The position numbers and the translations under genes were made by a program. DNA of 64,000 nt from Opitutales bacterium. Its GTDB lineage: Bacteria; Verrucomicrobiota; Verrucomicrobiia; Opitutales; PNEW01. Numbering within the stretch: the first letter of the stretch is position 1; every line of letters begins with the position of its first letter. This document shows positions 1-64,000 of the stretch, piece after piece. The notes beneath the pieces are model-generated. The model did no database searches and had not been told where the DNA came from. It saw only the letters and a list, made by a program, of their open reading frames with translations. The stretch is from NCBI GenBank assembly GCA_965197745.1, contig CBDANS010000005.1:416001-480000 (forward strand). The letters are read 5' to 3'.

Positions 1-192
1 CTCTGCAAGCATATGAAAAAACAGCTCGGTCTTTGATATATTATCTGAATCACCGTTCACGCGCAGCCAATCTTCGCGAGTTACTATGTTCACTGACAGC
101 ATTTTCTCGACTTTGGATAAATTACTTTCCCGCGCACAGTATAACTGGTTAAGCTGGCGGGGATTATCAAAATACAGGGTTTTTTCAGACAT
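1..192 (-). CDS. 5' part of a probable PhoH-family ATPase (runs off the window)
   Basis: Manual translation from the ATG at 192: MSEKTLYFDNPRQLNQLYCARESNLSKVEKMLSVNIVTREDWLRVNG..., open to the window edge. It resembles the N-terminal region of PhoH-like proteins; the P-loop is outside the window. Confidence 0.55.
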   Translation of the reverse strand, partial: MSEKTLYFDNPRQLNQLYCARESNLSKVEKMLSVNIVTREDWLRVNGDSDNISKTELFFHMLAE

Positions 193-229
193 AAGCCCTC
201 ATTAATTTAGGGGTATTACTATTATATAA

Positions 230-712
230 TCAGCAATACTTTTTCAGTTTTCCCCAAGTGTCATTAAGGGCCTCAGGAAGAACCTTCGTCTGTCCAATTA
301 CCGGCATATAATTCGTGTCACCCTCCCAACGCGGCACGATATGGCAATGAAGGTGTCGAGGAATACCGGCACCGGATGCGCTGCCAAAATTAAAACCTAT
401 ATTAAATCCGTCAGGGTTAACCGCTTTTAACAGTATTTCTTTCCCTTTGACAATGATATCCATAAGATCGTTGCGTTCCCCTGATTCCAGATCACTGAGA
501 TCTGCCACTTCTCGGTAAGGAACGGCCAATAGGTGACCGGGGTTGTAGGGATATTTATTCAATAGAAGATAAGATAATGTTCCACGATAGACGATAAGTG
601 CCTCTTTATCGTTATCAAGTTGTGGCAGGCGCAGGAAGGGGTTATCGAAACGCTCTTCATTTTTTGGAGTTTCGATATATCCCATGCGCCAATATGCGTG
701 AAGTGTATCCAT
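230..712 (-). CDS. HIT-family hydrolase (Ap4A phosphorylase/Fhit-like)
   Basis: LNKYPYNPGHLLAVP and histidine triad HLHCHIVPRWEGD; GFNIGFN motif. Confidence 0.92.
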   Translation of the reverse strand: MDTLHAYWRMGYIETPKNEERFDNPFLRLPQLDNDKEALIVYRGTLSYLLLNKYPYNPGHLLAVPYREVADLSDLESGERNDLMDIIVKGKEILLKAVNPDGFNIGFNFGSASGAGIPRHLHCHIVPRWEGDTNYMPVIGQTKVLPEALNDTWGKLKKYC

Positions 713-1094
713 ACGAGAACGAACCTTTGGATGATTTTAAGAGTATGTAATGACTTAAGCCACTTAATCTTAAAATACGACTGAAAAGAGTAAAGTTTTT
801 CTACCTCGTCGTCCACCCCTTATTTAAAGCATTTAAAGCATTTAAACTGATTAAGAGGAAAGAATCGATACACTGTTTTCAGCGGACATTTATTTTCATC
901 TATTTCAGGATAAGAAGAGCAGGGAGTATCCCTGTTATCGATTTATCTTTTTCGCATTCACGGCTCGAAAATTTAAGACATTATTCTTTATCTCAATAGT
1001 ATTGATTGGGATACTTTTATTTATGGTGACTTCAGTCATCTAAGAATAATGTCATTATGATTATCTCATAAATTAACTTTTCGCATTTAAAATC

Positions 1095-2723
1095 ATGGCT
1101 CTAAATCTCTTGGATTGGTCAATAATTATTGCTTATGTCGTGGGAATGGTTGGCTTAAGCATCGCTATAGGCCGAGGTCAAAAAAACCATGAAGACTACT
1201 ACCTTGCGGGTCGTTCATTTGGCGCTTTACCGATCGCCCTATCCACGATGGCTACACAGTGTTCGACAAACAGCCTGCTCGGCGCTCCTGCCTTTGTTGC
1301 CTTTTCTGTTGGTGGCGGATTGGTCTGGTTGCAATACGAACTGGCTGTTCCTTTTGCCATGATAGGGCTCATGGTCGTCATCTTGCCTATCTTCCGACGA
1401 TTGAACCTGGTTTCATTGTATGAATATCTCGAGCTGCGCTTCGGTCTCGCGACAAGGACTGTCCTGAGTATTGTCTTCCAATTTCTCAGGGCATTCTCAA
1501 CGGGTGTCACCGTATATGGAATTTCCTTAGTGTTGATGGTCTGTCTCGATATACCCTTTTGGGGGGCAGTGCTATTACTTGGTGGTGTGACTGTGATATA
1601 CGATGTCCTTGGCGGCATGAAAGCGGTAATATTATCAGATATTATACAATTAATCGTTATTGTTAGCGCGGTCATTATCGCTATTATTATCGCAGTCAGT
1701 CTTTTAGGAGGGGTATCAAACACCATGGCGCATTTCGATAGAGATCGATTACAGGCTCTCGATTTTTATCATCATGGATTTGGTGACGGAAAGGATTTTT
1801 CATTTTGGCCTATGCTTATAGGAGGGGTCTTTCTCTATTTATCATATTACGGCTGTGATCAAACACAGGCGCAAAGAGAACTCTCAACGCGCAATCTACG
1901 AGATATGAAATACGCACTATTCCTCGGTGGTTTGCTCAGATTTCCCCTAGTTCTTGCTTACTGTATTTTAGGTATCTGCATTGGAGCTTATGCAATGTCT
2001 CATCCTGAATTTATAACTTCTCTGCCTACAAACGAAATGGATGTTGGCGGGGTAATACACAGCGAGCCCAACTACAATCTCGCCGTGCCTCTATTTGTTC
2101 TCAGTCATTTTCCGCATGGCATTATCGGTCTGATTATGGTGGGGCTCTTCGCCGCAGCGATGTCATCGTTGGACTCCACTTTGAATTCCCTTAGTGCTGT
2201 TACAATGCGAGACCTCGTGCAACGATTTATGTTTAAAGATTTAAAAATAAAACAGGAAATAATTACGGCAAAAATCATCACTGTATTTTGGGGCGTTATC
2301 TGTCTGACCTTTGCTTTTTATGTAGGCGATATATCCGATTCGATCATTATTTCGATAAATAAAATCGGTTCATTGATTAACGGTCCTCTCTTAGCAGTAT
2401 TTCTTCTCGGGATGTTGACTCGTCGGACCAACGATCTTGGCGCGGTTTCAGGTTTTATCGTGGGTTTCATCGCCAATCTTCTTCTCTGGAAATATGCTCC
2501 CGATATATCCTGGCTGTGGTGGAACGTTATCGGATTCTTTATAACCTATATCAGTGGGTTCATTTTAAGCCTCGTTAAAGCAGCCCCCGACTATAAAATG
2601 ATACAGGTGGCGCTCTATCAACGGGGCTCTGTTAAGGATGATAAGACGCAAAACTGGAAACCCTATTACCTTGTTCTCACCCTCTATGGGTTGGGTCTGT
2701 TCATTTCCCTCGCCTGCTTGTAA
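1095..2723 (+). CDS. Sodium:solute symporter (SSS family)
   Basis: DYYLAGR, YEYLELRFG, GGMKAVILSD and AAAMSSLDS motifs; many hydrophobic helices. Confidence 0.93.
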   Translation: MALNLLDWSIIIAYVVGMVGLSIAIGRGQKNHEDYYLAGRSFGALPIALSTMATQCSTNSLLGAPAFVAFSVGGGLVWLQYELAVPFAMIGLMVVILPIFRRLNLVSLYEYLELRFGLATRTVLSIVFQFLRAFSTGVTVYGISLVLMVCLDIPFWGAVLLLGGVTVIYDVLGGMKAVILSDIIQLIVIVSAVIIAIIIAVSLLGGVSNTMAHFDRDRLQALDFYHHGFGDGKDFSFWPMLIGGVFLYLSYYGCDQTQAQRELSTRNLRDMKYALFLGGLLRFPLVLAYCILGICIGAYAMSHPEFITSLPTNEMDVGGVIHSEPNYNLAVPLFVLSHFPHGIIGLIMVGLFAAAMSSLDSTLNSLSAVTMRDLVQRFMFKDLKIKQEIITAKIITVFWGVICLTFAFYVGDISDSIIISINKIGSLINGPLLAVFLLGMLTRRTNDLGAVSGFIVGFIANLLLWKYAPDISWLWWNVIGFFITYISGFILSLVKAAPDYKMIQVALYQRGSVKDDKTQNWKPYYLVLTLYGLGLFISLACL

Positions 2724-2941
2724 TGCTTCTACAGTTTAATATTAATCCATGTTTTCGACAATATCGTCCCGAGTAGATGCATATATTCACTATTAGGTTA
2801 CCTTTCATTAATTAAAGACTTCTCAAATATGATTGCTAACCTTCAGGGCATTTTATAGTCATGCACCAACTTATCTTAATCCCTTTGGAGATACGATAGG
2901 AACTATTTTAGAATGCATACTGATATGCAATTTAACTAGAA

Positions 2942-3385
2942 ATGAATTATCAGAAATATCAAAAAGGCTTGATCATCCTTGTATCCATGGTGACACAAAT
3001 AGGATTGTACGCCCAGATTGTCCCGGACGCCCCAGTCATTGATTTTAAATTGCCGATGTTTGGTGAGAATGGATATAAAATCTGGGACCTTCAAGGGGAT
3101 GAAGGCCGCTATATCAATACGGAGAGAATTGATGTTATAAATCTCAAGCTGCGTGTTTTTTCAGGAGATAGTTCATTGCTGCTTGATACTACTATTGAGA
3201 GTCCCGAAGCGACTATGCTTATTCGAAGTAACAGGGCATTAAGTAATTCGTCCATACGCATGGTGGGCCCCAATTATCACATTACCGGTATGATTTGGCA
3301 TTGGGAAGGATCCAAACGAACGCTTGTCGTGAAAAAAAATGTACGCGTTAAATTTCAGGACACTTTAACGGACATATTAAAATGA
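2942..3385 (+). CDS. LptC-like LPS export periplasmic protein
   Basis: N-terminal hydrophobic segment, beta-rich body, position directly before lptA-like and lptB genes. Confidence 0.6.
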   Translation: MNYQKYQKGLIILVSMVTQIGLYAQIVPDAPVIDFKLPMFGENGYKIWDLQGDEGRYINTERIDVINLKLRVFSGDSSLLLDTTIESPEATMLIRSNRALSNSSIRMVGPNYHITGMIWHWEGSKRTLVVKKNVRVKFQDTLTDILK

Positions 3386-3975
3386 ATAACTGGTTACTCA
3401 CATCGATTTTCATTCCGCTTTTAATATTCGGTTATAATTCTGTGAAAGGGGATGAAATAAAGAGTGAAGAGGGCTACCCTCCTATGACTTGGGTTAATAG
3501 CGAATCCCTGGAAATGAAAAGCACCCCGGAGCAGAACTTATTTTATTTTTCCGGTAATGTGCGAATAATTGGTAACAATCTTCTTGTGAAATGTGATTAT
3601 CTCGAAGTCACTACGAATCGTACCGGAGATGCGGAAGCGACAATTGGTCAGATTGGGATAATAAAAAAGATAATAGCGATAGGGTCGGTAGAGATCTTTC
3701 AAGCGGGACGCGCTGCGACTGCGGGGCATGCTGAACTGTTGCCTGATGATAATATGATCGTGCTAACTGACTCGCCCCAGATAATAGATCAAAAAGCAAC
3801 AGTCAGCGGTTGGCGCATCACTTTAATGAAAGGTAAACGAATGGCTATTGTTGAAAGTAATCCGGATGATCTCAGTGATGGGCGACCTACCGTAGTTCTC
3901 GATGCTCTGCCAGACCTTGGATTTAGTGATGAAAATGAAGAAAACGCGGAAAACGAAGTTATCAATAACGAGTAA
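3382..3975 (+). CDS. lptA: LptA/OstA-family LPS transport protein
   Basis: Signal peptide; FSGNVRI, A.GSVEI and IVLTDSP beta-jellyroll motifs; upstream of lptB. Confidence 0.7.
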   Translation: MNNWLLTSIFIPLLIFGYNSVKGDEIKSEEGYPPMTWVNSESLEMKSTPEQNLFYFSGNVRIIGNNLLVKCDYLEVTTNRTGDAEATIGQIGIIKKIIAIGSVEIFQAGRAATAGHAELLPDDNMIVLTDSPQIIDQKATVSGWRITLMKGKRMAIVESNPDDLSDGRPTVVLDALPDLGFSDENEENAENEVINNE

Positions 3976-4007
3976 TTAGACTCCGCGTGATATTCACATA
4001 ATATTAG

Positions 4008-4742
4008 ATGAGTGCAGCTCGATCATATATTCAGATTAACGGTCTCGTGAAAACATACGGGAATCGCGAAGTAGTGGATGGAGTGGATTTATCAGTACGT
4101 GCGGGGGAAATTGTCGGCTTGCTCGGACCCAATGGAGCGGGAAAAACGACAACATTTTATATCATTGTTGGTCTCATACCGGCGACGAAAGGATCGGTAT
4201 TTTTTGACCAGTTTAATATTACGCGCACACCTATGTATAAGCGAGCGCGATTGGGCATTGGATACCTGCCTCAGGAGCCGTCCGTCTTTCGTAAATTGTC
4301 GGTTGAAGATAACATTAAAGCTATTGTAGAGACATTACCCATGAATGGCAGTGAGCGAAAGGAATGCACAGCCCGTCATCTCAATGAGCTTGGCCTTGCC
4401 CATTTGGCCTCTCAAAAGGCTTTTACCTTAAGTGGAGGGGAAAGACGCAGATTAGAAATTTCACGCGCTCTTGTTACAACCCCTAAATTTCTGCTTATGG
4501 ATGAGCCGTTCAGTGGTGTCGATCCCATAAGTATCAACGATGTCCAGGAGATTATCGTGGGACTTAAAAGAAAAGGCATCGGTGTTTTGATTACTGATCA
4601 CAACGTGCGTGAAATGCTTCGCATCGTTGATCGCGCCTATCTTCTCCATGAAGGAAAAGTGCTTTGCGAGGGGAGTAGTAATTTTCTTATTAAAGACCCC
4701 CAGAGCCGTCGCTTTTACCTGGGGGAAAACTTCAATCTCTAA
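4008..4742 (+). CDS. lptB: LPS export ABC transporter ATP-binding protein
   Basis: GLLGPNGAGKTTTFY, GIGYLPQEPSVFRKLSV, LSGGERRRLEI, DEPFSGVDP, ITDHNVRE. Confidence 0.96.
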   Translation: MSAARSYIQINGLVKTYGNREVVDGVDLSVRAGEIVGLLGPNGAGKTTTFYIIVGLIPATKGSVFFDQFNITRTPMYKRARLGIGYLPQEPSVFRKLSVEDNIKAIVETLPMNGSERKECTARHLNELGLAHLASQKAFTLSGGERRRLEISRALVTTPKFLLMDEPFSGVDPISINDVQEIIVGLKRKGIGVLITDHNVREMLRIVDRAYLLHEGKVLCEGSSNFLIKDPQSRRFYLGENFNL

Positions 4743-4750
4743 TCCTGCTT

Positions 4751-5710
4751 ATGTCTCTGAAATCTAAAACAAAACACACAGAAAGCATCTCCATTGAAGA
4801 TTTTTTGCATGCCTTTGAGGAATCGCTTAAATTAACTTTAGTCGCGGGAGAGCCGGGCCTTAAGAAGCTGATACGGGATAAAAGCATAAACCGCCCGTCC
4901 ATCGCATTAACGGGTTATTTGAAACATCTGGCTTTCAAGCGTATACAACTCTTTGGGGCGGGAGAAATGGGCTACCTGCGCGAGCTTTCTGAAGATGACC
5001 AATACAAGGTTTTAGTCGAAATGGCACGGAAACATATAGTCTGCATTGTGATTTCACGTAATCTCCTTCCGACAAAAGCAATGCTCAAAATAGCTGATGA
5101 ATTTAAGATACCACTCATTCGTACTCGCCTCGCTTCTCGTGATTTTATGGTGAAAAGCACCCTGCTCCTGGAATCAATCTTTGCCCCACAGATAACAGAG
5201 CATGGAACGATGATGGATATTAAAGGAATAGGAACCCTTTTGCGGGGTGAGAGCGGGATGGGGAAGAGTGAATGCGCGCTCGCTCTAATTGAGCGTGGCC
5301 ATAGCCTTGTCGCTGACGATGTTGTTTATGTTAAACTTATTAACGAGCAGGAATTGATGGCCACCAGCTCGAAATTAAATCGTGGTTATATGGAATGCCG
5401 GGGGCTCGGTATTATAAATATTGCTGAACTTTTCGGAATACGCTCGGTCCGCCTGGAAAAGCATATTGACCTGGTTGTCACCATTATCGATTGGTCTCAG
5501 GGGATGGAAGAGAATAGAACCGGATTAGAAGAAAATTATTATAATATTCTGGATATGAAAATCCCCCATATTGAACTGCCTGTCCGCCAGGGGAGGGATT
5601 TGGCCCGTCTTGTGGAGGTTGCCGCTATGACCCAGGCCCTCAAACTCATTGGGCACGATCCCGCGAAAGAATTTAACGACCGCCTGATTAAATATATGGC
5701 TCAGCACTGA
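4751..5710 (+). CDS. hprK: HPr(Ser) kinase/phosphorylase
   Basis: INRPSIALTG, Walker A GESGMGKSECALALIERGH, LVADD, PVRQGRDLA. Confidence 0.95.
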   Translation: MSLKSKTKHTESISIEDFLHAFEESLKLTLVAGEPGLKKLIRDKSINRPSIALTGYLKHLAFKRIQLFGAGEMGYLRELSEDDQYKVLVEMARKHIVCIVISRNLLPTKAMLKIADEFKIPLIRTRLASRDFMVKSTLLLESIFAPQITEHGTMMDIKGIGTLLRGESGMGKSECALALIERGHSLVADDVVYVKLINEQELMATSSKLNRGYMECRGLGIINIAELFGIRSVRLEKHIDLVVTIIDWSQGMEENRTGLEENYYNILDMKIPHIELPVRQGRDLARLVEVAAMTQALKLIGHDPAKEFNDRLIKYMAQH

Positions 5711-5819
5711 AATGAGATTATTGGAAAAATAATCTTTTTTTCTAAAAAAAAAGTTGCCGCCAGGAGATTTGAATTGCAATCTTGGAGCACTTTTTGGGGG
5801 CGGATTCAGGAGCAACCCT

Positions 5820-6247
5820 CTTGAAAACCGCATAGTTATCAGGGTTGTTCCACGAGTGATGATTCTATTAATGTGGCAACATTTTTTTTCTAAAGTTATC
5901 AGCAATTATAATGTGAATAAGTTGTTAGAAACTTGAACTTGAAATCATTCATGCAATAGAAAATTCTGAATTTCTCCACTGGGGTAACACAAATGTTTTA
6001 AACTTTTGGACTTTGACTTGGTGCACTTGATAACGACTCAATTAATCTTCTGTATATTATTATAAGTAATTTATTTATAATGGTTTATAACATAAATAGG
6101 GAACTTCAATCGGTTGCTATGCGGCCCTCTGATCGATGCGCTATTAAACACTTTTGGGGTCATTTTGTCTCTCGCCTCAGCCTCCAATTCCCGCCGTTCG
6201 ATGCCTCATTTTTTATCTGTGAATAAATTCTCTTATACCCTGATAAA
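5820..6247. promoter_or_regulatory. Probable oriC / dnaA regulatory region
   Basis: DnaA boxes TGTGAATAA at 5912-5920 and 6218-6226; weaker TTCTCCACT at 5972-5980; AT-rich tract at about 6040-6097; directly upstream of dnaA. Confidence 0.65.
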
Positions 6248-7651
6248 ATGTCGCAACATTCTGTAAAACAAGATCTTTGGAATACTTTAAAGGGTGATTT
6301 TGAAAAGCTGTTTCCCCGAGATATCTATGAGACTTGGTTTGAACCCGTCTATGGTTTGGATGAAAATGAAAATTCTTTAACGCTCGCCGCACCGAATGAA
6401 TTTTCTGCTATCTGGATTCAGGATAATTACCTGGATTTAATCGGTCAGAAAGCGCGGGTGCTGGTCGGGCGCTCATTGGATATCATTGTTAAAGTTTCCA
6501 ATGATGAGATCCCCGAAATTAATAGTCGGTCGCCGAATCTATCGGAGGATCGTCAAGAGGAGACACGAGCCTTTGTCAGGAAAGAAAGCCAGCGTCAACT
6601 GGAGGAAACGCTTGCCCGGAAAAATTTCTTCCTTAATCCGGCCAATACATTTGAAAACTTTATAGTGGGGTCGAGCAATCAATTGGCCCATGCGGCAAGT
6701 GTAGCCGTAGCCAAAGCTCCAGCAAAAGCTTACAATCCTCTTTTTCTTTATGGAGATAGTGGATTGGGTAAAACGCACCTCATGCATGCTGTCGCTCATT
6801 ACATCGTCGATCATAATGCGCGTGCTAAAGTTATTTATGTTTCCTGTGAAAAATTCACAAATGAGTATATTCGCGCTATCCAGGAAAATAACCTCGTGAA
6901 TTTTCGCAAAAATTACCGCAACATTGATGTCCTCCTCATTGACGATATACAATTTCTCGCCGGTAAAGAAGGAATTCAGGAGGAGATATTCCATACATTT
7001 AACGATCTCTTCGAGTCACAAAGGCAAATTTGTCTGACGAGTGATCGTCAGGCGAGTGAGATTTCCAAACTGGAAAGTCGGCTCTTGTCTCGGTTTCAAT
7101 GGGGTATGGTGACGGATATTCAGGCTCCTAATCTTGAGACACGAGTGGCTATTCTCACAAAAAAGGCGGCTGCCCGCGGGTATGAAATATCAGAAGAAAT
7201 AATTCAATTCCTGGCTGAGCGTATCACTCGTAATGTCCGGCGATTGGAGGGAGCCTTGACCCGGGTAGCCTGTGCCTCAGTCATTCAGAAGCCGCTGGAT
7301 ATTGCCCGTGTAGAACAATTACTCCAGGATATACTTCAGGAGGAAGTGCTTAACCGGATCACTATCGAGATGATACAGAAAAAAGTGGTTGAATACTATC
7401 AACTGCGAATCAGTGATATGATGAGTAAGCGTCGCCCCAATAATATCGCCTTTCCTCGACAGATTGCGATGTACTTAAGTCGCTTGCATACCAGTCACTC
7501 ATTACAAGATATAGGATCAGCTTTTGGTGGCCGAGATCATGGGACTGTCATTCATGCCTGTAAAACAGTAGAGAATATTATGGAGCAGGATGAATCAGTT
7601 ACGCGGAGTGTAGATTACTTGACAAAACAGCTGACTAATCAGAATCCATAA
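6248..7651 (+). CDS. dnaA: Chromosomal replication initiator
   Basis: YNPLFLYGDSGLGKTHLMHA, LLIDDIQF, RL.SRF.WG, PRQIAMYL, FGGRDHGTVIHA. Confidence 0.98.
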   Translation: MSQHSVKQDLWNTLKGDFEKLFPRDIYETWFEPVYGLDENENSLTLAAPNEFSAIWIQDNYLDLIGQKARVLVGRSLDIIVKVSNDEIPEINSRSPNLSEDRQEETRAFVRKESQRQLEETLARKNFFLNPANTFENFIVGSSNQLAHAASVAVAKAPAKAYNPLFLYGDSGLGKTHLMHAVAHYIVDHNARAKVIYVSCEKFTNEYIRAIQENNLVNFRKNYRNIDVLLIDDIQFLAGKEGIQEEIFHTFNDLFESQRQICLTSDRQASEISKLESRLLSRFQWGMVTDIQAPNLETRVAILTKKAAARGYEISEEIIQFLAERITRNVRRLEGALTRVACASVIQKPLDIARVEQLLQDILQEEVLNRITIEMIQKKVVEYYQLRISDMMSKRRPNNIAFPRQIAMYLSRLHTSHSLQDIGSAFGGRDHGTVIHACKTVENIMEQDESVTRSVDYLTKQLTNQNP

Positions 7652-7654
7652 TAA

Positions 7655-8176
7655 ATGGAACTGACGAATGAGCAGCATCAGGCCCTGGAAAAATGGGTGA
7701 ATGAAGGATTATCGTTGTCGGATATCCAGGCTCACTTGAACGATCACTTTGCGCTTTCGCTAACCTATATGGAAGTGCGGTTTTTAGTGGATGATCTAAA
7801 CCTCACTTTGCAAGAGGAGGACACAACATCCCAACCAGATGATTCCCTGGGTAAGACTGGGAGCGAACAGCTTTTGGATTCACCTGAAAATTTATCGGAA
7901 ACGGGCGTGCATGCAGCGAATATAAGCTCAGAAATTTTTGATGATAAAGATGATATAGGATCTACGCTGGCAGTGGATGTCGATCGGATAACCAAACCGG
8001 GATCGATAGTGAGTGGTAACGTTAAATTCAGCGACGGAGTCAGTTCTGCCTGGTTTATAGATCAGTTTGGGCGGCTGGGCCTTAATCCCTCGCAGGAAGG
8101 TTACGAGCCAAGCGCTGAAGATTTAGAGGTTTTCCAAAAGCAACTGCAAATTGCCTTGCAAAAACACGGAATATGA
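7655..8176 (+). CDS. Hypothetical acidic protein
   Basis: 173-aa ORF starting 3 nt after the dnaA stop; ordered N- and C-terminal parts joined by an acidic linker. Confidence 0.75.
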   Translation: MELTNEQHQALEKWVNEGLSLSDIQAHLNDHFALSLTYMEVRFLVDDLNLTLQEEDTTSQPDDSLGKTGSEQLLDSPENLSETGVHAANISSEIFDDKDDIGSTLAVDVDRITKPGSIVSGNVKFSDGVSSAWFIDQFGRLGLNPSQEGYEPSAEDLEVFQKQLQIALQKHGI

Positions 8177-8182
8177 GGGGTT

Positions 8183-10192
<2,010 letters not shown>

Positions 10193-10247
10193 CTAAATCA
10201 GATGCAAAAACCGGGTGATATATAATTTAAGAATGTCCTGAAGACGG

Positions 10248-10661
10248 TCAGGTAATATTAAGGGAAGATTTTTTATTCCCTACAGGATAAATATTAATTT
10301 CAAGCAAGCGTCGATAGGGTTGCAAGCTCAGATAAGCGATAACCGCCACGATTGCGCCCAAGGTATCGGCAATCCAATCCATCCATTCGAAATAACGGTG
10401 GGGATTCAGGTATTGATGCCATTCATCGCTCAAACCAAAAAGTGAAGTGATTAATATCGCAATTAAGGCGTGCTTTATAGGCATTTTATTGTCTTTAACA
10501 ACACGAAATATCAAAGTAGCGAGAAGGCCGAAAATGAAAAAGTGTGCTGTTTTGTCGATGGCTATAAAAGGTAAGATCGCAGGTAATTGGGGAGCGCTGC
10601 CGCCCGATGAATAAACGATGGTAAGAGCAAGGGCAATTGGCCATATCATGCGATGCAACAT
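10248..10661 (-). CDS. VanZ-family membrane protein
   Basis: DKTAHFFIFG, DEWHQ...P.R and DWIADTLG motifs. Confidence 0.88.
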   Translation of the reverse strand: MLHRMIWPIALALTIVYSSGGSAPQLPAILPFIAIDKTAHFFIFGLLATLIFRVVKDNKMPIKHALIAILITSLFGLSDEWHQYLNPHRYFEWMDWIADTLGAIVAVIAYLSLQPYRRLLEINIYPVGNKKSSLNIT

Positions 10662-11112
10662 TTTAGGAATGTTAATATATTACTGGCTTTTTCACAAGTA
10701 TAGAGAGCATTCATAAATACAAATAGTTTCGTTATTTGAGATAAATTTGTAATTTATTTTTTGACAATGAGGAGCGATATTTAGACTTAAAACTGAAACT
10801 GCTTGCTTAATAAATAAATCAAAATAGGAGTATTTTCTGTGTGGCTATTGGTTTTATGGCATGAATGTTAAATTTGAAAATACAGATTATACCCGAATCT
10901 CTTCGGAGTTTTATATTTGCTCATGTCAGGATCTGACAATTTACTGTTTCCTTATAACCCTAATATGGGATAACCAACAGATACTGAAGTAACCGAAGTT
11001 ACGATGATATTCTCTATTTCTCAAGCTGACTAATTTTAATATAATTCCCTAATTGTAAATCCCTGCCCGATAGCACCTGTCATTTATGGGGCACACACTG
11101 TGATAAAAATCT

Positions 11113-14100
11113 ATGTCACCCTCTTTAAATAATGATCGTAATGTGCTGGTTGAGGACGTGATCACTCAAGCCAGAAAAAAGGTAAATAAAAAGAATCTCA
11201 AAATAACAGAGCGGTATATACACCAGTATTATAAGTCGGTATCCGAGGGAGATCTGAGAGAAAAAAAACCCTCGCAGTTGAGTGGTGCAGCCCTGGCGCA
11301 TTTCAAATTTGCCCAGATGCGAGAGCCCAAAGTACCGAAGGTCCGTATTTATAATCCCGACCTGAAAATTGATAATTGGGAGTCGACGCACACGATTGTG
11401 GAGATGGTTAATGATGACATGCCATTTCTCGTCGATTCACTGGGGATGGTTTTAAACAAACATGGGATCTCTATTCATTTGACGATTCATCCTATCCTCA
11501 AGGTTCGTCGCGATGCAAGGGGCAAACTAAGAGAGATCGCTGCCGGTGACGATGAAAGTGAAAACCTGCATTTGGAATCTTTTCAGCATGTTGAGATCGA
11601 TCGAGAAACAAATCCAGAAAAGATCGACCTCCTGGAAAAGGATATCAGAGCATCCATGTGCGATGTAAGGGCCGCGGTCGAGGACTGGTCGAAGATATGC
11701 GAGAAAATAAAAATAACTTGTCAAGACCTGGATCACAAGCCGCCACCCCTGGAACTGATGGAAGTTGCCGAAAGTAAGACCTTCCTGGAGTGGATGGTTG
11801 ATAATAATTTTACTTACCTTGGCTATCAGGAATATCGATTGAAAAAGAATAACCGAAAAGTTGAATTATACCCGGTGAAAGGAACCGGTCTGGGTGTTCT
11901 GCGAGATGGGCACCATAAGCAGTCACCGAATAAAGTACTCACGCCTGAAATTTTACCAAAACGGGTACAGTCGAAAGAACTCCTTATTATTACCAAAGCA
12001 AATTCTTACGCGACCGTTCATAGAAGAGCTTTTTTGGATTATATCGGCGTTAAAATATTCAATAAGAAAGGGAAGTTAACGGGAGAAAATAGAATTATCG
12101 GTCTATTTACATCAGTCGCCTACAATCGCAGCGTAGAGGAGATACCTTTTATTCGGCACAAGGTTAAGCAGGTGATGGAGCGATCACAGCTCTATTCCTC
12201 CAGTCATGCGGCCAAAGAGCTGCTTAATATCCTGGAAACATTTCCCCGCGACGATCTTTTTCAAAGCTCGTTGAATGAGTTGTATGACATATCCATCAGT
12301 ATCCTGCACTTGCAGGAACGCCAAAGAGTAAAGCTGATCATACGGCATGATCCCTTTGGCCGTTTCTTCTCCTGTTTGGTCTATATCCCACGCGATCATT
12401 ATAATACTCAAATACGTGAACGTGTTCAGGAAATTTTGATGGAGGATCTTCAAGGATGCTCCCTCCAACATGCCATTCGGCTTTCCGATTCAGTTTTAGC
12501 ACGCGTTCATATCATAGTCCGAACTGAACTGAGGAAAAAAATAAAAATTAATGTCTCAGAAATCGAAGAGAAAATAACGGCCACGGTCCGCTCATGGAAG
12601 GATACCCTGCATCAATCCTTGATCGAAAACTATGGAGAAGAAAAGGGCCTCAGCTTCTTCAGAAAATACGGCAATAGTTTTTCCGCGGCTTATCGAGAAG
12701 ATATCGCTCCCTCTGTCGCGTTCCTGGATGTTGCGGAATTAGTTGCCCTGGGGGAGAGCGAGGACAGTCTCCACCTCTCTCTTTATGAGGAGGTTTCTCA
12801 TCCCGAATCTAATCTAGGTTTAAAACTATATCGTCGAGGAGGCCCCATCCCGCTCTTTGATGCCCTACCCATACTGCGCCATATGGGGCTGAGAGTCATC
12901 AGTGAGCGGCCTTATCGTGTGAATATTAAGAGTGAGAAAAATGTATGGATTCAGGACTTTGAAATGATACATCGACTCTCAGATACTTTGACTTTGGCAG
13001 AGGTAAATAAAATTTTCGAAGATGCTTTTGTCCAGGCCTGGCGGCGCACCATGGATATTGATGGATTTAACAGGTTGGTTCTCAGTGCGCGTCTTACCTC
13101 TCGACAGACGACTTTGATTCGCTCCTATTGTAAATATTTAGTGCAGGTGGGAGTGCCTTTCAGCCAGACATACATGGAAAGAGTGCTTTCAGAAAATGCT
13201 TCATTGGCCAGACTGCTGATCGATTTCTTCGAAATTCGCTTTTCCCCTGCGCATAATGAGAAGAGGCGAAATCGTGATATGCGTTTGGTGATAAATAAAA
13301 TTGAAGATGAACTTAACGCCGTAGCGAGTCTTGATGAAGACAGGATTCTTCGCAGCTTTTATGATTTAATAAGCGCTACTCTCCGCACTAACTATTATCA
13401 ACGAGGAAAAGAGGGTGACGTTAAAAGTTATATCTCGTTTAAATTAGACCCTCATAAAATACCCGAATTACCCCAACCGCGACCGCAATTTGAAATATTC
13501 GTTTACTCCCGTCGTTTTGAAGGGGTGCATCTACGCGGAGGCAAGGTAGCGCGTGGCGGCATCCGCTGGTCAGATCGAAGAGAAGATTTTCGTACGGAGA
13601 TTCTGGGTTTAATGAAAGCGCAAATGGTTAAGAATACCCTCATCGTCCCGGTAGGGGCGAAGGGGGGATTTGTCGTCAAAAGGCCTCCCCTCGATGGGAA
13701 TCGCAATAAATTAATGGAAGAAGCAGTAGGATGTTATCAAAATTTTATTCGCGGACTGCTTGATTTAACCGATAACTATTCAGGGGATAAAGTAATATCG
13801 CCAGAGGCGGTAGTGCGATATGATGATGACGATCCTTACCTTGTTGTCGCGGCCGACAAGGGCACGGCCACTTTCTCAGATATCGCCAATGGGGTTGCCC
13901 AGGAGTACGACTTCTGGCTCGGCGACGCCTTTGCCTCAGGGGGTTCTGCAGGTTATGATCATAAAAAAATGGCTATCACTGCGCGTGGGGCCTGGGAATC
14001 GGTAAAGAGAAATTTTCGTGAATTAGGAGTTGATACCCAAACCAGCGATTTCAGTGTTATTGGGATGGGAGACATGTCGGGGGATGTTTTTGGAAATGGG

Positions 14101-15963
14101 ATGCTTCTTTCTCGCCATATATTGTTAAAAGCGGCGTTTAATCACCTCCATATTTTCCTCGACCCCCATCCGGACCCGAAAACGAGCTATGTTGAACGTG
14201 AACGGCTTTTTAAATTACCGAGATCTACGTGGGATGATTACGATAAAAAATTAATCTCTAAAGGGGGCGGAGTCTTTTCCCGTCAGTCTAAATCGATTAA
14301 CCTGAGCGCGGGAGTTAAAAAAATGCTGGCCCTGGATGTCGATGCATTGACCCCTCATGAACTGATCAAAGCAATTTTGCGCATGCCCATTGACTTACTT
14401 TGGAATGGCGGCATCGGCACTTATATTAAATCCCATGGTGAATCCCATTTTGAAGTCGGCGACCGCAGTAACGATAGTGTGCGTGTCAACGCAAATGAAC
14501 TGCAGTGCCGTGTCGTAGGGGAGGGGGGTAATCTAGGCCTCACCCAGCTTGCACGTATCGAGTTTGCGCTCAATGGGGGTCTTATTAATAGCGACTTTGT
14601 TGACAATGCAGGGGGTGTCGACTGTTCGGATCGCGAAGTGAATATTAAAATACTCTTAAACGTCGTAAAGCAGAAAGAAAAGCTGACAGTTAAAAATCGA
14701 AACCTGCTTTTGAACAAAATGACTGATGAAGTAACCTCCCTTGTCCTCGATGATAATTATCTCCAAAGTCAGGCTATCAGCATGATGGAAGCCCACGCTG
14801 CGGATCGTGTAAGTGAACATGCCCATCTCATTCACATCCTGGAAAGCAAGAACCAACTTGACCGGGCATTGGAGTACATTCCTTCGGATGATGAAATTAT
14901 TGAGCGCAAAAAAAATGGGAAAGGTTTAACGCGCCCGGAACTGGCCGTGCTTCTCGCTTACAGTAAGATTGCCCTCGATGATGAATTGCTGAAGTCAAAC
15001 GTCCCCGAAGACCCTTATTATTTTGCAGAAGAACTTGAGCGCTATTTTCCGGCCCCCGTGATAAAACGTTATACGCATCTGATGCCTTTTCATAATTTGC
15101 GTCGTGAAATAATAGCGATGCGGGTAACCAATAGCATGGTAAACCGGATGGGTGCGACTTTTGCTTATCGAATGTGGGAAGAATGCGGTGCCGATGCTGC
15201 CAGCGTTGCACGGGCATATACGATCGCACGCGAAATCTACAATACCAGGGAGCTGTGGGAGTCGATTGAATCGTTGGATAACAAGGTCCCAGCCAGTATC
15301 CAGTATTCCATGATGTTCCAGACAAGCCGGCTTTTGCGAAGAGTAACACACTGGTTGCTGGATGTTCCCAGGCGCTCAAAAAATATATCGGCGGCGATAG
15401 CGAATTATCATCATGGCATAAATACCCTGACTGAAATACTCCCAGATTTAATTGTCGACGATGATCTAACACGATTCAAAGAGATGATGCAGGAATACAT
15501 TGGGGTAGGAGTTCCTAAAGAGGTGGCAAAAAGAATTTCCGTCTTGAATTCTATTTATCCGGCATTGGATATAGTGGAAATTGCTTTAAATGCAAAAAAG
15601 AAAGTCGCCCATATTGCTTCCATCTATTTCAATTTAGGGTCATGTATGTCTTTAAACTGGTTGAGAAACCAGATCGAAATATTGGAAGTGGACGGGCACT
15701 GGTCGGCCGTCGCAAGGAGAACACTCCGTGATGATCTATACCATCTCCACCGCATTCTTTCCTCACAGGTAATTGTCCATGACGGCAAATCGAAAGCGGA
15801 AAATGCGGTGAATAACTGGTTGCATCAACACCGGGTTGAGACTGACCATGTCAAAAATATCCTTAATGACATGAAATCTGCCGGAGAAATGGATTTTGCA
15901 ACTTTATCTGTAGCGGTACAGGAAATTCGAAAACTCAGTCAAATGAATTCTGGAGGGCGATGA
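11113..15963 (+). CDS. Large NAD-specific glutamate dehydrogenase
   Basis: 1616 aa; DDMPFLVDS, VARGGIRWSDRREDFRTEILGLMKAQMVKN, DPYLVVAADKGTATFSD, GDMSGDVFGNGMLLS. Confidence 0.96.
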   Translation: MSPSLNNDRNVLVEDVITQARKKVNKKNLKITERYIHQYYKSVSEGDLREKKPSQLSGAALAHFKFAQMREPKVPKVRIYNPDLKIDNWESTHTIVEMVNDDMPFLVDSLGMVLNKHGISIHLTIHPILKVRRDARGKLREIAAGDDESENLHLESFQHVEIDRETNPEKIDLLEKDIRASMCDVRAAVEDWSKICEKIKITCQDLDHKPPPLELMEVAESKTFLEWMVDNNFTYLGYQEYRLKKNNRKVELYPVKGTGLGVLRDGHHKQSPNKVLTPEILPKRVQSKELLIITKANSYATVHRRAFLDYIGVKIFNKKGKLTGENRIIGLFTSVAYNRSVEEIPFIRHKVKQVMERSQLYSSSHAAKELLNILETFPRDDLFQSSLNELYDISISILHLQERQRVKLIIRHDPFGRFFSCLVYIPRDHYNTQIRERVQEILMEDLQGCSLQHAIRLSDSVLARVHIIVRTELRKKIKINVSEIEEKITATVRSWKDTLHQSLIENYGEEKGLSFFRKYGNSFSAAYREDIAPSVAFLDVAELVALGESEDSLHLSLYEEVSHPESNLGLKLYRRGGPIPLFDALPILRHMGLRVISERPYRVNIKSEKNVWIQDFEMIHRLSDTLTLAEVNKIFEDAFVQAWRRTMDIDGFNRLVLSARLTSRQTTLIRSYCKYLVQVGVPFSQTYMERVLSENASLARLLIDFFEIRFSPAHNEKRRNRDMRLVINKIEDELNAVASLDEDRILRSFYDLISATLRTNYYQRGKEGDVKSYISFKLDPHKIPELPQPRPQFEIFVYSRRFEGVHLRGGKVARGGIRWSDRREDFRTEILGLMKAQMVKNTLIVPVGAKGGFVVKRPPLDGNRNKLMEEAVGCYQNFIRGLLDLTDNYSGDKVISPEAVVRYDDDDPYLVVAADKGTATFSDIANGVAQEYDFWLGDAFASGGSAGYDHKKMAITARGAWESVKRNFRELGVDTQTSDFSVIGMGDMSGDVFGNGMLLSRHILLKAAFNHLHIFLDPHPDPKTSYVERERLFKLPRSTWDDYDKKLISKGGGVFSRQSKSINLSAGVKKMLALDVDALTPHELIKAILRMPIDLLWNGGIGTYIKSHGESHFEVGDRSNDSVRVNANELQCRVVGEGGNLGLTQLARIEFALNGGLINSDFVDNAGGVDCSDREVNIKILLNVVKQKEKLTVKNRNLLLNKMTDEVTSLVLDDNYLQSQAISMMEAHAADRVSEHAHLIHILESKNQLDRALEYIPSDDEIIERKKNGKGLTRPELAVLLAYSKIALDDELLKSNVPEDPYYFAEELERYFPAPVIKRYTHLMPFHNLRREIIAMRVTNSMVNRMGATFAYRMWEECGADAASVARAYTIAREIYNTRELWESIESLDNKVPASIQYSMMFQTSRLLRRVTHWLLDVPRRSKNISAAIANYHHGINTLTEILPDLIVDDDLTRFKEMMQEYIGVGVPKEVAKRISVLNSIYPALDIVEIALNAKKKVAHIASIYFNLGSCMSLNWLRNQIEILEVDGHWSAVARRTLRDDLYHLHRILSSQVIVHDGKSKAENAVNNWLHQHRVETDHVKNILNDMKSAGEMDFATLSVAVQEIRKLSQMNSGGR

Positions 15964-16079
15964 GCCCCCTGTGTATTAGGATTACAGGCAGGACAATAGA
16001 CTTTGCTGCGCCTGGCGCACCGATGGGCATCCTCATGGCATAATCTTTCAAGTGCATTTTCGCTCAAAAAAACAATCGT

Positions 16080-17237
16080 TTAAGCGAAGTATTTTTTCAA
16101 ACGATCGCAGGCATTCTCAAGATTGGTCATACTCGTAGCATAGGACAGGCGTAAGTAAACCTCCCCTTCATTTCCAAATGAATTTCCTGCTAAGACTGCA
16201 AGTCCTGCATTTTCCAGGAGTTCGTCCGCAAGTTGACCCGCATCTCTGCCTGTCTCTTTAATATTGGGAAAAACGTAGAATGCACCTGCTGGCTTGAGAC
16301 AATTAATACCGTGAATCTCGCTGAGGGCTGACACCAGGTAGTCTCTGCGGCTTTTAAATTCTTCCACCATTTGTTTTACACAGTCTTGAGAGCCATTGAG
16401 CGCAGCTAAGGCCCCATATTGATTAAAGGTGCAGGGGCAAGATGCGATATTGACGTTATAAAGTTCAAAGATATCAGCGAGGAATGAAGGAACGATGGCA
16501 TATCCCAACCGCCACCCCGTCATCGAATAACTCTTGGAAAAGCCATCGAGGATGATTACGCGTTCTTTCATCCCCGGAAGGGAAGCGATGCTGAAAAAAT
16601 TACCATCATAGAGAAAATCTTTATATATCTCGTCAGAGAGGATATAGAAATCGTGCTTCTTGGATTCTTCGGCTATTACCTCAAGATCTTCTCGGCTCAG
16701 GATGCCCCCCGTAGGATTATGCGGTGAATTTATGATGACGAGGCGCGTGCGTTTGCTAATACATGAGCGAAATTCGTCTTGATCAAAAGAGAATGATTTT
16801 TCTTCGCGAAGGGGTAGGGGAATGGGAGTAGCTCCACTGTGGGCTATGAGCGAAGCATACATGGGAAAACCTGGATCAGGGTAAATTACTTCATCACCCT
16901 TACCCGCAAGGCTTTGAATAGTGTAGAATATAAAGGGTTTGCCACCAGGTGCGACAATGACATTAGATGAGTCGATTTTGATACCACGTCGAGGGCCGGT
17001 AGCCTCGGAAATGGCATTTCGCAATTCAGGCAGACCCGGTGCAGGACTGTAACCGGTTTTCCCTTCACGTATCGCGTCTATAGCGGCATCACAAATATGT
17101 ATTGGGGTTGGAAAATCAGGCTGCCCAATCTCCAGATGGATGATGTCTTTACCTTGTTTCTCAAGTTGCTGCGCCCGTGCCAGCACTTTGAAAGCAGTTT
17201 CAGTCTGGAGTCCCTGTGTACACTCTTTAGTCTTCAT
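16080..17237 (-). CDS. Class I/II PLP-dependent aminotransferase (aspartate aminotransferase-like)
   Basis: LEIGQPDF, NSPHNPTG, SDEIY, GFSKSYSMTGWRLGY. The ATG at 17237 is preferred as start over the longer ORF call. Confidence 0.93.
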   Translation of the reverse strand: MKTKECTQGLQTETAFKVLARAQQLEKQGKDIIHLEIGQPDFPTPIHICDAAIDAIREGKTGYSPAPGLPELRNAISEATGPRRGIKIDSSNVIVAPGGKPFIFYTIQSLAGKGDEVIYPDPGFPMYASLIAHSGATPIPLPLREEKSFSFDQDEFRSCISKRTRLVIINSPHNPTGGILSREDLEVIAEESKKHDFYILSDEIYKDFLYDGNFFSIASLPGMKERVIILDGFSKSYSMTGWRLGYAIVPSFLADIFELYNVNIASCPCTFNQYGALAALNGSQDCVKQMVEEFKSRRDYLVSALSEIHGINCLKPAGAFYVFPNIKETGRDAGQLADELLENAGLAVLAGNSFGNEGEVYLRLSYATSMTNLENACDRLKKYFA

Positions 17238-17295
17238 GAAAGCAAAATACAATCGTTTGCGATGAGAGCAAGCATCACTTAAGAGGATTGACTAG

Positions 17296-18613
17296 TGGTC
17301 GTGACCACGAAAACTGGGACAGTTGAAAAGTTAGTCTGGGTAACCTAGAAAGGACTCAGACAATGAAAGGCAAAAGATACACGACCGAAGAGAAAATACG
17401 GATGCTGCGGCAGGCGGACAAAGGGAAAACGATCCTGGAAGCATGCCGCGAGAACAACATTAGCGAACAGACTTTCCACCGCTGGAAGCGTGAGTTTGGG
17501 ATGATTGATGTCGACCAGGCCAAGCGGATGAAGGAACTCTTTGAAGGAGAACGCGCGGTTAAAACGGATGCTGGCGGACAAGCTGCTGGGGATAGAGATC
17601 CTGCAGGAGACCCTCGAAAAAAAACTGTAAGCCCTGGGCACAAGCGGCAAGTGGCAGAGAGACTTGTGGCTCGGGGCCAGTGTTCGATGCGAGCGGGGTG
17701 CCGGTACTTTCGGCTGCACCGTTCCACCTATGCGTATAAGGCGAAGCATCCGGATGCTTGGTTAATGAAACTGAAGGCGGCAGTAAGGCGGTTATCACGG
17801 CAATATGCCAGGTGGGGCTATCCGAAGATCACGAAGCTGTTGAAAGACGAAGGCTGGGAGGTGGGTAAACGTCTCGTGCAAGGTCTACGACGCGAACTGG
17901 GCTTGGCGATCCCCCAACGCAAGCCAAGACGTCGGGGCAGGGGTGTTTCCACCGGGCTGCCGACCAAGGCCGAACATCCCGGCCATGTTTGGACCTGGGA
18001 TTTTATCCACGATAAGACGGTCCGCGGTGGCAGTTTAAAAATGTTGACCGTGCTCGATGAGTACACCCGCGAGTGTCGAGTGATCCATGTTGATCGCCAT
18101 ATCAATGCGGAAACGGTGCGCGGTATCATGCAAAAACTGCTTGCCCGTCATGGGCCGCCACAATATATTCGCAGTGACAACGGTTCCGTTCCGAGGAGCG
18201 AAGCGACGACATGCGAAGCCATTCATTGAAAAGGAATTGAGAGCCTGGCTAACTGCGATGAAAATCAAAACCCTCTATATCGAACCAGGAAGCCCTTGGC
18301 AGAACGGATACATCGAATCGTTGCATGCCCGTTTTCGCGAGGAGTGTTTAAACCGTGAACAGCTATGGACTTTGACCGAAGCCCGCGTGGTGATCGAGGA
18401 CTGGCGCTGGCTTTACAATAATGTCCGACCCCACCGCAGCCTCGGCAATATCACCCCACGGTGCTTCGCTGAAGACATTAATACCGAAGGCTTGGGCTCC
18501 ATTCGGGCTACGCCCTCATTGCGCCCAAGCCTTGACTTCCTCTACCAACTTAACTTCAACATTAACCTCTCCAGACTAACTCTCTCGGTGGACCAGTTTA
18601 CGTAACCCGATCA
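17296..18613 (+). mobile_element. IS3-family insertion sequence, inactivated
   Basis: Imperfect terminal IRs TGGTCGTGACCACGAAAACTGGGACA and (reverse complement) TGATCGGGTTACGTAAACTGGTCCA; orfA/orfB with an A8 slippery run at 17617-17624; no flanking direct repeat (CTAG vs CCTT). Confidence 0.88.
17363..18605 (+). pseudogene. IS3-family transposase orfAB, disrupted
   Basis: HTH orfA (MKGKRYTTEE...) and DDE motifs WTWDF, SDNG, PGSPWQNGYIES. A one-base frameshift lies near 17540 and a 32-nt insertion at 18189-18220 breaks SDNGSEF. Confidence 0.9.
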
Positions 18614-19307
18614 CCTTAACTAGGAAATTCCGATTTCAAATAAATATTAAACTGAGACACGATCGACCCCTCGATATTCTGATGATCAAAGACGGAACTC
18701 TTATAGGATAGAGGAATCAGTCATGCTACTGGCCGATGACTTAAAGATGGTTTCACAAGGACATTTTTATCCTATCTTATCCTATAAGATCATTCGATTA
18801 TAAGAGACTACACCCCTATTACCTGTATTGAGCTTTGCAGGAAATGCATGTCATAGTCCTTGATTGAGTATTGGTTCAGTCCACTGTATTCTCAATTGCA
18901 ACTGATCGCTTTCGGGATATGGGGATGCCTTTTCTTTCAAAAAACAAGCAGGAAGAAACAGGGGATAGAATGAAGAAAATCCTTAACGACAGACGACAGG
19001 AAAAGCTCTCTTAATGATTGTCAGGAATTATCCTGATATAATTAGTTAAATCGATGCCGGACAAAAAAAATACTGACCTTTAAATTCCAGATATGTCCGA
19101 ATTGGACATTGATGGATAACAGTCTGTTAGCTTAAATATATAATTTTTAAATATAAAGTTAAAGTTTGCTAAAGATTTGCTAATTATCATTCACTTTGCT
19201 GTATTTGACTGCATTTTAGTGCATTTTTAAAATTTCATAACGTACTTAGGAATAACAACTAGAGAAACAAGTTGAAATTGAATGAATGTAGATGCACGGT
19301 TATAACA

Positions 19308-19332
19308 GGTTCGACTCCCGCCACCTCCACCA
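19308..19332 (+). other. tmRNA (ssrA)-like 3'-end fragment, probable integrase att site
   Basis: GGTTCGACTCCCGCCACCTCCACCA forms a T-loop, acceptor 3' strand and CCA. No matching 5' half was found upstream. Confidence 0.7.
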
Positions 19333-19333
19333 G

Positions 19334-19739
19334 CCTTCGCCATTGGCGAGGGCTGCCACGTCGACTTGTCAAGCCATAGTTCTCGCGCGTAAGCGAGTTG
19401 GGACGACGGCTGAAGCTCGCTAGAGCGAAGACGAGCTTTACGGTACAAACGTACCATTCTCTACGGCTACGGCTTGGCAAGCCAGCTAATCATTAAAATA
19501 AAAATGATCCCCTTCGCCATTGGCGAGGGCTGCCATGTCGACTTGTCAAGCCATAGTCCTCGCGCGTAAGCGAGTTGGGACGACGGCTGAAGCTCACCGA
19601 GCGAAGACGGGCTTTACGGTACAAACGTACCATTCTCTACGGCTACGGCTTGGCAAGCCAGCTAATCATTAAAATAAAAATGATCCCCTTCGCCATTGGC
19701 GAGGGCTGCCACTTCGACTTGTCAAACCATAGTCCTCGC
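19334..19739. repeat. Tandem array of about 2.3 copies of a ~177-bp multi-hairpin repeat
   Basis: Units start with CCTTCGCCATTGGCGAGGG at 19334, 19511 and 19687; the first two are nearly identical and the third is truncated. Confidence 0.93.
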
Positions 19740-19929
19740 ATTTTAGCAAAAAATAAATATACGTTTATGCGAAGCCTGACCCCTTCTATGGGGAAAATAG
19801 TCAAGCGTGTAAAAATGTCAGTGCATAACTTGTTTAAGTTTCGTTGTTTAAAATAAATTCAGGATCGTCTCCTCTGATCGTTCACGAGTCTTAAGACTCG
19901 GATTAACCTGCTATCCGTGCATCACTTAA

Positions 19930-21232
19930 AGTGAGCACCCTGTGACATTTCCAATAGACGTGTCTAAATCAGAGGAGCAAGCGCTGCCCAATCTTTCAAG
20001 GACGGTATCCTTATTTAAAGAGACACCAGGGGTCAGTACGGGTCATTGCTCCGCTCCAAAAATGTTTCTTTTTTAGCTTCTCGTTGGCACCTCCTTAAGG
20101 GTTGATGGGGTTAAGTTGCAAGCCCAGTGCTTTGGCTTCCAGGCGACCGGTCTGGATCCGCCACCAGTCCACGGCAAACTGCCGGGCCAGGGCCACGATG
20201 ATCTTTTTCTTACGCGCTTTCGTCAGCTTCAAATCGCACAAGTGACGCTCCCACTTTTTAATCGCGTAATAGTCGGGCTGATACACTAACAGCCGCCACA
20301 CGCACTCGATGAGCAAATGGCGTAAGCGACGGTTGCCATGTTTATTGATCGGGCCCTGGAAACGCCGCTGGTTGCTACTGTCTTCACTGGGGCACAATCC
20401 GGTGTAGCTGCCGATCTGGCGGCGGTTTTTGAAACGCTGCCAGTTGCCCACCTCCCGCTCTAAGAGAATGCAGGTCATTTTGCCCAAACCAGTGGGCAGT
20501 CCTTCGGGAGCCTCGGCCTCAATCTTCTTGGTTAGATTCTTGAGCTCCTCATCGATCGCGAGGATGATCCTCCTTAACGGTTCCAACAGCTCACACACCG
20601 TGGGCGGCAGCTGCGCTCGGCAGCGCTCCCACTTGCGGCGGTTCCACCACGGCCCCCGCAGTCGTCCCCCATAATACATGACCTGGCTTCTACCCTGTGC
20701 GGCCAGCCGCTGGCGCTGTCTCATCATACTCTGGCGTTGTCGACTCACACTGCGTTTGCGCTCCTGCTCTTCGCTCGGGACGTAGACCACACTGAAGGCT
20801 TCACGGTTACCGTTCACATAGCGGTCCAAACAAAGGGCCATTTGATGGGCATCGCGTTTGTCCGTTTTGACTTTTTTCCCATACTCGTCCCAGTCGCGCG
20901 GGCGTATCACGTAGTTCTGCACCCCCAGTTGTTTTAACTGTCGATGCAGGCTGTAGCCAAACGGTCCGGCTTCATAGCAGCTGACTATCTGCTGGGCTTC
21001 CTTTACTACTTGCTGTTCTATCCATTTTAGAAACGAAGGGGGACTGAATCGGCGGGGCGCTTTCGGGGTGCCACCGTCTACCATCATAACCACTACATAG
21101 CGGTCGATATGGACATCAATCCCAAGCTTGATTACTTCGGCTTTTGTTTTAACTTCTTTTGTTGATGACGTGGGTTTTTTCATAGGGTTGTCAGGGTTTG
21201 TGATTCGCTCACCCCTGACAATCCCCATGTCA
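19930..21232 (-). mobile_element. IS110-family element with a long 3' non-coding end; boundaries approximate
   Basis: DEDD recombinase gene, structured ~160-nt region downstream, hairpin GATTGTCAGGG...CCCTGACAACC upstream of the start. Confidence 0.7.
20095..21183 (-). CDS. IS110-family recombinase/transposase
   Basis: GIDVH, CYEAGPFGY, KTDKRDA (DEDD) and C-terminal GLCPSEDSS...KHGN. Start set at the ATG at 21183 (MKKPTS). Confidence 0.92.
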   Translation of the reverse strand: MKKPTSSTKEVKTKAEVIKLGIDVHIDRYVVVMMVDGGTPKAPRRFSPPSFLKWIEQQVVKEAQQIVSCYEAGPFGYSLHRQLKQLGVQNYVIRPRDWDEYGKKVKTDKRDAHQMALCLDRYVNGNREAFSVVYVPSEEQERKRSVSRQRQSMMRQRQRLAAQGRSQVMYYGGRLRGPWWNRRKWERCRAQLPPTVCELLEPLRRIILAIDEELKNLTKKIEAEAPEGLPTGLGKMTCILLEREVGNWQRFKNRRQIGSYTGLCPSEDSSNQRRFQGPINKHGNRRLRHLLIECVWRLLVYQPDYYAIKKWERHLCDLKLTKARKKKIIVALARQFAVDWWRIQTGRLEAKALGLQLNPINP

Positions 21233-21267
21233 TCTTTTGACTCTTTCTGGTCACTAGTCTTTTCCCG

Positions 21268-21370
21268 ACACCCGAACCCCGAACCCTGTCCCGAGTCCCG
21301 CGGCCACGGGACGACATCTTCCACCCTGACACCCGAACCCTGAACCGTGAACACTGAACGGTGACACCTA
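21268..21370. repeat. Heptamer-periodic array (ACCCTGA/ACCCCGA-like) interrupted by a hairpin insert
   Basis: cacccga accccga accctg[34 nt] accctga cacccga accctga accgtga acactga acggtga. Confidence 0.8.
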
Positions 21371-21422
21371 CAAGCTTGACTCCATTCTTCTTTGCAGTTC
21401 CATAGCAAAAAAGGTCTAATAA

Positions 21423-22685
21423 GTGAACCTCTCTGAACTGCAAGCTAAAGCTACACGACTGGAACGTGAGCTGCAGGAGACCCGCAATCTCCTGGCATTG
21501 ACCATCGACCCCGAGGCCGTCACTGCAGACCTCGCCCGCACTCGAGCCTATGCATTCGATTCCGTAAAGATGCCCGTTGAGGATGTGGTAGCGGGGTGTG
21601 CCGATTCACTCGATCGATACGGTTTCTGTGTCGTCGACCATGTGATACCATCCGACGAGGTGGACGCCATTCGCGAGGAAGTTATGGCGGCAGATGATAC
21701 TGCCAACCGCAATATTCAGGGCATTAAAGACCTGTTTAATCAAGAGGGGGCGAACGCCGAGGAATTACTTAGCGGCAAGGCCGCGGCAAACAACGTGGAG
21801 TTAAGGCGAGTGCGCAGGGTCGGGCATCCTCCCAAACCTCCCAACAACATTATCTGGATGCCCCAGTACGCCCGGCATCTCGCCAATCCGGTAATTACCG
21901 CTGTGGCACGCCACGTTCTCGATGACCATCTTCGAATCGCGTCGTTGCATAACCGTTGCATAAAAAGCGACGATGCATTTATCGAGAATAATGGAGCAGA
22001 CGAATTCAAGAAAATGCGAGGTTCGGATAAGCGCGGCTGGCACACAGACTGGCCCCACGACCTTTCAGCTTACGGCAATAAAGACCCCAATAATAATGTC
22101 GGTTGCATCCGCCAGCCCTGCCCCGACGTAACCATGTGCCTGGTGATGATCTGGTATCTAACCGATGTCGATGAAAATTCGGGGGGCACGTGGATCGTGC
22201 CGGGTTCGCATAAGGACAAGCGGAATCCACGGGGTCCGAACGATGGTATTTCGGTTACCGCGCCCATTCCCGGCGATATGCAAGTAACCGCGCCAGCGGG
22301 GTCTGTCTATATCCAGGATTCGCGTTGCTGGCACGCGACTGCCAGGCACAATCCAAGTGGTCGGGAGAGGGTTGCGGTGGTGAATCGCTGGTGCCCCTGG
22401 TGGTTCTCCGTCGACGACTTCGCCCCAGGAGACAAGTACAATGTCTACCACTTATGCCGTCCTCTTAACCATGCAGAGTATCTGGCCCTGCCCCCTGATC
22501 TGCAACCGTTGATGCGGCATCTCTGTCCCGATGAACGTGACACCTTGCAACAGCCGGTGCTCGATCGGGCTGAAGCAGCTCATGCACGCACGCTGTGGGG
22601 ATTTCAGCAAGAGGAGGAAAATCCAGAATCCATGCAACATATCAACGCGCATATCAAAGTGCCGGTGGTGCCTTTTAAGTGTTAG
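21423..22685 (+). CDS. Phytanoyl-CoA dioxygenase (PhyH)-family Fe/2OG dioxygenase
   Basis: WHTDWPHD (HxD), WYLTDVDENSGGTWIVPGSHK, DSRCWHA...N...R. Confidence 0.88.
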   Translation: MNLSELQAKATRLERELQETRNLLALTIDPEAVTADLARTRAYAFDSVKMPVEDVVAGCADSLDRYGFCVVDHVIPSDEVDAIREEVMAADDTANRNIQGIKDLFNQEGANAEELLSGKAAANNVELRRVRRVGHPPKPPNNIIWMPQYARHLANPVITAVARHVLDDHLRIASLHNRCIKSDDAFIENNGADEFKKMRGSDKRGWHTDWPHDLSAYGNKDPNNNVGCIRQPCPDVTMCLVMIWYLTDVDENSGGTWIVPGSHKDKRNPRGPNDGISVTAPIPGDMQVTAPAGSVYIQDSRCWHATARHNPSGRERVAVVNRWCPWWFSVDDFAPGDKYNVYHLCRPLNHAEYLALPPDLQPLMRHLCPDERDTLQQPVLDRAEAAHARTLWGFQQEEENPESMQHINAHIKVPVVPFKC

Positions 22686-22696
22686 CCGCCGTCGCA

Positions 22697-22733
22697 AGCT
22701 TCAGCCGTCGTCCCGCAGATGCGGGACTATAGC
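22697..22733. repeat. Dispersed copy of the hairpin core of the 177-bp repeat
   Basis: AGCTTCAGCCGTCGTCCC-loop-GGGACTATAGC is the reverse complement of the GCCATAGTCC...GGGACGACGGCTGAAGCT core in 19334-19739. Confidence 0.8.
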
Positions 22734-22889
22734 TGGTGGCTATCTCTTTTCTTTATCCCTGACAATTGACTTTCGACTTTAAGCCTTTGACGAAGACAGG
22801 TCAAAAGGGGTCTTATCAATTTTCGATTTGCGATTTTCGATTGCAGATTTGGGATTGATGCACCTTGGTCCCACTGGAAGGAAATATTA

Positions 22890-23951
22890 ATGAGAAAAAT
22901 TAAAGTCGGCGTGATTGGCGCGGGTGGTATCGTCCGTCGCTTGCATCTGCCCGATCTGGACCAAAACGACAACTTCGAAGTAGTTCTGATTAGTGGTCGT
23001 AAAAAGTCTCGGCTGAAACAACAGTGTGAAGTATTTGGGATTCCCAATTGGACGCAGGATTATGAGGCGGTTATCTCTGACGACTCGGTCGATGCTATTG
23101 TTGTAGGAACACCTCATCCACACCATGTTTCCTGGGGAATTAAGGCCATTAAATCTGGCAAGCATGTGTTGATGCAAAAGCCGCTGTGTGGTGACATGAA
23201 CGAGGCAAACGCTTTCATGGAAGCTGTTGAAAAGAGCCACCATACGGTGATGTGTCTACCTCATTTTAGCAGTCAGGTTTACAAAATTCGCCAGATGATT
23301 ACAGAAGGCGCAATCGGTAGAGTATCAGGCGCACGCTATAGAACCAGCCACGGGGGCCCAGAGATTTACTATGCTGAGATTCGCGATCTCTTCGGTGAAA
23401 CCGATGATGACCTGTGGTTCTTTGACGCTAAACGTGTCAGTGTCGGTGCACTATTTGACATGGGGGTTTATGCGATCTCCCATTTGGTGGCCATTTTAGG
23501 ATCGTTTGCTAAAGTTACTGGCTTCGTTACAACATTTGACAAACCCACAGATTTGGAGGATGTCGCTACCCTGGTTTTGCAAACCGAGACTGGAGCCATC
23601 ATTACGGCGGAAACCAGTTGGTGTGATCCTGCCCGTACTGGAGAAGGTAGTATCCATGGAACAGCAGGAAAGTTCACCATTCCGGGGCGAGATGGTGCCG
23701 CAGTCAGTCTGCATACACCGACCTCCTATACCAGAGAACACGCGCCAGTTGACGTTCAGCCGGTGAATTGTGAAGATGCCAATCCGGGTAATATGCACCA
23801 GCATTTTGCCGATCACATTCGAGCGGGTACCCAACCGCCACTTTCCAATGCGCAAGCCGCTCGCCATGTGACAGAAATCATGTTAGCTGGTATGGAATCC
23901 TCTCTTCTGGGCCAAGCGATCAATTTGAAAACGCGAGTAGATAACGAATAA
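22890..23951 (+). CDS. Gfo/Idh/MocA-family oxidoreductase
   Basis: VGVIGAGGI Rossmann motif, GTPHPHH, GKHVLMQKP, GALFDMGVY. Confidence 0.93.
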   Translation: MRKIKVGVIGAGGIVRRLHLPDLDQNDNFEVVLISGRKKSRLKQQCEVFGIPNWTQDYEAVISDDSVDAIVVGTPHPHHVSWGIKAIKSGKHVLMQKPLCGDMNEANAFMEAVEKSHHTVMCLPHFSSQVYKIRQMITEGAIGRVSGARYRTSHGGPEIYYAEIRDLFGETDDDLWFFDAKRVSVGALFDMGVYAISHLVAILGSFAKVTGFVTTFDKPTDLEDVATLVLQTETGAIITAETSWCDPARTGEGSIHGTAGKFTIPGRDGAAVSLHTPTSYTREHAPVDVQPVNCEDANPGNMHQHFADHIRAGTQPPLSNAQAARHVTEIMLAGMESSLLGQAINLKTRVDNE

Positions 23952-24106
23952 TGAATTTTCCGAAAATTAAGCGGAGACAGCTACGGTCTCATAATTGAGG
24001 AGTAAACGCACCTCATTTAGGTAAAACCCAGGATATACATATGTTATCATTAGGATGCTTATTTATAACATTATGGTTTCAAATAGAAATTTAGATACTG
24101 ACCCTT

Positions 24107-24197
24107 CGTAGCCAGAACGAGGCCAAGATCGGAAAGGAATCTGACAAACTCTTGTCGGCTTCAACGGTAGTGTGTCTCTACCGACCTAAAAGCGACT
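24107..24197 (-). mobile_element. Short IS3 remnant
   Basis: Aligns by eye to 39325-39396 (CGTAGCC.GAACG.GGCCAAGATC.GAAAGGAAT.TGACAAACTCTTGT.GGCTT), the 3' end of the second IS3 orfB. Confidence 0.8.
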
Positions 24198-24303
24198 TCA
24201 TATTTGATCGACATTCACGGGGTCTTGTGCCGTGGTTTATAGAGAGATGATAGTCAGCTAGCCGACTCGGGTTTTTGAAAAATTTAGACAAAGGAAGAGA
24301 TCA

Positions 24304-24714
24304 ATGAAGGATGCCGTGATTGTGTCTCAACCCGACGGCTTTACCGAGGTCTACGGCATGCATGGAGGAACTGGCCTGATCCATTGGAAGCGGATGGTGG
24401 TCGGTGAACATCTTTTTGGAGGCTGGCAGTCAGTGGATTTCAATCGTTTCGAGCCAGGCGCCGCGTCGGCCGACCACATCCAGTCGCGCACCGAGGAGAT
24501 CTGGTTTGTGGCCTCCGGACAGGGTGAGGCTTCCATTGACGGCGATCAGGTTCGAGAGATGAAGACCGGCGATCTACTCATCACCCCACAAGATGGCCGA
24601 CACGGAATGAAGAACGTCGGCGACGGCCATCTGGAAGTGTTGGTCATCGAGGTATTCCCTCCGTCCGTTGCCGGGGTTCTTCCCGCTCAAAAACCCACCG
24701 AAGTCGAGGGTTGA
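24304..24714 (+). CDS. Cupin-domain protein
   Basis: H...TEEIWFVASGQG and GDLLITP...HGMKN cupin motifs; RBS-like AAGGAAG upstream. Confidence 0.88.
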   Translation: MKDAVIVSQPDGFTEVYGMHGGTGLIHWKRMVVGEHLFGGWQSVDFNRFEPGAASADHIQSRTEEIWFVASGQGEASIDGDQVREMKTGDLLITPQDGRHGMKNVGDGHLEVLVIEVFPPSVAGVLPAQKPTEVEG

Positions 24715-24716
24715 CC

Positions 24717-25028
24717 ATGGCTGCCAAGGCGAAATGCACCCTAATTCATCTGAGTCAGGAGAGATCGATTGATCCCAAACAGTATTTCACCGGGGCGTGG
24801 CGTTCGATTCGCCTTGAGAGCCTTGAGCCCGGCCAGAGGTTGGAACGGACGATGGAGGGGGTTGAAGAGTCATATTTCGTGCAATCGGGATCCGGTAGTG
24901 CAGTTGTAGGCGACCGAGAATTCAATTTGTCCCATGCGACGACCCTGACTTTTCCCCGTGATTCATCGTTCAGGTTGGAAGCTGGAAAGGAAGGCCTGGA
25001 GCTTTTCGTAGTCACGCTGGAAGTGTGA
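24717..25028 (+). CDS. Degenerate cupin-fold protein
   Basis: EESYFVQSGSG cupin motif 1 without the metal-binding His residues; coupled to the upstream cupin. Confidence 0.7.
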   Translation: MAAKAKCTLIHLSQERSIDPKQYFTGAWRSIRLESLEPGQRLERTMEGVEESYFVQSGSGSAVVGDREFNLSHATTLTFPRDSSFRLEAGKEGLELFVVTLEV

Positions 25029-25339
25029 CGGTTTGCTGTTTTCTGGACCGATCCGGAATTCTGCCGAGGCAGTTTTTCATTAAGGTTATCTGTTTCTCCC
25101 GATACCTCTTCTTTTTAAATAAAACGATTTTTAGCACTTCACTTTGGAATATATTCAATGAGTAACGACTGCGGGAATTGACAATGCATAACAATACACT
25201 GGAGCTGATTGGGCCATGTCAATCAGTCCAGTTTTCCGTTATTCTAAGAAATATCTTCTTGCAAAATCATCCGGGCGAGCGGATGAAGTTGTCACACCTG
25301 CTACCTGGGCAAAAGAATAACATGGAATAAGGAGATACG

Positions 25340-25774
25340 ATGAACGATAAGACCGTTGGTGGTGTTCACTGGAGTTTCTGGACAATCGGTGCTGTCGCGC
25401 TGATCTGGAATGTTATGGGCGTCATGAATTTATTGATGCAAATGAATGCAGACGCACTCGCTGCAATGCCAGAGGCACAGCGCGCGATAATTGAAGGGCG
25501 ACCGGCATGGGCCACCGGAGCATTTGCAATAGCTGTTTTCGGCGGTGCGCTTGGCAGCTTTCTGCTTCTGCTCAGGAAGTCGGCCGCGTTCTATTTGTTT
25601 ATCGCGTCACTCCTTGGCATGATTGTGCACATGATTCCTTACCTCGGCATGGCCGGTTCGACTGTTGACTTCGGTCCCTTCGAGATCTCGATGTATATTC
25701 TGCTGCCATTGGTGGTGGCAGCGTTTTTGATCTGGTATGCAAAGTGGGCCAAGAACAAGCGTTGGATCAACTAG
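25340..25774 (+). CDS. Small 4-TM membrane protein of unknown function
   Basis: AAGGAG RBS; four hydrophobic segments; ALIWN..G and PAWAT.AFAIAVFGG motifs. Confidence 0.85.
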   Translation: MNDKTVGGVHWSFWTIGAVALIWNVMGVMNLLMQMNADALAAMPEAQRAIIEGRPAWATGAFAIAVFGGALGSFLLLLRKSAAFYLFIASLLGMIVHMIPYLGMAGSTVDFGPFEISMYILLPLVVAAFLIWYAKWAKNKRWIN

Positions 25775-25983
25775 GAACAATGGATAAATAAATAAAGATC
25801 GCTCTCAAATCCTGCATCCTGTAGCCCGCATCCTGCCTGTCGCTAAGTCACTTCGTAATTTGCGTATCACGCAAATATTGAACGTGAAACAGAGAACTCA
25901 GTCGTTCACCCTTGCAACGCATAATTAATCTGGCTCACCAAGCTTTACCCGTAGAGAATGGTAGGATTGTACCATTAAGACCA

Positions 25984-26135
25984 TCTTCGCACTGCGAGTT
26001 TCAGCCGTCGTCCCATAGGGGTGAAAATGAAGTTGATCAGTCACAACAGCCCGTAGCCCTTCAGATTTAGACGAAGAGGCAGACGAAGACGAAGACGAAG
26101 CTTCACTATCCTGAATCCTGAATCCTGCATCCTGA
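25984..26135. repeat. Cluster of repeat fragments: 177-bp-family hairpin core, GACGAA hexamers, TCCTGAA heptamers
   Basis: TCTTCGCACTGCGAGTTTCAGCCGTCGTCCC at 25984-26014; GACGAAGAGGCAGACGAAGACGAAGACGAAG at 26070-26100; TCCTGAA repeats from about 26109. Confidence 0.75.
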
Positions 26136-26202
26136 ACTACTTATCGCTAGACAATCGGGATAATTCTATCTAGACCGATAAGGTTTTTTTAATTTACGAC
26201 GG

Positions 26203-27069
26203 ATGATGGTTTATATCAACGGGGAGTATGTAAATTCAGAGGATGCGAAAATTTCGGTTTTCGATCACGGATTGCTGTACGGAGATGGCGTCTTCGAAGG
26301 GATCCGTCTTTACGGGGGTTGTGTCTTTAAATTGGACGAGCATATAGAGCGCCTGGAAATGTCCGCCAAGGCGCTCATGTTGAATATCCCTCTATCGCAT
26401 GGTGAAATGTCAGAGGCGGTGTGTGAGACCTGTCGGAAAAACGATCTTAAGGATGGTTATGTCCGACTGGTGGTGACGCGCGGGGTTGGCGATTTGGGCT
26501 TATCACCCAAGTTGTGCAAAACTCCGCAGATTATAATAATTGCCGACAAAATACAGCTTTACCCGAATTCCTACTATGAGGAGGGGATGAAATTGATCAC
26601 GGTCGCGACGTGGCGTAATAATCCGGCCGCGCTCCCCCCGATGATTAAATCGCTTAATTATCTTAATAATATCATGGCTAAAATGGATGCCCAGAACGCG
26701 GGATTCGTTGAAGCGTTGATGTTAAATGACCGAGGTTGCGTGGCGGAATGCACGGGTGACAATGTTTTCATTATACGCAAAGGGGAAATCTTCACCACCC
26801 CTAATTCTTCCGGTATCCTTAAGGGGATCACGCGAGAAGTGGCGGTCACCATAGCTGCGGATATGGGGATTCCACTCAAGGAAGCGGAACTGACCCGTTA
26901 TGATCTATGGAACGCGGAGGAATGCTTTCTTACGGGGACGGCAGCTGAGATTGTTCCCGTAACCGAAATTGACGGCCGCGTTATCGGCGAGGGAAAGCCG
27001 GGGGATACCACGTTGCGCTTTATGGAGGCCTTCAGGAAAAAAGTGACTGTTGAGGGAACACTGCTTTAA
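26203..27069 (+). CDS. ilvE: Branched-chain amino acid aminotransferase
   Basis: SVFDHGLLYGDGVFEGIR, KSLNYLNN, ILKGITR, EECFLTGTAAE. Confidence 0.95.
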   Translation: MMVYINGEYVNSEDAKISVFDHGLLYGDGVFEGIRLYGGCVFKLDEHIERLEMSAKALMLNIPLSHGEMSEAVCETCRKNDLKDGYVRLVVTRGVGDLGLSPKLCKTPQIIIIADKIQLYPNSYYEEGMKLITVATWRNNPAALPPMIKSLNYLNNIMAKMDAQNAGFVEALMLNDRGCVAECTGDNVFIIRKGEIFTTPNSSGILKGITREVAVTIAADMGIPLKEAELTRYDLWNAEECFLTGTAAEIVPVTEIDGRVIGEGKPGDTTLRFMEAFRKKVTVEGTLL

Positions 27070-27145
27070 ATTTCACCTCTTCTGCCGACTTATTAATAGA
27101 TGTCCCTGCCAGTAGGGATTTCCTATTTCTGGCAATTTCAAAAGA

Positions 27146-27160
27146 TGGCATGTTTTATGC
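27146..27160 (+). promoter_or_regulatory. Candidate sigma54 -24/-12 promoter upstream of mcsA
   Basis: TGGCATGTTTTATGC has GG-N10-GC spacing, about 110 nt upstream of the ATG. Confidence 0.35.
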
Positions 27161-27267
27161 GGTAGTATATATATATTAAATGGATATAAAACGCAAAAAT
27201 CATGTCTCAGGCAAAAGAAGGATTATTTGTGCTTCTAAAATAAGCGGCAAATGATATAATTACGACA

Positions 27268-27777
27268 ATGGGTAAACCAACCGAATGTAAATATTGCGAT
27301 AAAGAAGCCACGATTCACCTTACCCAGATCGTTGATAATAAGATCCACAAGGTGGATATCTGTGAGGATTGCGCATTAGCTAAAAAAATGACCGATCCGA
27401 GTAATTTTTCGCTGACTAACTTACTCGACACTATAGGCGGTGATAGCCAGGACGATGCCGAAAATGCCATCGTTTGCGAGAGCTGTGGTATATCCACAAC
27501 CGATTTTAAAAAGCTCGGCAGGTTTGGTTGTCCCGATTGTTATGAAAACTTTAAGGAATTAATAGAACCCATGCTGCAAGACATGCACAAATCTCTAGAG
27601 CATCGAGGTAAAGTGCCGCAACTATCGGCAGAACGCTTAGCATGGCGCAATCGAGTCCAGCTTTTAGAAAAGAATTTGCAGGAAGCGATTGATGCTGAAC
27701 GGTATGAGGATGCCGCGCAGTGCCGTGACGAAATTGTGCAACTGAAAAATGAGAAGAAAAGCCATTTGCAAAGTTGA
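27268..27777 (+). CDS. mcsA: McsA-like protein-arginine kinase activator (CxxC motifs plus UvrB/C motif)
   Basis: Four CxxC motifs, GRFGCPDCYENF, AERYEDAAQCRDEI. Confidence 0.92.
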   Translation: MGKPTECKYCDKEATIHLTQIVDNKIHKVDICEDCALAKKMTDPSNFSLTNLLDTIGGDSQDDAENAIVCESCGISTTDFKKLGRFGCPDCYENFKELIEPMLQDMHKSLEHRGKVPQLSAERLAWRNRVQLLEKNLQEAIDAERYEDAAQCRDEIVQLKNEKKSHLQS

Positions 27778-28868
27778 AAATGTTAATTAGTCCCCTAATG
27801 GAAGCGAAGGCGGAGTTGACTGACAACACCGATTTAATTTGCCCCGTGGTATTGAGCACACGGGTCAGGCTTGCTCGTAATATTACGGATATTCCCTTTC
27901 CCGGATGGGCCAAAGAGGCACAAAGGCGAGAAGTTTTGTCCGCTTGCATGGGGGTGATCGCGAAATTGCCTCAAATGAAAAAAGGAAGTCAATTTTCTGT
28001 CGATGACCTGAGCGATCTGGAAAAACAGATATTGATGGAACGTCACTTAATCAGCCGTGAATTGATCAATGCGAAAAAGGGAAGCGGCTTGGTGATCAGC
28101 GAGGATCAATCGTGTGCGGTGATGGTTAACGAAGAAGATCATTTGCGCATTCAGCATTTACGCAGCGGTTTTCGTTTCAAGGAAGCATGGAAAACAATTA
28201 ACGAAATAGACAGTGCTCTTGAAAAAGAAATCGACTACGCATTTTCTTTGGATTTGGGATATTTAACAGCATGCCCCACAAATGTAGGAACCGGTATGCG
28301 CGCCTCGGCGATGATGCATTTACCCGCATTGGTCATCGCCAGTCAAATGGAAAAAGTTATTCGCGCGGTCAATCAACTGGGAATTGCGGTACGCGGTGTG
28401 TTCGGCGAAGGCTCGGATGCCAGCGGGAGCATCTTTCAAATTTCAAATCAGCAAACGCTTGGTGAAAGTGAAGAGGATATTATTAAACGATTAGTAAATG
28501 TTCTTAATTCGGTAATCGAACAGGAAAATAATGCACGGAATAAACTTTTAGAAAAAGATCCGATAAAACTTGTTGATAAAATGAGTCGCGCCTATGGCGT
28601 TTTAAAAAACAGCCATCTACTGAGTTCAGCGGAAGCGATGAATTTACTTTCGCTGTTGCGACTGGCTATCGATTTGAAAGTGCTGCCTGAAGATAATCGT
28701 GGGCAAATTGATCGATTATTTATTGAAAGCCGCCCCGGTCATATTCAATACGCAGCTGAAGATGAAATCGATCCCAATCAACGTGACGAATATCGCGCGA
28801 AATACATAAGAGCGCAATTCACCGAATTGAAGTCACTTAACTTTGACAAATTGGTTAATAATTCCTAA
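27774..28868 (+). CDS. mcsB: Protein arginine kinase
   Basis: STRVRLARN, MVNEEDHLRIQ, GYLTACPTNVGTGMRAS, QISNQQTLG. Confidence 0.95.
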   Translation: MKMLISPLMEAKAELTDNTDLICPVVLSTRVRLARNITDIPFPGWAKEAQRREVLSACMGVIAKLPQMKKGSQFSVDDLSDLEKQILMERHLISRELINAKKGSGLVISEDQSCAVMVNEEDHLRIQHLRSGFRFKEAWKTINEIDSALEKEIDYAFSLDLGYLTACPTNVGTGMRASAMMHLPALVIASQMEKVIRAVNQLGIAVRGVFGEGSDASGSIFQISNQQTLGESEEDIIKRLVNVLNSVIEQENNARNKLLEKDPIKLVDKMSRAYGVLKNSHLLSSAEAMNLLSLLRLAIDLKVLPEDNRGQIDRLFIESRPGHIQYAAEDEIDPNQRDEYRAKYIRAQFTELKSLNFDKLVNNS

Positions 28869-28893
28869 TCTATAAACAAATCGATAAATCACT

Positions 28894-31380
28894 ATGGAAC
28901 CCATGAACAATTTTACCCCGCGTGCACAACAGGTATTGGCCTTGGCACGGAAAGAAGCTGACCGGTTCCACCACAATTATGTTGGAACCGAACACCTCCT
29001 GCTTGGGTTGATAAACTTAGGGCAGGGAGTTGCCGTTAATGTCTTGCAGAAAATGGGTCTTGATCTGGAGACCGTGCGCACCGCCGTAGAAAAACAGGTG
29101 GGCACAGGTCCGGAGTCGAAACCATCTGGCAATATACCGTACACCCCCCGCGTGAAAAAAGTTTTAGCCCTTGCGGGTAAGGAAGCAAAGGCACTCAATC
29201 ATAGTTATGTGGGGACCGAACATATTCTTCTCGGTCTTCTCCGCGAAGGTGATGGTGTAGCAGCGCGCGTATTAAAAACGCTCGATGTCGACATAGAACG
29301 CTGCCGCAATGAAATTCTAAGTGAGCTGGACCCCAACTTTTCAGGCGAACAGGATGAACCTGTTACTTCGTCCACGGGAGCCTCGGGTGACGAGAAAAAG
29401 GATGTTAAGACACCCGCACTTAAAGCCTTTGGGCGTGATCTCACCGAATTGGCACACAATAATGAACTCGATCCTGTTATCGGGCGCAAAGAAGAAATTC
29501 GTCGTGTCATCCAGGTGCTTTGTCGTCGCACAAAAAACAATCCTGTTCTTATCGGAGAAGCGGGAGTGGGGAAGACGGCTATCGTCGAAGGCCTGGCCCA
29601 GGAAATTGCTTCCGGCATCGTCCCGGAACTCCTCGTCGATCGACGCGTGATAACCCTTGATCTTGCCCTGATGGTCGCGGGCACAAAATACCGCGGTCAA
29701 TTTGAGGAGCGCATAAAAGCGGTGATGGATGAAATACGCCGCGCCAAAAACATTATTATATTTATCGATGAATTGCATACTATTGTCGGTGCGGGAGCTG
29801 CCGAGGGGGCAATGGATGCCTCAAATATATTTAAGCCGGCGCTTTCCCGTGGCGAACTGCAGTGTATCGGGGCAACCACTTTATCCGAATATCGCAAGTA
29901 CATTGAAAAAGACAGTGCCCTTGACCGTCGTTTTCAAAGTGTGATGGTGGAGGCGCCATCAGTTGATGAAACAATCCAGATTCTCAATGGATTGAGGTCG
30001 AGGTACGAGGAGCACCATAAAGTTGTCTACACGGAAAAAGCTATCGTGTCATCGGCAAAACTATCGGATCGGTATATCACCGGGCGTTATCTCCCTGATA
30101 AAGCTATCGATGTTCTAGACGAATCGGGAGCGCGAGCGCGTATAGATTCATTGAACAGACCACCGGAGGTGGAAGAATTAGCGAAAAAAATCGACGAGAT
30201 CTGTGCGAAGAAAGAGGACTCCATAAGCAAGCAGCATTTTGAAGAAGCGGCCAAGTACCGTGACAATGAAAAACAGCTTCGGGCCGAACGCGATCAGTTG
30301 ATTGAAAACTGGAAAAAGACCCGTGAGGAGACAACGATCACCGTCGACGAAGACGATATGCTTCAGGTCGTGTCGGGCTGGACCGGGATACCTTTGAGCC
30401 GCATGGAAGAAAAAGAAACGGAAAAGCTTCTCAAACTCGAACAGGAGTTGCAGGAAGATGTTATCGGGCAGGATTCAGCGACCGAAGTGATCGCCAAAGC
30501 GCTGCGCCGTTCACGGGCGGACTTGAAAGATCCACGCCGTCCCATCGGCTCCTTTATGTTCCTGGGACCGACGGGGGTGGGGAAAACCCATTTGGCGAAA
30601 ATATTAGCTGAGAAGATGTTTGGCGACCAGGACTCGATTGTGCAGATCGATATGTCCGAGTACATGGAAAAATTTTCCGTCTCAAGACTTATAGGTTCAC
30701 CTCCAGGTTATGTTGGGTATGAAGAGGGCGGTCAGTTGACTGAAACCGTCCGCCGTAAACCTTATTCTGTCGTTCTCTTTGACGAGATCGAAAAGGCTCA
30801 TCCCGATGTTGTTCAACTTCTCCTGCAGGTATTTGAGGACGGGAGATTGACTGACAGCCTGGGCCGATCTGTAGATTTTCGCAATACGATCATCATCATG
30901 ACCTCAAATGTTGGCGCACAGCAGATCCAGAAAGGGAGTTCGCTCGGCTTTGGCGTGGATGATAAAAGTGGAAAAAGTGACTACGAAAAAATCAAGGACA
31001 AGATCCTTGAGGAGTCCAAGCGCATTTTTAAGCCGGAATTTCTCAATCGGATAAATGACATGGTGATTTTCAGAAACCTGAACCGCGACGATCTGATGAA
31101 GATTACCGATCTCGAGTTGGTGAAAGTGGCCAGGCGATTGAGTGAACATGACATAGTGCTTGAGGTAAGCCAGGAGGCCAAAGATTTTCTGATCGATAAT
31201 GGCTATGATGAGAAATACGGAGCGCGTCCCTTGCGCCGTGCGGTAGAACGTCATCTTGAAGACCCCTTGGCGGAAAGTATCTTAAAGGGTGACCTCAAGA
31301 AAAACAAACCGATCAAGGTTATCGTGGAAGATGATCATTTAGATTTCACGCAGGACCAGCCTATTTCCAGCGTGTCCTGA
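28894..31380 (+). CDS. clpC: ATP-dependent Clp protease ATP-binding subunit ClpC
   Basis: Clp-N repeats, two AAA+ modules ([16 protein letters not shown]), [16 protein letters not shown] ClpP-binding loop. Confidence 0.96.
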
Positions 31381-31403
31381 TATAACGCTTACTTTTATAT
31401 TCT

Positions 31404-31440
31404 TTAACCGCGCTTTACATCTGAAGCGCGGTTAATTTTT
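31404..31440 (+). terminator. Intrinsic terminator after clpC
   Basis: TTAACCGCGCTT-loop-AAGCGCGGTTAA followed by a T run. Confidence 0.85.
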
Positions 31441-31556
31441 GGGGATGAGGACAGTTATATTCCCGTTAGAGAATCAATATAATTTAAGAATGAGGGATTT
31501 ATGGCAATGGGGAACAAAAATCATAAGCCGCTTTCAACGGGTAGATTAACTTATAA

Positions 31557-33326
31557 ATGATACAGCGAATAGCGATAGTGTGCCTTTTGATCGGGGCTTC
31601 ATTTTTATCAGCTGAGGCGAAGATAACTTTCGATACACCCTATGGCTCAGGTATCGATAATATTCTTGATACAGTTAAAGATGAAGGGTGGGAAAGTGTC
31701 TCTCTGGCTTTAACCGATAGAGCATTGGAAAGTTATGAAAACGGTGAACAGGCCGCTGAAAATTGGTATTACCTTTCACGGTGGGCACGACTTTTTTCCT
31801 CCAACGAAGCGGATATCATAAATAATTGGATCGATGCGATCGATAAAGCTAAATTGGGACATACAAATATGGCCCAGCGTTACACTCTTTACCAGCGGCC
31901 CCTGGGAGAACATCTTCCCCTTTCATTAAAGAGGAATTTACTCCATGATATTGAATTTTCGCGCGAGTTTTTCGATTTACTCTCTCCCTATGAATTTCTT
32001 CCTGGAGTCCTGGATAATTTGAGTGAACTGCACAAGGAAAACCGAAAATTTTTTAATGAATATCGAAATTTAGCGATCGCCATCGCGGTTGTTTACGATG
32101 TGCCCCCGCCACCGGGTTGGCCCCATTACCAGGTGCCTCAAAATGTGCTTCCTCGCGAACTGCCCAAGGTGAACGTCTCCTTCGACTACTGGGTAAGACT
32201 CAATGAAAAAAAGCAATGTGCTTTCGATATTACAGAGATGTCAGCAGAAGCGCTCAAATTTCTCGTCGATACCACGGCCATGGAAGATTTCCGGTGGGTG
32301 CAGTCAAACATCCACAATGACCCCAAAGATTTCGCATCAGTGTATGACAGGATTGACTACCGATTCGATCGAATAGCCAATAATCAATTTAATTGGAAAA
32401 GAAAAGATTATCGACTTGAGACCATTCTTAATTATGGCGGGATTTGTGTCGATCAAGCTTACTTTGCCGCTCAAACTGGCAAAGCAAAGGGGATACCGAC
32501 GCTTGTCTTCAGGGGAGCCGGCATGGATGGACGACATGCTTGGTTTGGATTTATGCTAAAAGAAGGGGTATGGGAATTTAATGGTGGAAGGCAGGGCGAG
32601 AATCGCTACGTGACCGGCTACGCGCATGATCCACAAACCTGGGGAAACATCACCGATCATCAACTCAGGTTCCTGGGCGAAGGGTTTCGCCGAAGCCACT
32701 ACTACCGGCAATCATTAATTCACTCAAACTTTGCCTTGGATTATTTCAAAAGAAAGGATGAAGACGCTGCCATAAAGGCCAGTGAAACGGCGTTACGCTA
32801 TGAAAAACGTAACCAGTCAGCATGGGAGATACTCGTATCAGCGACGAAAATAGTCAGTGACGATGCTCGCGAAGTGGAAGCCTTACTGCGACTTGCGGCT
32901 CTCGCTTTCCGCGAATATCCTGACTTGGAATCGCAATACCTGAATCGCGTTATAAAAAGTTTGGAAAATCGAGGGGAGCTTAGTCGCGCTCAACGCGAGA
33001 AATATTTTTTGACGATCAAGCATAAAAGCAATCGCGCAGATATCAGCATACAACAGGCAGCTGAACGGCTTTTAGAGAGCATGGCCGAAGATCCTCTGTC
33101 ACTCCGCCTGCGTTATTATCGAGTAATAATTAGGCAATTGGGGAAACTGGGGAGTATGGATGTATATGATCGTATCGTCCTGCCATTTGTTCGACAATTG
33201 AGTGATGCAGGCAATCAGCGTGATGCCTACAAAATGCTCATATTTGCCCGTGACAACCTTGAGGCTGTTTCGGGAAGCATGCTGGATCAAGAGCTCAAGC
33301 GTCAGATCGATAAATATAAGCCATGA
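31557..33326 (+). CDS. Exported protein with transglutaminase-like core and helical C-terminus
   Basis: Signal peptide; GGICVDQAYFA...GIP...GRHAWFG resembles the Cys/His of transglutaminase-like domains. Confidence 0.65.
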   Translation: MIQRIAIVCLLIGASFLSAEAKITFDTPYGSGIDNILDTVKDEGWESVSLALTDRALESYENGEQAAENWYYLSRWARLFSSNEADIINNWIDAIDKAKLGHTNMAQRYTLYQRPLGEHLPLSLKRNLLHDIEFSREFFDLLSPYEFLPGVLDNLSELHKENRKFFNEYRNLAIAIAVVYDVPPPPGWPHYQVPQNVLPRELPKVNVSFDYWVRLNEKKQCAFDITEMSAEALKFLVDTTAMEDFRWVQSNIHNDPKDFASVYDRIDYRFDRIANNQFNWKRKDYRLETILNYGGICVDQAYFAAQTGKAKGIPTLVFRGAGMDGRHAWFGFMLKEGVWEFNGGRQGENRYVTGYAHDPQTWGNITDHQLRFLGEGFRRSHYYRQSLIHSNFALDYFKRKDEDAAIKASETALRYEKRNQSAWEILVSATKIVSDDAREVEALLRLAALAFREYPDLESQYLNRVIKSLENRGELSRAQREKYFLTIKHKSNRADISIQQAAERLLESMAEDPLSLRLRYYRVIIRQLGKLGSMDVYDRIVLPFVRQLSDAGNQRDAYKMLIFARDNLEAVSGSMLDQELKRQIDKYKP

Positions 33327-33427
33327 TGAGAAGGTGAAATTCAGGTTAATCTGAATTTTTTTATAATTTATCTTGTCAATTGGTAACAGGACTGTAATTA
33401 CCCCGTTTTTCTTATTTCCCAAAAGCA

Positions 33428-33844
33428 ATGGAAAAAACCCTCATAATATTTAAGCCTGATTGTATTGATAATAAAAATACTGGAAAAGTGTTACAGCGTT
33501 TTGAACATGAAGGATTTGAAATTTGTGCCTGTAAGATGGTCAAACTGTCCAATGATATTCTTAACGAGCACTATGCCCACCTTCATGAAGTTCCCAATTT
33601 TGAAGCGATTAAGGCTTTCATGGGAAAACGTCCGGTTATTATTATGGTGTTAGAGGCTGAAAATGCGGTGGACAGAATGCGAGCGCTGATTGGACCGACC
33701 GACTCACAAAAAGCTGAGAAAGGCACAATACGGGGAGATATGGGAACGGACAAAATGCGCAATGTGGTACACGCCTCCGATAGCCGGGATAATGCCACAA
33801 AAGAGATTAATAGGTTTTTTTCACGAGATGAGCTATTTAGCTAA
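33428..33844 (+). CDS. ndk: Nucleoside diphosphate kinase
   Basis: KTLIIFKPD, GTIRGD, NVVHASDS. Confidence 0.97.
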   Translation: MEKTLIIFKPDCIDNKNTGKVLQRFEHEGFEICACKMVKLSNDILNEHYAHLHEVPNFEAIKAFMGKRPVIIMVLEAENAVDRMRALIGPTDSQKAEKGTIRGDMGTDKMRNVVHASDSRDNATKEINRFFSRDELFS

Positions 33845-33972
33845 GTGGAGTAGGCGTTAATTGTTCTTATTCTATTGGGCCAGGTTCCGTCGCAGCCGCT
33901 AGTAGTAATAAATAATCCCAACAGTAGATAGAATAAGATTAAAGATAACGGTTATTTTAAGGTAATAAGATA

Positions 33973-34298
33973 ACGAAGACGAAGAGGTATACGGAAATTG
34001 ACAACTATTATTTGCCATTGGAATAAAATTGAGATTATCGCACATACTTCTTAACGGCCACGACGGAGCGTGGCCCTCCAGAATAATAAAAAATTGAGGA
34101 CAATGCATCTTGGCTGTTGTTGTAATATATAAAACAGAAGAATAAAATGGAGGGACGTGATCCATCGCGTCCGTTGAGAGGAACGAGTTCAAATGTCCCT
34201 AAATAATTACTCGATCTTCGTCTTCGTCTACGTCCGCGTTTTCGTCCCCGGGTGTTCACAGAAAGAGGCAATTCAAGGATAATTGGACGAAGACGAAG
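33973..34298. repeat. Composite REP-containing repeat unit, left of the IS110
   Basis: REP-like palindromes at 34055-34080 and 34148-34173 plus CTTCGT/GACGAA hexamer tracts; homologous to 35548-35823 and 49321-49712. Confidence 0.9.
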
Positions 34299-34306
34299 CA
34301 ATTGTG

Positions 34307-35239
34307 TCATGAAGCAAGAGCTAATTGATGTTTTTTAAGAAGGGACTGCAGATGAATAAGGAGTTTTCTCATGGCCGCAACGAGAGCACATTTGTAAGGC
34401 ATTCCCCGATCGACTAACCTCTGCACATAAGGTTTGATCACGGGGTTATGTTGAGCCGCGGTGCGAGCAGCCATATAGAGACATTTTCTGACTTTGGCAC
34501 GACCTCCTTTTATCGATCGCTTAGAATGGGTCTTGCCACTGTCACGATTATAGGGAGCCAGACCGGCAAGAGCGACCAACTGATTGCGGCCCAGATGAGT
34601 CATTTCGCTCATATAAGCCAGGAGGGTCCAAGTCGTCACTTCACCGACTCCTTTGACTGAAGCGATAAGTTCGGCTTTCGCACGCAGTGGATCATTCTCG
34701 TTGATGAGCAATCGCAGCTGTTTGTCGATGCGATCGATTTCGTTCTCAACGAAACGGATCATGCGTTGGATGGAAAGGTGGATGCTCTTGGGACTGTTCT
34801 GCAAGCGGTTCTTCTCGCGGCCAAGCTGTTCGCTCAGATGATGGCGTCGATCCAGTAAAGCAGTCATCTGTTGCTGTTCGGGTGTCGGGGGAGCTGTTGG
34901 GGACAACTGCTTTTGCTGAGCAAAGCGCAGCAATACCTTGGCATCGATCTTATCGGTCTTTGCACGGATGCCATCGCTCGTGGCGAAGGCCCGTACGCGC
35001 GCAGGATTAATCAGGCACACCACAATCTGCGCTTCATGCAAAGCGCTCAACAAGGCGCGCTCGTAGCCTCCTGTGGCTTCGCACACCACAAAGGGGGCAT
35101 CCATCTTTCCTATGGCTTTGAGCAGTTCTTTGAGTCCCGACTTGTCGTTGCTTAGAGCGTAACTTTGCTCTGCACTTTGCACTTGCAAGGTGTTTTTGGC
35201 TATATCTATGGCGATGAGGGTGTGTTTTTTTTCATTCAT
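34307..35239 (-). CDS. IS110-family DEDD recombinase
   Basis: AIDIAK, CEATGGYE, AKTDKIDA and catalytic-serine motif GLAPYNRDSG; uninterrupted 310 aa. Confidence 0.96.
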   Translation of the reverse strand: MNEKKHTLIAIDIAKNTLQVQSAEQSYALSNDKSGLKELLKAIGKMDAPFVVCEATGGYERALLSALHEAQIVVCLINPARVRAFATSDGIRAKTDKIDAKVLLRFAQQKQLSPTAPPTPEQQQMTALLDRRHHLSEQLGREKNRLQNSPKSIHLSIQRMIRFVENEIDRIDKQLRLLINENDPLRAKAELIASVKGVGEVTTWTLLAYMSEMTHLGRNQLVALAGLAPYNRDSGKTHSKRSIKGGRAKVRKCLYMAARTAAQHNPVIKPYVQRLVDRGMPYKCALVAAMRKLLIHLQSLLKKHQLALAS

Positions 35240-35425
35240 GGCTATCTCGGTCTTGTCAAGATGAGCTCGCGGGGGTATAATCCGGGCTCTTTCAATTGTT
35301 TGAGATTAGCCAGGTTAGATCGGAGGTTCCCAGGCTTCGTCTTGAACTCCGCTAACGCGGGTTCCAGAGGCAGAATGAACTCTTCCGATTTGCTCCCGGC
35401 TCCTCTTATTAGGAGTCGGGAGTTC
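35240..35425 (-). ncRNA. Bridge RNA of the IS110 element (5' end approximate)
   Basis: Two stem-enclosed internal loops carry TCTGCCTCT/AAGACGAAG (target) and ACAATTG/ACAAG (donor), which match the insertion site and the element ends. Confidence 0.85.
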
Positions 35426-35547
35426 CTGGCACTCTCAACCGTAGACACTGTTGAAAGCTTTTTCCAGTCCTTCCTCCGACGTGTTACGATGACCCATTCT
35501 CGGAAGGACTCAAAAGGTTGTCTTATCATCGCGGGGTAACCTACAAG

Positions 35548-35823
35548 AGGCAGACGCAGACGAAGAGGTATACGGGAAATGACATATATTAATTGCCACG
35601 GGAATAAAATTGAGATTTTCGATCAAAATTCTTAACGGCCACGACGGAGCGTGGCCCTCCAGAATAATAAAAAATTGAGGACAATGCATCTTGTCCGTTG
35701 TTGTAATATATAAAACAGAAGAATAAAATGGAGGGACGTGCTCCGTCACGTCCGCTGAGGAGGGTCAAGTTCAAATGTCCCCTTATAAGTACTCAATCTT
35801 CGTTTTCGTCTTCGTCTGCCTCT
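35548..35823. repeat. Composite REP-containing repeat unit, right of the IS110
   Basis: REP-like palindromes at 35636-35661 and 35729-35754; closely similar to 33973-34230. Confidence 0.9.
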
Positions 35824-35851
35824 TTGTGTGATCACCGACAAAGGTCGATGC

Positions 35852-36343
35852 TTATTTCTCTTGAGCCATGATGAGGCAGACTGCATGTGTCGCGATCCCA
35901 TCACCCCTTCCGATTTCACCGATCTTTTCGTTGGTCGTCGCCTTTATCCCGAGAGCCGATTCATCTACCCCCAAGGTATTTGAGAGTTTTGTTTTCATCT
36001 TCTTGATATAAGGAGTTATTTGGGGGTTTTCGGCAATTACCGTTATATCAGCATTAGCAAGATAGTAACCATGTGCCTTAATCTCTTCTATCGCTTTATT
36101 TAATATCTTCTGCGAATCAATATCCTTAATGCCTGAATCGGTATTGGGAAAATAATAACCGATATCAGGAAGACCCGCGGCACCCAGTATGGCATCAGCG
36201 AGAGCATGGGTTAGACAGTCTGCGTCAGAATGCCCGTCGAGGCCTTTCTCAAAAGGGATTTTTATTCCTCCAAGGATGAGTTTTCTTCCCGAAACGAGTG
36301 GGTGAATATCGTAACCGCAACCGATGCGAAAGGGTAAAGTCAT
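35852..36343 (-). CDS. ispF: 2-C-methyl-D-erythritol 2,4-cyclodiphosphate synthase
   Basis: RIGCGYDIH, GHSDAD..HA..DA, KATTNE. Confidence 0.97.
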   Translation of the reverse strand: MTLPFRIGCGYDIHPLVSGRKLILGGIKIPFEKGLDGHSDADCLTHALADAILGAAGLPDIGYYFPNTDSGIKDIDSQKILNKAIEEIKAHGYYLANADITVIAENPQITPYIKKMKTKLSNTLGVDESALGIKATTNEKIGEIGRGDGIATHAVCLIMAQEK

Positions 36344-36398
36344 AGTTGCTGATAAATGCTTATAATCTTCAAGGGATCAGAAAGATGAATAGTAGAGC

Positions 36399-37115
36399 TT
36401 AAGACTTATGTGGAAAATCAAGCAGGTTTTCGATAATGGCAATATCTTCCGGGGTCGTTAGTTTATGATTAGATTGTGTGTTTTCCAGCAGACTGACAGG
36501 GTGTCCATATTCTATGATAGCTGTTGTGTCATCAGTCGCTTCAATAGCGTTCTCATGCATATGGCGGTAGGCCGCGGTAATAAGTTCTCGTTCAAATACT
36601 TGAGGTGTTTCCATGGCCCAGAGTCTACTGCGATCGATATTATTTAATTGAAGTTTTCTAAAATCATGGGTGTCTGCATTGATTTCTTTGATCGTATCCG
36701 TTACCTGATGGGCGAGGGTAACTGCTTTATCTATTTCAACCATTTCCTGAAGGGTAATGAGGGAATGGCTGTCGATAAGGGGGCGGGCACAATCATGAAT
36801 AAATACATATTCGATATTTTCCGGAAGCTGTAAGAGGGCATTGTAAACCGAGTGCTGCCGTTCGTTGCCCCCTTGAACCCATAAAATATTCAATGCCGCG
36901 ATGGGATCATTTTCTATGGCCTGTGAGATGCCGACACGTTGAACCTGGTCACGATAAGCGATGATATAAACATCTATGGTCCCACTTCTGGCAAAAGCGG
37001 CCAGGGAATAATTGACGACCGGCTTTCCGAGGAGAGGAACCAGGATTTTATCCGTAACCTGATCACGCATGCGCGCGCTTTTACCCGCACACAATAAAAT
37101 CACCGCGTTAGCCAT
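36399..37115 (-). CDS. ispD: 2-C-methyl-D-erythritol 4-phosphate cytidylyltransferase
   Basis: LCAGKSARM, GG.ERQHSV, IHDCARP, ETPQVF, KLTTPED; adjacent to ispF. Confidence 0.95.
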   Translation of the reverse strand: MANAVILLCAGKSARMRDQVTDKILVPLLGKPVVNYSLAAFARSGTIDVYIIAYRDQVQRVGISQAIENDPIAALNILWVQGGNERQHSVYNALLQLPENIEYVFIHDCARPLIDSHSLITLQEMVEIDKAVTLAHQVTDTIKEINADTHDFRKLQLNNIDRSRLWAMETPQVFERELITAAYRHMHENAIEATDDTTAIIEYGHPVSLLENTQSNHKLTTPEDIAIIENLLDFPHKS

Positions 37116-37278
37116 AATGCATTTAAGAATGGATTAATCTTAGATAGCCAGAAAAAATCGTTTATTGTTACCTGCACCCCTCCGGGGCTTTTGGAATGCG
37201 TGCATCTAATACCCGCTTGCTGATGGAATGGTCCAAATATATTTTGCCCCTCCCAAGCCCGACTATTTAGAACAGGGT

Positions 37279-38376
37279 TTATTGTGGCGGGCTGTTATTA
37301 AAATGTTCCCATTTGGCTATTATTTCGTTGATGACTTTACTTCCAGCTCGCTGAAGAGACTGTAAGCTGGCCAGGTATCCCGGGAACAGGCTTTCACCGC
37401 TGCCATCTTCCCCACGGAGGCTTTGAGAAGGAGTCATTCTCTCGGGGGCCTGCATTGAAAAGTTGCTCGCGGAGCGTAATAAAAGAATACGCTTCCAATC
37501 AACTCTTCCTGTCCTGGCAAGTTGGACAAGTGCTCGGAGAGTGCCGGCATCCTCCATGGATGCGGTCACAAATTTACCCTTACCCTCGGTCCAGAAATCA
37601 ACCCAGCGTTCGGCCCATTCATTTTTCATTTTCCCGTGCCAGTAACGGGTTGCTGATAGATTGTCCCCTTTGAGAACAAATGGAGGGCGTTGAGCTTCGG
37701 GAAAACCACGGTAGCGGGTGCGATAGCTTTCCAACTCTGGATTATCAAGGTCTGAAAGATCCAGTTGTTGTGTCGTCGTGTAGGCCCAATCGCTGAGTTT
37801 ACGATTGAGACCATACATTTCATCATTGTGAAAAAGATCCCCGGCTTCCTTCGATCGCCGGTGATAGGGGGCAAATGTTCCCAGGGGAAAAATCCCTGTT
37901 GACCAGTCCTCGGGAATTTCCCGCGCATCAATTTCATGGGCGAGGTCTCCATCAATGCAATAATCAGCCCAGGCTACACTGGCAAGTGAACCAAAGCGTG
38001 GATTAATACCCGCAATTCCCGCAATCAGGAAGTAGCTTTGACTTAAGTCAAAGCGCGGGTCTAATCCGAATGCCATAGTCGTAGCGGCAGCTTTGGCTGC
38101 CCCAATGCCAATGGTGAGAGCAAAGAGACCGGCGTCATTCGACCATATATCGTTTTGGCCGAGAGGAAATTCATGGGTTTTGCGCAAACGCTCGGCTTTG
38201 CGGAAAAATTGAAATTCACCCGGTTTATCGGAGTCGAATTCATACATCGAAATGAGAACACATTTTACCTTAATGCCTCCACTGGGTCTTATCTCGGTAT
38301 TTGCCATAAGCAGGATTGGAAGTAGAATAAAGAAATTTAAAAAAGCAAGATCCAGCCTTTTACAGGGACCTGTCAT
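37279..38376 (-). CDS. Purine nucleoside permease (NUP)-family protein
   Basis: PGEFQF, DPRFDLSQSYFLIAGIAG, AHEIDARE.P.DW, YWHG, MEDAG, LRSASNF. Confidence 0.85.
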   Translation of the reverse strand: MTGPCKRLDLAFLNFFILLPILLMANTEIRPSGGIKVKCVLISMYEFDSDKPGEFQFFRKAERLRKTHEFPLGQNDIWSNDAGLFALTIGIGAAKAAATTMAFGLDPRFDLSQSYFLIAGIAGINPRFGSLASVAWADYCIDGDLAHEIDAREIPEDWSTGIFPLGTFAPYHRRSKEAGDLFHNDEMYGLNRKLSDWAYTTTQQLDLSDLDNPELESYRTRYRGFPEAQRPPFVLKGDNLSATRYWHGKMKNEWAERWVDFWTEGKGKFVTASMEDAGTLRALVQLARTGRVDWKRILLLRSASNFSMQAPERMTPSQSLRGEDGSGESLFPGYLASLQSLQRAGSKVINEIIAKWEHFNNSPPQ

Positions 38377-38512
38377 GTCGGCTTGCCTGATTACTGATTA
38401 TAGATAAATTAGTGAAAGCCATATTAGCCCCTGGAATCATTCGGTAATCACTCCTTCAATTGGTAATATTTGGTTGGGTAAATTTTAAATTGGGAATTAA
38501 TATATAAAGTGA

Positions 38513-39154
38513 ATGGATTATGACAAGCAACGAGCAACTTTAGTAAAAAGGTTGACCCGATTCCGGACGGGAGGGTTGCGTGATATCAGCGTTATCGATG
38601 CTTTAAAAAAAGTACCTCGACATCTGTTTATTGAACCTGACCTGCAAGCGTATGCCTATGAAGATCGTGCTATGCCCATTGCCTGTGAGCAAACCATATC
38701 ACAACCCTACATTGTTGGCTGGATGTCAGAGGCCTTAACCCTTCAACCTGATCATCGTGTTCTGGAAATTGGAACGGGAAGTGGATACCAGACCGCGATC
38801 CTCGCGGAAATCGTCAAAGAAGTTTTTACGATCGAGTACTACGATGATCTGGCTCAACAGGCACAATCAACCCTCGATGCTATGGGGTATAAAAATATTC
38901 ATTACCTGGCGGATGATGGTTATAATGGCTGGGCGGAAGCAGCCCCTTTCAACGGGATCCTTGTCGCTTGCAGGGTTGAAACAGTACCCCCGGCTTTAAT
39001 AGACCAACTTAAAGAAGGGGGTAGCATGGTTATCCCCATCGGTCCGGTGCGCAGACAAATTCTACATGGTTACATGAAGCGTAAAGGACAATTGCAAAGC
39101 TTGAATGCAATAGAAGTACGATTTGTCCCATTGTTAAGAAAGGGAAAAGATTAA
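38513..39154 (+). CDS. pcm: Protein-L-isoaspartate O-methyltransferase
   Basis: VPRHLF, QTISQPYIV, VLEIGTGSGYQTA, VRFVPL. Confidence 0.96.
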   Translation: MDYDKQRATLVKRLTRFRTGGLRDISVIDALKKVPRHLFIEPDLQAYAYEDRAMPIACEQTISQPYIVGWMSEALTLQPDHRVLEIGTGSGYQTAILAEIVKEVFTIEYYDDLAQQAQSTLDAMGYKNIHYLADDGYNGWAEAAPFNGILVACRVETVPPALIDQLKEGGSMVIPIGPVRRQILHGYMKRKGQLQSLNAIEVRFVPLLRKGKD

Positions 39155-39252
39155 TTAACAATTAACGGCTGATCGTTAAAGCGATAGATCATCAGCGAGT
39201 GTCGGGAAGAGATAATTATGGAATGATTGGACCCCGTTTTTCGTACCAATTA

Positions 39253-40249
39253 TTAAGTGAGAGAGTTCCCGGGTATTAATGGTTTTAGGATTGATGTATA
39301 TGAGAGATCTTGGCGAAGTGAGGGCGTAGCCCGAACGCGGCCAAGATCTGAAAGGAATGTGACAAACTCTTGTGGGCTTTGAAAGCCTAAACGACTGTGG
39401 GGATGATCATGGTTATAGGTCTGGCGCCATTGTTCGATTACAACTTGTGCTTCAGCCACGCTGAGCAACACTTCACGGTTCAAACACTCATCGCGTAAGC
39501 GGTTGTGAAACGACTCGATGAAACCGTTTTGCCAGGGACTGCCCGGATCGATATATATCGCCTTGATCTTTTTGTCGGACAACGACTGCTGCACTTGATG
39601 AGCAATGAATGGCTTCGCATGTCGTCGCTTCGCTCCTCGGAACACTGCCGTTGTCACTACGGATATAGCTGGGAGCTCCCTCCTTTTCAATGGCCTCGCT
39701 AAGCACAGAGAGGACATCCGATGAGGGGAGTTCACGAGCGACCCGGATATCCAGACATTCACGCGTATATGTCTTCGCTTCGCTTGAGTGTCGTCGCTTT
39801 CAGCTCCTCGGTACATCGATCAGAGTCATCATCTTTAATGGACCGCCATGGTCTGTGCGATCATGGACAAAGTCCCAGGACCAAAGGTGATTGCGACCGG
39901 TTGCTTTAGTAGGCGACCCCGTAGAGACCCCTTGACGGTGTCTACGCTTTTTAGGTGGCTTTACCTGCAACCCTTCTGAACGTCGTACTGCCTGAACAAA
40001 CTTCCTGTTTGTTGTCCAGCCTTCCTTTACGAGCAAGGCACGGATGCGCCGGTAACCGTAGCAGGGATGTTCCCAGGACAGGGTTATAATCCGCTCGGCC
40101 AACCGCTGAGCTTTCTTACTGGCCTGCTTGGGCTGGTAGCTGAAAGTTGACCAACTGAGGCTGAGGTAGGAACAAGCCCTTCGCAACGAGCACAGCCCTC
40201 TCTCAGCCGCATCTTTTACTACTCGCTTCTTCTGCTTGGGGCTCACCAC
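39253..40249 (-). pseudogene. IS3 orfB (DDE) disrupted by two short insertions
   Basis: WSWDF, IDEYTRECL, SDNGSEF and PGSPWQNGFIES can be recovered after removing the inserts at 39771-39813 and 39611-39642. Confidence 0.9.
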
Positions 40250-40509
40250 TTTTTTGACAGCGTTTCCTCCATTACCTGATTCTTAAGCATTTGATCAGCG
40301 AGCATCTTCTTCAACTCGGTGTTTTCTTTTTCCAGCTCTTTAAATCGCTTCGCATCGGCTAGTTCCAAATTGCCATACTTTTTACCCCAGCGATAGAAGG
40401 TCTGTTCACTCACGTTGTTGCCTCGGCAGATTTCCTCTACCGTTTTTCCGGTATCGGCTTGCCGCAGTATTGCGATGATCTGTTCTGTTGTGTATCTTTT
40501 TCTTTTCAT
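40243..40509 (-). CDS. IS3 orfA (HTH plus leucine zipper)
   Basis: MKRKRYTTEQII...VSEQTFYRW..KY...KELEKENTELKKMLAD. Confidence 0.92.
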   Translation of the reverse strand: MKRKRYTTEQIIAILRQADTGKTVEEICRGNNVSEQTFYRWGKKYGNLELADAKRFKELEKENTELKKMLADQMLKNQVMEETLSKKW

Positions 40510-40835
40510 GAGGTTATCTGTTTATCCCGATAACCTCTCTCTGTTAATGATACCATTTTTGGGGGTCACTCCAGGAAAGAGGAGCGACAAACGGGGACTA
40601 ATATGATGTTCCTTTATTTTTTTTTAAAAATTAAATGTCATTCAAAAAATTTAAGTATTCTGAACTGTATTATTATCAAAAACCTGTAAAAAAAATAAGG
40701 TTTAAATTTCATGCTGGTATTATATGTAAAAATAAGTATAAACTATGGTATATTTAGATATTATTTTTATTTTTAATCCTACGATTAATAGTTGAATTAA
40801 ACTTTATTAAACAGGTATAGGATAAAAAAAACCGT

Positions 40836-41297
40836 ATGATACCAAAACCGGTTAGAAAAGTAGCGTATTTAATCATCTTTATTGCGCTGGGTTACTATGC
40901 TTTCAATGTTATCAGATTGCATACCCGTCAGGAAGTAATTGCCTTTAAAAATTATTCAGGCGCGCTCATTGACGGTAATGTTAATGTTGGCCGCAAGTTA
41001 GTAGCAACCAGGGAGGCATTGGACCCCTTTAAAAAACGTAAGAAGCGCAACGAAGCATTACGAGGAGAAGTACGATTTACCTGGTATAAAATTAGAAGCA
41101 TCCGACGCGGGAAAAATGGTAAAACAGCCAATCTGGAAATTCGTCAAATCATTCGTATTGATCCCCCGGGCAGTGACACCCTTTTCGGAACAGATAAGAT
41201 AATGAATAATCAAAGAGTTGCTATGATTCAAAAAGAATCCAATTGGAAAATAGAAAAGTATAGTGACTCTTATTATACTCCAGGGATGAAAGAATAG
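40836..41297 (+). CDS. Membrane-anchored hypothetical protein (possible NTF2-like fold)
   Basis: N-terminal TM helix; C-terminal MIQKESNWKI pattern. Confidence 0.7.
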   Translation: MIPKPVRKVAYLIIFIALGYYAFNVIRLHTRQEVIAFKNYSGALIDGNVNVGRKLVATREALDPFKKRKKRNEALRGEVRFTWYKIRSIRRGKNGKTANLEIRQIIRIDPPGSDTLFGTDKIMNNQRVAMIQKESNWKIEKYSDSYYTPGMKE

Positions 41298-41491
41298 GTC
41301 GATGGCAATGCCCTGTATTTAAAACAGGGGTGAGTACTCAGCAGTCCGACCTTTGATATTTTTCATGGATTAATTTTCGATTTTATAGAATCGGCAAATA
41401 GCATACAGGGGTATTTGTTGACATCGATTTGGGGTGATGGTTCATTGATCGCCATAAGAATCTCAGCGAAGTTGCCCATTTAAAATAGGGT

Positions 41492-42013
41492 GTGTATCCC
41501 CTGTTCCATTTCATGACATTCTCTATTAAATATGTCATTATAGTGATATTACTCGTTTGCGTCTTGGGATTTGTAATCTTGTCAGGGACGCGGAGTGAAG
41601 AGCGAAAAATTACTAAAAGATTAGGCGCGCTTCTTGAGTTGAATGAAAAAACCGGGTCGGAGAATAATCTCAATGCCCTGGTCAAAGCACGGAAAGCGGC
41701 GAATTTTTTTTTGGAAGATTGCGCTGTTGATCTCCCTTTCGGAAGTAAAATGGTGGCGGGGCGCGATCTTCTTACGGGGTCCATTGTTTAGCTGCGGTCC
41801 TAATCGAATACAATATCATTTTCAATAAGAGAACGTACATTCACTCTTGCCTCGAACGAAGTGTCGGCCGAAATGGGCGTTAAAGTTAAAGTGACGGGAA
41901 ATTATATAAACGGTGATTATAATGACTTGATAAAATTCTATCTCGAATGGGAAAAAGTTGATGGGGAATGGTATATTGAGCGCGTCTCGATACCTGAATA
42001 TCAGCAAAGGTAG
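41492..42013 (+). pseudogene. Membrane-anchored NTF2-like protein gene with two in-frame stops
   Basis: The frame continues past TAG 41789-41791 and TAA 41801-41803 to ...FYLEWEKVDGEWYIERVSIPEYQQR, stop at 42011-42013. Confidence 0.75.
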
Positions 42014-42090
42014 GGATGGGTAAATTGACTATCCCGACTTTTTTAATTCAATTCTTGATTATCGTGAAATCCCTTTTAGATTTTTCATAA

Positions 42091-42855
42091 ATGAAATCAC
42101 CAATGCTCGATCAAGATCAAATTCAACATTTTAAAAATAACGGTTATCTCACGGGAATCCCTATTGTTGATGAAGCCGGATCCGGCCGTTATCGACAGCA
42201 ATTCGATGAATTAGAAAAGGTCGAGGGAAAGGAGAATAGTCAGATTGGATTACAGGGAAGACACGGTGATGTAGAATTCATTTGGGACCTTGCTTCGAAC
42301 CCGAAAATCCTTGATTGCATTGAAGCGTTGCTTGGTCCGGACATTCTGCTTCTGGCATCACATTGTTTTTGTAAATACGGGGATGGGGAAAAGTCATCCA
42401 AGTTTGTCGCCTGGCACCAGGATGCCACCTATTGGGGGTTAAAACCACCGGTTACGATAACGGCCTGGTATGCCATTGATGATAGCAATCAGGAGAATGG
42501 CTGCATGCGGTGCATCCCCGGTAGTCATAAAGCAGGTCTGCGTTCGCATGGGAAGTCATTGCAGAAAGGTAATTTATTAAGTATCAATCAAGAAGTAGAA
42601 GTGAGTGAAGCGGAGGAAGAAAAAGCCGTAGATCTGGTCCTGAAAGCGGGGGAAATATCACTGCATGATGGCATTATTATTCACGGCAGCCTTCCCAATC
42701 AATCTTCTCATCGCCGTTGCGGTTTGACTCTGCGCTATGTCCCTTCCTTTGTCCGGAATGTTGCCAAAAATTCTCTTGGAAAGAAATGGGGAGCAGTCTT
42801 GATGAGAGGTGAAGCGAGGGAAGATCATTTTAAGATTAAAGAGAACCCATTTTAG
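42091..42855 (+). CDS. PhyH-family Fe/2OG dioxygenase
   Basis: AWHQDATYWG, NGCMRCIPGSH, HGSLPNQS..RRCG. Confidence 0.92.
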   Translation: MKSPMLDQDQIQHFKNNGYLTGIPIVDEAGSGRYRQQFDELEKVEGKENSQIGLQGRHGDVEFIWDLASNPKILDCIEALLGPDILLLASHCFCKYGDGEKSSKFVAWHQDATYWGLKPPVTITAWYAIDDSNQENGCMRCIPGSHKAGLRSHGKSLQKGNLLSINQEVEVSEAEEEKAVDLVLKAGEISLHDGIIIHGSLPNQSSHRRCGLTLRYVPSFVRNVAKNSLGKKWGAVLMRGEAREDHFKIKENPF

Positions 42856-42936
42856 GGAGGAAGATAAGACATTCCCAGGTTTATTAATCCGGAATATCTA
42901 TTTATTGAATTGGGCGAAGGGGATAGATAGAGTTTA

Positions 42937-43445
42937 TTATCGCGAGATATAGTAGACTCTTTCTGCTGAGAGATCATACCCACCGGAAATATTTATTAAA
43001 TTGTTTGGGGTTGAGTAATCAAACGAATATCCCTCAACAATGGTTGCTTTGGTCATCGCTTCCCATTTTATAAACTGTTCTTCCTCGCTGAGTTTATCCA
43101 TGCCTTCGATGGGGGTATCGGTGTAGAATAGATAACGCGTAATGGTCAGGGGTTTCTTATCTAATTCTTCAATTTGCAGGTCATTTTCTTTAGCCCAAAT
43201 TATGAAGTCGTTTTTGGATATGGAAAACTCATATACATAAAACCGCTGATCTATATAAAAAGAAACGTTTGAAGCAGTCTTAGGCAGCCAATCCACGGAA
43301 TCTAAATTCTCACCGAATTCAAAATCAGATCCACTATAGATAATGATATTTACGACTATTATTAAAATAATCAGGGTGCTTAGAATTGCCAGTTTTCGAA
43401 TGTCACCAAACGCTTCGCCGAAATTTTGTGAGAAAGTTTCTGCTT
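42937..43445 (-). CDS. Downstream (-1) frame of a split gene: TM helix plus hypothetical domain
   Basis: The frame is open well upstream of the called GTG at 43296 and reads ...IRKLAILSTLIILIIVVNIIIYSGSDFEFGENLDSVDWLP... Confidence 0.6.
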
Positions 43446-43826
43446 TGGGGGAGCGGGACGGTCCCTTTTGGCTTCTATTTTATATGATTTATATTCAATC
43501 TCTTCCTCTGGCTTTTCGGTCCCAACTTCGGTTTTCTTATCAATCGTCAATCGTTCTATAAATCCGTCTTTTCCTATATCATTTTCGGCGTCGTAAATAT
43601 TGAAGTAATATCCGGCAATATCACTCGAGCCGTCTTCACTCTTTTTATGAGCGGCATACATCATCACCGTGCTGAAAGTGGCTCCGCTGGGGACTTCGTA
43701 TGAATCAATTTTTATACTCTTCGACTCCGATTCACTTTTAAATTCCTCAGCTTTTCTCATGCTGCTAAATGCAGCGACCGCTTTTTGCGAGCCATTGGAA
43801 TGGTCAATAATGATGTAAAAAGTCAT
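43380..43826 (-). CDS. Hypothetical protein (N-terminal half of a probable frameshifted gene)
   Basis: 148-aa ORF overlapping the open downstream frame. Confidence 0.65.
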   Translation of the reverse strand: MTFYIIIDHSNGSQKAVAAFSSMRKAEEFKSESESKSIKIDSYEVPSGATFSTVMMYAAHKKSEDGSSDIAGYYFNIYDAENDIGKDGFIERLTIDKKTEVGTEKPEEEIEYKSYKIEAKRDRPAPPKQKLSHKISAKRLVTFENWQF

Positions 43827-44015
43827 TTGAGAAATATTACTTTATGCTTTGTTAGATATGCTAACCAATCATCTGCAAGAATTTAAAGATAAAACTATAT
43901 CTTGGAGCAATATAGTCAATAAATGAGATCAGCTAAGGGGACAACACTTCTTGGAAATTGAGGGAAGAAAGTCAAGGCGCGGGAAGAAGCTCAAAGCAAG
44001 TGAATTATGGAATAC

Positions 44016-45149
44016 TTAAGCCGACTCAGGGGTCAGACATTCATTGAAGAAAGATATAATAACTGCGCATTCCAGACCAAAAGGTAAATAGCCAAGGTAA
44101 CCGGCCAACGGCATTTCAAAGATATGAAAAGCTTGAAAATAAGGTATCGTATAGACCCATTTCGCGAAGCTGAAGAAGTTCCACATTTCCCAGCAAAAAC
44201 CACAAATTAAAGCAGCGAAAGCCCAGGTTAATGTGTAGGAGCAGGTCCCCCGGGTTATCCCACCAAGGTTAATGGGGCGACCCGATATCCGGTTAATAGA
44301 TAACCAGCATAATAATGGGCCCGCCCAGAGAAGGGGGTAAACGATGTGAGGATAAAGCCCAATGAAAACAAAGGCTAGAGAAAGAGCAAAAAGAATAATT
44401 ATGGCCAACTCTTTTTCCCAGGGTAATACCACGGGAGGACAATGGTCCAGATAGCTCTGTAAGGAGGGGTAGGTTTGTAGCAATTGTTGCGTACTGAATA
44501 CAGCTGGGAGCACCGTGGAGAATGACAATGAAGCGTGAATAAAGTACTCACCTACGCTTACTTCATCGAGGCCCAGGTACCGCCAATTATAGACAAAACG
44601 GTTTAAATATTCAAAGCCCCACCAAAATACCGAACTAAGAGGAAAGTATAAAAAGAATAGTTTCGGACGCTCAAACATGGGAGAGGATTCGATTCGCCAG
44701 TGAATCAATGCGTTGATTACTATAATATAGGCAAGCCAGAGGGGGGTAAAAGTATACAATTGAAATGCCGAGAACCAGGAATAGCGACTCCATGCTAAAA
44801 TCCAAAATGTGACAAGAGCGGCAATTCCTATCCACCCCCAACGGGGAAATGGCTGTTTTTTACGATTGTGTTCCTGAGATAGGACAGGGCTTGATTTTCT
44901 CAAGCCCAGGTATATTCCAATAATCGCTGAAACCAAAACGACAAGGAGGCAAAACAGATAGGGAGAAAAATGCGGGTAGTCAGATGGTGCTGCAGGAGGA
45001 GGAAATCGAAAGTAAGGTTTGAGAGAATTTCCCGTCAGAGACACTCCGATCAGGGGTAATCCAAGGCAAATAAAAGCAAGTAATAATATTTTAATAAACC
45101 TGAGACTAATAGGTCTCTTATCTCCGCTGATATTTTTATCCCACTCCAT
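44016..45149 (-). CDS. Multi-pass membrane protein of unknown function
   Basis: About 10 hydrophobic segments; FWWGFEYLNRFV.NW.Y and FEMPLAGYLGYLPFGLE; the ATG at 45149 follows the upstream stop. Confidence 0.85.
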   Translation of the reverse strand: MEWDKNISGDKRPISLRFIKILLLAFICLGLPLIGVSLTGNSLKPYFRFPPPAAPSDYPHFSPYLFCLLVVLVSAIIGIYLGLRKSSPVLSQEHNRKKQPFPRWGWIGIAALVTFWILAWSRYSWFSAFQLYTFTPLWLAYIIVINALIHWRIESSPMFERPKLFFLYFPLSSVFWWGFEYLNRFVYNWRYLGLDEVSVGEYFIHASLSFSTVLPAVFSTQQLLQTYPSLQSYLDHCPPVVLPWEKELAIIILFALSLAFVFIGLYPHIVYPLLWAGPLLCWLSINRISGRPINLGGITRGTCSYTLTWAFAALICGFCWEMWNFFSFAKWVYTIPYFQAFHIFEMPLAGYLGYLPFGLECAVIISFFNECLTPESA

Positions 45150-45151
45150 AT

Positions 45152-46102
45152 TCAGGGTGTCGACCCATTGAGGACACGCAAGTGTTGGTAGACAGAGCGG
45201 GGAAGCGCTTCTAAATCGTATCCTCCTTCTAAAATTGAAACAAGACGACCTTGACAATACTTGGCCGCAATCTCCTGGACCATAGCAGATAATTCGCCAT
45301 AGTCTTCATCTTCCAGGTTGATGGCCGCGAGCGGATCATTGTGATGCGCGTCGAAACCTGCGGAAATGAGAATTAAATCCGGTTTGAATAATTCCGCTGC
45401 CGGCTTAAGTTTATTAATAAACGCATCTTTATAACGCTCAATTCCCGCACCGGCGGAGATGGGAGCGTTCAGCGTGAATCCTGTTCCCGATCCGGATCCG
45501 ATTTCACTTGCGGCACCCGATCCGGGGTAAAAGGGGAATTGGTGGGTGCTGAAAAAAAAGACGGTGGAATCCCCATAGAAGCTGTCCTGAGTGCCGTTGC
45601 CATGATGCACATCCCAATCGATGATAAGAATATTTTTCAGACCATATTCGATTTGGGCATAACGGGCGGCAATTGCTATATTATTAAAAAAACAAAATCC
45701 CATAGCCGCACTGTGGAGTGCGTGATGCCCCGGAGGGCGACTACAGCAGAATGCATTATGGTGCCCATCCTTGAGGACGGAATCCACACCCTTGAGGGCC
45801 GCTCCTGCAGCGAGGCGGGCAATCAGGTAGGATTCTGGACAAGACCGGGTATCACCCTGATCTATTATAAGTTCACCCGATGCGCATGCATTTTTGACAT
45901 ATTTTCTGTATGCAACACTATGATTAGTCTCGATCCAGCGCACTTCAGCCGGTTCCGGCTCAATCCATGCGATCGCATTGGAGAGATCTGAATTCTTAAT
46001 GAACTCATAGACAATCCGGGCACGTGTTTTCGTTTCGGGATGTGAAATTCCCGTATCGTGCAATTCGAAATCGGGATGATAGATAAATGCGGTCTGCGCC
46101 AT
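45152..46102 (-). CDS. Histone deacetylase-family (AcuC/AphA-like) zinc amidohydrolase
   Basis: HPE, RPPGHHA, GFCFFNN, DWDVHHGNGTQ, SAGFDAH..DPL, LEGGY. Confidence 0.96.
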   Translation of the reverse strand: MAQTAFIYHPDFELHDTGISHPETKTRARIVYEFIKNSDLSNAIAWIEPEPAEVRWIETNHSVAYRKYVKNACASGELIIDQGDTRSCPESYLIARLAAGAALKGVDSVLKDGHHNAFCCSRPPGHHALHSAAMGFCFFNNIAIAARYAQIEYGLKNILIIDWDVHHGNGTQDSFYGDSTVFFFSTHQFPFYPGSGAASEIGSGSGTGFTLNAPISAGAGIERYKDAFINKLKPAAELFKPDLILISAGFDAHHNDPLAAINLEDEDYGELSAMVQEIAAKYCQGRLVSILEGGYDLEALPRSVYQHLRVLNGSTP

Positions 46103-46170
46103 TTAGTTGAAGAGTAGGGGATAGCGCTAATGCTAACAGCTAAATTGGGTTAATATTAATGAGGTGTGCG

Positions 46171-46935
46171 TTAGGCGACCTTGGCCGGGCAGCGTCCCAA
46201 AGCCATGATTTTATTTGAGAGCAATTTTATTCGGCGGTCATGAGCAATGGCGCGGGTATCGTAATGGCGAAGAAGATTCCAAAAAAGATGAGAGTGATCG
46301 AGATGAATTAAATGAGCTAATTCGTGAAGGATAATGTAATCATGTAATTCAGGTTCTAAGAGAATCAGCCTCCAGTTCAGGGAGACGTGAGCATCTTCCG
46401 TACAGGTTCCCCAAACCGTTGACTGATCGCGCACCGTAACCTGTTTTACATTTATGTCGTGACGGTCAGCCAAATTTAAAGCATGCTTTTTTATAAGGTC
46501 TCGGGAAAAGGGATAAAGGACTTGTTTAATAGGTTCTTCACGATCGTGACCCGGATCGAAACGAATGGTTACCGCACCTGCGGAGTCGTCGTATAAAAGA
46601 GTGGGACCCCCTTTAATAAAACCGATGTTAAGGCTGAGTTTTTGAGAAGCAGAGGATATAAACTTATTCTTATGAAGATATTCAAACAGTGTCACATGGC
46701 GCGTTGATTTCTTGTAATGTTCATCGATCCAGTCTCCGTGACTCTTCAGAAATTGAATAGCTTCTTTTTCTGAAGCGCGCCAGGGAATGGTGACAATGAC
46801 AGTATTGATGGGGTCTATATTCAATCTGAAATGCCTGGATTTTTTCGAGCGCCGGATTTCAAAATAGACCAGCATTTTCCCCCCTGCGGTATCGACTTCG
46901 CAGAAGTTATTTGAGCTTTCTTTGACGCTGTACAT
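46171..46935 (-). CDS. YgjP/DUF45-like zinc metallohydrolase
   Basis: VRDQSTVWGTC, LNWRL, YIILHELAHL.H.DHS..FW. Confidence 0.88.
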   Translation of the reverse strand: MYSVKESSNNFCEVDTAGGKMLVYFEIRRSKKSRHFRLNIDPINTVIVTIPWRASEKEAIQFLKSHGDWIDEHYKKSTRHVTLFEYLHKNKFISSASQKLSLNIGFIKGGPTLLYDDSAGAVTIRFDPGHDREEPIKQVLYPFSRDLIKKHALNLADRHDINVKQVTVRDQSTVWGTCTEDAHVSLNWRLILLEPELHDYIILHELAHLIHLDHSHLFWNLLRHYDTRAIAHDRRIKLLSNKIMALGRCPAKVA

Positions 46936-47578
46936 CCTTAATTTTATCTATCAAATTACTCGAGTAGCGTCGGAGCGCTGATTCAGGATCGATAGCTGCC
47001 AACCTGCAGGCAGCTGCTATTTCGAAAAGAAGAGCTCCGGCTTCTTCTTCATTCAAACTTTTACTTAATTCAGTTAACTTTTCTTCATCGAGTTCACTCC
47101 CGGTATCGAGCTTACCCTTCTGGATTTGTTTGTATACGTCTTTTGCATATAAAAGCGCCGGCAGGCTGGATGGTAATTCCTTAAATAAATTCGAAGAATC
47201 AGGGGTATTTTTTCTTTCACTTGCTTTAATTTCCTCCCATTGGGCCAAGACTTCATCGGGTTCACTTAAGCGCTTGTCCCCAAAAACATGGGGGTGCCTG
47301 CGAATGAGCTTCTCGTTGATTTTTGCGGCCACGGTTTGCAGGTCAAATCCGCTGGCTTCTTCAGCTAATTGCGCATGCATGACCACTTGCAGGAGAACAT
47401 CACCGAGTTCTTCACACATATTTTCCATATTATTTTGATCAATGGAATCGAGAAGTTCGGCGCACTCTTCTATGAGGCAATGGGCAAGAGACTGGTGAGA
47501 CTGCTTTTGATCCCAGGGGCAGCCATTGGGTCCACGCAAGTGAGCGACCGTATTTTTTAATTCTCGTATCTGATCCAT
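46907..47578 (-). CDS. mazG: MazG-family nucleoside triphosphate pyrophosphohydrolase
   Basis: GCPWD..Q, EELGDVLLQVV.HA, KLIRRHPHVFG. Confidence 0.9.
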   Translation of the reverse strand: MDQIRELKNTVAHLRGPNGCPWDQKQSHQSLAHCLIEECAELLDSIDQNNMENMCEELGDVLLQVVMHAQLAEEASGFDLQTVAAKINEKLIRRHPHVFGDKRLSEPDEVLAQWEEIKASERKNTPDSSNLFKELPSSLPALLYAKDVYKQIQKGKLDTGSELDEEKLTELSKSLNEEEAGALLFEIAAACRLAAIDPESALRRYSSNLIDKIKDVQRQRKLK

Positions 47579-47662
47579 GTTTGCAGTTTCTTAAATTTTT
47601 CTTTCTTTATCTAATTATAATATCATATTTGGCAACCGGTAATAACTAAACTTGCTTTAAGG

Positions 47663-48457
47663 GTGGATAGACTAAATGAAATTATGGAGTGGAAACGACT
47701 GGAAATTGCCAGCCGCATCCGCCCGGTAGGGAATGATGAATTATCGCGTTTATCGGTAAGAGATAAACCGGGATTAACTTTCCAGAACGCCTTAACGGCA
47801 TCCGATGGGCTCAGTATAGTCGCCGAGATAAAACGTTCATCGCCCAGTGCCGGTGAAATTGCCCTTGACGCTGGTGCTGCTGAACAGGCGCGTAAGTATT
47901 ACAATGCGGGTGTTGAGGCTATTTCCGTGCTTACGGATGAAAAATATTTTTCGGGGCACTTACGCGATCTCTGGGAGGTGACTGATTTTTTAGGATTACG
48001 AGATGATCCGGTTCCCTGTTTGCGCAAGGATTTTTTTATTCACCCCATTCAAGTAATTGAGGCAGCCGAAGCAGGGGCAAGAGCAATACTCCTGATCGTA
48101 CGCGCGCTGGCTGATGATGAAATAAAGGCTCTTTTCGATGCAGCTGAACTGGCGGGGCTTGATTCTTTATTCGAAATTCATAATGAACGGGAAATGGAGC
48201 GAGCGATCCAGAGCGGTGCGAGCATCGTTGGCGTGAATAATCGGGATCTCTCAATTTTTGTCACGGACTTGAAAATTTCAGAAGAACTCATTCCGCAACT
48301 GCCTGAAGATATTATCGCAATCAGTGAAAGCGGTATTTTAAGTGTCGATGATGCCGCGAGAGTGCGCGAGGTGGGAGCCGACGCCGTAATTATTGGCGAA
48401 GCCCTTATGCGGTTGGATGAGCCGGGGGAATTAATTACCGCGATACATGATCTATGA
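47663..48457 (+). CDS. trpC: Indole-3-glycerol phosphate synthase
   Basis: AEIKRSSPSAG, SVLTDEKYF.G, LRKDF, GVNNRDL, SESGI. Confidence 0.96.
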   Translation: MDRLNEIMEWKRLEIASRIRPVGNDELSRLSVRDKPGLTFQNALTASDGLSIVAEIKRSSPSAGEIALDAGAAEQARKYYNAGVEAISVLTDEKYFSGHLRDLWEVTDFLGLRDDPVPCLRKDFFIHPIQVIEAAEAGARAILLIVRALADDEIKALFDAAELAGLDSLFEIHNEREMERAIQSGASIVGVNNRDLSIFVTDLKISEELIPQLPEDIIAISESGILSVDDAARVREVGADAVIIGEALMRLDEPGELITAIHDL

Positions 48458-48467
48458 TTGAGTAATT

Positions 48468-49301
48468 ATGGTTGGCGGTATTCTTACACCCTCACAAACC
48501 CGTATTCTGGTTGAGCGGCTTGGAATAAAACCGCGTAAAACCCTCGGGCAAAATTTTCTTATTGATGGAAATATTGTTCGTAAATCCCTGCAACTTTCCA
48601 ATCTGCGTAAAGGTGATACGATCATTGAAATCGGCCCGGGTCTTGGGACATTGACACACGCCCTGCTGGCGGCAGGCGCGAAGGTTCACACCATCGAGAG
48701 AGACGCCACCTTGGCCGAGTATCTGGAGTCTACGCTGATCCCTGAATATGAATCGCAGTTTTTTCTCGTTCGGGGCGATGCCCTTTCAAATCCACTTGCC
48801 GGATATGAACCGGAACCCGAGAAAAGCTTTAAAATAGTCTCAAACCTTCCCTATGCCATCGTTACTCCCTGGCTTGATGCCATCCTTGATGGCCCCCTTC
48901 CCGTCTGTATGGTCCTGATGTTGCAAAAGGAAGCCGCCGATCGATTGATAGCCGTTCCAGGAGGTAAAAACTACGGAGCTGCCTCTATTTTTCTTCAATC
49001 TGCCTATGCATCAAAACCTGGACATAAAGTTTCGCAACGGTGCTTTTATCCTGTTCCGGCCGTCGATTCCGTATTGTTAAATCTCGTTCGGCGAAAAATC
49101 CCTTTTGTCTTTAAGAAAAAGACGAAGCTGATAATCCGAGGATTTTTCACACAGAGACGTAAACAAATAGGCACCCTGCTCAGAGATTTTTCCGAACTGG
49201 AACCCTGGATAAATAATCTCAGGACAGTGGGAATTGCCACTCAATCCCGGGCAGAAGCGATCCCGCTTCAACATTGGCAAAAACTGGATGAGTATTTTTA
49301 A
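48468..49301 (+). CDS. rsmA: 16S rRNA m6,2A dimethyltransferase
   Basis: LGQNFLID, IEIGPGLG.LT, SNLPYAI, MLQKE, FYPVPAVDS. Confidence 0.95.
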   Translation: MVGGILTPSQTRILVERLGIKPRKTLGQNFLIDGNIVRKSLQLSNLRKGDTIIEIGPGLGTLTHALLAAGAKVHTIERDATLAEYLESTLIPEYESQFFLVRGDALSNPLAGYEPEPEKSFKIVSNLPYAIVTPWLDAILDGPLPVCMVLMLQKEAADRLIAVPGGKNYGAASIFLQSAYASKPGHKVSQRCFYPVPAVDSVLLNLVRRKIPFVFKKKTKLIIRGFFTQRRKQIGTLLRDFSELEPWINNLRTVGIATQSRAEAIPLQHWQKLDEYF

Positions 49302-49320
49302 GCGGTATGGGGGATAAATC

Positions 49321-49712
49321 TAAGATTATCGCTCAAACTTCATAACGGCCACGACAACGCGTGGCCCTCCAGGATAAAAAAATGGAGGGCCACGCGTTGT
49401 CGTGGCCGTCGTTGTAATATATAAAACAGGAGAATAAAATGGAGGGACGCGCATAGCCTTGACGATAGCTGATCGCGTCCGTTGAGATGGTCGAGTTCAA
49501 AGAGTCCCAAATAATTACTCGATCTTCGTCTACGTCCGAGTCTTCGTCCCCGGGTGATCGCAGATAGAGGCAAATCAAGGGTAATTGGACGAAGACGAAG
49601 AGGCAGACGAAGACGAAGAAGTATACGGGAAATGACAAATTTTTGCTATGAGAATAAAATTGAGATTATCGATCAAACTTCCTAGCGGCCACGACGGAGC
49701 GTGGCCCTCCAG
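49321..49712. repeat. Composite REP-containing repeat, about 1.2 units of 340 bp, uninterrupted
   Basis: REPs at 49346-49371, 49383-49408 (perfect inverted pair), 49440-49481 and 49686-49711; hexamer tracts; lies between convergent genes. Confidence 0.92.
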
Positions 49713-49723
49713 GAAAATAAACC

Positions 49724-51421
49724 TTACCACCCCAACATGGCATTGAGACGGGCGAGCATCATATTACCTACAGCGTCAAAGGAGAACTTTTCTTTAATAG
49801 TGTCAGCGGCATTGAGAGCAAGTTTTCGATATAGATTTTCATCTTCAAATAATTTTTTCAATTGGTAGGCGGCATGATCCGTATCCGCATTGGCCCATAC
49901 CTGGCCGGCACGGTAATGTCCCGCATCGTTTTCAAGTTTCACCAATTCATAGTTCACGGGACATCCATTATTCTCATCAATGAATTCAGCAGGAGCAGAC
50001 CAGTTGGTACTCACTACCGGTTTTTGAAGATACATCGCTTCCGCAAGTCCCAGACCGAATCCCTCAGATCGATGCAGGGATACAAAAACGTCGCAACATT
50101 TTATCAATTCATAGATTTGTTGACGTTCTAAAGTTACATTCAAGATAGAGATATTCGACATAGTTGATACCTGCTCTTTTAAATTAATAAAATCCGGAAA
50201 TTCATCTTTTGCGTTGTGCACTTTAATCAGGAGGTGAACGGAGCTATTATCGGAAAATTCCTTGAGAAATGAATTTATAGCGGCATGCGGATTTTTGCGA
50301 TCCTGATTGGATCCATAATCATACATGCACAGGAAAATAAAGGTCTTTTCTGGAATATTAAAGTCACTCCTCTCGGTCTTACCCTCAATTTCGAATTGAA
50401 CAGGGTGCGGCATAGTGAGAACGGGCACCGGTGATTTCATCATGATCGCATCCCGCGCGAAATCTGAGGGAGTCCATATCTCTTCTACGTAATCGAAATT
50501 CCTAATATATTCATCAGGGAATTCGCTCAATTCCCAGGCCCAATAGCCAATATTAAGTTTCTTTTCGAATATCTTGTGGCCGTGAACTCGTGAGATGTTA
50601 TCCATGGATCCGGGATCAATATGAAATATATTAACGGGATACGAATTGTCCGTTGTTAATTGATCCGATAAAATATTTTTATCGTAAGGTGAGGCGCAGT
50701 AAGTCCTTAATTCGTTGAGATTGGTTGCGATGCCCACTTTGCGGGCAGCTTTCGCGGCGAGACGAGCTCCCTCCGTAATTCCGTTCTGATGCTTGAAATG
50801 AGAGGCAATATTAATCCCCAATGTCCTATGGTGATCGAGAAATGAAGTTGCCGGCAAAAAAACTTTCGTCGCGTTGAAATCAATTAAACCGAAATCGCCA
50901 ATTGATATTTTAGATATTTTTAAACGTCTCTTCCCTGTTTCGTTAATATATTTATTAAGGAATTTGCGTATCACTTCAGGCATTATAAAATAAAAATAGC
51001 TTCTCCCGAGACTGGCGAAGAAGGATCTCAATCTGACTTTATTTAAGCGTATTTTAATTTGATTATTATTTTTCTTCAGAATCCTACCGGGATAGCTGAG
51101 TTTATACGAAAATTTACCGTAATTGAATAAAGTACAAGTTTTTAACCGTTTATGATTTAAATATACGGAAAAAGAAAAAGACTTTGCTTTTTTACCGGAG
51201 AGAAGCTCTGAAGTTAAGCCGTAGAATCCTTCTATCGTAATGTCGCCGTCCAGGCCTGGAGGGATAAAGACCACAGCTATATTATCGGGAATCCACCGTC
51301 CTTTAAAGAGATCTCCGGTATCTGTTTTAAAACCCAGGTAGAGCGGTGCTTTAGACTCTATCTTTCGAGTCGTGATATTTATATGGCGATATCCATCCAG
51401 GTATGAATTTTTAAGTTTCAT
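49724..51421 (-). CDS. GT-B glycosyltransferase (family 4-like) with N-terminal extension
   Basis: [41 protein letters not shown]. Confidence 0.9.
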
Positions 51422-51593
51422 CGACGAAAAAAAGAACGCATCAATATTGAAACGTCAACTTGTCAAATTCAATTCCTATTACAAGTGTAATCTCTCAGTG
51501 TTCCCGGCTGAAAAAGCAAGGCGAACCGATAATAAATGGGAATATAGGTTGTTTTTTACTTTTCGCATTTGGATTTTAATCTATAAGGAAACT

Positions 51594-51968
51594 ATGAGTA
51601 ATAGAATGCATAAAATTGCCTGTGCCTTCGGCGTCGATAAAGTTAAACGACATATATTTCTCTGTTGTGATCAAACTAAGCCCGAGTGTTGCGACAAAGA
51701 GGTGGGATTAAAGTCCTGGGAATTTCTTAAAGCGCGGCTCAGTGAACTTAAATTATCGGAAAAAGGTGGTATCTACCGCACGAAAGCAAACTGTTTGCGT
51801 ATATGCGAGAACGGTCCCATCGCCGTGATTTACCCTGAAGGTACATGGTACCGGTCCTGTACCCCGGAAGTGTTAGAGAGAATAATTCAGGAACATCTTA
51901 TTGGTGGGCAGCCGGTAAAAGAGTATATGTTTATAGAAAAACCACTGAAAATAGAGAGTGAAATTTGA
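51594..51968 (+). CDS. Thioredoxin-like [2Fe-2S] ferredoxin
   Basis: RHIFLC...[40 protein letters not shown] before the ATG at 51594. Confidence 0.9.
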
Positions 51969-52092
51969 GATATTCGCTCCTCATTAAGTCGGGATTGCAA
52001 TTAGGATGGGTGGTTCAATTCTTTATGTCAGGGAAGACAAGAAGGTTCTACTGGTATTAAAGGGTAGTATGGAAAATACTGATACCCAATAA

Positions 52093-52950
52093 TTGATGAT
52101 TCCCTCCATGGCTTTACCCCAAGCGTTATCCTTCGAATCGGGGGAAATAAAGCATCGCATCTGGCATTGGCCATCCCGTCAACCTGAGATATCAACGATC
52201 GTTGCGCTTCACGGTTTTACAGGAAGTGGTCAGGATTTTGCAGCAGTAGCGGATAAAAGGAACGAGATGACGGCCTGGTATGCGCCCGATTTTCTTGGCC
52301 ACGGACAGTCCGATTCACCTCATGATATCAAGCATTACACGATAGAATCGTTTGCTGATTATTTTGACGCTATGCTGGCTGTTTTAAATATTACCCGGCC
52401 GATAATTTTAGGGTATTCAATGGGGGGCAGGGCGGCTATCCATTACACAATAACAAAGCCTGATGATGTCCGCGCCCTCGTTCTTATCGGAGCAACAGCG
52501 GGAATTGCTGACAGCAGTGTAAGGGAGATACGCCGCAAAGAAGACGATAAACTTGCTCACCATATATTGTCTGATGACATCGAATTATTTGCCAGGAAAT
52601 GGGAGACTAAACCTATTATTGCTACACAAAAATATATCCCGGAACCCTATCGAAAAGCGGTGATGGAACGGCGCCGAAAAAATAAACGGTCAGGGCTGGC
52701 CAAGAATTTACGCGCAATGGGGACAGGGGCGATGAACCCTGTTTGGGATAACCTGAAAATGATAACCTGCCCGACGCTTTTAATTACCGGTGAAACCGAT
52801 CATAAATTTACACGCATTGCCGTGGAGATGGAGAAACAAATAGCGTCAGCGGAGCATTCTGTGATACCCGACACGGGTCATGCCGCGCATCTTGAGTCAC
52901 CTGAAATAGTTGCGGAAAAGCTGCATGCTTTTTTGAATGAAGCACCTTGA
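52093..52950 (+). CDS. menH: Alpha/beta hydrolase, MenH-like SHCHC synthase
   Basis: LHGFTGS, GHGQS, GYSMGGRAA, GETDHKF, GHAAHLE. Confidence 0.72.
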   Translation: MMIPSMALPQALSFESGEIKHRIWHWPSRQPEISTIVALHGFTGSGQDFAAVADKRNEMTAWYAPDFLGHGQSDSPHDIKHYTIESFADYFDAMLAVLNITRPIILGYSMGGRAAIHYTITKPDDVRALVLIGATAGIADSSVREIRRKEDDKLAHHILSDDIELFARKWETKPIIATQKYIPEPYRKAVMERRRKNKRSGLAKNLRAMGTGAMNPVWDNLKMITCPTLLITGETDHKFTRIAVEMEKQIASAEHSVIPDTGHAAHLESPEIVAEKLHAFLNEAP

Positions 52951-52979
52951 GCTGCAAGCAGAGGACTCCTGTTTGATCA

Positions 52980-54713
52980 TTACTTGGAAATCGGCGACTG
53001 GTAATTATCTGTTATCAGGGGTAACCAGAGTTTCATCTTAGTGCCTTGAGGTGAACTTTCGACTAACTCAATATCCCCCCGATGACTTAAAAGAATACGC
53101 TTAACAATAGACAACCCCAGGCCTGAACCCTCGCTGCGCCCACTGAGAAAAAATGTGAATATATCCTCTTGAATTTCCCGCGGTATGCCGGTTCCTCTAT
53201 CCGAGATTTCGACAAAAGCGACAGGGATGTTCTCACGATCACCCCTGGACAATTCGATATGAATCTCACCACCACTCGGCATAGCTTGAGTTGCATTTAT
53301 AATTAAATTCAGGAATGTCTGCTGAAGCTGGCCTTTATCACCCTCTACTGGGAGGGATAGATCGTCGTTACTATAGTGCAGGTTAATTTTACTCTGTTGA
53401 AGCTTGAGGCGCACGAGATGAAGCGTGTCTTGGATTATATCATTCAGCATTAAAGGTGAGTGGATGCCCTCGTTAGACTTCGCGAAACTTAGGACACGGG
53501 AAACGATGCCATCGAGTTGAACGAGTTTTTCACCAATAATGGAACTATCTTTATGGCGAATATCGTCAGGGTTATAATTTAGATTGAGCGACTCAAAGAG
53601 CAGTTTGATGACCATAAGTGGATTGCGTATTTCATGGGCAATTTCGGCAGCAAGGAGCCCGAGAGTGGTGAGGCGCTCATTTTTACGGAGTGATTCTTCG
53701 CTGCTGAAGACACGTGAATAAAGGCGAGAATTCTGTATGGCGACAGCACTTAAACTGGCAAGCGTGCTGAATATTTTCTTTTCGTCATCGTTAAAACGAT
53801 ATGGCTGATCGGTATAGGCGTTGAGCACACCGATGACTTCGTTTTCATAAATAATGGGAGAAGCGAGTAATGATATGAGTCCTTCTGTTTTTGCGAGTGG
53901 GATAAAATGATGTTCTTCTGTCTTGCGTAAATCAGCGACTTCGACCTGTTTTTTACGCATGATGGAAGTTCCAATTGCGCTATCCTCGAGATTCAAACTC
54001 TCCTTATAATCCGACAGCGTCGATACCCCGGTCATTGAGCGCAGGGTGAGAACATTACTCTCTTTTCCCAACATAAACAGGGCACAGACTTTACATCCCA
54101 TTATTTTCAGCGCTTCTTGAGTGATGTTATCGAGGAGCTCATCGAGTTCGAGTTTGGAAACCAGTTTCTGCCCCATATTGATCAGCAATTCGAGCTGTTT
54201 TGCTTTAATGGTCAGCTGCCTGATGAGCCAGAGTTTGCTTACTACACGGGTGGCATCATTAGTAAGCAAAGTAAGCATTTTGAGATCAGCCTCGTCAAAG
54301 GCATTGAGTTTTTCGCTGTCGACATTAACGACACCTATAACAATTCCCTGATCTTCCATCGGAACTGCCATCTCGGATTGAATCGTTTCTTTTACCGGAT
54401 AATACCGCGGATCTTTCGATACATCGCTGACCAGAAGCGGCTCTCCATGAAGCGCCACCCAACCAGTAACCCCTTGGCCCAGACGCAATTGTAACTCTTT
54501 TGAGAATTCCGGCAAACCCCGATAAACTTCAATTTCCAGATTTTTATTTTCTGGATTAATCAGGGCAATTGAGGCGCTCGTGGCATGGAGGACTTGAACA
54601 ATTTCATCTAATATAAATTCAAGGGCTTCCTGGGGGTCATCGGTATGACTGACCAGGCTGCTTATGCGATAGAGCGAGTCATGTGCGGCAAAGCCTTTTT
54701 CAGTATTTTTCAT
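52980..54713 (-). CDS. Cytoplasmic GAF-GAF sensor histidine kinase
   Basis: Two GAF domains, H-box IAHEIRNPL, N-box NLIINATQAM, D.GTGI, GSGLGL. Confidence 0.93.
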   Translation of the reverse strand: MKNTEKGFAAHDSLYRISSLVSHTDDPQEALEFILDEIVQVLHATSASIALINPENKNLEIEVYRGLPEFSKELQLRLGQGVTGWVALHGEPLLVSDVSKDPRYYPVKETIQSEMAVPMEDQGIVIGVVNVDSEKLNAFDEADLKMLTLLTNDATRVVSKLWLIRQLTIKAKQLELLINMGQKLVSKLELDELLDNITQEALKIMGCKVCALFMLGKESNVLTLRSMTGVSTLSDYKESLNLEDSAIGTSIMRKKQVEVADLRKTEEHHFIPLAKTEGLISLLASPIIYENEVIGVLNAYTDQPYRFNDDEKKIFSTLASLSAVAIQNSRLYSRVFSSEESLRKNERLTTLGLLAAEIAHEIRNPLMVIKLLFESLNLNYNPDDIRHKDSSIIGEKLVQLDGIVSRVLSFAKSNEGIHSPLMLNDIIQDTLHLVRLKLQQSKINLHYSNDDLSLPVEGDKGQLQQTFLNLIINATQAMPSGGEIHIELSRGDRENIPVAFVEISDRGTGIPREIQEDIFTFFLSGRSEGSGLGLSIVKRILLSHRGDIELVESSPQGTKMKLWLPLITDNYQSPISK

Positions 54714-54870
54714 ATCGAGCTGTGAGGGGACGAACCGCGGTCGTCACGGGGAAACGAAAATAATATTACTTAAGATAGAATGAGGAGACCGCTTCCTTTA
54801 ATTTGATCATTAGCAATATTATCCTATTAATTCAATAACTCCAAATTCCTGAATGACTAAGGCCCTGGTC

Positions 54871-57666
54871 TTATACCTTAATTTTTTCTGTCAAACGCGA
54901 AACGATATTATTGAGGGATTCCCTCAACGCCAGGAGTTGTGCTGTATCGTCGGGCCTGGACTGGTCGATATTCTCAATATAAAAGGTGTCAACGGCAATA
55001 CTGTGTTCAGTAGAGACACGGACAAAAGTTATATTGAAACCGTGATCAAAAATTGATTTGGCAAGACGGTAAAGAAGGCCAATTTCATCGTTCGAATGCA
55101 CTTCAATAATAGTTCTTTGTAGCGAACTTTCATGATAGACATCGACGTTTGGTGGGATAGGAACCTGTAATTTACCCTCATTATTTATAAGTGAAGGTTT
55201 AGTATATTTTTTCCTCTGGCTGATAATATGGGGCATGAGATTCTTATTGTGCAAGAGTGCATCATCGAGGTGTTTTTGGAACAGTATTTTTACTCGGTCG
55301 TTTTCTACAATTCCACCACCTGGTTCACAGACATAAAAGGTGTCGATTGAAATATGGTCATCGCGCGACAAGGCTTTACTGCTTAAAATATTGAGACCCG
55401 CTACGCTGAAAGCCCCGGCTATTTTATAAAATAGACCAGAGCGATCCCAGGTAACAAAGTGCACTACGGTCATACTCAAATTAAGATCGTCCTGCCATTC
55501 CACGATGGGGGAGAGGGACTCGATGGAATCTGCTTCTGAGATATGTTTCAAAAGACTGTTAATCATTTTCAGATGAAGAGCGATTTCTTCCGCATTATTG
55601 TGCTTAAAATAATGATCGGGAAGAAGGTTATAGTGAGCTTCAATCTCTTCGTCTGAGATATCGGTTACAATCTCTTTTATTTTGTCATTATTGATTAATT
55701 CATTCCTCAGGGCTTTTCTCGATCGATCCGTTTCAGTCCCACTGAGAATCTCAAGGGTGTTATTAAAAAGAGCGGTATGGAGCATATCCTTGTAACTGTT
55801 CCATAAATTTATGGATGTCCCGCGCGCATCACAGAAAGTATGAACATAGAGATGACGCAGCCGATCAGGATCACCTATTTTCTCGGCAAAGACCTGCGCG
55901 GTTTGAGGATCGTCAATATCATAATGCCGCGAATAACGCGCCATTTCCAAATGGTTATCTATTACGAATAATATAAGCTCGCGGTGGTCGGGAATAATTC
56001 CCAGACGATCGAGCATACTTTCAGCCATTTCGGCACTGCGATTCGCGTGCCCGGATATTCCTTTCCCCTTTCCAATATCATGAAGGAGCAGAATAAGGTA
56101 GAGGAGGCCTGGCGTATCCGTATCGTGAATTTGGTTGTGGTATTTTTCAACGACCGGATTATCGATTTTAAAAACCTGATCGAGCTCACTAATGGTATTG
56201 AGGGTGTGAATATCAGCGGTATATCGATGGTAATACTCATGCTGAACGAGACAGGTCAGCCCTGCGAATTCGGGCATAAAACGTTCTAATACACCCAGTT
56301 CATGCATTTTACTCAGGGCCGGGAATACTTCACCGACGCTTTGCAGAATGGAACGGAAACTACGGTTAGCGGAGGGGGAATTTATTACATTGTTCGTTAT
56401 TAAATTCAATGATGAACGAATGAGGTTTTCGAGTTCAAAGTCTAATTCTGCGTGAAATTGCTGGCTGTGACGAAATATTCTTATCAGGCGCTCCGCATTC
56501 TCTTCAAAGATAGTATCATCATCATAGGACAGGGTTTTTACGGTCAGGACAAAGCCATCGATATGTTTTTTCCGTTTATATTGATGCGCTTCGATCAATG
56601 ACTTAAAACTGACCTTGTAATTTCGAGTTAAGGTTAAGCGTCTCTCTAATATCTTAGAGCAATGGAATATAGTTTGGGCATGACTGTAATAGTCTCTCAT
56701 AAACTCTTCCACCCGTAGAAATATATCTTCCTGATGGTAGCCTAGATTCCATGCAACCAGGGGTTGTTTTTCCAGGTCCATTACGTCCGTACTTCGATTG
56801 CTTTGAAAATGCAGTTCATGGCGGACTCTCAGGAGAAAATTATAGGCGCTGCTAAATTTCAGCAGTTCATTCTCATGCAGGTATTGATGCGTGCCGAGTT
56901 CTTCGATACTATTGACGTCTAACTTTATGAATGCCATCCAGAGGATGCTTTGGTAATCGCGCAGACCTCCTACACCGTTCTTTATATCGGGTTCCTGGAT
57001 GAAAACAGTATTGCCATAACGGCTGCGGCGTTTCTTCTGTTCCTCGAGGCGGATATGAATATATTCTTGAGGTGAGTCTTTAAGACAGTAATTTCTATAG
57101 GTTTGCTTGAATTTCTGGTAGAGTTGATCGGAACCGATAATCAATCTGGATTCCAGCTGGGAATTTTTGGTTTCAATACTATTCCTCGCTTCTCTTATTG
57201 TATCTTTGATGGTACGCGTAGAATGGCCCACCTTTAAGCCAATGTCCCATAAAATGTAGAGTATCATATCGGTTAATGTCTTTTTAAAAAGAGTAAGATT
57301 CTGAGAGCGTACCCGATCGGGATAAACGAACATAATATCAACGTCGCTGAACGGACATAACTCAGCGCGACCATAGCCCCCCAGGGCTGTTACCGCGACG
57401 GGACAGGGAGGCTCTCCATGTTGTGCTTTAAAGGACGCGATGGCCTGCTCATAAAGGTTTTCAATCAGGACATCGATTACAATGGATCGTGCTTGTGCGA
57501 CTCGTAATCCACTATCCCCTTTTCGATGATAGCGCAAAATCATCTCATTTTCCAATCGCAGGAAGGTCTTATAGTGATCGAGCAAATCATCCCGACTTGC
57601 GTCACCAGGATGATTGAGCTTTTGGCTGGTGTGTTGCCTGATGCGTCTAAATAGGGGGTCTTCCAT
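54871..57666 (-). CDS. glnD: [Protein-PII] uridylyltransferase
   Basis: ALGGYGRAELCPFSDVD, EPDIKNGVGGLRD, YHRYTADIH, LLHDIGKG, two C-terminal ACT domains. Confidence 0.96.
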   Translation of the reverse strand: MEDPLFRRIRQHTSQKLNHPGDASRDDLLDHYKTFLRLENEMILRYHRKGDSGLRVAQARSIVIDVLIENLYEQAIASFKAQHGEPPCPVAVTALGGYGRAELCPFSDVDIMFVYPDRVRSQNLTLFKKTLTDMILYILWDIGLKVGHSTRTIKDTIREARNSIETKNSQLESRLIIGSDQLYQKFKQTYRNYCLKDSPQEYIHIRLEEQKKRRSRYGNTVFIQEPDIKNGVGGLRDYQSILWMAFIKLDVNSIEELGTHQYLHENELLKFSSAYNFLLRVRHELHFQSNRSTDVMDLEKQPLVAWNLGYHQEDIFLRVEEFMRDYYSHAQTIFHCSKILERRLTLTRNYKVSFKSLIEAHQYKRKKHIDGFVLTVKTLSYDDDTIFEENAERLIRIFRHSQQFHAELDFELENLIRSSLNLITNNVINSPSANRSFRSILQSVGEVFPALSKMHELGVLERFMPEFAGLTCLVQHEYYHRYTADIHTLNTISELDQVFKIDNPVVEKYHNQIHDTDTPGLLYLILLLHDIGKGKGISGHANRSAEMAESMLDRLGIIPDHRELILFVIDNHLEMARYSRHYDIDDPQTAQVFAEKIGDPDRLRHLYVHTFCDARGTSINLWNSYKDMLHTALFNNTLEILSGTETDRSRKALRNELINNDKIKEIVTDISDEEIEAHYNLLPDHYFKHNNAEEIALHLKMINSLLKHISEADSIESLSPIVEWQDDLNLSMTVVHFVTWDRSGLFYKIAGAFSVAGLNILSSKALSRDDHISIDTFYVCEPGGGIVENDRVKILFQKHLDDALLHNKNLMPHIISQRKKYTKPSLINNEGKLQVPIPPNVDVYHESSLQRTIIEVHSNDEIGLLYRLAKSIFDHGFNITFVRVSTEHSIAVDTFYIENIDQSRPDDTAQLLALRESLNNIVSRLTEKIKV

Positions 57667-57854
57667 GGATAAAGATGGTGTAGGGGAAAAATCGTCACCT
57701 AACAATATATTATTAAAGTAAATTAAAACAGGGTATTAGTAATTGTCATCAAATCAAAGAGTGCTCTTATATAATGAAAGAAGCTTACCCTATTATTCTT
57801 TTGACACCTTGTGATATCATCTTTCGCTGATATCCCTTACTAACATACTCACCC

Positions 57855-60587
57855 ATGACAGAAATTGCAAAAGCTTATGATCCCGAGCTGGTTGAACTGA
57901 AATGGTCCCGGGCCTGGATCGATGCGGATGCTTTCCGTGGTTTACCCGACGAAAGCAATGAGGCATTTTGTATTGTTCTCCCGCCGCCGAATGTAACAGG
58001 AGTGCTACACATGGGTCATGTATTGAACGGTACGATCCAGGATATCCTCGTGCGACGCGCGCGCCAGGAGGGTAAAAAAGTACTATGGCTGCCGGGAACA
58101 GATCATGCAAGTATCGCCACCCACGCCCGAATTGAAAGGGAATTAAGGAAAGAAGGAAAAACACGCTATGATTTAGGGCGCGAAGCTTTTCTCAAGCGAG
58201 CCTGGCAATGGAGCGATGAGCATCGTGGTATTATTCTAAACCAGCTGAAAAAGCTGGGCGCATCGTGTGACTGGAGCCGTACCGTATTCACCATGGACGA
58301 AGCTTACAGCCGCGCGGTTTTAACCGCTTTTGTCCTGCTCTATGAGCGGGGCTACATTTACCGGGGTAATTATATGGGCAAATGGTGCCCCGTGAGCCTT
58401 ACCGCGTTAAGTGATGAAGAGGTCATTATGAAACCGCAAAAAGGACTCCTCTATAAAATGCGCTATGAGCTCGTTGAAGATCCCGGTAAATTTCTCGAAA
58501 TATCCACAACGCGTCCTGAAACATTAATGGGTGACACAGCCGTAGCCGTTCACCCTGAGGATTCGCGTTACCAGCACCTGATTGGAAAACACGCATGGCG
58601 ACCATTTCCCCGTGCGGAACTTCCCATTATTGGTGACGCAGCGGTTGATCGCGAGTTTGGCACTGGGGTGCTTAAGGTCACCCCAGCACATGATGAAATG
58701 GATTTTCAAATCGGACAGCGTCACAACCTGCCGGTAATCGATGTCTTTAATCCCGACGCTTCGCTCAATGAACTCGCGGGGGAAGATTTTATTGGCGTTG
58801 ACCGATTCGAAGCGCGAAAAATCGCGGTTGAGAAACTAAAAGCAATGGACCTTTATGTGGGGGATGAGCAGTACGAAAATAATATAGGATTTTCCGAACG
58901 GGCTGATGTCCCGATCGAACCCCGTATTTCTGATCAATGGTGGATGCGCTACCCTAAAGTTGAGGAGGCTATTACCGCCTATAAAGAGAGAATTATACAA
59001 TTTCATCCCGATCGATGGGGAAAAGTCTATCTTCACTGGCTGGAAAATATCAGGGACTGGTGTATTTCACGACAGCTATGGTGGGGGCATCGTATCCCGG
59101 TCTGGTATAAAAAAGAGACGGATCGGAATAATCCTGAGAACTGGCACGTTTCAGTCGATGGCCCTCCCGATCCTGAAAACTGGGAACAGGAAGAGGATAT
59201 GCTGGATACCTGGCTCTCCTCCTGGCTGTGGCCATTCGCCACGATGGGATGGCCCGATCCCAATAATAATGAAAGCGATGATCTTAATTTCTTTTATCCG
59301 ACCTATGCGCTCGTCACGGGGCCTGACATCATCTTTTTCTGGGTCAGCCGGATGATTATGGCGGGGCTTGAATTTATGGGGCCAAAAAAGAAAAAGCTGA
59401 CTCCTGAAGAGATAAAAAAGCGTATTCCATTTCAGAATGTTTATTTTACGGGTATGATACGTGACCTTCAGGGTCGCAAGATGTCAAAGTCTCTGGGCAA
59501 CTCCCCTGACCCGCTCGATCTGATTGATAAATTCGGAGCTGATGGACTTCGCTATGGGATCATGAGCATTGCTCCGAAAGGGCAGGACATCCTCTTCAGT
59601 GAAGAGCGCATAGAACAGGGGCGTAATTATTGCAATAAACTCTGGAATGCCTGCCGCTTCCGGCAGCTATCCGGCAAGCTCGAGGATAACGCGTCACCGG
59701 ATAAAATCCTTTCTCGTTTTGAACCGGATAAGTTTGACGAGTACGATCACTGGATCGTCAATCAGCTTATAAAAACAGTTCATCAGATAGAAAAATGTTT
59801 TGATAATTATGATTTTTATTTAATGGCACAAAGCCTCTACAGCTTATTTTGGAGTGATTATTGTGATTGGTATCTTGAGGTATCGAAATCAAAATTAAAA
59901 AATGAATCCCTCCGGGATAATTGCCTGACCATTCAGGATTTCATTTTACGCCAGGTTTTACTCACTATTCATCCATTTATTCCCTTCATTACGGAGGAAC
60001 TTTGGCATGAGCTCGGGTATGGAGACAATGAATTATTTATTGAGGATCACCGATTAGAAAGCAGCTCTCAATTACAAAAACAAATAGCTGAATATGGAAT
60101 TGATGAAGAAGCCCATTTGATCGCGGCAAATAAAATTGATGAACTTCAGCTGTTTGTCATGCATGCACGCTATCTCAAGGCCGAGTATAACGTCGCCAAT
60201 AAGCGTGATGTTAAATTTTATTACACGGTGGATGAAGAGCACCGTGAGCTAGTTGCTTCACACAATGACAATATAAAACATCTCGTTGGCGCTTCTGAAA
60301 TTAATCCTTGTAATGCTCAGCCGCAAGGAGCGCCGGCAAAAATTACCCCAATGGGCACCATTTACCTCGACCTCGCCTCAGCGGTTGACGTCGCGACTGA
60401 AAAAGAAAGGCTGAATAAAGAACTCATGCGACTGGAAAAGCAGATCGCAGGATCAGAGGCCCGTCTAGCAGATGAAAATTTTCTTAAAAAAGCCCCGGAA
60501 AAAGTAATCCAGGGAGCGAGAGATCAACTTGCAACTAATAAGACGAAAAGAGAGGAATTTCAAAAACTCATAAACAATCTGGGTTAA
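57855..60587 (+). CDS. valS: Valine--tRNA ligase
   Basis: PPPNVTGVLHMGH, DWCISRQLWWGHRIP, KMSKS, C-terminal coiled coil. Confidence 0.98.
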   Translation: MTEIAKAYDPELVELKWSRAWIDADAFRGLPDESNEAFCIVLPPPNVTGVLHMGHVLNGTIQDILVRRARQEGKKVLWLPGTDHASIATHARIERELRKEGKTRYDLGREAFLKRAWQWSDEHRGIILNQLKKLGASCDWSRTVFTMDEAYSRAVLTAFVLLYERGYIYRGNYMGKWCPVSLTALSDEEVIMKPQKGLLYKMRYELVEDPGKFLEISTTRPETLMGDTAVAVHPEDSRYQHLIGKHAWRPFPRAELPIIGDAAVDREFGTGVLKVTPAHDEMDFQIGQRHNLPVIDVFNPDASLNELAGEDFIGVDRFEARKIAVEKLKAMDLYVGDEQYENNIGFSERADVPIEPRISDQWWMRYPKVEEAITAYKERIIQFHPDRWGKVYLHWLENIRDWCISRQLWWGHRIPVWYKKETDRNNPENWHVSVDGPPDPENWEQEEDMLDTWLSSWLWPFATMGWPDPNNNESDDLNFFYPTYALVTGPDIIFFWVSRMIMAGLEFMGPKKKKLTPEEIKKRIPFQNVYFTGMIRDLQGRKMSKSLGNSPDPLDLIDKFGADGLRYGIMSIAPKGQDILFSEERIEQGRNYCNKLWNACRFRQLSGKLEDNASPDKILSRFEPDKFDEYDHWIVNQLIKTVHQIEKCFDNYDFYLMAQSLYSLFWSDYCDWYLEVSKSKLKNESLRDNCLTIQDFILRQVLLTIHPFIPFITEELWHELGYGDNELFIEDHRLESSSQLQKQIAEYGIDEEAHLIAANKIDELQLFVMHARYLKAEYNVANKRDVKFYYTVDEEHRELVASHNDNIKHLVGASEINPCNAQPQGAPAKITPMGTIYLDLASAVDVATEKERLNKELMRLEKQIAGSEARLADENFLKKAPEKVIQGARDQLATNKTKREEFQKLINNLG

Positions 60588-60651
60588 GTGTTTAACCGCG
60601 GGTAATAACCCTTTCCACCTGAAATAAATATTAACGATAAAATAAACGAAA

Positions 60652-61125
60652 ATGATATTAGACACGATTGATAATATAGAGAAGATCAAGTATATAAAAC
60701 GCTCGCCGGCACTCCAAGAGGCATTCGATTGGTTTAGGAACACTTCTCAAGACATTGAGGAGGGGACTTATGAGTTACGCGGAAAAGATTTATATGTAAT
60801 GGTTGTGGGTTTTGATACCCAACCGAGAAGCGATTGTATTTTTGAATCCCATCGCGCTTATGTCGATTTGCAATATATGGTAGAAGGAGGGGAAATTATT
60901 GATTGGAGCCCTATTAAAAACCTGACCCCACAGGGAGAATATAACGCGGAAGGCGATTTCCTGCTATATCCAGCGCCGGAGGGAACACCTACAAGTCTAC
61001 GGATGACACCCGGGACGTTTGCCATTTTTTTCCCTGAAGACGGTCATAGTGTCAAAATCAATGATGGCGTCAATACACGGGCAAAAAAGTGGGTCGCGAA
61101 AATAGCCCTGGATCTCCTGGATTAG
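60652..61125 (+). CDS. YhcH/YjgK/YiaL-family protein
   Basis: FESHRAYVDLQY...G.E and FAIFFPEDGH. Confidence 0.92.
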   Translation: MILDTIDNIEKIKYIKRSPALQEAFDWFRNTSQDIEEGTYELRGKDLYVMVVGFDTQPRSDCIFESHRAYVDLQYMVEGGEIIDWSPIKNLTPQGEYNAEGDFLLYPAPEGTPTSLRMTPGTFAIFFPEDGHSVKINDGVNTRAKKWVAKIALDLLD

Positions 61126-61206
61126 AAGCGAATATTAACAATCCTATTAATTGATAAAGTGTGGGGACAGCAATTTATCAATCATATCTATAATATCTGA
61201 AACCCG

Positions 61207-62163
61207 ATGAATGTTTTTATTTACTCAGAAGATATACATGATAAGGAAAAACGGATTTTTGAGGAAGCACTCAAAGATGATGAATTGGTATTTGGCTGGG
61301 ACCTGAATGATGAGGTGAAAGCTAAAGAATTATTTTTAAAAGCTGATGTGGCGTTTAGCGGTTCTCTCCCTGGAGAGTGGCTTACCCAGACAGAGCGATT
61401 ACAATGGCTCCAATTGGAGTCGGTCGGCTTTGAACCCTATCAGGAATTTGGGAAAGCTATATTATCAAAAGGGATATCGATTACTAATCTCAAAGGATTT
61501 TTCAGCATCCCGGTGGCGGAAACAGTTTTGGGGGGAATCTTAAGTCTTTATCGCAGCCTGGATAAATTAAGCGAACTGAAAAAGATGAGATCGTGGGAAA
61601 AACTGGATATTCGGGCAGTCAGTAAAGTATTGCATGGGTCTCAAGTTATGATCTTGGGGAGTGGGTCCATTGCCCTTGAAATTAAAAAATTACTCCAGGC
61701 ATTTGAATGCACAGTGACGGTCTTTGGAAAAAGCCTGAAAAAAGCAGATATTGTTGATGGGGAGGAATTGGATAACAGACTGCCCAATGTGGATATTGTC
61801 GTTTGCTGTCTTCCCCAGACTGATGAAACGATAGGGTTATTTAATGCGAAGAAACTTTCTATCTTAAATAGCGACGCGCTGTTTGTAAATGTTGGCCGTG
61901 GAACAGTAGTCGATGAAGAAGCCCTGGCTGATGCGTTGTCGAAGGAGCGTTTAGGGGGTGCCGTTATCGATGTAACAAATGAAGAACCTATTCCCACCGA
62001 ACATCCTTTCTGGGATTGCCCGAATATGATAGTTACCCAGCACACGGGTGGAGGTTCCACCGATGAAGTAGAGGGAAAAATTAATATTTTCCTATCCAAT
62101 TTCAAGCGTTTTAAAAATAAACAGGAACTCCTCAACATTGTAGACTTTGATAAAGGATATTAA
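61207..62163 (+). CDS. D-2-hydroxyacid dehydrogenase-family protein
   Basis: LGSGSIA, NVGRGTVVDE, DVTNEEP, TQHTGG. Confidence 0.92.
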   Translation: MNVFIYSEDIHDKEKRIFEEALKDDELVFGWDLNDEVKAKELFLKADVAFSGSLPGEWLTQTERLQWLQLESVGFEPYQEFGKAILSKGISITNLKGFFSIPVAETVLGGILSLYRSLDKLSELKKMRSWEKLDIRAVSKVLHGSQVMILGSGSIALEIKKLLQAFECTVTVFGKSLKKADIVDGEELDNRLPNVDIVVCCLPQTDETIGLFNAKKLSILNSDALFVNVGRGTVVDEEALADALSKERLGGAVIDVTNEEPIPTEHPFWDCPNMIVTQHTGGGSTDEVEGKINIFLSNFKRFKNKQELLNIVDFDKGY

Positions 62164-62165
62164 TC

Positions 62166-63365
62166 ATGCCCAAAATTACAAAAGTTCGTCCGGTAATACT
62201 TAGCTCACCTTACGCAGATCATGAACACGATACCGAAGTTCACTGTCACTTGAAACAGGGTTATCGCAGTTGCGGGATGGTAGAAATCACGCTTGATGAT
62301 GGAACAACAGGATTGGGTGAAGGGTATGTCGCTGTATTCGCTCCGTATATCTTCAAGGAATTAGTAGCCCTCTATAACCCGGCGTTATTAGGTCGGGAGA
62401 TCATGGACTTTAATAACATTTACCGTGATTTGTGGAAAACATCCGGTTACTGGAGTTACCAGGGGGCAGCCAGACATGCACTCAGCGCCGTAGAAATCGC
62501 GATGCACGACTGCAGAGCCAAGCATTTAGGGATTCCTGTCTATGAACTTTTTGGAGGAGCATTCAGTAATTCAATAAAAGTCTACGGTAGTGGTGGAGAT
62601 TCTGGAACGCCGGCCGGGGGCATTATTGAATTTGATTATCTGGAAAAATTGAAAATTACTGCTTTTAAAATTCGGGCCCAGACGAACCAGGTGAACAAGG
62701 CGGTGTGGTACTTAAAAGAAGGCAGGAGAAGGGGTATAGAGATCGCGATTGATATGGTGCAAAGCATGTCCATCCCCTCAAATTCAGTTTCTGAAGTGGT
62801 TCAGTTTTTAAATGAAGTAAGATCGCAGGCGGACGGAAAAATTCTCTTTCTCGAAGAGGCATTGGGCCCGACAGATGGGGATGGATTTAAAATGCTCCGC
62901 ATGAAAGTTGACACTAAGGTTGCCGGTGGTGAAATCATCACGACAGCTTCTGAATTGAGTAACCAAATCCAAAAGGGGGCTTACGATATCGCACAACCGG
63001 ATGGAACCGTGATTGGCGGCATCAGTGAAGTATTAGAAGTCTTTTCTACCGCGAATCGTTTTGGATGCCAGGTAATTGTTCACTGTTGGGGTGGCCCGGT
63101 GGGAATGATGGCTAACTTTCATGCCGCGTTAGTGGGTGGAGGAACAATGGCCGAATGGCCGATGAAGCCGTTTCCTCTGCGAGAAGCGATGGTGGTGGAA
63201 CCCTGGGATATTAAAAATGGAATTCTAACCATAGGGAAGACACCCGGTCTCGGCGTCACCCTGACTGATGAAATAGAAAAAGAATTTTCATTCCGAGAAG
63301 ATGCAGTCTATGATTGTGCCGCGGACATGTCTATTGTCCCTCCCGATTCTGTCTGGGCTGTATAA
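62166..63365 (+). CDS. Mandelate racemase/muconate lactonizing enzyme-family (enolase superfamily) protein
   Basis: GTTGLGEG, SAVEIAMHD..AK..G.PVYELFGG, LEE, GGE, QPD, PGLGV. Confidence 0.92.
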   Translation: MPKITKVRPVILSSPYADHEHDTEVHCHLKQGYRSCGMVEITLDDGTTGLGEGYVAVFAPYIFKELVALYNPALLGREIMDFNNIYRDLWKTSGYWSYQGAARHALSAVEIAMHDCRAKHLGIPVYELFGGAFSNSIKVYGSGGDSGTPAGGIIEFDYLEKLKITAFKIRAQTNQVNKAVWYLKEGRRRGIEIAIDMVQSMSIPSNSVSEVVQFLNEVRSQADGKILFLEEALGPTDGDGFKMLRMKVDTKVAGGEIITTASELSNQIQKGAYDIAQPDGTVIGGISEVLEVFSTANRFGCQVIVHCWGGPVGMMANFHAALVGGGTMAEWPMKPFPLREAMVVEPWDIKNGILTIGKTPGLGVTLTDEIEKEFSFREDAVYDCAADMSIVPPDSVWAV

Positions 63366-63399
63366 CGTTTTCGGATTACCTTACTAAAGATACAGGAAA

Positions 63400-64000
63400 T
63401 TATAATTCAGGGTCAGAGAGAAGTTTTCTAATTTCACCTAATGTTCTTTCTGTTGCGCCCTGATTGTCCTGGTACCACTGTTTCGCATTCTCGGCCATCT
63501 CAATAAGTTCATTATTTGACTTTAATAAAGCGACGGTAACTTTTCTTAGTTCGTCTACATCGTTGACACGCTTTGCCGCTCCCGTTTCTTCCAGGTTGTT
63601 ACATATCAGTCTGAAATTACTCGTTTGGGGACCGAAGAGGATGGGTTTGCCCAGGGCCGCGGATTCAATAGGAGTCTGACCTCCATCATGGGGTGGCAAT
63701 GATTTACCGATAAATACGAGATCAGCAGGTTGCGTCAGCATGACTAACTCGCCAGTGGTATCGGCAACATAAATCATTACAGAATGGGGGACTTTTTTAT
63801 TCATGGTGCGGAAATGAAAGGGGAGGGATTGTCGTTCGAGAAGGGATTTGATTTCTTTACGGCGTTCAGCATGGCGGGGAACAATGATCAGGCGACAATC
63901 GATTCCTTCATTAAGAACATCTTCAAATGCATGTAGTATAGCCAATTCTTCACCGGGCCAGGTAGAAGATCCCAGGAGTATCAACGGCTTATATTTTGAA
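63400..64000 (-). CDS. waaA: 3' part of Kdo transferase (start outside the window)
   Basis: GSSTWPGEE, VPRHAER, DTTGEL, GKSL...GGQTPIE.AALGKP. Confidence 0.9.
   Translation of the reverse strand, partial: SKYKPLILLGSSTWPGEELAILHAFEDVLNEGIDCRLIIVPRHAERRKEIKSLLERQSLPFHFRTMNKKVPHSVMIYVADTTGELVMLTQPADLVFIGKSLPPHDGGQTPIESAALGKPILFGPQTSNFRLICNNLEETGAAKRVNDVDELRKVTVALLKSNNELIEMAENAKQWYQDNQGATERTLGEIRKLLSDPEL

Follow-up and report, generated by a model that had tools for sequence, protein, structure and literature searches.

The RtT repeat of Escherichia coli and its kin, the tRNA-linked repeats (TLRs), have been known since 1978. REP and REPIN sequences, which probably move in single-stranded form and do not duplicate their target, are short, multi-copy hairpin repeats that lie outside genes around a RAYT (Y1 HUH) gene. 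MITEs and the Rickettsia palindromic elements are non-autonomous and short (100-400 nt), and some of them reside inside coding sequence. The small dispersed repeats (SDRs) of Nostoc and its relatives (SDR1-8 in heterocystous cyanobacteria), reportedly described by Elhai et al. in 2008, are tens of nucleotides long, have hairpin potential and interrupt genes as well as other repeats; they are not known to have a transposase. TLRs number 22 at ten loci, have 18-19 bp in common with the upstream RNA and are of no known function (PMC8144298). Hairpin blocks of 27-55 nt that interrupt reading frames at many places are described for T4 gene 60 and the byps of Magnusiomyces mitochondria, where bypass has been demonstrated and the genes are essential (PMC5009743).

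Here, we describe a 32-nt insert that occurs twice within a window of 64,000 nt (the whole stretch of DNA analysed: positions 416,001 to 480,000 of contig CBDANS010000005.1, assembly GCA_965197745.1, from an Opitutales bacterium), and a family of related modules that interrupt the transposase genes of this bacterium more than 100 times. On balance, we favour reading the 32-mer as type A, the shortest member of a family of non-coding and ultra-small insertion modules, built of two hairpins and parasitic on mobile-element genes. We show the anatomy of the modules, their target rule, the polymorphism between filled and empty sites, the host range and the signatures of conversion. The relevant features of the window are:

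17296..18613, + strand: IS3 element of lineage f1a, 1318 bp (1287 + 31), with ends TGGTCG...GATCA, aligned to empty relatives of 1287 bp
18059..18061, + strand: empty site B (GAG) of the f1a copy, gtgctcgatGAGtacacccgc, found in 32 copies
18189..18220, + strand: type A module, 32 nt as originally delimited (read here as G + 31 nt + CA), in the Glu codon of SDNGS-E-F of the f1a element; exact match
18342..18344, + strand: empty site E (GAG) of the f1a copy, tttcgcgagGAGtgtttaaac, found in 35 copies
39228..40568, - strand: IS3 element of lineage f2a, ends approximate; orfA at 40243-40509, orfB interrupted by modules B and A
39487..39489, - strand: empty site E, the GAG of LRD-E-CLN, in the f2a copy; filled in other copies with the 36-nt type E module
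39611..39642, - strand: type A module, identical to the first, at the SDNGS-E-F codon of the diverged lineage f2a; also present in contigs of four public runs
39771..39813, - strand: type B module, 43 nt, in frame but carrying TGA, in the Glu codon of LID-E-YTRE of the f2a element; ORF 39800-40249 ends inside it

The host elements belong to the IS3 family. Pfam searches of the window ORFs found rve, HTH_Tnp_1, HTH_21 (f1a) and rve_3 (f2a), the combination of an IS3 DDE domain with an N-terminal HTH, and both copies have the orfA/orfB layout in frames 0 and -1 of an empty copy of a further lineage, f1b (orfA spans nt 32-331, the -1 frame of orfB is open from 214 to 1275, and an A8 run lies at 321). 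Terminal TG...CA inverted repeats of the IS3 kind, TGGTCGTGACC...GACCA, were found at 13 loci. The f1a element of the window has a TTT patch in orfA at 17540-17542 and an A-run frameshift site near 17617-17625.

The exact occurrence of the 32-mer at both positions, pointed out in a first-pass annotation, was confirmed; the window contains no further match at up to three mismatches, and shuffles with any match numbered 0 of 100. Both copies split the Glu codon after SDNGS between its G and its final A and shift the frame, as that annotation had stated, with a net gain of 31 nt, because empty relatives in the same genome (AGT GAA TTC, AGT GAG TTC or TCC GAG TTT) and intact relatives of 306 aa read an uninterrupted Glu at this codon. 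These module-free, full-length relatives come from other assemblies, read SDNGSEFIAHQ and share 90-93% identity with f2a orfB across its first 149 aa. In the f1a element the frame breaks at the module, and ORF 17363-18229 terminates 9 nt past it. That the two host elements are clearly different also holds: their orfB genes have diverged to dN 0.50 with saturated dS, the codons adjoining the insert are GGT TCC in one and GGC AGT in the other, and blastn aligns no more than 197 nt surrounding the insert, at 75.6% identity, plus 123 nt of orfA. Identity extends just 9 nt 3' of the module (CATTCATTG) and ends precisely at its 5' edge, and no long conversion tract is shared around it, an alternative that had been raised at the outset. 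Ordinary homologous conversion and descent both account poorly for identity that stops at the 5' edge of the module. The insert is an insertion rather than an ancestral part of the transposase gene, as had been proposed, and recurs unchanged at one codon in diverged IS3 lineages.

Across the genome there are 73 type A copies at up to three mismatches, 51 of them exact. All 73 lie at the SDNGS-E-F codon, in several diverged IS3 lineages, and none lies away from this site; the exact type A 30-mer had 0 matches in a metagenome contig collection. The proposal of a tiny site-directed mobile element is a fair reading inasmuch as relatives of the 32-mer occupy other sites, other transposase families and tRNA T-loops, but it seems not to extend to free hopping. 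Because the 32-mer is confined to one site, and each site has one variant, present-day spread looks like hitch-hiking on IS copies combined with transfer between homologous sites; one variant per site is contrary to what free transposition from a master copy predicts. Likewise, the claim that inheritance from a shared ancestor fits poorly is sustained by an unchanged insert at a saturated host distance, but not throughout, since in the f1 family the variant TGCAAAGCC tracks the IS tree and descent explains part of the pattern.

The IS3 transposase genes of this genome contain four fixed module codons (A, B, E and F), each with its own variant. Site A is filled in 73 and empty in 15 of 91 anchors, with 3 unresolved; site B is filled in about 32 copies and empty in 54, site E is filled in 12 and empty in 82, and site F, a C^AA within a Gln codon, is represented by about 15 copies. 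Insertion follows the rule that X^AA becomes X + module + CA, mostly at G^AAT, with one base replaced; none of the filled/empty pairs has a target duplication or a duplicated overlap at the junctions, and complementarity between module tail and target flank showed nothing consistent. The exact empty counterpart of type B, ctgatcgatGAAtatacgcgt, reads GAT GAA TAT where the filled copy reads GAT G[43]A TAT, and one RNA-library contig has a type E module exactly at the place that is empty at 39487..39489 in the window copy of f2a. The 9 filled and 4 empty copies of lineage f1b, at 13 separate loci, show hardly any difference within the element beyond the insert and GAGTTT versus G..CATTC (dS 0.005). 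Over sites A, B and E the empty codon is GAG in 116 cases versus GAA in 20; across the whole genome, GAA outnumbers GAG two to one (43.2 vs 21.7 per 1000 codons). At site E, 9 of the 10 empty GAA codons have C next, and at site B GAA is still empty in 8 copies.

The frame is shifted by types A (+31 nt) and E (+35 nt) and meets an in-frame stop in type B, which reads AGC TGA in frame and has another in-frame AGC seven codons on; types A and E are without such a matched pair. When just the module is taken out of site A, B or E (31, 42 or 35 nt, respectively), the frame returns and GCA remains. An in-frame remnant, SDNGS-VPRSEAS-EF, is present in cluster P0007 (42 members) and looks as if a partly deleted module had mended the frame.

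Modules of the family are 31-43 nt long and have a core of CCGAGGARC, a loop and GYGACGACA, followed by a second hairpin. Hairpin 1 comprises two Watson-Crick pairs beneath a loop of 3-6 nt, set between the invariant purine-rich strands CCGAGGA and GACGACA, with a covarying pair that is G-C in 24, A-T in 8, G-T in 2 and A-C in 2 of 36 distinct sequences. Hairpin 2 varies greatly in length; in type A it is merely GCGAAGC, and in longer relatives it has inner stems (CGC/GCG, TTCCGC/GCGGAA, TCCCGC/GCGGGA) and compensatory changes, e.g. CCGG/CCGG to CCGA/TCGG. The long form has 6-nt inverted ends, GTTCCG...CGGAAC, of which the 32-mer is missing the right-hand one. Nearest-neighbour folding of type A (DNA, -1.6 kcal/mol, z +1.35; RNA, -6.3 kcal/mol, z -0.13) was no better than that of shuffles, and nothing above shuffles was found for type A, type B or one long form. 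Of the hairpin capped by GCGAAGC that the first-pass annotation had proposed, the heptamer occurs, twice, but the hairpin is weakly supported in the short form; covariation and compensatory changes among relatives, rather than folding energy, suggest the secondary structure of the module. The string CCGAGGA-stem-GAC resembles the hammerhead core, two positions of which differ. Rfam returned no match at E <= 1 in window positions 17000-41000, and thus no catalytic RNA family such as a self-splicing intron or ribozyme; 15 loci from relatives gave mainly tRNA, plus scattered sub-threshold matches to unrelated families.

Matches to the core pattern number 119 in this genome, at most 7 in each of 16 other positive genomes and 0 in 284 of 301 Verrucomicrobiota, and a search with the pattern reversed, as a control, yielded 0. 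Members of the family in other Opitutales reside in IS5-like, IS66, IS630-like and group II intron genes, in tRNA T-loops and in tRNA-linked repeats with the plan of E. coli RtT; by type, the host genes encode DUF772 + DDE_Tnp_1, IS66, DDE_3, rve and group II intron RT proteins, and modules lie in both orientations, antisense ones in IS66, rve and tRNA genes. In L018 the module site falls between codons, and in Cerasicoccus another IS3 lineage has a different variant at the SDNGS-E-F codon. A tRNA array includes two tRNA genes with an antisense module in the T-loop; ARAGORN called tRNA-Pro(TGG) and a 76-nt tRNA-Leu(CAG) only once the module was removed in silico. All interrupted protein genes with an assigned identity are mobile-element genes (five transposase families and the group II intron RT), and no interrupted housekeeping gene was found in a scan of 138 ORFs, the longer ones of the 255 candidates at 88 loci. 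The family also occurs in many intergenic hairpins; in this genome, nearly all module copies are intragenic. Five matches in long intact ORFs of high-GC genomes (L016, L022, L027, L030 and L101) were attributed to chance and dropped from the host tally.

A close likeness to a described system is seen in three units of this genome, type C, that lie directly behind tRNA genes and in which the module is placed between GGTTCG and 18 nt that duplicate the tRNA 3' end exactly (ATCCTGCCCGGGCAGCCA and ATCCTAGCCGGGCAGCCA), beginning at T-loop position 58. The RtT units of E. coli tyrT have the same layout, AAGGTTCG, a 70-nt GC-rich insert with GCGAAGCG and then AATCC...CCA, preceded by GGATGAGAA. Type C units thus agree with TLRs in position, behind tRNA genes, and in repeating the tRNA tail; the 32-mers of the window, inside transposase genes, have neither the location downstream of a tRNA or rRNA gene nor the 18-19-nt repeat of a tRNA end. 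Against the RtT model (Rfam RF00391) the units of this genome score at best 23.7 bits, below the gathering score of 45, and the TLRs, in the parts of the literature consulted, are not described within protein genes or as insertions. Our literature searches found no published description of such inserts, and the links of the modules to tRNA-linked repeats and the T-loop are, as far as we have seen, new.

Other systems are approached in part. The modules are like SDRs in being 31-43 nt long and dispersed, without target duplication and with one base replaced, and unlike them in sequence and phylum, in the X^AA target with its one-base replacement, in the plan of two hairpins and in their near-exclusive residence in mobile genes and T-loops. 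Like REP and REPIN sequences they are short hairpin repeats in many copies, but they are intragenic, their conserved strands are not a simple palindrome and their minimum free energy is not significant; the single Y1_Tnp gene (C6:163380-163706) has no module within its 3.3-kb locus. The 6-nt inverted ends of the long form recall MITEs and the Rickettsia elements, from which the modules differ in size (31-60 nt), in showing a target-site duplication at no filled/empty pair and in that most break the frame rather than being read through. An integron attC or att scar is likewise not indicated: at 12 tyrosine-integrase loci, modules at the borders lie only inside neighbouring IS3 copies. The bypass blocks of T4 gene 60 and the byps (PMC5009743) resemble the modules in size, in their hairpins and in breaking into frames at many places; a logic of take-off and landing sites misfits types A and E, and antisense copies of the modules exist.

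We propose, as a possibility to which we hold only tentatively, that the transposase inserts and the tRNA-linked repeats belong to one mobility system, in which an enzyme acting in trans writes a two-hairpin module of 30-60 nt into T-loop-like X^AA sites and which would behave like a gene drive in the IS3 elements of this lineage, sterilising GAA alleles and sparing GAG. On the narrower reading that we favour, of ultra-small insertion modules, a trans-acting enzyme would insert the module at the level of DNA. Its archetypal target is the T-loop sequence GGTTCG^AATCC, found in tRNA genes and again where tRNA-linked repeats duplicate the tRNA 3' end; the IS3 motif GGT TCC GAA TTC resembles this target. 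The module would persist mainly in mobile-element genes, which are dispensable and multi-copy, and would multiply in this genome mostly by riding on IS copies; short-patch conversion or a homing-like step would also carry modules from copy to copy at a given site, which could keep them identical while their hosts diverge. The interrupted transposase genes would be inactive, their elements having been moved in trans or hit after multiplying. Among candidate enzymes, the Y1/HUH transposase and the tyrosine integrases showed no association with modules, and no enzyme was found. If the favoured reading holds, the modules would be among the smallest site-specific insertion elements, parasites of parasites able to switch off transposases. 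The layout shared with TLRs offers a testable idea for E. coli repeats that have been unexplained for decades, namely insertion at T-loop position 57/58, and the filled/empty pairs, the contrast of GAA with GAG and the wealth of near-identical IS copies are well suited to an enzyme hunt and a read-through test.

The favoured reading has to be weighed against several others. We consider it unlikely that each site goes back to one old insertion, spread by descent and ordinary gene conversion among IS copies, with no mobility of modules today. Such a history would fit the single variant per site, the agreement of the TGCAAAGCC variant with the f1 tree, the decayed type B modules (3-5 changes) of deep f1-like copies and a copy in which a deletion has fused module A to module E. 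There is also clear evidence of conversion tracts and mosaic copies: all four combinations of filled or empty site with the GA or TTT patch in orfA are present, and between f2a and f2b, against a background of about 7-9 differences per 60 nt, only 0-3 occur over module A and about 130 nt downstream and 1-2 over module B, dS being 0.05 in the module A segment versus 0.45-0.90 alongside. It is harder to reconcile with 32 of 32 identical positions in type A of f1a and f2a, whose flanks differ up to the module, with 0 differences between f2a and f2b in 75 nt of modules at dS 0.40 and dN 0.06, or with the different variant at the same codon in Cerasicoccus; and because the family is found in unrelated genes and T-loops, in both orientations, insertion happened many times. 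A host-encoded defence that marks and disables transposase genes by writing modules into conserved motifs is, in our judgement, very unlikely, and the earlier suggestion of a host process aimed at transposases obtained no direct support. The restriction of identified protein hosts to mobile-element genes, the position of the sites in conserved motifs adjoining catalytic residues and the excess of 119 copies over at most 7 in relatives would suit it. The same modules, however, reside in tRNA genes, tRNA-linked repeats and many intergenic hairpins, and the target is a short DNA word rather than a protein motif, as the Gln codon of site F and the L018 site between codons illustrate; GAA is left empty in 8 copies at site B, a candidate gene was not found, and purifying selection alone would leave a bias to mobile genes.

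That the IS tolerates or even exploits the modules, which would be skipped through ribosomal bypass, frameshifting or RNA removal so that transposase is still made at a low and self-limiting level, strikes us as quite unlikely, although selection speaks in its favour. Between lineages that both bear modules A and B, dN/dS is 0.12-0.18, and it is 0.06-0.25 in most segments past the break; among copies inside clades f2a, f2b and f1a, where nonsynonymous changes are scarce, it is 0.13-0.41. The insert-bearing lineages look selected for a working protein, which counts against a purely disruptive role, and bypass during expression is conceivable because their dN/dS is about 0.15. Family f2, with about 30 copies and bursts of 10 and 15 near-identical ones, has no uninterrupted copy in this assembly, which is 92% complete. 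Intact copies of lineage f1b are present in this genome. The restoration of the frame at three sites by removal of the module alone and the in-frame AGC TGA ... AGC of type B point the same way, and mitochondrial bypass works without perfectly matched codons (PMC5009743). On the other side, the sites would need three different events (+1, read-through, and -1 or +2), with no matched pair at A or E; antisense modules lie where no sense-strand signal could act; intact relatives elsewhere could explain the selection signal; and the P0007 remnant has the appearance of a mended frame. Reassignment of stop codons was rejected, all three terminating long ORFs in this genome (TAA 503, TGA 375, TAG 175); several f2 lineages have an in-frame TAG in common as well. 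Take-off and landing codon matching, restart as a split protein and an internal Shine-Dalgarno sequence with ATG (the ATG lies in the third frame) were examined by eye and dropped. None of the contigs aligned to f2a, drawn from two RNA libraries and a further two runs, skipped 31, 42 or 35 nt, although rare forms would be invisible in them; the RNA-library contigs cross modules A and B without a gap, in libraries that may hold DNA. Joints that skip module A occur only with CT or GATAAACT between the two sides and represent GAG empty alleles of related copies, not products of removal. An artefact of assembly or sequencing, finally, is barely conceivable: the 73 copies have different flanks, mutated variants track the IS tree, and the modules recur both in a near-identical genome record that was deposited separately and in contigs from three studies (four runs).

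The 32-nt insert TTCCGAGG...GAAGCC, the type A module, is present in the window as two exact copies, one in each of two IS3-type transposase genes, as the first-pass annotation had reported. No further match with up to 3 mismatches occurs in the window, and shuffled controls gave none (0/100).

Module copies in the window and the IS3-family lineages of their host elements
18189-18220 (+), 32-mer in orfB of the f1a element
39611-39642 (-), 32-mer in orfB of the f2a element

Both copies are placed after base 1 of the codon next to SDNGS in an IS3-type orfB; from there on the upstream frame reads VPRSEATTCEAIH, and the remaining orfB protein is one base out of frame. ORFs of the window were typed as rve, rve_3 and HTH_Tnp_1 with Pfam. 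The host elements had been said to differ clearly, and they do: blastn alignment is confined to 197 nt around the insert (75.6% identity) and 123 nt of orfA, the orfB comparison gives a dN of 0.50 with dS saturated, and the codons immediately 5' of the insert are unlike. By these measures the two host elements are no more than distant relatives. Identity on the 3' side amounts to 9 nt. The 32/32 identity ends precisely at the 5' edge of the module, which neither descent nor ordinary conversion explains well.

In the assembly that includes the window as G000:C5:416001-480000 (G000; 4.45 Mb, 7 contigs, 92% complete), the 32-mer occurs 73 times when up to 3 mismatches are allowed (51 exact matches), and all 73 copies lie at the same codon, judged by their flanks.

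Occupancy of IS3 orfB sites in G000, from tblastn with four orfB segments
Site A (SDNGS-E-F): 91 anchors, 73 filled, 15 empty, 3 unresolved or odd
Site B (LID-E-YTRE): 103 anchors, 32 filled, 54 empty, 17 unresolved or odd
Site E (LRD-E-CLN): 100 anchors, 12 filled, 82 empty, 6 unresolved or odd

Eight IS3 copies are empty at all of A, B and E, and at a fourth site, F (PW-Q-NG), about 15 copies carry a 43-nt in-frame relative of the module. Each site has its own variant: 32 nt at A, 43 nt with an in-frame TGA at B, 36 nt at E, and 43 nt with no stop at F. Empty sites read GAG in 116 cases and GAA in 20, with 9/10 GAA at site E preceding C, whereas GAA is twice as frequent as GAG in long ORFs of G000; because the IS copies are not independent, this GAG excess is descriptive and has no weight as a test. 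The type F module (TACCGAGCGAAGCGACACCTCAACGAGCCAAAGCGAGAATAAC, 43 nt), found outside the window, for example at C7:1686882 (-), takes the place of the middle Gln-codon base and adds LPSEATPQRAKARIT; another genome (L035) has a comparable in-frame form within an IS66 gene. A third IS3 lineage (ITVDNGPEFAGKVL; about 10 G000 copies, such as C6:548249-548368 and C7:987865) has GAG at site A and is empty in all copies seen, and a relative of this lineage in Cerasicoccus arenae (L031) has site A filled by a different module variant.

Comparison of filled and empty sites yields a single rule, in which X^AA, with insertion between X and AA, becomes X + module + CA, with a net gain per insertion of 31, 42, 35 and 42 nt and no target duplication. 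The loss of one A described in the first-pass annotation is this same fact in other wording.

Empty and filled forms of the target
Type A: AGT GAA TTC -> AGT G[...GAAGC]CA TTC
Type B: GAT GAA TAT -> GAT G[...GAAGA]CA TAT
Type F: TGG CAA AAC -> TGG C[...ATAA]CA AAC
tRNA-linked unit: GGTTCGAATCC -> GGTTCG[...]CATCC

All variants have in common T(T/A)CCGAGGA-RC-loop(3-6 nt)-GY-GACGACA, after which comes a second part around GCGAAGC. Covariation is seen at the R:Y pair across 36 distinct sequences (24 G-C, 8 A-T, 2 G-T, 2 A-C), the search pattern having admitted R and Y alone there; the two A-C pairs, from high-GC genomes, are probably chance matches. Other Opitutales have a longer hairpin as the second part, GA-CCGG-[inner stem-loop]-CCGG-A(C/A)C, and both of its stems show compensatory changes; this longer form has the inverted ends GTTCCG...CGGAAC. 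Read against it, type A is the same two-hairpin plan with the second hairpin reduced to GCGAAGC. The earlier proposal of a tiny site-directed mobile hairpin holds in part. The target is defined. MFE folding of the short forms was no better than that of shuffles, under an energy model that omits the stability of GCGNAGC mini-hairpins, which as DNA are reportedly unusually stable (PMC13037366).

We propose that modules would spread in part by hitch-hiking, multiplying with the IS copies that carry them, and in part by transfer from one IS copy to another. A site-directed step is retained in this model, mainly because the f1a/f2a identity is cut off at the 5' edge of the module. The module variant TGCAAAGCC tracks the f1 tree. 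Lineage f1b has 13 copies at as many loci, of which 4 are empty and 9 filled; inside the element these copies differ in the insert, the neighboring GAGTTT vs G..CATTC, and a few single sites (dS 0.005). Among the four empty copies, two are intact IS3 elements of canonical form and two (C7:1901266-1902552 and C4:136859-138145) carry a GA-to-TTT patch in orfA, CTC GAG AAG becoming CTC TTT G AAG, after which the frame continues into orfB. With the patch, orfA and orfB form a single frame of 415 codons, and ribosomal frameshifting is not needed in these two otherwise intact copies. All four combinations of filled or empty with GA or TTT were found; the f1a copy of the window has the patch at 17540-17542 (+).

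In the f2a/f2b comparison, a background of about 7-9 differences per 60 nt drops to 0-3 across module A and some 130 nt downstream and to 1-2 over module B, and climbs to 13-16 between modules A and B; dS in the segment after module A is 0.05, vs 0.45-0.90 alongside. In one IS copy (C6:1393203-1393328, +, and downstream) the 3' end of module E follows immediately on the 5' part of module A, the intervening 120 nt having been lost. Modules act as recombination substrates, this A-E stretch having been lost by recombination between them.

Whether the interrupted genes are dead or still read was weighed on mixed evidence. Low dN/dS between module-sharing lineages (0.12-0.18), similar in most segments 3' of the break, would fit genes that are still read through, as would the skew toward synonymous changes within clades f2a, f2b and f1a (ratios 0.13-0.41) and the invariance of 75 nt of modules between f2a and f2b (0 changes, yet dS 0.40). 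On the same side, family f2 has no uninterrupted copy in the 92%-complete assembly, and several of its lineages have in common an in-frame TAG (TTT TAG AGG vs TTG CGA AGG in others). However, module-free full-length relatives exist in other assemblies (306 aa, 90-93% identical to the first 149 aa), and given these intact relatives the selection may predate the inserts. Against read-through also stand cluster P0007 (42 members), whose in-frame SDNGS-VPRSEAS-EF resembles the outcome of a partial module deletion that mended the frame, the three different recoding events that the three sites would call for, the existence of antisense modules, and the use of all three stop codons to end genes in G000. 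Modules are present in contigs of two RNA libraries and of two further runs; joints skipping module A are GAG empty alleles only, in assembled contigs that are uninformative on rare spliced forms. With the evidence mixed and the contigs silent on such forms, we lean slightly toward modules that break transposase genes, and regard read-through as improbable.

P0007 itself (313 aa, from another assembly) is an otherwise intact f2-like transposase whose 7-residue insert looks like a shortened module A remnant that restores the frame. The clustered TAG replacement in orfB occurs in f2 lineages dS 0.1-0.4 apart, for example at C7:771347 (-), which suggests a patch transferred between copies; the f2a copy of the window has the CGA form near 40180-40195 (-), and a close relative has CGG.

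Candidate enzymes in G000, a single Y1/HUH gene and 12 tyrosine integrases, showed no link to modules. Four of the 12 integrase genes lie about 0.5-1.2 kb from IS3 copies or fragments (C4:136043-136489, C7:1906203-1906739, C5:22795-23316 and C7:1065131-1065586), and no modules were found at their borders. No Rfam family was found in window positions 17000-41000, and literature searches, with most subscription journals outside their reach, found no published description of such inserts.

G000 also contains three tRNA-linked (type C) units, one behind a tRNA at C5:236.4k and a tandem behind tRNA-Asn at C6:355.5k, each ending with an exact 18-nt copy of the tRNA 3' end that starts at T-loop position 58. 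The Rfam RtT model aligns weakly to them (23.7 bits; gathering score 45), the common parts being GGATGAGAAC, GCGAAGCG and the tRNA tail. In E. coli K-12, tyrT is followed by units of the same construction, GGGGAAGGATGAGAAG...AAGGTTCG, 70 nt, then AATCCTTCCCCCACCACCA, so the architecture is common to both. E. coli has 22 tRNA-linked repeats, defined by an 18-19-bp tail copy and described as having no known function (PMC8144298). Their kinship with the modules is clear in layout; the 32-mer itself is at most a candidate member of their family. Among the very small dispersed insertion repeats, a class that is poorly understood, the module is a new variant with a defined target and a layout akin to that of tRNA-linked repeats.

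Of 301 sampled Verrucomicrobiota genomes, 17 contain the core pattern, every one in the order of G000, with 119 matches in G000 and at most 7 in any other; the reversed pattern gave none in the same 301. A one-genome-per-species scan gave at least 37 loci and a metagenome-contig scan 23, whose contexts were read and typed with Pfam. Five matches from high-GC genomes, each within an intact ORF, are probably fortuitous and were set aside.

Contexts of modules
Behind tRNA genes (among the matches listed), between ...GGTTCG and an exact tRNA-tail copy, often with an inverted tail copy before
Intergenic hairpins like the tRNA-linked kind (among the matches listed)
rve (IS3-type) genes, including another lineage, in Cerasicoccus, SDNG-P-E-F, same codon, different variant
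DUF772 + DDE_Tnp_1 gene, in YYGLSDEET-E-F
IS66, one sense in-frame case and one antisense
DDE_3 gene
rve_3 gene, module antisense
Group II intron RT gene
Two tRNA genes of a tRNA array in another genome (G141), T-loop interrupted at ATTTG^AA by an antisense module

No housekeeping gene was interrupted among 138 Pfam-scanned ORFs, the longer ones of 255 candidates from 88 loci; those near modules merely end close to intergenic ones. In G141, ARAGORN calls tRNA-Pro(TGG) and a 76-nt tRNA-Leu(CAG) only with the module removed in silico. The array (L067, G141:C23:27881-29316) comprises about 10 tRNA genes, and the two interrupted ones, at positions 581-701 and 796-924 (-), each carry a 49-nt module.

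Follow-up and report, generated by a model that had tools for sequence, protein, structure and literature searches.

The minus strand of the 64,000-nucleotide stretch of Opitutales DNA analyzed here (the window, to which all positions refer) carries an IS110-family element at 34297–35547, whose limits, both CT cores included, are the points at which the identity of its genomic copies stops exactly. Along this strand, the left end of the element is followed by a recombinase gene (34307–35239) coding for a protein of 310 amino acids with DEDD RuvC-like and Tnp domains, as assigned by Pfam and by alignment with solved structures. Directly upstream of the gene lies a region of 186 nt (35240–35425) with the fold and the ortholog covariation of an IS621-type bridge RNA, and this is preceded by two further hairpins, SL-A (35461–35515) and SL-B (35431–35458). 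A frame of 95 codons without stops (35242–35529) runs through the whole of this left end. All these features are on the minus strand.

The element, its recombinase and its copies

The element proper comprises 1247 bp (34299–35545), or 1251 bp with the CT cores. At its left side, the minus strand reads TCTGCCT in the flank (35554–35548), CT (35547–35546) and TGTAG at the start of the element (35545–35541); at its right side, the element ends with ACAATTG (34305–34299), followed by CT (34298–34297) and by the flank TCGTCTT (34296–34290). Terminal inverted repeats are absent, the start TGTAGG... being unrelated to the end ...ACAATTG. All strings and coordinates of the initial annotation of this locus were reproduced base for base, orientation included. 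Its proposal that removal of the element restores a target was confirmed within the window itself, where the insertion lies inside a tandem pair of an intergenic repeat of about 332 bp. An uninterrupted paralog of this repeat (about 49311–49721) continues across the insertion point with flanks alike on both sides, and includes an unoccupied target, TCTGCCTCTTCGTCTT, at about 49592–49607 (minus strand); this site confirms the insertion boundaries.

The recombinase matches PF01548, the N-terminal DEDD RuvC-like domain (2.4e-23, 83 bits, cut-off 29), and PF02371, the C-terminal Tnp domain (2.6e-19, 69.8 bits, cut-off 21.3). It aligns over nearly its full length with the solved IS621 recombinase (8wt6; 6.7e-38, 134 bits), and the best match among solved structures is ISCro4 (9t56; 2.7e-38), over the same span as for IS621. 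The IS621 element of Escherichia coli has been described as a bridge recombinase with a 177-nt bridge RNA (Durrant et al., 2024; Hiraizumi et al., 2024), and the available text of one of these descriptions gives D11, E60, D102, D105, and S241 as the catalytic residues (PMC11208158). Opposite these motifs in the 8wt6 alignment stand D12, E54, D96, D99, and S234, the predicted catalytic residues of the present protein. Both Pfam domains, the DEDD and serine residues and the CT core are therefore common to the two systems, although the protein is distant from that of IS621 (roughly one third identical by reading of the alignment) and the right end of the element, unlike that of IS621, lies just 8 nt beyond the stop codon of the gene. 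ISCro4/IS622 (9t56; Perry et al., preprint, as far as its accessible text goes), compared by protein alone, is likewise distant.

In the genome assembly (4.45 Mb, 7 contigs) four copies of the element are found, each at a different locus, with 0–2 differences over 1251 positions, the 310-codon frame open in all four and a CT core on both sides in 4/4. These figures agree with the earlier description of the element as intact. Every copy has TCTGCCT-CT at the left and CT-TCGTC at the right, and each site matches the guides described below; the presence of the other copies in guide-matching targets, one of the checks that had been named for this locus, is thus found in 4/4. Beyond the shared part, positions 6–7 of the right target are TT in two copies (TCGTCTT) and CT in the other two (TCGTCCT). 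It might be argued that the locus is a relic of the IS110 family that is no longer mobile, with guide matches that are the fossils of one past insertion. In fact, the contigs of four sequencing runs that cover the region contain neither a precise-excision joint nor a circle junction, the joints seen being those of the flanking repeat, and in run X3 the 5′ portion of the gene is covered by a single contig, in which 7 nt are missing at 35171, so that broken copies may exist in related strains. However, four near-identical copies with open frames lie at different loci, the catalytic residues are intact, and the unitig of the element has a depth about 4–6 times that of its flanks in three runs (a depth which is not a copy number). 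Taken together, these observations make loss of mobility very improbable, and the element looks active as judged from its sequence.

The bridge RNA, its guides and their targets

The 186 nt located 5′ of the start codon fold, at minimum energy, into a hairpin followed by two modules of stem, internal loop and stem-loop (z = −4.1), and the stems written out in the initial annotation are those of this fold. The modules correspond to a 5′ stem-loop (35422–35393), a target-binding loop (35389–35319) and a donor-binding loop (35311–35240), an order that is common to IS621, as is the encoding of the RNA 5′ of the gene, within the left end. Members of the IS1111 group (with a seekRNA or 3′-encoded bridge RNA) have the same recombinase family and guide logic, with the RNA downstream of the gene; since the RNA is upstream here, the element belongs to the IS110 group. 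A scan of 33500–36500 against Rfam, with E up to 1, gave no match, and membership of the RNA is consequently judged by our own model and by the published description. This covariance model, built from the sequence of the element and one relative, matches directly upstream of the gene at 16 additional loci from the order and in one Babeliales element. Over 17 distinct sequences aligned with MAFFT, 81.9% of the cells were paired, in comparison with 34–44% when the partners were slid by 1–3 columns; a two-sided (compensatory) change was found in 34 of the 47 pairs, and the observed values were reached in 0/500 shuffles. The structure used for this scoring was that of one aligned sequence, the present element, which somewhat favors it. 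When no structure was given, RNAalifold recovered four helices with 18 of 24 pairs compensated; its consensus is devoid of the outer target-loop stem because three distant sequences were misaligned by MAFFT, and this stem was then scored with the given structure. Two checks proposed earlier are thereby answered: the helices covary over 17 orthologs, and the guides lie in loops and not in stems, their slots being unpaired in the ortholog consensus structure.

The pairing rules of IS621 have been established in some detail. According to the available text of PMC11208160 and PMC11208158, each left guide is a copy of the top strand and each right guide the reverse complement of that strand, with the core in all of them; the right donor guide lays nine RNA bases on seven DNA bases, two of the RNA bases being flipped out; and the bases 3′ of the right guides, known as handshake guides, pair at position 7 with the non-cognate instead of the cognate DNA. 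In the present element, the left target guide UCUGCCUCU (TCTGCCTCT in DNA letters; 35366–35374) copies left target plus core and pairs with TCTGCCT-CT, and the right target guide AAGACGAAG (35335–35343), the reverse complement of core plus right target CTTCGTCTT, pairs with CT-TCGTCTT; GACGAAG (35341–35335) is the part matched at every insertion. Both of these 9-nt matches had been claimed for the first loop and hold as described. In the second loop, the left donor guide ACAAUUG (35293–35299) copies the last 7 nt of the element (7/7, core excluded), and the right donor guide CU[UG]ACAAG, which together with a handshake base occupies 35250–35260, pairs discontiguously with CTTGTAG. The latter is formed by C35260 and U35259, the bulged U35258 and G35257, and A35256 to G35252, so that 7/7 of CTTGTAG is paired; this 9-on-7 pattern, as for IS621, has been read from the sequence against the IS621 scheme. 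Of what had been claimed for this loop, the 7-nt left donor copy and the ACAAG at 35256–35252 are correct, but 5 nt is too short for the right donor guide. As for the handshake positions, C35334 can pair with donor G7 and not with target T7, and A35251 can pair with target T7 and not with donor G7. As a control for chance, the left end minus its terminal 20 nt was searched for 9-mer matches to the 16-nt target; just two were found, one per strand, and any such match appeared in 35 of 2000 mononucleotide shuffles of the same segment.

Compared with the accessible account of IS621, the 9-nt top-strand left target guide, the reverse-complement right target guide, the 9-on-7 right donor guide with two bulged bases and the non-cognate handshake pairing are all common features. 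The right donor is also alike, TGTAG here and T10 G11 T12 A13 T14 in the portion of PMC11208158 available, which agrees with the resemblance noted in the initial annotation. On the other hand, the right target guide of the present element spans the core plus 5 positions (plus 7 in two copies), whereas core plus 2 is given for IS621, and its left donor guide excludes the core, of which one base is paired in IS621 according to the same text.

Guides and targets have changed together in related elements. Homologs were found in 24 of 201 genomes of the order, and guides were compared with targets at 18 loci from the order, among which there are 15 distinct guide sets. On average, 6.2 of 7 left-target positions agreed with the guide slot in cognate combinations and 3.4 in non-cognate ones (18 loci), and for the right target the averages were 4.5 of 5 and 2.9, respectively (15 loci); some single-copy orthologs have poor flank matches (5/7 in L093 and 4/7 in L095 for the left target, 3/5 in L097 for the right one). 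The right donor guide slot also varies with the right donor, and in L107 an A stands opposite T14. The handshake bases follow the published rule: the one 3′ of the right donor guide forms a pair with target position 7 in 15/19 loci and with its own donor in 2/16, and the one 3′ of the right target guide forms a pair with position 7 of the donor in 15/16 loci and with its own target in 1/16, the sole miss of this 15/16 being L094, which was mis-picked by the script. At precisely those loci where the partner base differs, these bases have switched as well, to G or C, or to U. The nearest relative is an element of the Opitutales MAG OY829953.1, with 10 copies and 79–84% protein identity. Its left-target-guide slot reads UCAUCGUCU, with three bases changed relative to the present element, and its left flanks are TCATCGT-CT in four copies, TCATCGC-CT in five and TCTTCGT-CT in one, all 10 being within one mismatch of TCATCGT-CT; the C at position 7 of five of these targets would give an rU-dG wobble. 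No change is seen in its right target guide, and 9/10 copies have CT-TCGTC as the right flank. This sister element represents a natural retargeting by means of three guide changes. An ortholog in Babeliales (33% identity, 3 copies) has the same layout, with guides of its own that match its own ends and flanks. A scan of metagenomes yielded no close relatives, just others at 33–44% identity.

The target itself is a repeated sequence. The unoccupied 16-mer occurs 7 times in the genome (0.002 expected) and the 14-mer 16 times (0.03 expected); the unoccupied 14-nt sites sit in a hairpin-forming intergenic repeat, and the rebuilt empty site, folded as single-stranded DNA, gives a long hairpin with imperfect pairing, in which the core falls at an internal loop. 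The location of the target in one arm of such a repeat provides many landing sites for the element. A similar situation has been reported, in the portions of the literature available, for ISPpu9 and ISPpu10, the REP-targeting IS110 elements of Pseudomonas putida, which are also present in multiple copies, all of them at the same position of an intergenic repeat that forms hairpins, although repeat family and host differ.

The extended left end

The left end measures 306 nt, about 120 nt beyond the length of an IS621-type RNA, and the additional segment contains a conserved hairpin domain that is not part of the description of IS621 in its available text. SL-A (35461–35515, element nt 31–85) is a long hairpin whose internal motifs CGAGAAUGG and UCGUCGGAG are near-invariant. 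In 16 orthologs, 94.6% of its cells are paired (41–55% when slid), 15 of its 21 pairs are compensated, and 0/500 shuffles reach the observed values; its conserved G-U pairs point to an RNA of the sense strand. SL-B (35431–35458), of variable sequence, lies between SL-A and the bridge RNA and was recognized by folding and, by eye, from its complementary arms in orthologs. Moreover, inspection by eye suggests a GCCAGG/CCUGGC helix that could form around the 5′ stem-loop together with the target loop and that would share three bases with the foot of the donor-loop stem; also by eye, both of its sides are changed in two orthologs. Competition of SL-A with the target-loop stem (UCGGAGG against CCUCCGA) was considered and discarded, since SL-A is invariant and the stem varies among orthologs when these are compared by eye. 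Among 73 further loci, the SL-A model matches L090 (displaced), L101 and, weakly, L057 and L041, both deltaproteobacterial, with one more borderline match in L071 (E 0.052); it has 0 matches in 80 metagenome loci, and the Babeliales element is devoid of SL-A.

The stop-free frame opens with an ATG at element nt 17–19 and closes with a UAG 2 nt before the AUG of the recombinase. It has 0–1 stops in 13/16 orthologs, in comparison with mostly 2–10 in each of the two alternatives; in L096 and L107, it is instead frame F+2 that is free of stops. Of the stops private to a lineage, 16 lie in the open frame, and 42 and 36 in the other two; L096 and L107, with their different open frame, account for 10 of those 16. 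An in-frame ATG at nt 17–19 or its equivalent (16–18 in L102) is present in 9/16 orthologs. At the other end, the frame meets the recombinase start, as read by eye, in variants such as UAG-CC-AUG, UAA-GCC-AUG, and AUGA, and this start is preceded by a weak Shine-Dalgarno-like GAGA alone. As a conserved protein the frame can be rejected, as its differences are not concentrated at the third codon position (255/310/305 at positions 1/2/3), in contrast with the recombinase gene (e.g., 37/20/88). Neither is it a general trait of IS110 elements, for at most one stop in 240 nt was found at 11/53 distant loci, with 9.3 expected. On the sequences compared, the extra hairpin domain and the stop-free frame are specific to a clade centered on Opitutales; the clade, or its extended left end, may already be contained in the supplements of bridge-RNA papers.

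The ATG at nt 17–19 coincides with the place where a candidate junction promoter would begin transcription. When the ends are joined, TTGCTT, a candidate −35 box within the end of the recombinase gene (34312–34317, minus strand, assigned by eye), stands 17 nt upstream of TAGGTT (35543–35538, element nt 3–8), again as read by eye; and a TTG followed by TAGGT(T/C) with a spacing of 16–18 nt recurs, by eye, in most orthologs. In the integrated element, a simple promoter scan detected no sense-strand site in the left end, and one antisense site (35253–35281) that scored no better than shuffles.

Persistence of one open frame through the whole left end of the clade could mean that this segment is mainly a translated leader, coding for a small protein or for an upstream ORF coupled to the recombinase, and that the matches between loops and flanks reflect recognition of DNA by a protein. 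However, the frame is free of the codon bias of a protein, and there is covariation in the helices, whose G-U pairs fit an RNA of the sense strand. In addition, the guides, down to the bulge of the right donor guide and the handshake bases, are arranged as in the solved RNA-DNA complex, as available in the published text. A left end that is mainly a translated leader, with matches due to recognition of DNA by a protein, seems extremely improbable in the face of these data. It should be noted that translation of the leader and guidance by the RNA are compatible with each other. A bifunctional left-end transcript is accordingly conceivable, in which an extra conserved 5′ domain (SL-A, SL-B, and a GCCAGG/CCUGGC helix in competition with the foot of the donor-loop stem) is combined with a stop-free frame whose peptide is not conserved; we regard it as speculative and rather unlikely. 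Under such an arrangement, ribosomes crossing the guide-RNA gene would unfold the RNA and couple the synthesis of the recombinase to their transit, and each transcript would serve as either messenger or guide. Translational coupling through the guide-RNA gene is therefore put forward as a possibility with low confidence, the main alternative being that the open frame is a by-product of a GC-rich structured sequence. Abstracts from 2026 state that bridge-RNA expression is weak and that insertion is favored over excision.

Mobility and relation to other bridge-RNA systems

The RNA-guided reading is the one that the data on this locus favor. The assignment to the target-loop/donor-loop layout of IS621, made originally from the sequence of the locus, is upheld by the domains of the protein, its catalytic residues, the RNA of the left end, the strand logic of the guides, the handshake and the covariation of guides with targets. 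Considering the anatomy, the catalytic residues, the guide matches, the covariation within the RNA and between guides and targets, and the near-identical copies observed here, the element is very probably (about 0.93) an autonomous insertion sequence of the IS110 group that moves by bridge-RNA-guided recombination. By analogy with the characterized systems, the left end would encode a structured RNA with two internal loops, of which the donor loop would pair with the joined ends of the element, ACAATTG-CT-TGTAG, and the target loop with TCTGCCT-CT-TCGTC in the genome; the DEDD/Ser recombinase, as a tetramer, would then swap strands at the CT core, and the circular form would be inserted. What we infer from that analogy is that the RNA is transcribed, that the recombinase binds it, that a circle is the intermediate and that the reaction follows the chemistry of those systems.

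This kind of system entered the literature in 2024, and catalogs have since grown to tens of thousands of bridge RNAs, as far as the available texts indicate. In a 2026 preprint, accessible in part, guides have been predicted for 32,190 bridge RNAs, 19% of which have more programmable bases than IS621. Against this background, the element of this Opitutales bacterium (Verrucomicrobiota), a host different from that of IS621, represents one more natural ortholog, from a phylum distant from those of the characterized ones, and may be considered a candidate programmable ortholog. Its target pairing (9 + 7–9 bases) is longer than in IS621, and, together with the sister element of OY829953.1, it would constitute a natural specificity-swap pair. 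Finally, should the upstream RNA domain and the stop-free frame have a function, they would be relevant to how the balance between guide RNA and recombinase is obtained from one short transcript.

Repeats and flanks around the element copies

The IS110-family element (34297-35547, minus strand) is held within a tandem pair of an intergenic repeat of ~332 bp, the two members of which (33899-34296 and 35548-35919) are 87.6% alike, and a further stretch of the same repeat is found at about 49311-49721. One feature of this repeat is a REP-like hairpin (GGCCACG-N6-CGTGGCC), and a genome search with a core of ~28-33 nt taken from it returned dozens of occurrences on both strands. On contig C7 of the host genome, two copies of the element lie on the plus strand, and both carry a C-to-T change at the equivalent of window position 35325. 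They have in common a right flank of ~96 nt (C7:1407530-1407625 and C7:2016487-2016582), the first 40 nt of which occur nowhere else in that genome, whereas on the left the flanking sequences diverge after 12 nt. The common right flank could be a short flank carried along with the element; alternatively, both copies could have landed in a two-copy repeat.

Other features of the window

On the plus strand, opposite the donor loop, there is a promoter-like site (35253-35281; TTGTCA, 17 nt, TATAAT; 11/12). In a promoter scan of the element region against shuffled sequences, such sites showed no excess, their count being at the level of the shuffles. A second, divergent IS110-family gene, an ORF of 437 codons with a PF01548 match of 39.7 bits, lies elsewhere in the window (20095-21408, minus strand).

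Damaged and rearranged copies

In sequencing run X3, a 7-nt deletion is seen at window position 35171 in the sole contig that spans this region of the element. The missing bases belong to the start of the recombinase gene (34307-35239, minus strand), among its first 25 codons, and their loss would shift the recombinase frame in that strain. Damage is also seen in some of the copies in relatives. Rearranged left ends have been found in two related elements of the sister Opitutales MAG OY829953.1 (L012 and L014), the second of which also has part of its target-loop inner stem missing. Another example is the related locus L090, in genome G097, where ~570 nt of other DNA separate the conserved upstream hairpin (35461-35515, minus strand, in the element) from the bridge RNA.

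Guide pairing with the CT core

In several orthologs, including L091, L093, L094, L096, and L099, the left target guide (35366-35374, minus strand, in the element) ends in CC, CA, or CG opposite the CT core. Therefore, the second core base is often unpaired on the left-target side.

Follow-up and report, generated by a model that had tools for sequence, protein, structure and literature searches.

The window, the whole 64,000-nucleotide stretch of DNA from a marine Opitutales bacterium analysed here, contains on its minus strand an insertion sequence whose orfB gene is interrupted twice by very short segments, and the first IS3 element of the window carries one of these segments as well. Assignment of the interrupted element to the IS3 family is indicated by its Pfam domains HTH_Tnp_1, HTH_21 and rve_3 and by an A AAA AAG −1 frameshift site at the end of orfA. 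When the two inserts, termed s1 and s2, are each replaced by one base, orfB reads through as a protein of 307 aa. The features are the following, given in window coordinates.

39224..40573, minus strand: IS3-family insertion sequence of subfamily B1, 1350 bp, with ends TGGAGTGACCCC... and ...GGGGTCCAATCA
40243..40509, minus strand: orfA, 88 aa, HTH_Tnp_1, ending at the A AAA AAG slippery site
39800..40249, minus strand: N-terminal piece of orfB, HTH_21, ended by the TGA of s1
39771..39813, minus strand: micro-insert s1, 43 nt, with the layout TACCGAG / GAGCTGAAAGCGA / CGACA / CTCAAGCGAAGCGAAGAC
39643..39770, minus strand: middle piece of orfB, YTREC...SDNGS, between s1 and s2
39611..39642, minus strand: micro-insert s2, 32 nt, in the Glu codon of SDNGS-E-F, net +31 nt and frameshifting
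39253..39610, minus strand: C-terminal piece of orfB, FIAHQ..., rve_3 core, stop codon included, with the frame shifted by s2
18189..18220, plus strand: s2-type insert, the identical 32 nt, in the first IS3 element (lineage A1, about 17296-18613)
18059..18061, plus strand: intact GAG at the site-1 homologue LD-E-YTREC of the first IS3 element

When the flanks were inspected visually, TTCC (4 bp) was seen repeated on either side of the IS copy in the window, and the flanks of other B copies were unclear.

On the minus strand the s1 site reads ATC GAT G, then the 43 nt TACCGAGGAGCTGAAAGCGACGACACTCAAGCGAAGCGAAGAC, then A TAT ACG CGT GAA TGT. The inserted segment was placed by script at window positions 39813..39771, between the flanks TGATCGATG and ATATACGCG. 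It splits the Glu codon of the orfB motif LID-E-YTREC between its G and its last A and stands in place of the middle A, for a net gain of 42 nt that preserves the frame. The A at 39770, immediately 3′ of s1, may itself belong to the inserted segment. An earlier note, made from the sequence alone, had proposed a 43-nt insert in this Glu codon that adds an in-frame TGA. Both proposals are borne out, the first also by empty sister copies: the TGA lies at 39802-39800, and the upstream reading frame (39800-40249) ends there with ...MTLIDVPRS. The note was also right that the matching site of the first IS3 element is intact, as it reads GAT GAG TAC, and that the inserts share a scaffold, because T(A/T)CCGAGGA, a short stem-loop and GACGACA recur at 39611-39642 and 18189-18220.

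Comparison of filled and empty sister copies of the same IS establishes that the 43 nt of s1 are an insertion. The empty allele GATGAATAT is uninterrupted in 11 sister B-type copies found genome-wide (GATGAAT...), and six copies of a 13-copy alignment read GATG-AATA(T/C/G)AC at this site without an insert. No target duplication is seen between filled and empty alleles, and at least one base is lost. The stem of s1 comprises 3 bp with a GAA loop; its folding energy under a nearest-neighbour model (−1.1 kcal/mol) is no better than that of shuffled sequences (z +1.57), so the element is defined mainly by its conserved sequence. Insert s1 is genuine and not a product of chance; an ultra-small insert has been inherited here and cuts the host transposase short. 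This one instance by itself adds little beyond what the insert family as a whole reveals.

Metatranscriptome contigs, which are weak evidence because they hide minority forms and because DNA may be present in the libraries, retain both inserts. A 725-nt contig of RNA library X18 spans s1 over 39686-40410 without a gap, a 238-nt contig of RNA library X19 does so over 39660-39893, and an X18 contig likewise spans s2 (39531-39715). No joint between the two sides of s1 was found in four runs, two of RNA and two of other kinds. The joints found at s2 represent other copies with an empty allele, in which 8 or 2 different letters separate the two sides; one such joint came from a non-RNA run. An intron or other RNA-excised element was rejected on the retention of s1 and s2 in the RNA-library contigs; exact excision of an insert would leave G+A, a 2-nt codon in a broken frame. 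An Rfam scan of 39000-41000 with E values up to 10 returned chance-level matches only. Among these, a C/D-box snoRNA model (E 0.8, 39798-39834) was read as chance, as it spans upstream coding sequence (ATGATGA..CTGA) and the first bases of the insert. A GA-stem-GA arrangement resembles a hammerhead by eye, but U4, G5, A6 and A14 of the hammerhead core do not fit.

Four insert variants at fixed sites in IS3 transposase genes

The 13-copy alignment contains two more polymorphic inserts that are absent from the window copy: s3 (43 nt), which interrupts the Gln codon of PW-Q-NG, and s4 (36 nt), which interrupts the Glu codon of RD-E-C. Filled and empty alleles occur at all four sites within copies of one IS family, and in every case a filled allele N[T(A/T)CCGAG...C]A corresponds to an empty allele N-A-R. 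The net gains are 42 nt for s1, 31 nt for s2, 42 nt for s3 and 35 nt for s4. Stop codons are brought by s1 and s4, the frame is shifted by s2 and s4, and s3 stays open.

A profile scan of the inserts with their target context had been suggested in the earlier note, and a genome-wide blastn-short census was run. Variant s1 is present in 33 places (25 exact), s2 in 73 (51 exact), s3 in about 13 and s4 in 16, and the total of about 135 inserts lies within IS3 orfB genes at four motifs of the catalytic domain. The junction rule N[insert]A is common to the four variants. Every variant is confined to its own site, and the left flank of s1 is CGATG in 33 of 33 cases. The pattern CCGAGGAGC-N(0-12)-GCGACGACA has three matches in the window, none in each of 100 shuffles and 103 in the genome.

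A tblastn search with the insert-free reading recovered 127 orfB-like loci in the genome, and 34 B-like loci could be scored at all four sites. Written as filled (F) or empty (E) in the order s1 to s4, their states are FFEE (22 loci), FFFF (5), EEFF (3), EFFE (2), EFEF (1) and EFEE (1). All 34 loci carry at least one insert, 33 of them carry at least two, and the state EEEE is not represented among them. With no clean copy in this set, no source of B-type transposase is visible in the assembly, which is 92% complete. The mosaic of states points to exchange between copies or to repeated gain.

The variants were also compared for signs of translational bypass. In s1, the codon immediately preceding the TGA is AGC and lies within the small stem, and another AGC follows in frame 21 nt downstream. 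Enumeration of codon pairs for the four variants gave a matching pair only in s1 and s3, and s3 needs none, since it keeps the frame and has no stop. In the copy examined, neither s2 nor s4 has a take-off codon matched by a landing codon that would restore the frame. With no common rule among the variants, the inserts were not classed as bypass elements.

Lineages, sharing and target bases

Insert s1 of the window copy is not fresh, for the same 43 nt occupy the same place in about 33 copies of this genome and in genomes G032 and G060, which represent another genus of the family to which the source bacterium belongs. Copies in G032 and G060 carry s1 only, s2 only, s1+s2, s2+s3 or s1+s2+s3, and one fragment there is empty at all four sites. 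Relatives include both s1-only and s2-only copies (L021/L023 vs L022/L024), and in this genome s2 occurs without s1 in the states EFEE, EFEF and EFFE. To judge from these alleles, s1 and s2 are separate events, both old relative to the window copy, and the s1 found there was inherited with the IS or copied between IS copies. The earlier note had described s1 as an independent event; this stands in that s1 is separate from s2 and fails in that no independent event took place in the window copy. Its statement that one gene was hit twice can be extended, because the gene lineage was hit more than once and, in the five FFFF copies, four times.

Two groups of B-type copies were compared more closely. 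Eight B1 copies are 99.2-99.85% alike, all with s1 and s2 and no other defect, and 13 B2 copies are 98.2-99.9% alike, again all with s1 and s2. In every B2 copy (13 of 13), moreover, codon 23 of orfB, which lies downstream of the slippery site, is an ordinary TAG in place of the CGA of B1. That B2 with this shared TAG still reached 13 near-identical copies indicates that defective B-type copies get amplified. The B1 and B2 consensus sequences are 89.6% identical (10.4% differ). A Nei-Gojobori script applied to these consensus sequences gave a dN/dS of 0.158 with a dS of 0.37 in the true frame, and ratios of 1.30 and 1.35 in the two wrong frames. The low ratio in the true frame indicates that B1 and B2 diverged as working genes. 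In contrast to this divergence, s1 and s2 are identical between B1 and B2 (75/75 nt), which indicates that they entered both lineages after the split, by exchange or by repeated insertion. In a sliding window, s2 lies inside a patch of about 200 nt with near-zero B1/B2 divergence, and s1 forms a 43-nt island of identity whose neighbouring windows have 7 and 11-13 differences per 50 nt.

Lineage A2 comprises four insert-free copies with intact frames and nine otherwise almost identical copies with s2, which is the classical autonomous/non-autonomous pattern. Two of the insert-free copies have a fused orfAB of 415 codons, and the other two have the canonical 100 + 354 codons with A6G. Filled and empty A2 alleles differ solely by G[insert]A TTC vs GAG TTT, which indicates that the insert can carry a small number of neighbouring bases along.

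The inserts are also shared between distant lineages. Proteins of lineages A and B are 47% identical, and s2 is identical over 32/32 nt in lineages A, B and E, whose proteins are 43-47% identical. The left flanks of s2 in these lineages are CAGTG, TTCCG, ATCGG and TTCGG. Variant s1 is present in lineages B and E, the lineage E form differing from the B type at 1/43 nt. In genome G114, a different variant, TACC...AAGCGAAGCGCCC, occupies the same DNG-x-E-F codon of a distant transposase, and an empty allele (CCTGAG) lies on the same scaffold. The identity of s2 across distant lineages, together with the G114 variant, makes ordinary homologous recombination unlikely and keeps targeted insertion a live possibility. 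As a separate matter, the identity of s2 in lineages A, B and E, and of s1 in B and E, could reflect selection on the insert itself.

A preference for GAA targets, proposed in the earlier note, is not supported in general, although the alleles at site 1 agree with it. Empty site-1 alleles of the B type read GAA in 11/11 cases here and 7/7 in relatives, and lineage A, which bears GAG, was hit at site 1 in 0/34 copies; this contrast between lineages may be confounded by descent from one ancestral event. Empty alleles in relatives, however, read GAG at site 2 (20/20) and at site 4 (29/29). In this genome, 12 regex matches to empty site-2 alleles divide into 10 GAG and 2 GAA, at least one match probably not being an IS. 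As an A directly follows the insert at site 2 in 73/73 filled alleles, the GAG of the empty alleles at sites 2 and 4 set against filled G[insert]A indicates that GAA is not required. One lineage E copy has C instead of A after the insert. Many alleles at sites 1 and 3 are still clean and read GAA or CAA, so that prior loss of every GAA allele at sites 2 and 4 to insertion is unlikely. Most likely, the terminal A arrives with the insert and two target bases (A-R) are replaced. Of the three TGAAT pentamers on the coding strand of the insert-free IS, two coincide with sites 1 and 2, a hint that the target may be a short (T)G-A-R-T which spells conserved protein motifs by chance. Predicted folds of empty-target DNA were weak and inconsistent, with the target A unpaired in most, and gave nothing decisive.

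Related modules elsewhere and known classes of small repeat

The family has a common layout of T(A/T)CCGAG, a short stem-loop, CGACA and a variable tail ending in C(A), in all about 27-45 nt. Modules outside IS genes consist of TACCGAG, a stem-loop of any sequence and then CGACATC(T/C)TCC. A search by regular expression plus hairpin returned 176 matches in the genome and 22 in the reversed genome, even though the reversed genome is richer in seed matches (2169 vs 1205). Some modules are nested in another repeat family at the junction of GGC and AATCCAGG, where a single search pattern matched 11 empty and three filled copies, and others lie in 'AATCG'-rich intergenic repeats. Three modules occupy the T-loop (GGTTCG[insert]ATCC) of partial copies of tRNA 3′ ends downstream of tRNA-Asn and tRNA-Gln. 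The same arrangement is found after tRNA-Ser in another genus and in G032. Rfam gave a weak RtT-like match at the tRNA-linked modules (E 0.06, below threshold).

Stems covary between variants, with GC-GAA-GC vs AC-GTA-GT and GCT-GAA-AGC vs GCC-GCA-GGC, and the wider family has many unrelated stems, although nearest-neighbour models predict weak folding for the IS variants. The heptamer GCGAAGC, an unusually stable DNA mini-hairpin, appears once or twice in s1, s2 and s4. The IS-type core is present in 19/151 sampled Opitutales genomes (17/89 genera), with 0 matches in the reversed control. In a scan of genomes of all species, 596 Gb in which a pattern with 18 fixed bases should match by chance about 70 times, the matches listed were mostly from GC-rich Actinomycetota and Collinsella, and among them only those in Opitutales, Puniceicoccaceae and Coraliomargaritaceae looked relevant. 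A match to the site-2 pattern in G075 was rejected as ordinary ClpB coding sequence.

A search for enzymes that might act on the modules covered several classes. No reverse transcriptase (PF00078) was found in the genome, nor was an IS200/IS605 transposase-TnpB pair, a RAYT flanked by modules, or any gene associated with the modules as an inserting enzyme or a silencing system. There is a single Y1 HUH gene, at C6:163380-163706 (PF01797, 46 bits; NCBIfam REP_Tyr_transpos, 66.6 bits with a cut-off of 80). This RAYT-like gene is flanked by 25-nt inverted repeats that are not related to the modules, and the single TWCCGAG match near it equals the chance expectation.

Several classes of small mobile DNA resemble the modules in part. 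The IS200/IS605-derived palindrome-associated elements, moved by Y1 HUH enzymes, insert cleanly 3′ of a tetra- or pentanucleotide without loss of target bases. The modules share with them a lack of target duplication, a short sequence-specific target and small hairpins near both ends, s1, s2 and s4 having two mini-hairpins of the GCGAAGC type. At the IS3 sites the modules depart from them, one or two target bases being lost or replaced there, and one nested X-repeat copy shows no loss. A MITE was rejected because the target is not duplicated, one base or more is lost and the ends are not inverted repeats.

The small dispersed repeats (SDR) of Nostoc and Anabaena are reportedly mobile repeats of about 20-30 nt with no known enzyme; they lie within other repeats and within mobile elements, and their filled and empty alleles correspond precisely. 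The SDR differ from the modules in phylum and in sequence, and they are not known to make fixed hits in conserved transposase codons or tRNA T-loops or to have a base-replacement junction. The bypass elements in T4 gene 60 and in Magnusiomyces mitochondria ('byps') act at the level of translation. The modules resemble these in being 27-55 nt segments within coding sequence and in that the s1 stop follows a codon recurring downstream, but the four variants have no consistent take-off/landing pair and modules also occur in non-coding DNA. Rickettsia palindromic elements (RPE) are selfish short palindromic DNAs of about 100-150 nt that lie in frame inside protein-coding genes and are translated in working proteins. 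Modules likewise occur inside coding genes; unlike RPE, s1 brings a stop and s2 and s4 shift the frame.

Di Nocera et al. 2013 (PMC3733652) mention RPE and state that intragenic REPs are most numerous in Opitutus terrae and that some RAYT genes are flanked by long inverted repeats instead of REPs, which the RAYT-like gene found here resembles. The modules share with REP/REPIN elements a size of 20-40 nt, high copy number, non-coding character, tag beside a covarying stem-loop and division into families within one genome. They differ in that the REP tag (GTAG or CGTC) abuts the stem, whereas in the modules T(A/T)CCGAG lies 5′ and CGACA 3′ of the stem and no GTAG abuts it. In addition, the stem of the IS variants has 2-3 bp, one or two bases are replaced at G-A-R, inverted dimers are absent and modules do not flank the RAYT-like gene; the modules thus fail to qualify as REP/REPIN elements on the tag and on this last point. 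They may nevertheless be identical with the O. terrae families GTAG-17, -19 and -20 of PMC3733652. The insert family is apparently without a published description, and the REP family tables and Elhai 2008 may bear on its novelty.

Explanations for the spread of the inserts

We favour, with a probability of roughly 0.65, the reading that an ultra-small non-autonomous module broke the B-type transposase and that the broken IS was then amplified passively. Insert s1 would be one variant of a family of ultra-small, non-coding, non-autonomous inserted modules, and would have entered an ancestral B-type IS3 element at the LIDEYTREC Glu codon, replacing one or two target bases. Its TGA ends OrfB, and likewise OrfAB made by frameshifting, ahead of the DDE catalytic core, which would deprive the IS copy of a transposase of its own, and s2, a second module, shifts the frame further downstream. 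The broken IS would be mobilised by transposase supplied in trans. Its insert would pass between paralogous IS copies by very short-patch copying, through gene conversion or re-insertion at the same site. We infer both trans-mobilisation, as the source of the spread, and the short-patch transfer.

The strongest competitor holds that a homing-type hyperparasite is inserted repeatedly, by an enzyme acting sequence-specifically, into (T)G-A-R-T, as opposed to one event per site followed by inheritance. The targets would be GAT GAA TAT, AGT GA(A/G) TT, GAT GA(G/A) TGT and the T-loop TTCGAAT, and IS families would be progressively killed. We judge it unlikely as an account of these data, although much of the evidence fits: s2 is unchanged between lineages with such divergent proteins, s1 of lineage E is almost that of the B type, ordinary recombination would need longer flanking homology than these inserts have, and G114 has a different variant at the same codon with an empty allele on its scaffold. 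The TGAAT count points the same way, as do T-loop and D-loop-like sites with the same G[insert] junction in several genera. Yet s1 and s4 never swap despite near-identical targets (CGATG-A-AT), which is better explained by descent, or by copying of an allele already filled; the search turned up no candidate enzyme, the genome having no reverse transcriptase and a RAYT-like gene flanked by other repeats; and survivorship bias alone could explain hits in selfish or redundant DNA. In its boldest form, which we hold to be possible but doubtful, the family would be the smallest known homing-type mobile DNA, in which an enzyme writes 27-45 nt into G-A-R-T with replacement of one or two bases. This hyperparasite would re-hit D-E-Y, S-E-F, D-E-C and the T-loop in unrelated IS3 lineages and drive IS families extinct, by a junction chemistry unlike that of any described transposase or recombinase. 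Homing-type insertion overlaps with passive amplification of broken copies.

Programmed recoding, in which ribosomes hop over or read through the inserts as built-in attenuators so that some transposase is made, is improbable. It would account for the eight otherwise intact B1 copies and for the lack of insert-free copies among the 34 scored, two facts that also sit uneasily with passive amplification, and the paired AGC codons of s1 and the open frame of s3 are compatible with it. The variants s2 and s4 have no such pair, however, the multiplication of the 13 B2 copies with an extra TAG means that a working gene was not required, lineage A shows a plain pattern of intact and broken copies, and the modules in non-coding repeats and tRNA-like DNA lie where decoding is irrelevant.

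Very improbable is adaptive silencing of IS elements by a host-encoded system that writes modules into their transposase genes. The concentration of inserts at four catalytic-domain motifs of orfB and the finding that every scorable B-type copy was hit, nearly all at least twice, are what such a system would produce, but the high count is mostly copy-number inflation of a handful of events, and modules also occupy intergenic and tRNA-linked repeats with no associated gene found. Hardly credible at all is excision of a tiny intron-like or ribozyme-like element from the transposase mRNA, which the conserved scaffold and a compensatory change in its small stem might suggest, as s1 and s2 persist in RNA-library contigs without a joint at s1 in four runs, excision would break the frame, Rfam gave nothing besides the chance snoRNA match, no RtcB-type or intron logic is evident, and predicted folding is weaker than that of shuffled sequence.

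About 135 inserts disable IS3 transposase genes in this genome, and one whole IS lineage is left without a clean copy. If the family is what it seems to be, it would extend the REP, SDR and RPE classes to modules of 27-45 nt that enter at defined bases without target duplication, and would represent mobile DNA parasitising other mobile DNA. It is of interest for the chemistry of insertion and for the base-replacement junction. Because the inserts make transposase genes resemble pseudogenes or cases of recoding, annotators and those who search for recoding should recognise them.

Under passive amplification, the transposase acting on broken B copies would come from elsewhere. By eye, the terminal repeats of lineages A and B look related (TGGTCGTGACCACGAAAACTGG vs TGGAGTGACCCCCAAAAATGG), and it is conceivable, as a guess, that the intact lineage-A enzyme provides helper activity for B copies.

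Reading frames in the IS3 copies

The two micro-inserts in the transposase frame orfB of the window's IS3 copy, s1 (39771-39813) and s2 (39611-39642), bracket part of an open reading frame whose start ATG is formed by the s1 junction itself (G ATG TAC C...).

Window 39253-39816, minus strand: 187-codon ORF

This ORF runs in the wrong frame from s1 to s2, a stretch of ~43 codons that encodes non-transposase sequence, and returns to the true orfB frame beyond s2. As read from the sequence, its product could be an N-terminally truncated catalytic-core protein.

Besides s1 and s2, the IS copies of the B2 subfamily in the window's genome, G000, all carry a stop, TAG, as codon 23 of orfB (13 of 13). 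Despite this shared stop, the copies retain pairwise identities of 98.2-99.9%. Among insert-free copies of another IS3 lineage, A2, two carry a small indel that fuses orfA and orfB into a single 415-codon frame, making frameshifting unnecessary there; in two sister copies orfA and orfB still occupy two frames, the canonical layout.

G000:C6:23405-24755: example of a B2 IS copy
G000:C4:137187-138113 and C7:1901594-1902520, plus ~300 nt upstream of each: fused-frame A2 copies

Empty and filled alleles in a second genome

Locus L003 of another genome (G114:C56:1-976) carries one transposase region both as an empty allele, GACAATGGACCTGAG, and as a filled allele, GACAATGGACCTG[insert]ATTT, separated by a scaffold gap (run of N). 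This arrangement suggests that both alleles are present in the G114 genome or population.

Modules within other repeats

A MITE-like repeat of G000 consists of TTGTCATTGCGA(A/G)G.AG, a hairpin, GACTGCGGC, AATCCAGG... and then a long inverted arm. Some of its copies contain a TACCGAG module nested at GGC|AATCC, and others lack it.

G000 C6:1107716; C7:491385; C6:356689: examples of the MITE-like repeat

In G000, the tRNA-Asn and tRNA-Gln genes are trailed by partial copies of themselves (T-arm, 3' acceptor end and CCA), one or two per gene, and a tRNA-Ser gene of another genus has such copies of its own.

G000:C6:355390-355720 and G000:C5:236385-236610, outside the window, and L019 and L012 in other genomes: tRNA-linked partial copies

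Each partial copy holds a micro-insert in its T-loop, GGTTCG[insert]ATCC. The layout is reminiscent of the RtT repeats downstream of E. coli tyrT, with a sub-threshold Rfam RtT match (E 0.06).

The RAYT-like gene

G000:C6:163380-163706 (locus L001, 878-1924): RAYT-like Y1 transposase gene, the only one in the genome

The micro-inserts are not associated with this gene. It is flanked on both sides by 25-nt inverted repeats (GGGTCAGACTGCGAATTC...), and in this respect resembles the 'TIR-associated' RAYT type described in PMC3733652.
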